Source: a virus
Lineage: Duplodnaviria; Caudoviricetes
Virus record (IMG/VR): IMGVR_UViG_3300038492_000162
Span: 1 to 25,297 of that record
Direction: 5' to 3' (one strand)
Length of the DNA stretch: 25,297 nt
Shown here: positions 1 to 25,297 of the stretch, piece by piece
Numbering within the stretch: position 1 is the stretch's first letter
Layout of the letters: the number at the start of each line of letters is the position of its first letter
Translations under genes and position numbers: made by a program
Notes under the pieces: model-generated
Seen by the model: only the letters and a program-made list of their open reading frames with translations
Told to the model about the DNA's origin: nothing
Databases searched by the model: none

Positions 1-1
1 G

Positions 2-415
2 GGAGAAGGGGTTAAAGATATCAAGTTTGATTTGATCAAGCTGGAAAGTCGATTGCGGGTATTCTATCAGCGCCTAAATCAGGATCGGATGCGGCACGGT
101 CTGGCAATGAGCATGGATCTAAACGAAGCTGTCGGCGGCTATACCGCAAAGTGGATCAAGGCACAGATCGAGAACGACCAATTCTGCAACCACATCTTGC
201 CAATGCTGGACAAGTTGCACACGGAACACCCTGGGCAAAATTTTAACCTGCGTCAGTACGGCGACGCTTTGATGAACGGTCTTCCTGACGCATATTTCAA
301 AAACGAGCCTTACGACTTCGCCAGATCGATTGCAGAGCGAGACGCCAAGAAGGCAAAGGTGAAGACGGGGGCAAAACGAAGCGCATTGGGCAAAGGTGGT
401 GCCTGGAATGAATGA
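2..415 (+). CDS. 5'-truncated protein, possibly C-terminus of a phage replication initiator
   Basis: Frame is open from base 2 (GEGVKDIKFDLIKLESRL...). Function is inferred only from position ahead of the replication-downstream genes. Confidence 0.45.
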   Translation, partial: GEGVKDIKFDLIKLESRLRVFYQRLNQDRMRHGLAMSMDLNEAVGGYTAKWIKAQIENDQFCNHILPMLDKLHTEHPGQNFNLRQYGDALMNGLPDAYFKNEPYDFARSIAERDAKKAKVKTGAKRSALGKGGAWNE

Positions 416-842
416 AGTACGAAAAAAACAACTCACCCGCATCTATCAAGATACCTGTCAAGTTTTCCGCAAGGGCTTCATGATCGACCCATTTGAAGAC
501 CCCGACGGCTTCAATGCCGCAATGCAGATTTACGAAGAGCACCTTGAAGACGTCCCGACGGACATGCTGTACGAGAGCTACAAAGCCGCAGTTCGAGCCG
601 TTGACGGCGGGAAGCGTGAGCCGTTCGCGCCAGAGATCAGGGCTGCATACTTCAATACCGTCATGTCGAAGCCAGAAAAAAAGGAAGAGCTCAAGGCTGC
701 GGAAGAAGAGTTGCCGCCATTGAGTGACAAACAGCGCTTGCACCAATTTCGCGTACTCGGTCAATTTTACGAAAGCGGCATGGCTTGCGCTATTGAGACG
801 ATCGCGGCGAGTCATGGCGCGAAAAGGATGCGAGATGAATAA
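408..842 (+). CDS. Hypothetical protein (possible helicase-loader-like replication accessory)
   Basis: ATG 408 overlaps the upstream stop with GGTGG before it. Helical protein with a PFAPEIR motif. Function is positional inference. Confidence 0.6.
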   Translation: MNEVRKKQLTRIYQDTCQVFRKGFMIDPFEDPDGFNAAMQIYEEHLEDVPTDMLYESYKAAVRAVDGGKREPFAPEIRAAYFNTVMSKPEKKEELKAAEEELPPLSDKQRLHQFRVLGQFYESGMACAIETIAASHGAKRMRDE

Positions 843-878
843 GTGCCCGAGCACTAAAACTTATAGGGAATTGGAGCG

Positions 879-1097
879 ATGATAAGAAAGCTTGAATTAA
901 TGGGCCATATCGGATATTGCAAGGCAGAAGACTGTACGGGAAAAACCGGGAATATAGAAATGGGAACTAAGAGAGTTCCACAAGCGGGAACAATGGTAAA
1001 ACTGTGGGTGTGGTGTGAAGATCAAGAAATTGAAGAAGTGTTGAAAGTTGTCGCGCACAATAGAAAAAATGCAGTGGTAACGATAGAGACGAGATGA
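879..1097 (+). CDS. Hypothetical protein; probable paralog of 6052..6276
   Basis: GGAG SD before the ATG; coupled to the next gene by ATGA. Confidence 0.7.
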   Translation: MIRKLELMGHIGYCKAEDCTGKTGNIEMGTKRVPQAGTMVKLWVWCEDQEIEEVLKVVAHNRKNAVVTIETR

Positions 1098-1318
1098 CTG
1101 AGCAAAACCTAAAGCAAGAGATCCACGCCAAGCTATCAGCAAGTGACGCGATCGACTCGAAAAGCGCCCTGAGCTCAAATCAGATCAGCGCTCTTATTTT
1201 TGGTTCCGATTGGCTGAAAGTCAAAGTTGCCTGTTATGATCTTGCGAAAAATAATGTGGTTGTGGTGACGGAAGATCAGAAGTTTTATCTTAATGTGAAA
1301 AGCAAGGTGGAGGTTTGA
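1094..1318 (+). CDS. Small winged-helix-like DNA-binding protein
   Basis: Pattern LSSNQISALI...VKVACYDLAKNNVVVVTEDQKFYL (helix-turn-helix plus beta wing). Confidence 0.55.
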   Translation: MTEQNLKQEIHAKLSASDAIDSKSALSSNQISALIFGSDWLKVKVACYDLAKNNVVVVTEDQKFYLNVKSKVEV

Positions 1319-2610
1319 ATGTGGCTGTATATACCGCAATCTCGGTCTGCTCTGGAATCGGTGGACTTGACCACGGAATTGACCGAGCAATCGGCGGAGC
1401 GCTTCGCAACGTCCTTATGGTGGAAGGGGAAGCGTTTAGCGCAAGCAACCTGGCGGCGCAAATGGAAAGCAACTTCATGGCTCAAACGCCTATCTGGGCT
1501 GACCTTAGAACCATTACAGGCCCAGAATGCAACGCTTACGTTCGCCGATCGCTTTGCGGAAGAAGTCTCGACATCTTCTTTGGCGGAATCCCCTGCCAAC
1601 CCTGGTCCGTCGCTGGCAAGCAGGCTGGAGCAGACGATGAACGCGACTTATGGCCGGCAAGTCTTGAAGCAATTAGCCATTACAAACCGGGGCTTGTTCT
1701 TATCGAGAATGTTTCGGGGTTCGCAGGCGAGCCTCTTGGGCTCCGACGAGTCGCCGCAGATCTTGCCGGAATGGGTTACTCAGTTGCAAGCGGTATCTTT
1801 ACGTCGTCAGAAGTCGGCGGAAGCCATCAGCGCAAACGGTGCTTTGTTATGGGCTATAGCGAGAGCCACGGACACAAACAATCCAGGAGAACATGGGCAA
1901 GGGGGGCAGGATCTTCGAACGCAAGTCGAAAATTGGATGACGCCAAGAGCAATGGACGGGCAAGGGTCAACGTGGATGTCAGGGCCGAAGGGTATACAAG
2001 TGCCAACTCACTCAGGGCAGGCGCAAATGTGGACGACAGTAACGGCGAGCGAGGCAGGGGGGACATTCGAAAGCCGAAAGAAAGCGAAGCAAAAAACGGG
2101 GCGCGAGCAAGTAACAATTCTGAATGTAGTGGCAGCGGACGGATGGCCAACGCCAACGGCAAGGGATTGCAAGGGGGGAGTAACGGACGAGGCGCTGATA
2201 CGGGCGGATGGCAAAAGCCGAATGGATGCGCTACCCCAGATGGTCGAGCGCTTCCCATTTGCCCGGGGCGAAGCGACTACAGGTCTTGGGCAGCTATTGC
2301 GCGAAATAATCCCGATTTACTGCCCGCACTATCACCTTTCGCAATGGAGCAAATCGCTGGAAGAAATGTCAGAATCCGAATTACAGGAAGTGTGGGAGAG
2401 TCGCCCGAAGAACGACAGATACAGGATGAGATTGAATTGGAAATTCAGCGCATGGCTGATGAATATTCCGATCGAACACATTGCTTGCGGGCTATCGGAA
2501 ACGCCGTCGATCAGCAAGTCGCAGAGTACGCATTCGTAACGCTTTTCTCAGTGATAATGGAGAATATGGCCCGCTTGTCTATCAATGCTGAACAGATGGC
2601 AAGACCCTAG
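1315..2610 (+). CDS. C5-cytosine DNA methyltransferase, alpha (catalytic) polypeptide
   Basis: Motif I SVCSGIGG, motif IV GGIPCQPWS, motif VI IENV, motif VIII HQRKRCF, motif X LRAIGNAV. Start is TTG 1315 or in-frame GTG 1321. Confidence 0.93.
   Translation: MNVAVYTAISVCSGIGGLDHGIDRAIGGALRNVLMVEGEAFSASNLAAQMESNFMAQTPIWADLRTITGPECNAYVRRSLCGRSLDIFFGGIPCQPWSVAGKQAGADDERDLWPASLEAISHYKPGLVLIENVSGFAGEPLGLRRVAADLAGMGYSVASGIFTSSEVGGSHQRKRCFVMGYSESHGHKQSRRTWARGAGSSNASRKLDDAKSNGRARVNVDVRAEGYTSANSLRAGANVDDSNGERGRGDIRKPKESEAKNGARASNNSECSGSGRMANANGKGLQGGSNGRGADTGGWQKPNGCATPDGRALPICPGRSDYRSWAAIARNNPDLLPALSPFAMEQIAGRNVRIRITGSVGESPEERQIQDEIELEIQRMADEYSDRTHCLRAIGNAVDQQVAEYAFVTLFSVIMENMARLSINAEQMARP
1319..2539 (+). 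CDS. Overprinted +1-frame protein, probable methyltransferase beta subunit (WxTP repeats plus motif IX-like segment)
   Basis: 406 stop-free codons nested in the MTase gene. ATG lies 5 nt after GGAGG. Four W-x-T/I-x-x-A-x-D/E repeats and RLNWKFSAWLMNIP. Confidence 0.8.
   Translation: MWLYIPQSRSALESVDLTTELTEQSAERFATSLWWKGKRLAQATWRRKWKATSWLKRLSGLTLEPLQAQNATLTFADRFAEEVSTSSLAESPANPGPSLASRLEQTMNATYGRQVLKQLAITNRGLFLSRMFRGSQASLLGSDESPQILPEWVTQLQAVSLRRQKSAEAISANGALLWAIARATDTNNPGEHGQGGQDLRTQVENWMTPRAMDGQGSTWMSGPKGIQVPTHSGQAQMWTTVTASEAGGTFESRKKAKQKTGREQVTILNVVAADGWPTPTARDCKGGVTDEALIRADGKSRMDALPQMVERFPFARGEATTGLGQLLREIIPIYCPHYHLSQWSKSLEEMSESELQEVWESRPKNDRYRMRLNWKFSAWLMNIPIEHIACGLSETPSISKSQSTHS
1850..2176 (+). 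repeat. Four degenerate dual-frame coding repeats
   Basis: +1 frame: WAIARATD (1850), WMTPRAMD (1934), WTTVTASE (2030), WPTPTARD (2144). The same DNA in frame 0 reads MGYSESHG, LDDAKSNG, VDDSNGER, MANANGKG. Confidence 0.75.
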
Positions 2611-2640
2611 TAAGCGGAGAAGCGGGCTTGTATTATAAAA

Positions 2641-2707
2641 ATCACCCCGCCAGGTGCTAAACGATAAGTCAATCAGAGCATCGGGGAGTGGTGGGGTGAT
2701 GTTTTTT
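2641..2707 (+). terminator. Long hairpin plus U-tract, putative intrinsic terminator
   Basis: ATCACCCCGCCA (2641-2652) pairs with TGGTGGGGTGAT (2689-2700, one G-U). Inner stem GGTGCT/AGCATC. Followed by GTTTTTT. Confidence 0.6.
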
Positions 2708-2773
2708 GGCCTTATAAAAAGGGCGCTTTCAGTGGATGGGAAGCTGTACTTCAAAGCTGTAGGATGGGTGGAA

Positions 2774-3241
2774 ATGCCTGAAAGAATGAGCATCGACGAA
2801 TTTAAGAAAATCAACCGTGGCCGCTCTTCTCAGCAGCGCGGCGAAGCGGGGGAGCTGCTTGTTCGGGCTGCCCTGCAAAAGATTGGCCTGAAGCAAATCG
2901 AGAAGATTCATACGCCCTGGCGGATCATTCGAGACGATAAGGGTAAGGTTATCGATGCGGTGCCACTGGAAAAGGTCGAAGGTGATTTTGTCGCAATCGA
3001 TCCCAATACGGGGAAGAAGGTTCTTGTAGAGTCAAAGTGGCGTCAGTTTCCGAGGCTTGCTTATGGCGATGTAAAGATCCATCAGCACCGGTCGATGTTC
3101 GACAATGACGCTTACGGCGGGATCTCTATACTTGCATGGGTTCGTGATGGTCGGGTGAAGCTGATGCGCTACCCGGTCTTGAAGTTCGAACCAAACAAGT
3201 CGATAAAATGGGCCGAAGCTACGGAGATCAAGAAGCTATGA
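2774..3241 (+). CDS. PD-(D/E)xK nuclease, RecU-like Holliday junction resolvase
   Basis: RGEAGELLV...IEKIHTP...GDFVAI...VLVESK...VKIHQ pattern. Start moved to ATG 2774 (or 2786) because the track start at 2654 lies inside the hairpin. Confidence 0.75.
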   Translation: MPERMSIDEFKKINRGRSSQQRGEAGELLVRAALQKIGLKQIEKIHTPWRIIRDDKGKVIDAVPLEKVEGDFVAIDPNTGKKVLVESKWRQFPRLAYGDVKIHQHRSMFDNDAYGGISILAWVRDGRVKLMRYPVLKFEPNKSIKWAEATEIKKL

Positions 3242-3429
3242 TCAGCGTAGGAGATCGGGTGCAATTCAGGAATAGACCGGGTGTCGTCACCCATATCTTC
3301 GACCACCCCAGGTTTACGCCAGTGGTCAGGGTGGCTTACGACAAGCCATACGTGGATCCTGTTCAGGGCTTGATAAAGCACGTTGTTTGCATGGTTACCC
3401 TTGTAGAAAAAATGGAGACCGGGACATGA
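3238..3429 (+). CDS. Small SH3/KOW-like hypothetical protein
   Basis: ATGA overlap; MISVGDRVQF...GVVTHI pattern. Confidence 0.65.
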   Translation: MISVGDRVQFRNRPGVVTHIFDHPRFTPVVRVAYDKPYVDPVQGLIKHVVCMVTLVEKMETGT

Positions 3430-4130
3430 GAAATAATCTAACGACATTTACTTTTTGGGCCTTCTCAGCGCTTGTGCTGACTGCCTATGCGGTTGACACG
3501 TTCGGGCAAGACTCAACTCTTGTGACCGTCTCATGGAGCGCAAACACAGAGCCCGACATAGATCACTACGAGCTCTACGCGGGCAAAATGTCCCGCTCGT
3601 ACGAACTCGCCGGTGTGACGCATCAGACGCAGCTTGAGATTGCCGTCTCGGGAACGACTTATTTTGCTGTCGGCGCCGTGGATGCTGCAGGCAATGTCTC
3701 GGCGCCAAGTGAAGAAGTCAGATGGCCCGCGTTCGAGCCTGTTATTGCCGGGATCGACACGGTAGAAGAGGGCCAGTGGATTTATTACGAAATCGGCAAT
3801 CTCGGCACGGACACGCAGGGAATGGCTTACGAATCTGACTCAATCGCCGTTAAGTGGCTAACCGACCAGTGGCACTTTCTCAACCCCGATAATGGCGACT
3901 ACTACATCAGAAGCGACACGCTTGCAATCAACCTGCCGCTGATCACGCGGTTTATTTGGGATCAAGACGACTTCCAGTACAACTACAAGCCGCGTTTCAG
4001 GCTGGACGTGTATCACGATGGGCATGAAGTGCTTGGCTTGGAGTCGCCGCAGGTCTACATTAAGCCACCGGAAACGGGTATCCCTGCGCCGGTGGAGTTG
4101 CGGAGAATTTTTGTAGGTGGAGAGAAATGA
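3426..4130 (+). CDS. Secreted fibronectin type III domain protein
   Basis: Hydrophobic N-terminus ending ...DTFG-Q, then the FN3 signature VTVSWSANTEPDIDHYELY...TYFAVGAVDAAGNVSAPSEEV. Confidence 0.8.
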   Translation: MRNNLTTFTFWAFSALVLTAYAVDTFGQDSTLVTVSWSANTEPDIDHYELYAGKMSRSYELAGVTHQTQLEIAVSGTTYFAVGAVDAAGNVSAPSEEVRWPAFEPVIAGIDTVEEGQWIYYEIGNLGTDTQGMAYESDSIAVKWLTDQWHFLNPDNGDYYIRSDTLAINLPLITRFIWDQDDFQYNYKPRFRLDVYHDGHEVLGLESPQVYIKPPETGIPAPVELRRIFVGGEK

Positions 4131-4369
4131 AAATTAAAGATCAAGATTTTGAAGAGATGTTCTCAGCGTACTATGACGCTTGCGATGCATCTCTGAGTAG
4201 GCATCCCTGGAGAGAGACGCATGAGATTTCGCGGAGATCGCGCTTGCCCCGAGATTGGGTTTTTCGAAGACTGAAACGCATGCAGGAAAAGGGCTTGATG
4301 GCATGCCGGTCTACTTGGGGCAATTCTTACGAATGGATGCCATTGACTGGCGGCGCATCGGACGCCTAA
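4127..4369 (+). CDS. Winged-helix DNA-binding protein
   Basis: THEISRRSRLPRDWVFRRLKRMQEKGLM...YEW. GGAG SD and ATGA overlap. Confidence 0.65.
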   Translation: MKIKDQDFEEMFSAYYDACDASLSRHPWRETHEISRRSRLPRDWVFRRLKRMQEKGLMACRSTWGNSYEWMPLTGGASDA

Positions 4370-4581
4370 AGAGAATTTACGAGACACGCAAGCCGGGACA
4401 ATTCGGCTACATCGCCCAAGACTCGCTTTCTCTCATGAAAGAGTGGGCTGAGTCTCAGGGAATACAGCGGGGCGATACCTGGCTGCGTGAAGTGTGGAAT
4501 GGTTCGCGCTGCGCGGACAAAACAGGGATAGAGCCCAAGCGTCGGAAACGGCGGTATTTGGGCTCTAATGAATGGCAATGA
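4333..4581 (+). CDS. Hypothetical basic protein
   Basis: Fills the gap between neighbours and ends in an ATGA overlap. Start is uncertain. Confidence 0.5.
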   Translation: MDAIDWRRIGRLKRIYETRKPGQFGYIAQDSLSLMKEWAESQGIQRGDTWLREVWNGSRCADKTGIEPKRRKRRYLGSNEWQ

Positions 4582-4790
4582 ATTGGTATTGGACTAGACT
4601 GTATGCGGCGTGCTTGTGGCTTGGCATTGGTCTGCACTTCGCTTTCGATTTGGCCCCTTTTTCGTGGCAGATGTTGTACTGGATAGTGCCGTCTTCACTG
4701 ATATTCTATTACGCAAATGACAAGATCGAAGCGCTTTTGACTTTGATTGAAGAGCTCAAGGATGCGTCTGTTTCTTGGAAAAAGCAATGA
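4578..4790 (+). CDS. Small membrane protein (2 predicted TM helices)
   Basis: LYAACLWLGIGLHFAF and MLYWIVPSSLIFYY. ATGA overlaps at both ends. Confidence 0.65.
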   Translation: MNWYWTRLYAACLWLGIGLHFAFDLAPFSWQMLYWIVPSSLIFYYANDKIEALLTLIEELKDASVSWKKQ

Positions 4791-5080
4791 AAACACCCCA
4801 TAAATTCAAACACGCAATCCGCGAGATGGCATTCGGAAACGAAGCCGTCACCGTCTACTGTGAGCGATGCGGCCATATTGCTTTTGACTCACAGATCGGG
4901 CGACTTATGGATCCTAAGAAAGCGCCAGATACTTGCATCGAAGATACTCGGAGAATTGAACGCACAGATCATACCGGGCTTTCACCAATTGGTCTTTGCG
5001 ACGCGACAGGCGCAATCTTGTGGACCCAGACAGTTTCCGAGAGTTTGCAGCAAGGCGAAGAAGATCAATCTCCCGGTTAA
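4787..5080 (+). CDS. Hypothetical protein with putative Zn-binding His/Cys motif
   Basis: HKF...YCERCGH...C; ATGA overlap. Confidence 0.6.
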   Translation: MKTPHKFKHAIREMAFGNEAVTVYCERCGHIAFDSQIGRLMDPKKAPDTCIEDTRRIERTDHTGLSPIGLCDATGAILWTQTVSESLQQGEEDQSPG

Positions 5081-5115
5081 GCATACGGACTTGACGGCGG
5101 TACATTTCGGACAAG

Positions 5116-5144
5116 TTGCTTTTCATGGCGTACTTCCCTATATT
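5116..5144 (+). promoter_or_regulatory. sigma70-type promoter upstream of the tRNA-like RNA
   Basis: TTGCTT (5116-5121), 17 nt, TATATT (5139-5144), in an intergenic gap. Confidence 0.6.
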
Positions 5145-5166
5145 ATGGCTTCTTCCTCCAGTCACA

Positions 5167-5209
5167 GGCAGGGCTCTATTTTGCTGTGTTTCTGAGCCCT
5201 GCTTTCTGT
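5167..5209 (+). other. GC-rich hairpin in the leader (possible attenuator or processing signal)
   Basis: GGCAGGGCTC (5167-5176) pairs with GAGCCCTGCT (5194-5203), followed by TTCTGT. Confidence 0.5.
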
Positions 5210-5258
5210 ATCGGCGATAGCGCAGGATGCTTTAGAATTTCTGCCCCGGCTTTATACC

Positions 5259-5427
5259 GCGAAGGTAGCATATGTGGCGCGCTGTTTAGTCAGCGCTTGG
5301 TTAATGCGCCTGTCGGCGTCTCGGGTGCCTTGTACACCTTGACAGTCTATGTGCCCAAGTTACAAGGGTTTGGGCTTGTAGGTTCAGCCGACAGGAGAAG
5401 CGGGTTCAAAACCCGTCCTTCGCGCCT
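5259..5427 (+). ncRNA. tRNA-like ncRNA with the anticodon loop replaced by a kissing-loop domain
   Basis: Acceptor GCGAAGG/CCTTCGC + G73 + CC(T); U8, A14; D-stem GCAT/ATGC with GG; 9-bp CCTGTCGGC/GCCGACAGG; variable loop AGAA; T-arm GCGGG-TTCAAAA-CCCGT. No anticodon loop. Confidence 0.82.
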
Positions 5428-5428
5428 A

Positions 5429-5446
5429 TTTATTGGCATCAATAAA
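5429..5446. promoter_or_regulatory. Palindrome, possible operator
   Basis: TTTATTG-GCAT-CAATAAA, a perfect 7-bp inverted repeat 14 nt before the XRE gene. Confidence 0.3.
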
Positions 5447-5460
5447 ATGATGGTGGTGTG

Positions 5461-5802
5461 ATGAAGGAGTTAACGAAGGGTGAACGACTAAAGCTCCTCA
5501 GGCAACTAAGGGGATTGACGCAAGACCAACTTGCAAGAAAGTCTGATACTCACCAATCTGTTGTGTCGCAAATGGAAAAGGCTAATGTGTGGCTCACTTT
5601 CAAAGAAGCTGAGAGCTTCGCTGATGCACTAAAAGTGGACACAGCGTATTTCTTTGAGATGCCAGACGCGGATGCGGTAAAATATCTAATCTGCGAGATG
5701 GTGGATAGTGTGCGCTTAGACAAAAAGCTATCTATTTTGGACTACGCAAAGATACACAGAGATGCGCAGGTGTGGAATGAAGTGTACGGGGTGGGCAAAT
5801 GA
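5461..5802 (+). CDS. XRE/Cro-CI family HTH transcriptional regulator
   Basis: GERLKLLRQLRGLTQDQLARKSDTHQSVVSQME...FADALKVDTAYF. Confidence 0.92.
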   Translation: MKELTKGERLKLLRQLRGLTQDQLARKSDTHQSVVSQMEKANVWLTFKEAESFADALKVDTAYFFEMPDADAVKYLICEMVDSVRLDKKLSILDYAKIHRDAQVWNEVYGVGK

Positions 5803-6065
5803 AATCACTCGGAGAGCAGTTTCTTGAAGAGTTTCAGCCAGAGCTATCAAGGCCGCGCGGAAACTACGAGCAAGACCTTGCAGATTTCCAAAGAATGCAG
5901 GCTTGGCTCGACCAGTGGGAGCGGCAGAACATGTCTATAGACGCAGATGTGGTGAAAGTATTGGGTGCAAGTGAAGATGAAAAGCAGAAGATCCTAAACG
6001 GCAAGTGGAAAGGCCTTCTTAGTGATGCGCATATATCTGCGGCGGTGAGCAATGAAAAAGATTGA
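5799..6065 (+). CDS. Hypothetical protein
   Basis: ATGA-coupled ORF of 88 aa. Confidence 0.6.
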   Translation: MKSLGEQFLEEFQPELSRPRGNYEQDLADFQRMQAWLDQWERQNMSIDADVVKVLGASEDEKQKILNGKWKGLLSDAHISAAVSNEKD

Positions 6066-6276
6066 GATTGAAGGGCGATTGTCTAATTGCAAGGCTACGC
6101 CGAAGGTGTCGCGGATGATAGAATCTAACAATCATGCCCCTGTGCCTGCGCCAAAGGCAAATAATCACACCTACTTCGATTTATCCATGATGTCCCTTGA
6201 GTACATTGACCCGCAATCGTTGACTGAATTGTATGGCGGCAAAGTCAAAATCACAATAGAGCAAGTCGAAAGTTAA
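6052..6276 (+). CDS. Hypothetical protein; probable paralog of 879..1097
   Basis: GGTGAG SD; N- and C-terminal patterns shared with 879..1097. Confidence 0.65.
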   Translation: MKKIEIEGRLSNCKATPKVSRMIESNNHAPVPAPKANNHTYFDLSMMSLEYIDPQSLTELYGGKVKITIEQVES

Positions 6277-6299
6277 AGTCATAGACTATGGTGGTCAAA

Positions 6300-6650
6300 A
6301 TGAAAATCAAAGCAATGCTTTTCCTTGCAAGCCTGCTTATGGGCTGCGACACACTCGCCCCGCCAGCGTCGCGGGACATCGTGCCGATCGAGCACAGCCT
6401 AAGAGCGTCAGGCGATACGCTTCTGACCTGCTCAGATGGCTACATGCTATTGACGGGTACGTTTAACGTGTTTGACTTGGAGATAAGGGCGTCGGGCAAT
6501 GGATCAATCACGGCCGGTGGCAAGAAAGACCTGGTGAAGTTTCGCAATGATTGGTATAGCTACGGCCCCTTCTTTGCCGAAGATACGGTTCGAGTAGATA
6601 TCGATTGTGGCTGCGTAATTGTTTCGGGCTTGCAGGAGGTGGAAAGGTGA
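6300..6650 (+). CDS. Putative lipoprotein
   Basis: MKIKAMLFLASLLMG-C: basic start, hydrophobic core, lipobox LMGC. Confidence 0.7.
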   Translation: MKIKAMLFLASLLMGCDTLAPPASRDIVPIEHSLRASGDTLLTCSDGYMLLTGTFNVFDLEIRASGNGSITAGGKKDLVKFRNDWYSYGPFFAEDTVRVDIDCGCVIVSGLQEVER

Positions 6651-6841
6651 TCTTTTGGGTGTGGTACGCGTTTCTGTGGTTCGGACAGCGCAAAAAAATC
6701 CTGAGATGGTGGGGCGGAAATCCAGATTTTGACCATAGCAAAATGACCAATCGGCATTTGCGTTCGCTTGTTGAGCTTGGCAAGCATAGAATAGAGACAC
6801 AGCTGGGGTTGCCGGGATTGCTGCGGAGCTTTGAAAAATGA
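6647..6841 (+). CDS. Hypothetical protein
   Basis: GGAGGT SD, GTGA overlap start, ATGA overlap end. Confidence 0.55.
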   Translation: MIFWVWYAFLWFGQRKKILRWWGGNPDFDHSKMTNRHLRSLVELGKHRIETQLGLPGLLRSFEK

Positions 6842-7041
6842 AGCTCGCCAGGCACGGCAGCTTAATCTGCCCACATTGCAATTGCGTTCTCACCATCAGA
6901 AGAAGAGACGGAAAGGCTGGAGAGATATACGATTTCAAAGATGGCTCCGATCATTGTTATGTTTGCGAAACGCAGCGATGCGAGATTTATGGGGTTAAGT
7001 ATAAGATCCCCACAGTAAAACTAGAGCGGGTAATTGAATAA
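6838..7041 (+). CDS. Small Zn-ribbon protein
   Basis: CPHC...CYVC. Confidence 0.65.
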   Translation: MKLARHGSLICPHCNCVLTIRRRDGKAGEIYDFKDGSDHCYVCETQRCEIYGVKYKIPTVKLERVIE

Positions 7042-7503
7042 ATGGCCCGCCCACTAAAATACAAAAAACCTTCCGATCTCAAGAAGGACTTCACAGCGTA
7101 CAAGAAAAAATGCGCAGAGAACACCCGTGAAGTCGTACTGCAAAAAGCGGGTGTCGTTCTTGAAGTCAAATCCCCCCTTCCAATCAACAAGATTGGCTTC
7201 TGCGCCTTTGCAGGCATCACCGCGCAAACTCTCAGAAACTACAAAGAGAAAAGTGACGGCTTCAGAGATCTTATTCGGCAGATCGAAACCGAATGCGAAG
7301 CCGACCTTGTGGAAGGCATACTGACAGGACGTTACGTCTGCCCCGCCGGTATTTTCACCTTGAAAAACCACCACAACTACGTTGACAAGAAAGAAATAGA
7401 CTTTAATGCAGTCGATCGAAACCTTGCTGGACTCCTTCACGGATTCGCAAACCGAAGATCTATTGAAGGAGGCTCTAAGCTGGCCGGAGCTGGAAAGGGC
7501 TAG
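7042..7503 (+). CDS. terS: Terminase small subunit (P22 gp3-like DNA-packaging protein)
   Basis: MARPLKYK...PINKIGFCAFAGITAQTLRNY...GIFTLKNHHNYVDKKE, directly upstream of terL. Confidence 0.88.
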   Translation: MARPLKYKKPSDLKKDFTAYKKKCAENTREVVLQKAGVVLEVKSPLPINKIGFCAFAGITAQTLRNYKEKSDGFRDLIRQIETECEADLVEGILTGRYVCPAGIFTLKNHHNYVDKKEIDFNAVDRNLAGLLHGFANRRSIEGGSKLAGAGKG

Positions 7504-9079
7504 GCTTGTCAAGATTGTCCAGGACCGAATAGAGGCATCAGATAGGTCTTGGATTCCCGAGTACGTCCCCGATAATGAATTTCAGCGCATGTGGCAAGTC
7601 TGCATGGCTGACATTGCTTTTTTCGGCGGCGCTGCTGGTACAGGGAAGACTTTCTATGGCATCCTTAACGCCCTTGCCAATCACACGAACACCCTTGCTC
7701 TCAGGGCGCGATTTAAAGACCTGCGCGGCCCCGAAGGACTTATTGACGGCTTCAAAAAGCAGATAGGCAAAAACGGAAGCTGGAACGGCTCAGATCACCA
7801 ATTTACGCTCAATGATGGCCGTATCATATCGCTTGCTGGCGCTGACGATCCAGGCAAGCACCAGGGGAAGCCATACGACCTTATTTGGGCTGACGAGCTG
7901 GCGCAGATCCCGCAGGCATTTATCGAGCAAGCCTTGGGGTGGAACAGAACGACCGTGCCTGGCCAGCGCTGTAGATTTATCGGGACAGGTAACCCGCCCT
8001 TGCGCCCCGAAGAAGAGTGGGTGATAGATTTCTTTTCTCCCTGGCTCGATGAAGAGCACCCCAATCCAGCAAAGCCGGGTGAGCTGCGCTGGTTTTTCCC
8101 TAAAGAGAAGGGCGGTGGCTACAAGGAAGTAGATGAAGGTTATTACGAAGATCGGTGGCACGGAAGGGAGAAAATACGGGTCTACGCCAAGAGCAGGACT
8201 TTCATTCCCGGCCGCATGGTTTCACATCTCCTGGACACGGGATATTTTCAGCAGCTATCGAATGCGCCGGCGCCATTGCGCGCAAAGCTACTTGAAGGTG
8301 ATTTTAAGACAAAGCTCGAAGACGACTTCTGGCGAGTCATTAAGCCGTCGGCGGTAGAAGCCGCCATGAGAAGATGGAAGGAAACCGAAGAGCCAAAATA
8401 TCCTATCACACATGCAGGCACCGATATAAGCTTTGGCGGCACGAATGACACGGTGCAGGGTCGGCGCAAAGGTCCGTATTTTCTTGAGCAAAAGGTAAAG
8501 CCGGGCCGAGAAATAACGTCAGACGAAGTCCTTGTTGACTTCATGCTCGAAGGGACCGAGCCTGAGACGATGCACAGTTACGACGCAATCGGCGTCGGAA
8601 AGGTTGCTCAGAGCGAGCTAAAGCGCCGGGAGATCACAGCAAACCCCATAAACTCAGCAGTGGCACTGTCGGACGAAACGGACGCAAGCGGCAAGTTTAC
8701 CCTTATCAACGAGCGGGCACGCCTTTGGTGGAGATTCAAGGAAGCCCTGGAAGATCCAGATTCTGAAATATGCTTGCCGCCCGACAGGCAGCTTAAAAAC
8801 CAGCTCTGCCTACCTACCTGGCGCCTGACGCCCCGTGGGATAGCTGTTGAAAAGAAAGAAGATATCATAGCAAGATTAATTAAAAGTGGGCATTTAAGGG
8901 CAGGGGAAAGTATTGACAAAGGTGATTGTGCTATTTATACTTTCAATGGCGGCGACGTGCCCTTCAAGATAGGCAGGGCCTACACGAAGAGCGCGAAGCG
9001 CAAAGACAAGAAGAAAGTCGCCGATCCAGACGTGAAAATCGATCACTCGGGCGGTGATGTAATGTCACAGGAGTTTTGA
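7406..9079 (+). CDS. terL: Terminase large subunit
   Basis: Walker A GGAAGTGKT, Walker B LIWADE, motif C TGNP, RNase H-like nuclease GTDISFGGTND / DAIGVG / SIDKGD. Confidence 0.96.
   Translation: MQSIETLLDSFTDSQTEDLLKEALSWPELERARLVKIVQDRIEASDRSWIPEYVPDNEFQRMWQVCMADIAFFGGAAGTGKTFYGILNALANHTNTLALRARFKDLRGPEGLIDGFKKQIGKNGSWNGSDHQFTLNDGRIISLAGADDPGKHQGKPYDLIWADELAQIPQAFIEQALGWNRTTVPGQRCRFIGTGNPPLRPEEEWVIDFFSPWLDEEHPNPAKPGELRWFFPKEKGGGYKEVDEGYYEDRWHGREKIRVYAKSRTFIPGRMVSHLLDTGYFQQLSNAPAPLRAKLLEGDFKTKLEDDFWRVIKPSAVEAAMRRWKETEEPKYPITHAGTDISFGGTNDTVQGRRKGPYFLEQKVKPGREITSDEVLVDFMLEGTEPETMHSYDAIGVGKVAQSELKRREITANPINSAVALSDETDASGKFTLINERARLWWRFKEALEDPDSEICLPPDRQLKNQLCLPTWRLTPRGIAVEKKEDIIARLIKSGHLRAGESIDKGDCAIYTFNGGDVPFKIGRAYTKSAKRKDKKKVADPDVKIDHSGGDVMSQEF
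8913..8941 (+). promoter_or_regulatory. Near-consensus sigma70 promoter inside the terL 3' end
   Basis: TTGACA (8913-8918), 17 nt, TATACT (8936-8941). AT-rich tract AAGATTAATTAAAA upstream. Confidence 0.7.
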
Positions 9080-9081
9080 CG

Positions 9082-11232
9082 ATGGAAAAGCAAGCCTTTT
9101 GGCGGCGCGCGGTGTCTGCGGTGACTTCTGCGCTCAGTCAATCGCAAGGTGCGAGCGGCACAGAGATACACGCGGGATGGATTCACGACGAAGACCACAA
9201 TACGGAATGGCAGGACGAAAGGGTTGCTGAGAATGTAGACTTGATGCTCAAGACCGATCCGCTCATCAAGGCGAGTATGTCGAGCTTTAAGCTGCCGATT
9301 TTGGCGGGAGAGTTTCAGATTAAGCCTGCATCCGATCAGCCCATAGATATTGAAATTGCTGAGTTTGTAGAGAAAAACTTACTTAAAAACGATCGCTTTT
9401 CTTGGGGTGATTCGGTCAGGCAACAACTCACCTACCTTGACTACGGCTACTCAGTTTTTAGTAAGAAATATGAGCTTAGGGAAGACGGAAAGTTCTGGCT
9501 CGAAAAGCTGGACATGAGAAAGCCCGCCACGATCGAGCGCTTTTATCCAGATGAAGACGGCGACCTATTCCAGATTGGGCAATTTGCATACGATTGGGTC
9601 AGTGAAAACTTTAGAGACTACCGGCTCGACGCACCGCTTGTTCTTCTTCTCACAAATGAACGCATTGGGAACAACTACAAAGGCGTTTCTATTCTCAGGT
9701 CGGCTTACAGGTCTTTCAAGCTCAAGTCTCTGCTGATGAAGCTTGATGCCGCAGCCTTTGAGCGCTTCCACATTGGAACGCCGCGTGGAAAGATTAGCAA
9801 GTCAGGCACAGAAAACGAGCTAATGGCGGCCCTGGCGAGCATCAGAAGCCACGAAAAGGGCTACGTGATGCACTCGAACGAATATGAGATCGACATACTT
9901 CGGGGCGACACACAAAGCGACATCCTTCAATCAATCGACTATCACAACCGAGAGATGAATACAAGTCTGCAACGGGACTTTATGAGCCTGGGCAGCAAGG
10001 GCGAAGGCTCTCTTGCCCTTGGAAAAGCTCAGATGGGGCAATTCTATGACGCGATCGCATCGGTAGGATCTAAGCTTGAAGACGTGTGGAATCACGGTGA
10101 CGAGAAGATGCACCACATCAAGCAGATCGTGGACGAGAATTACCCGAACGTCGATGAATACCCGAGACTCAAGGTCATGCCAAAGGTGATCAATAAGATT
10201 ATCGAGGTATTGTCAGAGCTCGGAAATCTGGCGACCGCCGGCCTTCTCACTGCAGACGACCAAACCGAAAACGCTATCAGGAAAAGCCTTGATGTTCCCG
10301 AGATAGAAGAAGATGGAACGCGGGTCAGGGCAATCTCGCAAGGATTGGCGCCGCAAGTGACCACCGAAGGAGATCCGCAGGCGCGGACCAATGTCGGTCA
10401 GTACAGCGCCAGGACCAAGAAGAGCAAGTCACGATCTCAGCGCGTCTCCAAGACCGTTCTCGAATTCGAAAAGACCGTGATGAATGTTGACGGCATACGA
10501 TCCAGGCTAAACAAATCAAAAGACGATCTGCGCGCCAATGTCGGCGAAGTCATGGATGCAACCGAGAAATCTCTTGTTGATGCTGGCCTGCGCATCTTTA
10601 CCAACGCGGATAGCTTGCAGGATGTCATTGAGAAAACAGAAAAGTTTGTCCCGCCTGGTCGCGGTAAGCTTACGGCTATGGTCACAAAGGAAGGTCAAGA
10701 GCTGTTTGACTACGGCATCGATCAGATGCGGCGAGAGCTCAGAAAACAGGGTGTTGATCTATCTGTGAAGTCGGGCGTAAGCGACCCGCTTATTGAAGAT
10801 CAGACAGAAGCCCGGCGGTCTATCCGGCAGAGCGTAAAGCAAAAGACCCAAGCTTTTTTCGACAAGATCATGGGGCAGTGGAAGTCTTCTATCATTTCCA
10901 TGTGGAAGGCAGGTGACTTCTCGACCGAGACTTTGCGCGAGAGCATTCAGCGCATTAGTCGCAACCGCGTTGTCGCAGAGCTTGGCGGGTCTCTCAATGA
11001 GTCCTTCGGCCTTGGGCGAAACTCCGAAATGGTCAAGATCGAAAAAAAGCACGACGTCCGCATGTTTAGGTCCGAAGTGTTGGACGAGCATATCTGTGGA
11101 CCATGCATTGAAGTTGATGGCATGGAGTTTTCTAAAACAGACCCTATCTTTACGTCGTTTGCCAATGGGCCATATACTCGATGTGAAGGGCGGGATAATT
11201 GCCGGGGCGTAAATATCGTGGTGGTTGATTGA
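9082..11232 (+). CDS. Portal protein (DUF935/Mu gp29-like) fused to a C-terminal minor head (Mu gpF/SPP1 gp7-like) domain
   Basis: Follows terL with an AGGAG SD. Portal-like LDYGYSVF / GNNYKGVSILR / ERFHIGTP / YPRL. C-terminal SEVLDEHICGPC...DG...CEGRDNCRG. Confidence 0.88.
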   Translation: MEKQAFWRRAVSAVTSALSQSQGASGTEIHAGWIHDEDHNTEWQDERVAENVDLMLKTDPLIKASMSSFKLPILAGEFQIKPASDQPIDIEIAEFVEKNLLKNDRFSWGDSVRQQLTYLDYGYSVFSKKYELREDGKFWLEKLDMRKPATIERFYPDEDGDLFQIGQFAYDWVSENFRDYRLDAPLVLLLTNERIGNNYKGVSILRSAYRSFKLKSLLMKLDAAAFERFHIGTPRGKISKSGTENELMAALASIRSHEKGYVMHSNEYEIDILRGDTQSDILQSIDYHNREMNTSLQRDFMSLGSKGEGSLALGKAQMGQFYDAIASVGSKLEDVWNHGDEKMHHIKQIVDENYPNVDEYPRLKVMPKVINKIIEVLSELGNLATAGLLTADDQTENAIRKSLDVPEIEEDGTRVRAISQGLAPQVTTEGDPQARTNVGQYSARTKKSKSRSQRVSKTVLEFEKTVMNVDGIRSRLNKSKDDLRANVGEVMDATEKSLVDAGLRIFTNADSLQDVIEKTEKFVPPGRGKLTAMVTKEGQELFDYGIDQMRRELRKQGVDLSVKSGVSDPLIEDQTEARRSIRQSVKQKTQAFFDKIMGQWKSSIISMWKAGDFSTETLRESIQRISRNRVVAELGGSLNESFGLGRNSEMVKIEKKHDVRMFRSEVLDEHICGPCIEVDGMEFSKTDPIFTSFANGPYTRCEGRDNCRGVNIVVVD

Positions 11233-11471
11233 GCTCAAAAGATAGGCACTGCTTCTGCCCGCGATGCCGCAAAATTGTAGGCTACGTGTGCGGAGAAACG
11301 GAGCTGATTAAGGTTGAAATCAAGACCGGCGGCGGCAAAAACAGACAGAAGCCGCCGGTCTGCTGGTTTATTCGATCGGCTCACGTTATTTGTGCCTGCG
11401 GCGCGTCCTTGGCGCTTGTAGATGGGGTGCTCGAAGAAAAGAACCCGCAATATGCTGACGTGGTTGCATAA
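11229..11471 (+). CDS. Zn-finger protein, Mu Com-like
   Basis: CPRCRKIVG...HVICACG; 80 aa; TTGA overlap with the portal stop. Confidence 0.6.
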   Translation: MSSKDRHCFCPRCRKIVGYVCGETELIKVEIKTGGGKNRQKPPVCWFIRSAHVICACGASLALVDGVLEEKNPQYADVVA

Positions 11472-11535
11472 ATTTTTCTTGCGCATTTGCTAAAAAATGC
11501 AGTTAATAAAGGGCACTTGATTCTGCGGTATCATG

Positions 11536-11576
11536 CGTACGGCCTTGTCCGTCTTTTGATCAGACAAGGCTGTACG
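11536..11576 (+). promoter_or_regulatory. 14-bp hairpin occluding the protease translation initiation region
   Basis: CGTACGGCCTTGTC pairs with GACAAGGCTGTACG (one G-U) and ends 2 nt before ATG 11579. Confidence 0.6.
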
Positions 11577-11578
11577 AC

Positions 11579-12778
11579 ATGCCAGACCTGCAAATTATCG
11601 ACGAAATAGGCTACCAAACAGGCACCGTTAAATCGGTGAGTGATTTTCTTAAGAATCACAAAGCGCAAAAGGTAGTCGTTCAGATCAACTCCCCCGGCGG
11701 CGACGTCTTTGAAGGCATCGCCATTTACAACCTTCTCAAATCTTCCCCCAAAACAATTCACGTTGAAATCCTTGGCCTTGCTGCATCGGCGGCTAGTCTT
11801 ATTTCTATGGCTGGCGACACGGTGTCTATGGCGAAATCTGCTCTTTTCATGATTCACAACCCGTGGACCTTCGCGGGCGGCGATGAAAACGACCTGCAAA
11901 AGACTGCGGACAGGCTCAAGAAAATCAAGACACAGATGCTTGGCATCTATACGGGCAAGACTGGCTTGAGCGAAGATGAAATTGAGTCGATGCTTGACGA
12001 CGAAACCTGGATGTCGTCCGAAGAAGCCAAGGCAAAAGGCTTCATTGACAAAGAAATGAACTCAGCAGGGAGTGTTATTTACAACTCTGCTGGTTTAGAT
12101 AAATTCAAATACAAAAAAGTGCCTGAGACAATCACAGGAAACAACGCAATGAACGAAAAAATTAAAGCGCTGTTGGGCGTACAAGACGACGAACAGGTTG
12201 TCCAGGCGCTTCAAGCGAAACTTGACGAGCTGAAGACGGCAAACTCGACCATCTCCACCCTCGAAGATAAGGTTGAAGCGCTTGAGAATGCCGATGACGA
12301 TTCGGGCAAGCTCAAGGCGATGCTGGCCGAGCGGGACAAAAAGATTGCCACGCTCAACAAAGCTCATGAAGGAACGCAAAGGCAGCTCAAGGCATTCGCC
12401 GAAGAGCGCGCGAAAGAAGCAAAATCTAAGGTTGAAGCCAAGATCGAAGATCTGAAAAAACGCGGCTACATCAACGCGGCTATGGGCGAGAGCCTTTTAG
12501 CCATGTATGACGGCCACGGACAGGAAGCTTTTGATCTCCAGGTTGAAACCATTGAAGCTGGCGAGCCAGTAAAGGCGTATTTGACCGACCCGCAGGGCAC
12601 AGACGGGGACGCTCCCGCTCTGAATAGCGATCCTGTAAAGGCGTTCGATGATGCCGTACAAGCCGCCATGAAAGAAGACGATAGCCTGGATTATGAAGCT
12701 GCATCCGATCACGTTACAGCTAAGAATCCTGGCTTGTGGGAGAAGTATAACGCAGCCGTGACCAGTCAGCCGCAGTAG
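11579..12778 (+). CDS. ClpP-family (S14) prohead protease with C-terminal scaffolding domain
   Basis: INSPGGDVFEG, GLAASAAS, MIHNPW, DETWMSSEEAKAKGFID, followed by a coiled coil. Confidence 0.95.
   Translation: MPDLQIIDEIGYQTGTVKSVSDFLKNHKAQKVVVQINSPGGDVFEGIAIYNLLKSSPKTIHVEILGLAASAASLISMAGDTVSMAKSALFMIHNPWTFAGGDENDLQKTADRLKKIKTQMLGIYTGKTGLSEDEIESMLDDETWMSSEEAKAKGFIDKEMNSAGSVIYNSAGLDKFKYKKVPETITGNNAMNEKIKALLGVQDDEQVVQALQAKLDELKTANSTISTLEDKVEALENADDDSGKLKAMLAERDKKIATLNKAHEGTQRQLKAFAEERAKEAKSKVEAKIEDLKKRGYINAAMGESLLAMYDGHGQEAFDLQVETIEAGEPVKAYLTDPQGTDGDAPALNSDPVKAFDDAVQAAMKEDDSLDYEAASDHVTAKNPGLWEKYNAAVTSQPQ
12149..12778 (+). CDS. Nested in-frame scaffolding protein (putative internal start)
   Basis: AGGA (12136-12139) precedes ATG 12149 (MNEKIKALLG) at the protease/coiled-coil boundary. 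Confidence 0.55.
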   Translation: MNEKIKALLGVQDDEQVVQALQAKLDELKTANSTISTLEDKVEALENADDDSGKLKAMLAERDKKIATLNKAHEGTQRQLKAFAEERAKEAKSKVEAKIEDLKKRGYINAAMGESLLAMYDGHGQEAFDLQVETIEAGEPVKAYLTDPQGTDGDAPALNSDPVKAFDDAVQAAMKEDDSLDYEAASDHVTAKNPGLWEKYNAAVTSQPQ

Positions 12779-12836
12779 CTCCCGCACAAGGTTCTTGTCG
12801 AGAAATAAATCTTAACCCGTAACCGGAGTTTAAAAT

Positions 12837-13226
12837 ATGGCTTCCGGCGCATCCGCTGGCGTGGGCTTCGATCACAGTTACGAAGTGACCGAAAACCTGA
12901 CCAGCAACCAATATTACGTCATGAAGCGCGGTGCGAATGACGGCCAAGCTCTCCTGGCTGACACGGCCGGTGGTGTTGTCTTGGGTGTCCTGCAGGACAG
13001 CGGCCTTGACGGGTCTTCGAATGCAGAGCATGCCGCAATTCGAAATGCAGGCGAAAGCCTGTGCAAGATCGGCGGCACCGTATCTGCTGGCGATCCATTG
13101 CAAGCCGACACTGACGGAATGGCTATTGTTGCCGCGTCTGGCGATTATGTCTTTGCTCGCGCAGAGCAAGACGGCGTTGACGGCGACGTTATCCGTGTAA
13201 CTCTGACAATGGAAGGCACCTTCTAA
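12837..13226 (+). CDS. Capsid cement/decoration protein (DUF2190-like)
   Basis: GGTVSAGDPLQADTDGMA...AEQDGVDGDVIRV; GGAG SD; lies between scaffold and capsid genes. Confidence 0.8.
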   Translation: MASGASAGVGFDHSYEVTENLTSNQYYVMKRGANDGQALLADTAGGVVLGVLQDSGLDGSSNAEHAAIRNAGESLCKIGGTVSAGDPLQADTDGMAIVAASGDYVFARAEQDGVDGDVIRVTLTMEGTF

Positions 13227-13266
13227 GGGGCTGGATCTAAGGACCAATAAAAAGGGATAGCTCCCA

Positions 13267-14211
13267 ATGGCTAACAAAACAGCAAGGGCCAACCCTCTCC
13301 TTACGAGCCTTTCGTTGAAGCGGAGAACACAGGCCAAAGACTATGTCGCCAACTTCCTTGCCCCTGTCATTATGACGGGAAAGCAAAGCTTTGGTGAATA
13401 TTACGAATTTGACGACGGGGCATTCGCAAAGAACCCCGACAACCGAAAGGCAGCAGATGTGCCGAGTCGCACGATCGACATTGGCGCCAGCTTGCAGCCT
13501 TTCAAGTGCGTTGAGTATGGTTCGCGTGCTGGCTACACAAAGCGAGAGCTGGACGACTTCGGCGGTCCCGAGAACGCTTTGCAGAAAGCCAAGATGCAAG
13601 CCGTAACCGACGCTGATATGCTTGCTCATGAAGTGCGCGTTGCAACGCAGTTTACGACTTCAGGCAACTTTGCCAGTGGTCACAGTGAAACGCTCGCGGG
13701 TAGCGATATTTGGGACAACGCAAGCTCAGACCCATTTGAGCAGATCATTACTGCCAAGCAAAAAATCAAATTGGCGACAGGCTATGAGCCTAACCGTATG
13801 GTCGTTTCTTACGACGGCTTCTGGGGTGCTCTCGCCAACCACGCAGATATCAAGTCTCGCGTCCAGGCACAGCAAAAGGACACTGGCTTTCGCGCCATTA
13901 CGCCTCAGCTGGTCGGATCGCTGTTCGATGTGGATCTGCGGGTTGCTGGCGCTGTTTACAATTCAGCAAACGAAGGCCAAACGGTATCTCGTTCCTTCTG
14001 TTGGGGTGATCACGCCCTGGTCTTCTACGCTGAAGAGTCTCCAGCGAAAGATTCCTACAGCCTGGCTTACACGTTCACTTACGAAGACTTCGTGATGCGA
14101 ACGTATTTCGAAAACAGCACAAAGAAAACATGGGTGGACAACAGTCACGACGTAGATGTAAAAATCTGCGGGAATGCTGCTGGCTATCTCATTTCAAACC
14201 TTCTCACGTAG
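13267..14211 (+). CDS. Major capsid protein
   Basis: 314 aa. NPLLTSLS...YVANFLAPV...WDNASSDP...TGYEPNRMVV...ALANHADIK...AGYLISN pattern, plus position. Confidence 0.88.
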   Translation: MANKTARANPLLTSLSLKRRTQAKDYVANFLAPVIMTGKQSFGEYYEFDDGAFAKNPDNRKAADVPSRTIDIGASLQPFKCVEYGSRAGYTKRELDDFGGPENALQKAKMQAVTDADMLAHEVRVATQFTTSGNFASGHSETLAGSDIWDNASSDPFEQIITAKQKIKLATGYEPNRMVVSYDGFWGALANHADIKSRVQAQQKDTGFRAITPQLVGSLFDVDLRVAGAVYNSANEGQTVSRSFCWGDHALVFYAEESPAKDSYSLAYTFTYEDFVMRTYFENSTKKTWVDNSHDVDVKICGNAAGYLISNLLT

Positions 14212-14219
14212 GGTAGGCG

Positions 14220-14552
14220 ATGCCTAATAGTGATAATCTCTTGGTGTACAAAACGCTAAGGATGTTGAAGCACAAAAGGCACGGCTGGATTAAGGCGGGC
14301 ACGCTCGTTCGTTGCTCGCCTAAAAAGGCCTATGTCCATGTGATGCGTAGAGAGTTGATTCGCTGCACAGGCAAGCTTGATGGCGTCGGCCAGCTTTTGC
14401 GCCTTGACAGCAGCAAGGCTTTCGAAAACGCAATGGGCGAAACTGACGTGACTCAAAAGAATCGCGCGAAAAAGGCGAAGGCGAAGGCCGCGAAGCCAAA
14501 AAAGGCGAAAGTGACCGAAGAGAAGAAGGCCGCAGCAAAAGAGACTGAATAG
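14220..14552 (+). CDS. Hypothetical protein with Lys/Ala-rich tail
   Basis: Directly after the capsid gene; AKKAKAKAAKPKKAK. Confidence 0.65.
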   Translation: MPNSDNLLVYKTLRMLKHKRHGWIKAGTLVRCSPKKAYVHVMRRELIRCTGKLDGVGQLLRLDSSKAFENAMGETDVTQKNRAKKAKAKAAKPKKAKVTEEKKAAAKETE

Positions 14553-14554
14553 GC

Positions 14555-15259
14555 ATGGCTGGCGTAAACTTCCTGTACTATTGCTCTCTCCTGGATGTGA
14601 AGGATTGGCTGTTTGATCTCGACTTTGTCGATGATGATGCAGACACGCCATTTACAGACAGGAGAATACGTGGCGCAATATCTCGCTCTTATGGCGAGAT
14701 AAACGCAGCCCTGAGTGGTGCAGGATGGGATGTGCCGGTGCAGAATGCCGTGAAGTCGAATAATGTTGCTGGAATCGACGTAGACCCAGAAGCATTCGTT
14801 GAATTCGATGTCACAAGCGGAGAAGGCGTCAATTTCACGCCCGGCGTTACGCTTAGGATTCACGGCAGCGACGGCGGTCGGTACATTGACGAGTTTTCGG
14901 GCTTGGTCAAGGTTGCCACTGATACGCTGACGATTGACGGCCTTGAAGTGGCTGCGGTTGAATCGGGATCGACGATCGAAGTGTGTTCAGAAGGATTTCT
15001 TTTCCTTCGCGCTGTCAATGCTAAGGGCGGAGCTATCAATCTTCTCTCGGGAAAGGTTGTAGGGCAGTCCAAAAGCGACAACAGCAAGATATCTGCTCTG
15101 CAGTCGTCTTATGAGTCGGATCTGGAATCGATACGAGACGGCGAAGTGTCCCTTGATGGCGTCACGTCTTCTTCAGCTATCGTCAAGACCTGGCAGACGG
15201 AAAACCCGACCCATGTAGACTACGCGGATTCGTGCGTGAAAATAACGGATGAATACTAA
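14555..15259 (+). CDS. Head-tail adaptor (Mu gp36/DUF1320-like) with inserted beta domain
   Basis: YCSLLDVK...EINAALSGAGWDVPV...YESDLESIRDGEVSL. Confidence 0.7.
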   Translation: MAGVNFLYYCSLLDVKDWLFDLDFVDDDADTPFTDRRIRGAISRSYGEINAALSGAGWDVPVQNAVKSNNVAGIDVDPEAFVEFDVTSGEGVNFTPGVTLRIHGSDGGRYIDEFSGLVKVATDTLTIDGLEVAAVESGSTIEVCSEGFLFLRAVNAKGGAINLLSGKVVGQSKSDNSKISALQSSYESDLESIRDGEVSLDGVTSSSAIVKTWQTENPTHVDYADSCVKITDEY

Positions 15260-15831
15260 TGCCATTATCGGGCGTTGTCGTCACAAGCAACATTGATGTA
15301 TGGCGAAAGGCGGGCTTCGCAGCCGCGAACTATCTTTCGTCTCGCAAGCTTGTTGTCGATATCGGGCGCGTTCTTGCCGATAGGTACAGGGCGGTTCTTG
15401 CGGAGCAATTCAAGCGGCAAGGTTCGTTTGGTCGCTCTGGAAGGTGGCAAAGTTTGTCCGAGAGATACGCTGCGCGCAAAAAGGCGCTTTTCCCGGGGGC
15501 AAAGATCCTTGAAGCCCGTGGGGATTTGAAAGCGAGCTGGACGACCGAGAATAACAACATTGCGCGGGCCACGGCGAACGCAAATGGGATCCTTTTCCGT
15601 TTTGGCAGTGAAGACAAAAAGGCAGCATGGCATCAAAAGGGTTCGGCGACGAACAATCTACCAGCACGACGCCAGCTTGACTTCACTGACCAGCAGCTAA
15701 GGGGCTCTGCCCTGGCGATCGCCCGAACGATGGAGCAGGGGCTTTTCTCTCGCGTCTTTTTCGAGAGGCAGGGCCGCAACCTGCGTATCGCTGCAAGGTT
15801 TACCGGGTGGGAACAAGTTGAGTTGCCTTGA
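15259..15831 (+). CDS. Virion morphogenesis / tail completion protein (Mu gpG-like)
   Basis: FKRQG...WQSLSERY...KILEARGDLKAS...AAWHQKG...LPARRQL. Confidence 0.85.
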   Translation: MPLSGVVVTSNIDVWRKAGFAAANYLSSRKLVVDIGRVLADRYRAVLAEQFKRQGSFGRSGRWQSLSERYAARKKALFPGAKILEARGDLKASWTTENNNIARATANANGILFRFGSEDKKAAWHQKGSATNNLPARRQLDFTDQQLRGSALAIARTMEQGLFSRVFFERQGRNLRIAARFTGWEQVELP

Positions 15832-16310
15832 TGGACTACTTATCTCCGATTATCGATGAATTCGAAACGATACTGAAGGTAAATCTCAATACGAAGATTC
15901 AGGCGATCGACGCAAGCGTAAAGACGGTGCTCGATAGCTGCTATTCCAAGTCTTCAAAGATGTTTCCAAAGAAGTTTCCCTTTGTTTCCATCTTCTCAAT
16001 GGGAGACGCGCCGGTTGAGAACGTCCACAGCGGCGGCACGATAGAGATAGACTGGCCCATATTCGTTACGGTCGATGTCCTGACCAAATCAGAAGAAGAG
16101 CTGCACCGACTACTCGGGATTTACAATTCAGCAGTCATTGAGTCGGTAGTTCAGGGCACGGACGGGCAACCCTGGGCATTAAACGCGGTAGTGGAAAGAA
16201 TGAGACTGACCCGCGCCAGCATGACTGGGGTTGAAGGCGAAAACGGCACTTTTGTGGGTGGATGCTTTACGCAGTGGGAATGCCTAATGACCCACGATCC
16301 AACAACCTAA
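15831..16310 (+). CDS. Putative tail terminator protein
   Basis: 159 aa with FPFVSI; lies between the neck gene and the tail tube. Confidence 0.55.
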   Translation: MDYLSPIIDEFETILKVNLNTKIQAIDASVKTVLDSCYSKSSKMFPKKFPFVSIFSMGDAPVENVHSGGTIEIDWPIFVTVDVLTKSEEELHRLLGIYNSAVIESVVQGTDGQPWALNAVVERMRLTRASMTGVEGENGTFVGGCFTQWECLMTHDPTT

Positions 16311-16326
16311 GACCAGGTGACAAAAG

Positions 16327-16581
16327 GTGATTGTAAAAGCGAAGATCGACGCGGGTGTGCCCGCCAAAAAAGGATTTATCAGACCTGTTGCCGGGAGAGA
16401 CAACGAAAAAGTGTGGCCCGCATTTAAGGGTGGGCGGCTTGTTCACGGAGGCCCGCTTATCGTTGTCGGTGAACAGTACGAAATCCCAGACGGGACAGAG
16501 CTCCCGACTCCTGGCCTTGGCGAAATCTTCGAGCTGACGACAAATAAGGCGAAGAAAAATGAAGGCAAAGCTGATGCGTAA
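16327..16581 (+). CDS. Hypothetical protein
   Basis: Small ORF in the neck/tail region with a GTG start. Confidence 0.6.
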   Translation: MIVKAKIDAGVPAKKGFIRPVAGRDNEKVWPAFKGGRLVHGGPLIVVGEQYEIPDGTELPTPGLGEIFELTTNKAKKNEGKADA

Positions 16582-17131
16582 GTTACTGTTTCTTTTTATC
16601 TTAGCGCTTCCAGTTGTTGCGATATCTCAGCAACCAAACCGACCCGCCGAGTTTTTCATCAAACCCGAAAATCAATCTGCGGCCACGGTGCAGACGCAAA
16701 TCGACTCGATCAACATTAGATGGGTCGCTGAGTATGTTGGGGCATCCAAGAACAGCCTTGCGACCGTGGACACTGTGTTCAATACAGCATCGACGGCACT
16801 CGACACTTCTCGCTGCTACAGGACGGCGCCGGTCATGTCCGTGTGGTACAACACCGACGACACTGCGGGGTCTTCGGTTGATGTGGATGTCGACTTCTAC
16901 GTTGCGGTCGCTGACGAATTCAATCCACACCCAAAAACACCGCCGCCCTATGATCGATTTGTGCTTGTAAAGTCTCTTAGTATAACATCGGAAACAACTG
17001 GATGGTGGGACTTGACGGACAGCGCAATCCCGCCCGGTAGCTGGTGTTTCTTCATCGTCGATGGCGACGGGTCAAACGGCACAACCGAAACGAAGCTGCG
17101 CGCTGCGTGGTTCGACGAAAACAAGGAATAA
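16574..17131 (+). CDS. Secreted beta-rich protein with Sec signal peptide
   Basis: MRKLLFLFILALPVVAIS-QQ, followed by a Thr/Asp-rich beta-strand pattern. Confidence 0.75.
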   Translation: MRKLLFLFILALPVVAISQQPNRPAEFFIKPENQSAATVQTQIDSINIRWVAEYVGASKNSLATVDTVFNTASTALDTSRCYRTAPVMSVWYNTDDTAGSSVDVDVDFYVAVADEFNPHPKTPPPYDRFVLVKSLSITSETTGWWDLTDSAIPPGSWCFFIVDGDGSNGTTETKLRAAWFDENKE

Positions 17132-17137
17132 ACCCTT

Positions 17138-18175
17138 ATGTCTGGCAGAAGATCGATTTTTGCAATCCAAGGTGCGGCCACCTGGGGCACCGCTGTTGCC
17201 GTCGGCGCTAACGATGGCGCAATGCCGAAAGACCTTCCGACTCCTGCGGTTGACGGGGAAATTGTTGAAGATCAAACGATTGCCAATTTCGGCGAACTTC
17301 AATACATGGACGTGGTCCGCGAGTCCAAGCAGGGCACGATTCCTTTTACGCTCCGCAGGACCGGCGACTGTTGGCCGCTCTTGGCTGCGCTTTTTGGCAA
17401 TGACACAACCACCGGCTCGGGTCCATACACTCATACGTTGAATTGGCAGTACAGCACGTCGAAGTTTAATACGATCGCCTGGGAGATCAGCGATACTGAC
17501 ATCTGTGAAATGCCGTCAGTAAAGCCCATCGGCGCCACGTTCAAGCCAGACGGCAACGGCTTCGTTGATTGTGAAATCGAATTCTTGGCCGACACTGTCA
17601 ACGCTGAGACTGACGACTCCCTGACCAACAACGCTGCGGCATTCAATGCTGTTACCTACATCTCCAAAGAGCTCAAGATCCCATCGGAAGAGCTTAGGCT
17701 TCGGATAAATGCTCAAGGCGGCGCTGCCCTTGGATCTGGAGATGACATTGCAGCAGTTGACTATACGTTGTCAATTAGGCGCCCACTTGAAGGCGACCGG
17801 GTCACGGCGGGAGTCAATACCGGCGCAGAAAAACGCATCTCTGAGCCGATCCAGGACGGACACTCGGACATTCAGCTTTCCTTTGAAGTGCCCGATTATT
17901 CCGATATCACGAAGTTCAACGACTTCAAAGACGAGACGCTTTACAAGGCTGAATTGTATTGGGCGCGCACTGTTTCTTCGGTTGCTTATTCGCTTACTAT
18001 TCAACTCGGCTCACTGCAACCCCTTCCCCCTGGTGGCAATTTGCCAGGCCAAGGCAGGCACCCGCTTATCAGGAATTTCCGAGCGCTTGAGCCGCAATCA
18101 ACACCTACCGGCTTTTCAACCGACGATATTATCAACCTTGTGCTGGTTGACAACCATAGCTCGGTTTACGCATAG
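17138..18175 (+). CDS. Major tail (tube) protein
   Basis: 345 aa directly before the chaperones and tape measure; EATWGTA-like start (AATWGTA) and GSGPYTHTL motif. Confidence 0.82.
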   Translation: MSGRRSIFAIQGAATWGTAVAVGANDGAMPKDLPTPAVDGEIVEDQTIANFGELQYMDVVRESKQGTIPFTLRRTGDCWPLLAALFGNDTTTGSGPYTHTLNWQYSTSKFNTIAWEISDTDICEMPSVKPIGATFKPDGNGFVDCEIEFLADTVNAETDDSLTNNAAAFNAVTYISKELKIPSEELRLRINAQGGAALGSGDDIAAVDYTLSIRRPLEGDRVTAGVNTGAEKRISEPIQDGHSDIQLSFEVPDYSDITKFNDFKDETLYKAELYWARTVSSVAYSLTIQLGSLQPLPPGGNLPGQGRHPLIRNFRALEPQSTPTGFSTDDIINLVLVDNHSSVYA

Positions 18176-18216
18176 AAAAACAATAACCTTGCATTGTAAC
18201 GTGTGGAGATGTAGCG

Positions 18217-18636
18217 ATGCAGCTTGGAAAGAAAAGGGCAACCAAATGGATGTCCTATGAGTTTGACGACGGATCAACAATGAGCGCTGAGATTCGGTAT
18301 CTACCCGAGTCGAGACGACAGGAGCTTGAAGAAAGATTCACGACTAAAGACAAGAAGGGCAAAGAAGAGATAGACTATACTGCCCTTAGACGCTCCATCG
18401 TCGATGAAATTTTCGTCGATTGGTCAGAAGACATCAAGACTCCCGACGGAAAGAAGGCTGAATGCACCGAAGAAAATAAATGGCTTCTCGCCGAGACCGA
18501 CCCGACCTGCGCAGACTACTATATCGACATCGCCAGACTCCCCGGCACCTTTCGATTGGGCGCAGACGAGTTTAAAAAAAAATACGTGGCATCGCTCAGT
18601 ACGTCTACCAATGGCGAAGAAACAAATCAAAGCTAG
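18217..18636 (+). CDS. Tail assembly chaperone (lambda gpG analogue)
   Basis: IFVDWSEDIKTPDGKKAECTEENK; GGAG SD; slippery run near its end. Confidence 0.82.
   Translation: MQLGKKRATKWMSYEFDDGSTMSAEIRYLPESRRQELEERFTTKDKKGKEEIDYTALRRSIVDEIFVDWSEDIKTPDGKKAECTEENKWLLAETDPTCADYYIDIARLPGTFRLGADEFKKKYVASLSTSTNGEETNQS
18571..18582 (+). promoter_or_regulatory. Programmed -1 frameshift site TTT AAA AAA AAA
   Basis: The -1 frame has TAA at 18573 and is then open from 18576 to 18956. Confidence 0.85.
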
Positions 18637-18956
18637 ATTGCGCGTCGTGCATTGAGCTACACGAAAGAACTTCGGGAGAAGAGCCCGACCACAAAGCTTG
18701 CAAAATGCCCAACGAATTGCGCGACCCGCTCTATCGTTTCGGGCATTTTTCTTTAGAAGTCGCTCGGGTGTACGAGATCTATCTTTTGCTTTCTAGTGCA
18801 GCGGTGCAAGAGCGCGGCCTTCAGCAGTTTACGGTTGATGCTTTTTGGCCCGACATGGAGCAGCACGAAAAAAGAATGCTCGTTATTGGCACGATTGAGC
18901 TTGATAATTTCCACAGAGAAAAGAGAGAATTGAGCGAGAATGGCGCTAGTTCTTGA
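18576..18956 (+). CDS. -1 frameshift extension (gpGT analogue C-terminal part)
   Basis: IRGIAQYVYQWRRNKSKLDCASC...KMPNELRDPLY... continues into track ORF 18705..18956 and overlaps the tape measure start. Confidence 0.82.
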   Translation, partial: KKIRGIAQYVYQWRRNKSKLDCASCIELHERTSGEEPDHKACKMPNELRDPLYRFGHFSLEVARVYEIYLLLSSAAVQERGLQQFTVDAFWPDMEQHEKRMLVIGTIELDNFHREKRELSENGASS

Positions 18957-20559
18957 CACAAAGGTAAATACCAGGAAGGCGAAGCGGGAGATCCGCGAGC
19001 TTTCGGACGATGGCGCAAAGAGCATAAAGAAGCTTGAGCGGCAATCAACTTCGTCTAGTCGAGCTATGGCAGCGGGCTTTGTCGCTACTACACGTTCACT
19101 GGCGGGTCTTGGCGCTCTCTTTGCGGGTGGCAGCGGGCTATCGAACGTCATTCGCCTTGCTTCCGACATGGAAGAAGTCAACTCTAGATTCCGTGTGGTT
19201 TTCAAGGACATCGAAGACGAAGCGACTGCAACCTTTGCAAAAATTGCTGATGAAGTCGGGCGCTCAAATCTTGCAATGCAGCGCTTTGCAGGGAATACGG
19301 CGGACATACTAAAGCCCCTGGGATTCGCGACGAGCGAAGCGCTTACGCTCTCAGCAAGCCTTACGCGCCTTGCGTTGGATGTCGCCAGCTTCACCAACGC
19401 CCAAGATGCTGATGTTATCAGGGCCTTTAATGCAGCCTTGACGGGGGAAAGGGAAAGCCTGAAGACCTACGGCATTGTCATTTCTGAAGCCGACGTCAAG
19501 CAGGAAGCTTACACGTCTGGACTGCAGAAGCAGGGGCAGGAGCTTACCAAGACACAGAAAGCCCTTGCCACCTACAATTTGCTCCTGGCGAACACAAAAG
19601 ACGCCCAGGGTGACGCCACGCGCACAGCAGAAAGCTTTGCAAATCAATCCAAGCGCCTGGCTGCCAACATGGAAGAGCTTGGAGTGAATATCGGCACAAT
19701 TGTTTTGCCTGGCGTGAACAAGCTCACCACGGACATCAACAAACTATTCTCCACAATTAGAGACATTGGCGCACAGGAAACAGCCTTGACCGGGCTGCAG
19801 GTAGGCATCCTGAATGCTCTCGGTCTATACGGGAAGGCTGCGGATGAAGTTGTTGAGCTTGGCGAGAAAATAAAGCAAAACACCGCCGAGCAAGAGACGC
19901 AAAACACATCCTTGGGAACTTCTCTCGACGCAATCAAGGGTCGTGTGGCAAACGAGAAAACCATAAACGACACTCTGAAAGAGCGGAATAAAATCCTGAA
20001 GGCACAATTGCCGACAATCACCGAGATAATGGACGAGCAAGAGCGGCTATTTTCCGCCGGGGCGAAGAACGCAGAAAGGTTTGCCCGAGATCAGTCTATA
20101 CAGCGCTACATCGAAAGGATCATGAAGGCGCCACAATCAAGCCCGGTCCAGTTTGACGTTGAGCTTGCCGACGGATTTCTCGGCGACGCGATCGAGCAGA
20201 CAAACGAGCTATTAAACAAGACGCAGGAAGTGCAAAGCGGCTTCCGTGAAGTCGGAGACATTATACGCGCTGGCGTTGTCGATGCTCTCGTTGACGCCGT
20301 CTTTCTCACTGGAGACTTGAATAGTGCGCTTCGTGGCATCTCTCGATCGGTGCTGAGATCGATTCTTGACCAAACGCTATCACAGATCACCGGTGGCGCT
20401 GTTGGCGGTGGCGGTGGCGGCGGACCTGCGTCTGTTATTAACAACTCTTCGAGTATTGCGAACAACATTTCAATCGAGACATCGAGTGTAGATGAAGCTT
20501 TTGTAAGGAATGAGCTTGTCCCGCTTCTGGCTAACGATAGAAACAGGTCTGGACGGTGA
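18940..20559 (+). CDS. Tape measure protein
   Basis: 539 aa, Ala-rich and helical; ASDMEEVNSRFRVVF...ALTGERESLKTYGIVI...AQGDATRTAESFANQ. Confidence 0.93.
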   Translation: MALVLDTKVNTRKAKREIRELSDDGAKSIKKLERQSTSSSRAMAAGFVATTRSLAGLGALFAGGSGLSNVIRLASDMEEVNSRFRVVFKDIEDEATATFAKIADEVGRSNLAMQRFAGNTADILKPLGFATSEALTLSASLTRLALDVASFTNAQDADVIRAFNAALTGERESLKTYGIVISEADVKQEAYTSGLQKQGQELTKTQKALATYNLLLANTKDAQGDATRTAESFANQSKRLAANMEELGVNIGTIVLPGVNKLTTDINKLFSTIRDIGAQETALTGLQVGILNALGLYGKAADEVVELGEKIKQNTAEQETQNTSLGTSLDAIKGRVANEKTINDTLKERNKILKAQLPTITEIMDEQERLFSAGAKNAERFARDQSIQRYIERIMKAPQSSPVQFDVELADGFLGDAIEQTNELLNKTQEVQSGFREVGDIIRAGVVDALVDAVFLTGDLNSALRGISRSVLRSILDQTLSQITGGAVGGGGGGGPASVINNSSSIANNISIETSSVDEAFVRNELVPLLANDRNRSGR

Positions 20560-22673
20560 GCTGGAGCACGACAAGCGCATTTGACGCTATAAATACGCTC
20601 GAATCCAAAGGTACGCCCGTTTGGGTCGTGGAATTCGAAGGGACGCAGTACAACTCTTCGGATGTCTTTTTCTGTACCGGCGCATTCGATTCAATCCCTG
20701 GCACATACTACAAACTGCTACTCAATAACGGCACACTCTCTGCGCCGACGTTTGACATCGTCTCGAACACGCAGCAAAACGGCTATTATGATTTTAGCAT
20801 CGCGATCGACAGTGACAATAGGATTATCCTTGATGTCCTGAGTAATTACGGGATGAACAACCGCAATGTCGTTGTCAAGCTTGGATTCTCAACGCTCGGC
20901 ATAGGAGATTTCACCCAGGTTTACACTGGCAAGGTCCGATCCTATTCCGTCGATTCGATGAAGGCTCACTTTGTTGCTGATATCGGGTTTATTGACCCAA
21001 ATCTTCCCATAATCAAAGAAGAAGCTTTTGTAAATACGCAATTTGCCAGCGACCACACGAATACTGACACAGCCCTTGATTGCGACGACCTGACGGCGTT
21101 CAATAGCAACATCCTTGGGTCGATGGACTATGAGCACCAGGGTTATAGGCCGCTTGTCTATGTCCCGAGACGTCAGGAGGCAATGACTTACAGCCTTATT
21201 ACGACGGCGGGGACTCCTGACGTTATAAACGTGATCAGGGACGCAATCAATATTCCTGCGGCGAACGCCCCATCGATCACGACAGACGACGAGATTCGGC
21301 AAATCTACCAAATGACGCAGTATAATATCGGCGAACTCATTTGTAGAATCATGACCAGCACGGCCGCCGGTACCAATGGCGACTATGATATCGGCGCAGA
21401 TATACCAGGCTTCGGACTTGGCATTTCTTCTTCTCTTGTCAATCACACGCAGATCATAAATGAATGCTACAAGCTGGGGCACTTTAACAGCTTTGAAAAG
21501 TTGATTTTTCACAAGGAAGAGCGCTTCGGCGAATGGATGCAGCGGGTATTGCTGAGAAATATTGAGCCTGCCTTTTTCTACATCGATGAAAGCAACAAGT
21601 ATGCGCTTAGACTCCCCGACATCGTTGAAGACGACGCAGCCGTGACGATCACCCGTGAAGAGATGGGGCAATCATTCACCTACACGGCCCTTGATCAGTC
21701 CGTCGTGACACAAAAGACAGTGATTTTTGATCACCCCGAGATCTTCGACAAGGATTTTCAAGTACAGCTTCCTTTTCGCTCAACAACGCCCTGGTCGAAC
21801 GGCGTAGAAGCGCAGGAAACAATTCATTATACTATCGGCGAGTCTGTTTCGGAGCTTGCAACGAAGTACGATAATGTGCCAGATCCCGGCTCTGTCAACG
21901 AAAGCCCGACGTCGTTTGTTTACGAACTCCCCGACAAGCTAAGGCGGTCACTGTCGTACTCCGCCAACGGCGCCGTTGAATTGACTTTCGATGCCAGAAT
22001 CGAGCATATCACCTATCAGGTCGGCGACGTCATAGACATTACAAACGACATGATACCGAACTTGGACACGGCTGCGCGTGGAGTCACCAACTTAAAAGGC
22101 ATTATCGTTGCCGCGAAGTGTGGCATGAACCAAAAGCCCGTTTTCACGGTGCTCTTGCTGGACGCCTGGCCGTCCCGTCACAACATCATAAGCGACTCCA
22201 ATATCATCGCCGAGGGCAACATAACAAGGAAAGCGGCCACCTACAGCACGAACACCACGACGACCATCGAAGCCGCCGATGCCTATTACGACAATTCGAC
22301 CACGCAGCACGACGGCAACCTTATGTTTGCCAAGGTGAGAATCACGCCACCAAACACGGCGACTGATAGCCTTGAGCACGTTCGCGTCGAATTTAAGTTC
22401 GTGGATGCTCTCACCAGCGGCACCGAGCAGGTTTTTGATGGCGGATCTCCTTTGTTTGGACTACCTTACAACCCGTCGAATTCAGCGGCGATCGAATACA
22501 GGCTTTGCATTTACGCTTACGAACCCGTCACAAATGTAAACTATATCGGCATGGACTACTCGTACAGGTCTTCGTCTTCTGGAAACCAGCCGACCGTCGA
22601 GCTTGTCGGTCTTGAATTCTACGTGGAAAACATCGAAGTCCAGCCGGTTTCAAGCGAAGTGGCTTTCTTATGA
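20556..22673 (+). CDS. Tail-tip hub/baseplate-like protein
   Basis: 705 aa after the tape measure; PVWVVEF, VVVKLGF...VYTGKV, FFYIDESNKYAL, YQVGDVIDIT patterns. Confidence 0.65.
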   Translation: MSWSTTSAFDAINTLESKGTPVWVVEFEGTQYNSSDVFFCTGAFDSIPGTYYKLLLNNGTLSAPTFDIVSNTQQNGYYDFSIAIDSDNRIILDVLSNYGMNNRNVVVKLGFSTLGIGDFTQVYTGKVRSYSVDSMKAHFVADIGFIDPNLPIIKEEAFVNTQFASDHTNTDTALDCDDLTAFNSNILGSMDYEHQGYRPLVYVPRRQEAMTYSLITTAGTPDVINVIRDAINIPAANAPSITTDDEIRQIYQMTQYNIGELICRIMTSTAAGTNGDYDIGADIPGFGLGISSSLVNHTQIINECYKLGHFNSFEKLIFHKEERFGEWMQRVLLRNIEPAFFYIDESNKYALRLPDIVEDDAAVTITREEMGQSFTYTALDQSVVTQKTVIFDHPEIFDKDFQVQLPFRSTTPWSNGVEAQETIHYTIGESVSELATKYDNVPDPGSVNESPTSFVYELPDKLRRSLSYSANGAVELTFDARIEHITYQVGDVIDITNDMIPNLDTAARGVTNLKGIIVAAKCGMNQKPVFTVLLLDAWPSRHNIISDSNIIAEGNITRKAATYSTNTTTTIEAADAYYDNSTTQHDGNLMFAKVRITPPNTATDSLEHVRVEFKFVDALTSGTEQVFDGGSPLFGLPYNPSNSAAIEYRLCIYAYEPVTNVNYIGMDYSYRSSSSGNQPTVELVGLEFYVENIEVQPVSSEVAFL

Positions 22674-24199
22674 TACACAGCCCGCCAAGATTGACATACA
22701 ACGGGGTCAACCTGGACTTTCCTAGGATGTTTCAGGTTTACAATCCCGTGCCAATGAACAACAATACAGAGCTCGGGCTTTCAACTGGCAAGGTTGAAAT
22801 ATTGAATTGGTACGAGCGTTTCAATATAGAAGTGGCTCGCGGCAGAATCGACCCTGCGACGGCTCAAGCGGTAGAAAGATGGTACAACTACTGCAAGGCC
22901 GGGGCGTCCTTCTCTTTTGTTTACGACATGGGCCTCGCCTTTTACATTGGCATGAACGGCGAAGAGCTGCTGACGAACGATCGTGGAGCGATCACGACAA
23001 CGCGAGCAGGCGCCGACGCCTACTATCAGAACCCGTCCACCGGCTTTATTGAAGCGGCGGCCGCGAACACGCCACGCTTTGAAAGTGGCAAGTTTGGCGC
23101 AGCGCTTTTATCAGAGAGAGCAGGCACAAACCTTTGCCAGAGATCGTCCGAAGTAAGCCATGCAGCGTGGACTAAGGTCACTTGCTCGGCCACTGCTGAC
23201 GTTGCTTTCATTGAAGATCCTGCAAATGGCAACACCGCCGACATGATCACGTCGAGCGGAACGAATTGGCATGCAGCGTACAATACAGGCGTCGCGGCCA
23301 CGGGGCGGGGTGTGGCTTCTATTTACGCCAAGGCTCGATACAACACCGAAGCGATCACGCTCAGGCTGACCGGCAGCAGCGGCGGCCCTGAGTCAGACCA
23401 AGCCGCAACCCTGACAACTGGAGACTGGCAGCGAATACAGGTCGCGAACACTAACTTACCTACCGGTAACTGGCAGGTCGAGATACAGGGCGCCACGGCG
23501 GGTCAAAACGTGCTTGTGTGGGGTGTGCAGATCGAAGACGGGCGGTCGGTCGCATCTTCTTATATGCCTGGATCTGGAGCTGTAGGAACGCGAACCGCAG
23601 GAGACGTCCACACCCTAACCGTGGGAAGCGGTGTCGTTAATCCTATGCGTGGCTCGGTCGCCTTTTGGCTCTATCCGCAATGGGTCTACAACAACGGTCG
23701 CCAGCACTCCATTATCAGGCTTGGCACGTCTTCGGATTATGCGGTGCAGATCGTGAAGAACAGCGGAAACAACTTTGAAGTCTCTGCGAAGCTGGCCGGG
23801 TCTACGCAAATCTTCCACATCGCCACAAACGGTAGCTTTATCAACTCCCAGGCCTGGAATCATTTCGCCTTTACCTGGGACTATGAAGCCGGATCGACAG
23901 CGCTTTACCATAACGGCACGGAAAGGTCTACAGGATCACAGGCGACGGAAGTCGTACAGCCTGTCACTGCGATTCAAATAGGCGACGCGACTAACGGCAT
24001 GGACGGAAAGATAGACGATATTTGCGTCTGGAGAAACCCGCTTTCAGCTACCGAAGTCGGTCACATTTACAACCTGGGAAAGGCCATAGGTTACGGGCGT
24101 AATCGATGGGATGCTCTGCGCGTTAAATCGCACAACCTAAAGCAAAACTCAACCAATCTATATGATTGGGCAGCGACATTCGAGGAGATCATATCTTGA
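22670..24199 (+). CDS. Distal-tail (Dit)-like protein with inserted carbohydrate-binding and LamG/ConA-like domains
   Basis: N-terminal ...WYNYCKAGASFSFVYD and C-terminal WAATFEEI flank TPRFE...GVQIEDG...SSYMP and the LamG signature GSVAFWLYP...WNHFAFTWD...LYHNG...DGKIDDICVW. Confidence 0.7.
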   Translation: MIHSPPRLTYNGVNLDFPRMFQVYNPVPMNNNTELGLSTGKVEILNWYERFNIEVARGRIDPATAQAVERWYNYCKAGASFSFVYDMGLAFYIGMNGEELLTNDRGAITTTRAGADAYYQNPSTGFIEAAAANTPRFESGKFGAALLSERAGTNLCQRSSEVSHAAWTKVTCSATADVAFIEDPANGNTADMITSSGTNWHAAYNTGVAATGRGVASIYAKARYNTEAITLRLTGSSGGPESDQAATLTTGDWQRIQVANTNLPTGNWQVEIQGATAGQNVLVWGVQIEDGRSVASSYMPGSGAVGTRTAGDVHTLTVGSGVVNPMRGSVAFWLYPQWVYNNGRQHSIIRLGTSSDYAVQIVKNSGNNFEVSAKLAGSTQIFHIATNGSFINSQAWNHFAFTWDYEAGSTALYHNGTERSTGSQATEVVQPVTAIQIGDATNGMDGKIDDICVWRNPLSATEVGHIYNLGKAIGYGRNRWDALRVKSHNLKQNSTNLYDWAATFEEIIS

Positions 24200-25297
24200 A
24201 AGCTTTTAATAAAATGTTCGCGCTTATAGCGTTGTTTTTGCTCGCCTTCTGCGGCGACGTGTTCGCTCAGACGTGCAGGGTCTATGCGACTGTATTCAAT
24301 CCAGACTCGACCACAAAAAACGGCATAAAGTTTGAGCTCAGAGAAGTTTCGAAAGATGGCTTTCTGATTTCTCAGCGCAAGGTGACAAAGCGAACCAAGG
24401 GTGCGGGATATGTCTTTTTTAACATCCTGCAGGGCGCAACAGCCAAGATTGAAGCGGACGTGCCGGGCTTTGATGTCAGGGGTGGCGTTTCGGTTAGTAT
24501 TCCCGCCCAGGACAGCGTAGCGCTTCACACGCTTGTTTCAAGTACATCGGTGCCGGTAGGAAAAGAGATCGTCGATGTGTCGGCATACGGCGTCCACCAC
24601 GACAGCAGCGCCACGCACAACTCAAGCAAGATCGCCGAGGCTTGCGCATTTGCCAGGGCACGGGGTTATGGCACAATTTATTTCCCGGCCTTCCGCGATA
24701 CAGTTCATATCAAAAACAGGATTATTCTTGATTGGGCAGGGGCGAGTATGCTCGGCGCGGGAACGCGAAATACTATCCTGAAGCCGTCAGCAGACTTTGA
24801 CCTGACGTGGACATATGGCCCAAGCATCGGCGGCGGCGCCATTGTTCTTGGAGATAGTATTCACGGCGGGAAAGTCTCAGACTTCTCCATCGATTATGAG
24901 TACAGAATTAAGTCAGGCTCGAACGGCGTCGGCAATGGCGTTCAGCTTGTCAATCCGACGGACTACCTTGTTGAAAGAGTCAATCTTTACCGGGTGACAG
25001 GGCACACCTACGGAATATGGCTAACCGAAGATATCAAAAACGTCACGGTGCAATACTGCCGACTTGAAGGAGACCCGGATAACGCCAACATCGGGACCGG
25101 CCTTGCGTCCACCACCGAGCTCATTCAGGTAAGCGGGCAGTCTGCGACAGGCGTCAATATCATCAAGAATTACATCCAAGGGTCGTCGCTCAACGGGCTT
25201 TTCGTTTACAACAGCGGATCCACTGGCGACGCCATGTACGATGTGAACGTCTACGGAAACACGTTCAAAGACTGCTATTCGATCGTGACTGGGAAAC
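24196..25297 (+). CDS. 3'-truncated right-handed beta-helix (pectate-lyase-like) tailspike/depolymerase-like protein with signal peptide; absent from the ORF track
   Basis: TTG 24196 overlaps the upstream TGA after a GAGGAG SD (alternative ATG 24214) and the frame is open to the window end. MKAFNKMFALIALFLLAFCGDVFA-Q...VDVSAYGV...GTIYFPA...LGAGTRNTILK...NVTVQYC...NIIKNYI...VYGNTF. Confidence 0.85.
   Translation, partial: MKAFNKMFALIALFLLAFCGDVFAQTCRVYATVFNPDSTTKNGIKFELREVSKDGFLISQRKVTKRTKGAGYVFFNILQGATAKIEADVPGFDVRGGVSVSIPAQDSVALHTLVSSTSVPVGKEIVDVSAYGVHHDSSATHNSSKIAEACAFARARGYGTIYFPAFRDTVHIKNRIILDWAGASMLGAGTRNTILKPSADFDLTWTYGPSIGGGAIVLGDSIHGGKVSDFSIDYEYRIKSGSNGVGNGVQLVNPTDYLVERVNLYRVTGHTYGIWLTEDIKNVTVQYCRLEGDPDNANIGTGLASTTELIQVSGQSATGVNIIKNYIQGSSLNGLFVYNSGSTGDAMYDVNVYGNTFKDCYSIVTGK

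Follow-up and report, generated by a model that had tools for sequence, protein, structure and literature searches.

A widespread phage C5-methyltransferase gene with two overlapping open frames, predicted to encode two chains of one enzyme

Can one stretch of phage DNA encode, in two overlapping frames of the same strand, both chains of a single DNA methyltransferase? The locus that raises this question lies in the window, i.e., the whole stretch of DNA analysed here (25,297 nucleotides), which is an entire 25.3-kb virus record with a completeness of about 30%. The window is that of a tailed phage, with terminase, Mu-type portal, Clp protease, capsid, and tail genes downstream of the methylase, and the methylase gene is found among small ORFs, directly 5' of a Holliday-junction-resolvase-like gene. 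In this report, we call the two frames alpha and beta, and we consider it probable that together they form one C5-methyltransferase. In the mechanism that we predict, both frames would likely be translated from one common ribosome-binding site into two chains, which would assemble into one orphan DNA cytosine-C5 methyltransferase protecting phage DNA from host restriction; beta would supply the small DNA-reading domain, made of four exchangeable cassettes and motif IX, and the DNA-recognition region is likely in beta as well, in the form of a cassette array. This reading draws on two ORFs with complementary motifs, a switch of selection from alpha to beta, and the gain and loss of whole cassettes.

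The surroundings of the gene are those of an ordinary phage. No restriction endonuclease was recognised in the annotation of the neighbouring genes, and the methylase is therefore likely an orphan. The sequencing runs containing window DNA carry the label aquatic metagenome, and no RNA runs containing it are listed. Promoter and terminator scans gave nothing specific. At 11579-14211, genes for Clp-protease-type head maturation, scaffolding, and a capsid-E-type major head protein follow 3' of the Mu-type portal as an ordinary phage head module. One of the small early genes, a 247-aa ORF at 3387-4130, appears to begin like a signal peptide and weakly matches tail fibre J (E 0.001). The window as a whole is poor in GGCC, CTAG, CGCG, and CCGG and has no CCGCGG, CACGTG, CCATGG, CTCGAG, or AACGTT, which suggests restriction pressure; this avoidance was set aside as evidence for the methylase because it cannot be tied to this enzyme.

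The start region and the two ORFs are arranged as follows.

1094-1318: upstream 74-aa ORF, whose TGA stop abuts the beta ATG
1309-1313, + strand: Shine-Dalgarno-like GGAGG, judged from sequence to be likely common to both starts, which lie in ATGTG (ATG 1319 for beta, GTG 1321 for alpha), a string frequent in relatives
1321-2610 (or from 1315), + strand: alpha ORF, putative catalytic chain, with motifs I-VIII, a linker, and motif X
1319-2539, + strand, +1 frame: beta ORF, 406 aa, with an MWLYIP start, a weakly constrained N-terminal part, four cassettes, and a motif-IX-like segment

An initial annotation of this DNA had proposed two proteins of more than 400 aa overprinted on 1.2 kb, and its coordinates and lengths hold: alpha (1315-2610, 431 aa) and beta are both open on the same strand, offset by +1, with a 1.2-kb overlap. 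The placement of the alpha start at 1315 does not. The spacing from GGAGG is 1 nt for TTG 1315, 5 nt for ATG 1319, and 7 nt for GTG 1321, and many relatives begin with an identical ATGTG, some with an alpha-frame stop just 5' of the start. Since the spacing is unsuited to TTG 1315 and ATGTG is common to relatives, alpha probably starts at GTG 1321 (429 aa). Chance falls far short of explaining the double open frame. In 16 other genes of the same phage, the +1 frame has 210 stops in 5600 codons and its longest open stretch is 162 codons, and upon synonymous recoding of alpha the +1 frame stays open in 1 of 5000 trials, while recoding of beta leaves alpha open in 0 of 5000. An assembly artefact was ruled out, as overlapping contig pieces of two runs cover the gene with no differences (none spans it whole) and unrelated records repeat the layout.

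The alpha chain has the landmarks of the C5 family, in which motif I binds SAM. The motif numbers used for alpha and beta segments are labels that we presume to apply.

1342-1365, + strand: motif I variant SVCSGIGG
1582-1599, + strand: motif IV GGIPCQ with the catalytic cysteine; P and C are invariant in 137 aligned relatives
1702-1713, + strand: motif VI IENV
1825-1845, + strand: motif VIII HQRKRCF
1906-2226, + strand: linker (residues 196-302), predicted disordered (pLDDT <50, no secondary structure), overlying the beta cassettes and unconstrained in relatives
2482-2508, + strand: motif X CLRAIGNAV, followed by a C-terminal helix

Catalytic PCQ, ENV, and RxR are thus accompanied by SAM-binding motif I and a Rossmann-type domain, as expected for PF00145, and the Pfam match is limited to residues 7-193. 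The predicted structure has a catalytic domain, modelled with confidence, that matches M.HaeIII (181 columns, E 1.5e-12), and then a C-terminal helix that is likewise confident, with no folded small domain. By motifs and modelled fold, alpha is a putative DNA cytosine-C5 methyltransferase. It has motifs I, IV, VI, VIII, and X and lacks motif IX, as originally claimed, and motif X is likewise present and motif IX absent in 118 of the 120 alpha homologues listed.

The missing motif appears to be found in beta, whose internal features are these.

1850-1933, + strand: cassette 1, of GEHGQGGQDLRT type, with a degenerate WAIA head; score match in five other betas, and the same core seen by eye in P0003 and P0004
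1934-2029, + strand: cassette 2, WMTP head; no close match among 421 units
2030-2143, + strand: cassette 3, WTTV head; no close match
2144-2248, + strand: cassette 4, of WPTPTARD...RADGKSRMDAL type (WPTP head); largest cluster, with 53 units
2328-2423, + strand: lineage-variable insert 5' of motif IX, open in both frames; a same-sample relative skips it (the letters between the two sides are not known)
2423-2470, + strand: motif-IX-like segment RMRLNWKFSAWLMNIP; family pattern LNPxWVEWLMGxP

Beta matches phrog_1008, "DNA methyltransferase," in PHROGs (E 2.4e-16), with no match in Pfam or NCBIfam. Among 5719 candidates there are 27 beta relatives besides the window's own, and 25 aligned betas have in common that they begin with MW, contain W-x-T-P repeats, and carry LNPxFVEWLMGWP C-terminally. 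Position and pattern bear out the motif-IX-like segment just 5' of alpha motif X, and the label rests on these two because no match emerged when the beta family was compared by profile with one ordinary C5 enzyme. The WxTP-type repeats described by the initial annotation are four in number, and just two of them read WxTP, the others being WAIA and WTTV.

Are both frames maintained, and where? From 594 confirmed viral loci, the best 80 by alpha alignment alone were taken; 77 of these were scorable, with 73 distinct loci among them. Over 80 codons from motif IV, which makes 5840 codons for the 73 distinct loci together, there is 1 stop in the +1 frame versus 312 in the +2 frame, bearing out the absence of stops in homologues on which the dual-coding claim depends. 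A frame switch is seen in the 19 scorable of 21 chosen close pairs, which partly share loci and are not independent. In the catalytic motifs, residue change is 8% in alpha versus 19% in beta and differences favour alpha third positions (0.165 vs 0.084 and 0.042); in the gene middle, the residue change is 28% in alpha versus 10% in beta, and differences favour beta third positions (0.247 vs 0.068 and 0.067). The alpha middle changes at the same rate as the unused third frame (29%). Same-sample relatives, for which the best-supported differences were considered (40 of 54 in one table, from one study, one run of which is perhaps the source of the window DNA), present the same picture. In cassettes and motif IX, 21 of the 32 changes listed fall on beta third positions (p 1.9e-4), and in the cassettes, among the differences listed, beta codons have 17 silent and 10 changed, versus 6 silent and 19 changed for alpha. 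Selection therefore passes along the gene from alpha, in the catalytic motifs, to beta, in the middle and motif IX. The expectation of constraint in both frames is thus upheld insofar as the +1 frame is under purifying selection, but constraint alternates and neither protein is constrained throughout. Since it alternates, the gene amounts to two partly passive chains, in which the beta front would be largely a spacer from the common start and the alpha middle a tether delivering motif X. This view is supported by three relatives (L064, L067, and L086) whose motif X sits in a third ORF.

These data also bear on whether the window copy might be decaying or inactive, with the family otherwise as described. 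Its motif IX has four substitutions (P to W, V to S, E to A, and G to N) at sites that 94-99% of 103 relatives conserve, cassettes 1 and 3 have degenerate heads, and the window forms a long branch with P0029 on the core tree, all of which might be expected of a failing gene. However, the catalytic PCQ, ENV, and RxR are intact, no listed variant in same-sample relatives creates a stop, and 3/3 of the motif IX changes listed there are silent in beta while altering alpha. P0029 is compatible with the window beta at 30/31 motif IX positions in a permissive test, with 26/32 alpha residues kept. Given the beta-silent changes in close relatives and the matching P0029 stretch, the sequence suggests that the diverged motif IX is a maintained variant, and we regard decay as quite unlikely. 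Closer relatives were sought with P0029 in metagenomes, yielding none, and with a 20-base pattern, yielding 0 viral matches and 8 chance metagenome matches. A tblastn of beta versus cultured phages gave nothing, a search that is insensitive because the cultured Synechococcus phage Yong-M2-251 has such a frame.

The two-frame layout is that of a large phage family, not a one-off. Pattern scans give estimates of ~7,100 viral stretches for alpha patterns and ~9,300 for the beta pattern, although just 48 of 600 beta-pattern matches passed tblastn versus the diverged window query. By pattern, the best 80 loci comprise 64 with the window layout, 3 with motifs IX and X in beta, 1 with motif IX in alpha, 7 with no motif IX (4 of them cut by contig ends), and 5 unclassified, which on inspection proved to be two with a variant motif X and three of a three-ORF form. 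In the 64 loci with the window layout, beta opens at least 53 codons 5' of motif IV in 43 and 14-21 codons 5' in 20, and is broken in one; the first ~70 beta codons are therefore optional in the family. In the three-ORF relatives, alpha is interrupted 3' of motif VIII by 8 (L064), 19 (L067), and 13 (L086) stops, with beta intact and motif X in third ORFs of 87, 132, and 86 aa (L064:3288-3551, L067:3060-3458, and L086:2898-3158), preceded by a Shine-Dalgarno and ATG in L067 and L086. These apparent three-chain methylases, as judged from their ORFs, nest among two-chain forms in a quick tree. Motifs IX and X are both in beta in L045, L046, L097, L106, L117, and phage Hoot (L131:1489-2488), and such forms are dispersed over the core tree, with 6 changes of which at least 4 are forced. 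Layouts thus appear to interconvert repeatedly, and some forms may be sequencing frameshifts.

This variety helps weigh a reading by recoding, in which ribosomes would translate alpha as far as motif VIII, slip into beta for cassettes and motif IX, and then return to alpha for motif X, making one chain. Constraint does alternate between frames in precisely that order, motif IX is within the alpha chain in 1/80 loci (L124) and 1/120 proteins (P0059), and the excerpted source on the overlapped methylase genes of Cluster O mycobacteriophages leaves a frameshift open (PMC4351075). Nevertheless, two shifts would be needed, and recoding leaves unexplained the stop-free unused halves, the conserved MW start of beta behind a ribosome-binding site, and the Shine-Dalgarno and ATG 5' of the motif X piece in two of the three three-ORF relatives. 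Moreover, according to an excerpted source, M.EcoHK31I works from separate genes and needs both chains (PMC2836561). Recoding into one chain is in our view very unlikely, and we retain two chains.

That genes of this kind are annotated in one frame only, as the initial annotation anticipated, is borne out by three examples. In Yong-M2-251 (L141:1162-2301), which has the same full-length layout, alpha alone is annotated and a 371-aa MWLYVP ORF at 1169-2284 is not. For the Roseicitreum plasmid pRA03 (L143:1090-2362), the annotation gives only the 3' part of beta and misses a 418-codon alpha frame. The third is the M.EcoHK31I-like gene discussed below (L132), where RefSeq annotates alpha only.

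What, then, fills the middle of beta? The W-x-T/I repeats are discrete cassettes, gained and lost whole. Their median spacing is 38 residues, and with each unit motifs VIII and X of alpha lie 31 residues further apart (rho 0.72, n 94). When 421 units from 129 betas were clustered, 210 fell into 21 clusters of four or more, one of which is a pre-array linker and not a cassette. Cassette types recur in different genes at differing array positions, and 0 of 642 within-gene unit pairs reach the same-type score. Among pairs with cores at least 90% identical, the unit count is the same in 7/18, and L078 and L095, with cores 100% identical, have 4 and 2 cassettes, none common to both. The type of window cassette 4 is found in 11 genes with cores 33-45% identical to the window's. 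In a same-sample relative, 252 bases are replaced by 138 across cassettes 2-4, leaving the gene 38 codons shorter (net) with both frames kept. Several non-identical exchangeable units therefore fill the beta variable region. By analogy with known multispecific enzymes, each cassette may read its own target sequence, a proposal to which we give slightly less than an even chance, since the published TL-motif consensus is found in 0/136 betas in its strict form (8/136 in a relaxed form) and no structure supports it. Beta alone was modelled poorly (pTM 0.31). No informative match came from comparison with the HhaI/HaeIII recognition loops, from Foldseek or VIA-align, from searching the sequences of solved structures, or from Atlas, a result that says nothing on the fold.

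The closest parallel to this design is M.EcoHK31I from E. coli, reportedly described by Lee, Kam and Shaw in 1995 as an alpha/beta C5-methyltransferase acting on YGGCCR. An M.EcoHK31I-like gene was found by a published primer in 73/5426 E. coli genomes, its identity being taken from primer matches. In one such copy (L132), a 309-aa alpha and a 176-aa beta, the latter in +1, adjoin a NotI-family endonuclease. In both systems, beta is nested in the +1 frame, with alpha carrying motifs I-VIII as well as X and beta carrying motif IX, which supports the M.EcoHK31I-type reading initially proposed: alpha lacks motif IX, and the +1 frame, under purifying selection, supplies it. The proposal that beta is here much longer and covers nearly all of alpha also stands (406 vs 176 aa, 1319-2539), as it starts at the start of alpha. 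Other differences are that the L132 beta has no WxTP units, whereas here there is a cassette array; that no endonuclease was recognised near the window gene; that the cores are distant on the tree; and that the L132 beta weakly matches TIGR00675, unlike the window beta. M.EcoHK31I's target recognition domain (TRD) is placed in alpha by excerpted sources (PMC2836561, PMC3404938), whereas here the alpha middle is predicted disordered and evolves like a non-coding frame, with stops there in three relatives. Because the layout agrees but the TRD-in-alpha feature fails, we file the window gene as a variant of the M.EcoHK31I type.

A weak likeness of the window beta to the L132 beta is confined to the stretch under alpha motifs VI-VIII, and we set it aside as a shadow of the common alpha frame. 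It could also fit a scenario in which alpha is a self-sufficient methylase of relaxed specificity and beta, though real, is a protein apart from it, for instance a regulator, as could the absence of Pfam, NCBIfam, and TL-consensus matches for beta. Against this, alpha is modelled with no folded small domain, PHROGs files the beta family as DNA methyltransferase, and five relatives and Hoot run motif IX straight into motif X as one beta chain, which makes beta part of the methylase polypeptide there. A separate beta is thus most unlikely, and one enzyme of two chains remains our preferred reading.

Two further groups of enzymes invite comparison. In excerpted sources, the multispecific C5-methyltransferases of Bacillus phages (e.g., M.SPRI and M.H2I) are single chains with tandem TRDs of TL-motif type, whose specificities were mapped by swaps (PMC8936443, PMC2413257). 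As far as those excerpts go, the window gene resembles them in being an orphan phage enzyme whose units between motifs VIII and IX are in tandem, differ from one another, and can be exchanged, and differs in that its units are in a second frame and have a WxTP head, with target specificity that we infer. M.AquI and the mycobacteriophage pairs, e.g., Corndog genes 6/7, are similar in being split after motif VIII, but in the excerpted account (PMC4351075) the overlap is partial and motif X is in the second gene, whereas here both frames are open over 1.2 kb and motif X is in alpha. In phage Hoot, gene 84 overlaps gene 83 in +1, with LPTP units before motifs IX-X. Partial methylase overlaps are thus already in print. 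Our literature search found no description of the full-length two-frame family or its cassettes, although subscription papers or REBASE may have one; the excerpted texts of PMC11855218, PMC4472890, PMC3711429, PMC5944983, and PMC10333322 have nothing on it.

These results suggest that a layout proven for one E. coli enzyme is a common phage design, and that 1.2 kb of same-strand dual coding is recorded by annotation in one frame only. With selection handed between frames, the gene is a natural model for constraint sharing by overlapping genes. A fuller reading joins several of these points: a widespread family with its cassette array in the overprinted chain, in which the WxTP cassette is a non-TL module shuffled between distant phages with both frames open, and a gene that can split into core, cassette chain, and motif X peptide. 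We hold this joint reading tentatively, as falling just short of probable. If the cassettes do set specificity, one gene would yield a set of protected sites that is programmable, and through dual coding recognition would be free to evolve while the catalytic protein stays untouched. It would then be possible to assign target sequences to cassette types in many phages, phage escape from restriction would be explained in part, and a naturally split, modular methylase would be available for engineering. A direct test is at hand, since Yong-M2-251, which has the same layout, is cultured on a laboratory cyanobacterium (PCC 7002).

Two additional forms were noted. Two dual-frame units are apparently in tandem in L043:133-1952, the second having no motif IV. 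In Rhodobacter phage RcMrWorf (L142:967-2244), a divergent methylase (SPPCQ, EQV) likewise has its +1 frame open for 394 codons, and this frame contains repeats as well as an LNPEHSRWLMGYP segment.

Follow-up and report, generated by a model that had tools for sequence, protein, structure and literature searches.

Genomic context of the element

We studied a 169-base element carried by an uncultured aquatic phage, IMGVR_UViG_3300038492_000162; the window analysed here is the entire linear virus record of 25,297 bases, about 30% complete. The genes listed in the window were all on the positive strand, in the order DNA methylase, resolvase, small ORFs, HTH, TerS, TerL, portal, protease, capsid and tail, with a capsid of the lambda-like type. 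Judged by its proteins, the phage is apparently without close relatives: the closest protein to the large terminase was ~40% identical and that to the capsid at most 60% identical, named phages were less than 30% identical (among 10 of 54 matches listed), and a search with the large-terminase locus found no relative. The element sits in a 377-base gap between the end of an ORF at 5080 and the start of the HTH gene (Table 1). A 91-codon open frame running through it is likely not a gene; its single match among 1.84 billion proteins was a repetitive 1208-aa sequence. Two DNA runs from one aquatic study spanned the element with no differing letters and no joints, an identical assembly that argues against an assembly error, although both runs may be the record's own source and thus not independent support. 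At 5701-5730 of the window, run X1 broke into contigs and left a loose end, suggestive of a variant or of a repeat common to another sequence.

A sigma-70-like promoter candidate was located upstream of the element. The default promoter scan (9/12 needed) missed this site, and the motif was defined after inspection of the window and ten loci scanned alongside it, where three further sites were present; two of them lay upstream of tRNA-like genes in the relatives G002 and G004 (see below). The hairpin between the candidate promoter and the element was not called a terminator in the terminator scan; it could be a leader structure or a weak terminator, and could stop transcription from the candidate promoter.

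Table 1 Features of the element and its surroundings (window coordinates)
Feature	Position	Strand	Basis or remark
Sigma-70-like promoter candidate, TTGCTT-17 nt-TATATT	5116..5144	+	Only such site in the window; 0.01 expected
11-bp leader hairpin, 17-nt loop, short U-rich tail	5166..5204	+	Between candidate promoter and element
91-codon open frame through the element	5186..5461	+	Likely no gene
Acceptor stem, 5' strand (G1-C72, C2-G71, G3-C70)	5259..5265	+	Fold, pair count
D arm: 4-bp stem and 32-nt loop with extra 6-bp hairpin 5279-5296, two GG candidates	5268..5307	+	
Anticodon-position domain: 9-bp stem into three-way junction, linkers 0, 2 and 4 nt	5309..5395	+	z -4.09 alone
Hairpin A, loop 5328-34	5318..5343	+	Fold; loop compared with tRNA anticodon loops
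Hairpin B, loop 5360-68, complementary to loop A (7 bp)	5346..5382	+	Fold, pair count
4-nt variable region and T arm	5396..5416	+	Only T-arm-like site within the window
Acceptor stem, 3' strand, G discriminator, CCU	5417..5427	+	CCA not encoded
Cro/CI-type HTH gene	5458..5802	+	30 nt 3' of the element; protein family matches
Small terminase gene	7042..7503	+	Followed by large terminase, portal, protease and capsid genes; protein family matches

The tRNA frame

A first-pass annotation of this DNA had described a tRNA-shaped RNA with five frame helices, and all of them were borne out: the acceptor 5259-65/5417-23 (7/7 Watson-Crick), the D stem 5268-71/5304-07 (4/4), the D-loop hairpin 5279-84/5291-96 (6/6), the anticodon-position stem 5309-17/5387-95 (9/9) and the T stem 5400-04/5412-16 (4 Watson-Crick and one G-U). 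Thus 30 of 31 pairs were Watson-Crick, with pair probabilities of 0.83-1.0 for these helices. The D-loop GG placed at 5299-5300 was present, but a second GG candidate occurred at 5276-77. The element presented the marks of a tRNA, namely a 7-bp acceptor, a D arm, a T arm with UUC, U8 and A14, and two unusual features, A60 and U15/A48. Its 3' end reads G-CCU instead of CCA, and C5258 is able to pair with G5424, giving an 8-bp acceptor. The predicted fold contained 51 nested pairs (46 Watson-Crick and 5 G-U) with no mismatch, an MFE of -73.2 kcal/mol and a z of -3.73; none of 200 shuffles was as stable, and the z was the lowest of 61 windows (the element and 60 contig tiles). The reverse strand also folded (z -5.22), so that the strand assignment rests on the tRNA motifs and not on z. 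The second most stable tile, at 841-1009 (z ~-3.1, 25 shuffles), spanned an ORF boundary.

Could this be a decayed tRNA gene or the remnant of an integration site, without function? The element is an orphan with no encoded CCA and with the unusual positions just mentioned, and tRNA fragments derived from integration are common (PMC9897764). Against such a relic, the two halves of the frame show no mismatch in their pairing and the helices continue perfectly into the inserts, a promoter-like site lies upstream, and no integrase was present among the window proteins with a family match; we consider a relic highly improbable.

The three-way junction and its matching loops

The loops at 5328-34 and 5361-67, claimed in the first-pass annotation to be exact reverse complements, do form 7/7 Watson-Crick pairs. 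The description of the hairpin B loop was right in part: seven of its bases are complementary to loop A, but the loop has 5 nt in the MFE structure and reaches 7-9 nt only with its two closing U-G pairs open. The chance of such a loop match was 0.0003 for random loops, 0.0007 with the element's own letters shuffled and 0.0006 across all loop pairs, rising to 0.01 with G-U pairs allowed; a 7-bp loop match was reached in one of 413 overlapping window tiles and in none of 600 shuffles. The loop-loop kiss is statistically sound, the pairing itself being a prediction, and loops A and B probably do pair. The top helix of hairpin A had a pair probability of ~0.51. The loop-A hexamer was present twice in the element, the second copy being in the stem of hairpin B, and pairing of loop B with this copy in its own stem lay 4.6 kcal/mol above the MFE. 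The flanks of loops A and B were not reverse complements of each other. A 5-base direct repeat (5341-5345 / 5390-5394) brackets hairpin B, as if a module had been inserted with duplication.

Complementary loops on a three-way junction may also join separate molecules hand in hand, giving dimers or rings like those of the phi29 pRNA, possibly in head assembly. The arms of the element are unequal, and under the Lescoute-Westhof junction rule its linker lengths (0, 2 and 4 nt) may point them apart. The three-way junction showing two complementary loops is the design of pRNA, which has 174 nt (PMC4201828); that RNA lacks a tRNA frame and its kiss is of 2-5 bp, versus 7 in the element. Junction families A and C are, however, indistinguishable from secondary structure alone (PMC3258123), so the junction family is unreadable here. 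tRNA-framed RNAs adjoin terminase genes in two other loci (L230 and L255). The pRNA belongs to the phi29 family, whereas the window phage has TerS and TerL and a lambda-like capsid, and a phi29-type pRNA was rejected for the element, there being no Rfam match to that family and no phi29-type packaging genes. The first-pass annotation had suggested a self-oligomerising scaffold near terS: the gene is indeed 1.6 kb away, but seven ORFs lie in between, the phage encodes its own small terminase and the link to packaging is weak. An oligomer of this kind is very unlikely.

Comparison with known RNA classes

The claim that the RNA belongs to no recognised family stood: there was no Rfam match at the gathering level, only two chance matches at E 5.6 and 8.8. 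ARAGORN with default settings made no tRNA or tmRNA call at the element, and the RF00005 covariance model had no match in it even at E 1; the element was therefore missed by the tRNA and RNA-family scanners used in this analysis. Compared with canonical tRNAs it is long (169 nt) and lacks, 5 bp away from the core, an anticodon loop of the standard kind, with 7 nt, U33 and a purine at 37 on a 5-bp stem. The tRNA-like domain of tmRNA resembles it in having an acceptor, a T arm and a long helix replacing the anticodon arm. The element is not a tmRNA, as had been stated before: it has G3-C70 and not G3-U70, a D stem is present, no tag frame was found, and ARAGORN and Rfam were negative; its discriminator is moreover G73 instead of A73.

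The nearest published anticodon inserts are those of the Lak megaphages, whose tRNAs have long inserts ('enigmatic' introns; PMC6784885), one of them in a tRNA-Thr(UGU); like the element, they combine a tRNA frame with a long structured insert at the anticodon. This precedent gives some ground for a precursor whose inserts are removed to leave a working tRNA, as proposed for the Lak introns, the more so as the element holds a Thr(UGU)-type loop (see below) that two cuts could place on the stem; with a relaxed score, ARAGORN also called 5259-5426 an intron tRNA, among 75 mostly spurious calls. Such a precursor is most unlikely all the same. None of eight single excisions gave U33 or a purine at 37, which rejects a one-intron tRNA; the 9-bp stem is uninterrupted and thus offers no bulge-helix-bulge, and no Rfam intron match indicated a group I core. 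The D-loop insert would need a third cut. With most of the distinct Lak inserts (table S6, PMC6784885, judged by eye) the anticodon stays readable, and several contain a tRNA-like unit nested within them, whereas the element has no nested T arm and its insert is a two-hairpin junction with matching loops. With no Rfam match and no single excision that yields an ordinary tRNA, the earlier proposal of a non-decoding tRNA mimic was upheld.

The position of the element 30 nt before the HTH gene brings to mind an antisense or cis regulator of that gene or of phage mRNAs, in which the frame would serve only for processing. The C4 RNA of P1 and the CI RNA of P4 are RNase P-processed cloverleaf RNAs and provide the precedent. 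No C4 or CI match was found in Rfam, and complements of the loops in the window numbered 2, 1 and 6 sites, at the level of chance in the ~30% of the genome available; the longest antisense match in the window was one 11-mer at 5004, also at chance level (about one expected, as estimated). We therefore rejected a C4/CI antisense RNA as such, and a regulator of that type is very doubtful. In an intergenic part of the window (2616-2632), 11 bases of the element's variable region and T stem recurred, with the loop-A hexamer after them, again at chance level.

Other classes were set aside as well. In YrlA, a bacterial Y RNA, the termini form the Ro-binding stem and the acceptor is closed by a loop; the termini of the element form the acceptor, and no YrlA match was obtained. 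A T-box riboswitch was rejected since there were no Stem I motifs, antiterminator, cognate downstream operon or Rfam match. The allo-tRNAs have an 8/4 or 9/3 arrangement, a 12-bp branch with a shortened T stem (PMC5389517), and the element has a 7/5 branch, or 8/5 with the C5258 pair. RNAs C and D of T4 (species 1 and 2 RNAs; AF158101 70908-71171) are stable RNAs without an established function (PMC9697503, PMC2330249). They are phage RNAs of 120-140 nt derived from a tRNA cluster, and RNA C ends in a T-arm-like structure and carries additional long hairpins; they fold without its D arm and anticodon-stem junction, are placed in a tRNA array whereas the element stands alone, and showed no sequence or structure match to the element model. 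On these comparisons the element is an uncatalogued tRNA-derived phage RNA, real and well-built, and very probably a selected, non-decoding one.

Searches for homologues and the L211 family

No homologue of the element with both loops was found in any phage, plasmid, viral, metagenome or genome scan, whole collections being scanned with exact patterns only, and there is thus no covariation support for the kiss. BLASTn retrieved nine phage records (best cover 21%) and five plasmid records (best cover 20%). Among viral sequences, the pattern with both loops gave 83 matches, none homologous with both loops, and that of a D arm with a distant T arm gave none of this design among 119 of ~122 matches taken. 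Pairs of ANA-type loops with a T arm matched 42 times (41 distinct), none of this design, in a narrow test that demanded one T-stem sequence; a T-arm variant pattern matched a single tRNA of ordinary length. Scans of metagenomes (27 matches) and of genomes (0 and 6 matches) gave none with both loops. A structure descriptor run across the 206 loci collected by that stage recovered, apart from two spurious folds, nothing but the element of the window itself. The single-sequence model of the element retrieved only ordinary tRNAs and, weakly, RNAs of the L211 and L232 types (see below), and nothing in the four capsid relatives. A literature search, mainly outside subscription papers, did not find a published description of this design.

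The pattern of the variable region and T arm had five viral matches, three of which formed one family (L211, L213 and L215), and L233, L239 and L243 were further members; the pattern of loop B with the T arm gave 14 matches, of which only this family was relevant. The L211 RNA (589-703, minus strand) has a tRNA frame of 115 nt in which two hairpins occupy the anticodon position; it is located directly after the small terminase gene of a satellite-like element with repressor and primase genes nearby, and has no full-length Rfam match. Around loop B the family and the element had 13 of 15 bases in common (2 of 3000 shuffles), about six unusual families having been examined for likeness to loop B. 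The loop of the first L211 hairpin is not complementary to the counterpart of loop B. The family is possibly a distant homologue that keeps loop B without its partner, and if truly homologous it counts against the kiss being essential.

Likeness to threonine tRNA and ancestry of the frame

Loop A with the next base matched the anticodon loop of tRNA-Thr(UGU) at 6 of 7 positions, a score that Gln-UUG, Arg-UCU and Ala-UGC loops reached likewise. Shifted by one base, loop B could form 7 Watson-Crick pairs with 11 of 17 Thr-UGU anticodon loops and at least 6 pairs with 15 of the 17, and it was a 7-bp complement to no other anticodon-loop type among 405 tRNAs from the collected loci. A random 9-nt loop would complement any of 39 common anticodon loops with a chance of 0.007, which becomes ~2% because three loops of the element were inspected. 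The Thr-type loop lies ~19 pairs from the core and is therefore too far away to decode.

The element shares features of its D stem, T arm and acceptor with phage tRNA-Thr(UGU), tRNA-His(GUG) and tRNA-Gly. The combination of its D stem and a GC start was confined to Thr-UGU tRNAs: of 344 tRNAs, 12 had this D stem, and all four of these that began with GC were Thr-UGU, in loci that the search pattern used had enriched for the stem. The body of the element scored best against phage His-GUG and Ile-UAU tRNAs, above Thr; a GCG start was mostly Gly (12 of 27 tRNAs), and the variable region and T arm occur in Asp, Glu, Gly and Ala tRNAs. Val(UAC) anticodon loops are similar to loop B as well, five of seven differing from it only at the first base, and the loop match could thus be inherited from two ordinary loops.

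Accordingly, the RNA might be real and selected with a loop match that is incidental or inherited, loop B being perhaps a family signature that binds something else. The anticodon loops of Thr(UGU) and Val(UAC) are naturally near-complementary, the L211 family keeps the loop-B motif with no partner, the second copy of the loop-A hexamer hints at a local duplication, and with G-U pairs the match is less rare. Set against these points are the 7/7 Watson-Crick pairs between two segments that are both at hairpin tips, with a chance of 0.0003-0.002; a hairpin recently duplicated in inverted orientation would not explain the match, because the loop flanks lack reverse complementarity. An incidental match is unlikely in our estimation.

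A T-box specifier loop carries a codon able to pair with the anticodon loop of a tRNA. Loop B could be read as such a specifier, with the codon ACA and a next base that pair on paper with the anticodon loop, and the RNA might act as a free-standing, T-box-like specifier in which loop B binds the anticodon loop of a host or phage tRNA-Thr(UGU) in trans and loop A is the built-in competitor that sets the threshold. The pairing counts of loop B with Thr-UGU loops and with no other type fit this scheme, as do the similar loop of the L211 family, which has no partner in cis, and the standing of tRNA-Thr(UGU) as a target of defence (see below). The partner loop of the element, unlike in a T-box, is in the same molecule, where its high local concentration should let it win; in natural Thr tRNA, the modification of A37 would make pairing with loop B weaker, and neither a T-box motif nor a T-box match in Rfam was found. 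We judge this scheme distinctly unlikely.

Odd tRNA genes in capsid relatives

Four capsid relatives were 41-55% identical, and two of them carried odd tRNA-framed genes. In G002 (C1:11202-11299, as L308; minus strand 3202-3300 in L309) a gene resembling tRNA-Leu(UAA) has 22 nt inserted behind its anticodon; 10 nt of the insert perfectly complement the anticodon region of the same gene (34 of 50000 shuffles), and removal of the insert would leave a tRNA close to canonical. Next comes a Val(UAC)-like gene whose loop has 6 nt. In G004 (L310, minus strand 6448-6586) a 139-nt tRNA frame with three extra hairpins, one with a palindromic loop, lies directly behind a strong promoter-like site, and after it comes a Phe-like RNA whose loop has 6 nt (minus strand ~6300-6380 of L310). 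As orthologues of the element these genes were rejected, with no match to its model. They do illustrate that tRNA frames whose anticodons are disabled or masked are kept in this phage group.

Proposed role of the element

Our preferred explanation, which we hold tentatively as a whole and including the last step, is a tRNA mimic that does not decode, masks its own Thr-type loop and works as a decoy. The element would be transcribed from the candidate promoter, and the tRNA frame would be a carrier recognised by host RNase P and by 3' trimming, in keeping with established tRNA processing; RNase P would cut at 5259, and 3' trimming and CCA repair would follow. Loops A and B would then pair, within one molecule or between two, hiding the Thr(UGU)-type loop, and the mature RNA, shaped like a tRNA, would serve as a decoy for tRNA-recognising host proteins. 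A decoy, matured by RNase P and CCA addition, had already been put forward in the first-pass annotation; the match of the loops to tRNA-Thr(UGU) gives that idea a more specific lead.

This explanation is favoured by the mismatch-free pairing and stability of the fold, by the loop match and the complementarity of loop B to Thr-UGU loops, by the promoter-like site common to the tRNA-like genes of two relatives, and by the self-complementary insert in G002. It is also favoured by the targets of two anti-phage nucleases: P2-OLD prefers tRNA-Thr(UGU) as its target (PMC12445682), and the same tRNA is a prime target of PARIS AriB (10.1101/2025.02.04.636281). It is weakened by the lack of a homologue with both loops and by an L211 loop that does not complement its counterpart of loop B; by the His/Ile-like body and Gly-type start, the half-formed top of hairpin A and the alternative partner of loop B; and by the leader hairpin, which could stop transcription. 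Phage tRNAs rescue from OLD by replacing the cut tRNA and not by competition (PMC12445682), and a non-decoding RNA cannot provide such a rescue. A further reading is a self-latching anti-anticodon RNA, with a mimic of the tRNA-Thr(UGU) anticodon loop and the exact complement of that loop, which exchanges its own loop for that of a real tRNA-Thr, shielding or sensing the tRNA cut by OLD and PARIS; we regard it as distinctly improbable.

Non-decoding tRNA-shaped phage RNAs (T4 RNAs C and D, the Lak inserts) have been described before and are unexplained; the element offers a handle, since its 7-bp loop pair can be disrupted and then rebuilt, and there is a specific candidate target in tRNA-Thr(UGU), which two anti-phage nucleases cut. 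If it is a decoy or shields a tRNA, it would represent counter-defence by an RNA, distinct from the known replacement of cut tRNAs; if it is only a clasp, it would be a natural version of the engineered tRNA scaffold.

Further tRNA-framed phage RNAs

Additional tRNA-framed RNAs were observed in the collected loci. One family (L232:1105-1238; also in L234, L242, L248 and L250) has long acceptor, D and anticodon-position arms, and the L232 RNA has no full-length Rfam match. Two RNAs with very long inserts were present on the minus strand of L255 (~1189-1414, just before the large terminase gene) and of L237 (~1000-1150). Finally, Roseobacter phage DSS3P8 (~6440-6620; L085:2465-2643) contained two unannotated tRNA-Glu-like genes in tandem, whose variable region and T arm are the same as those of the element.
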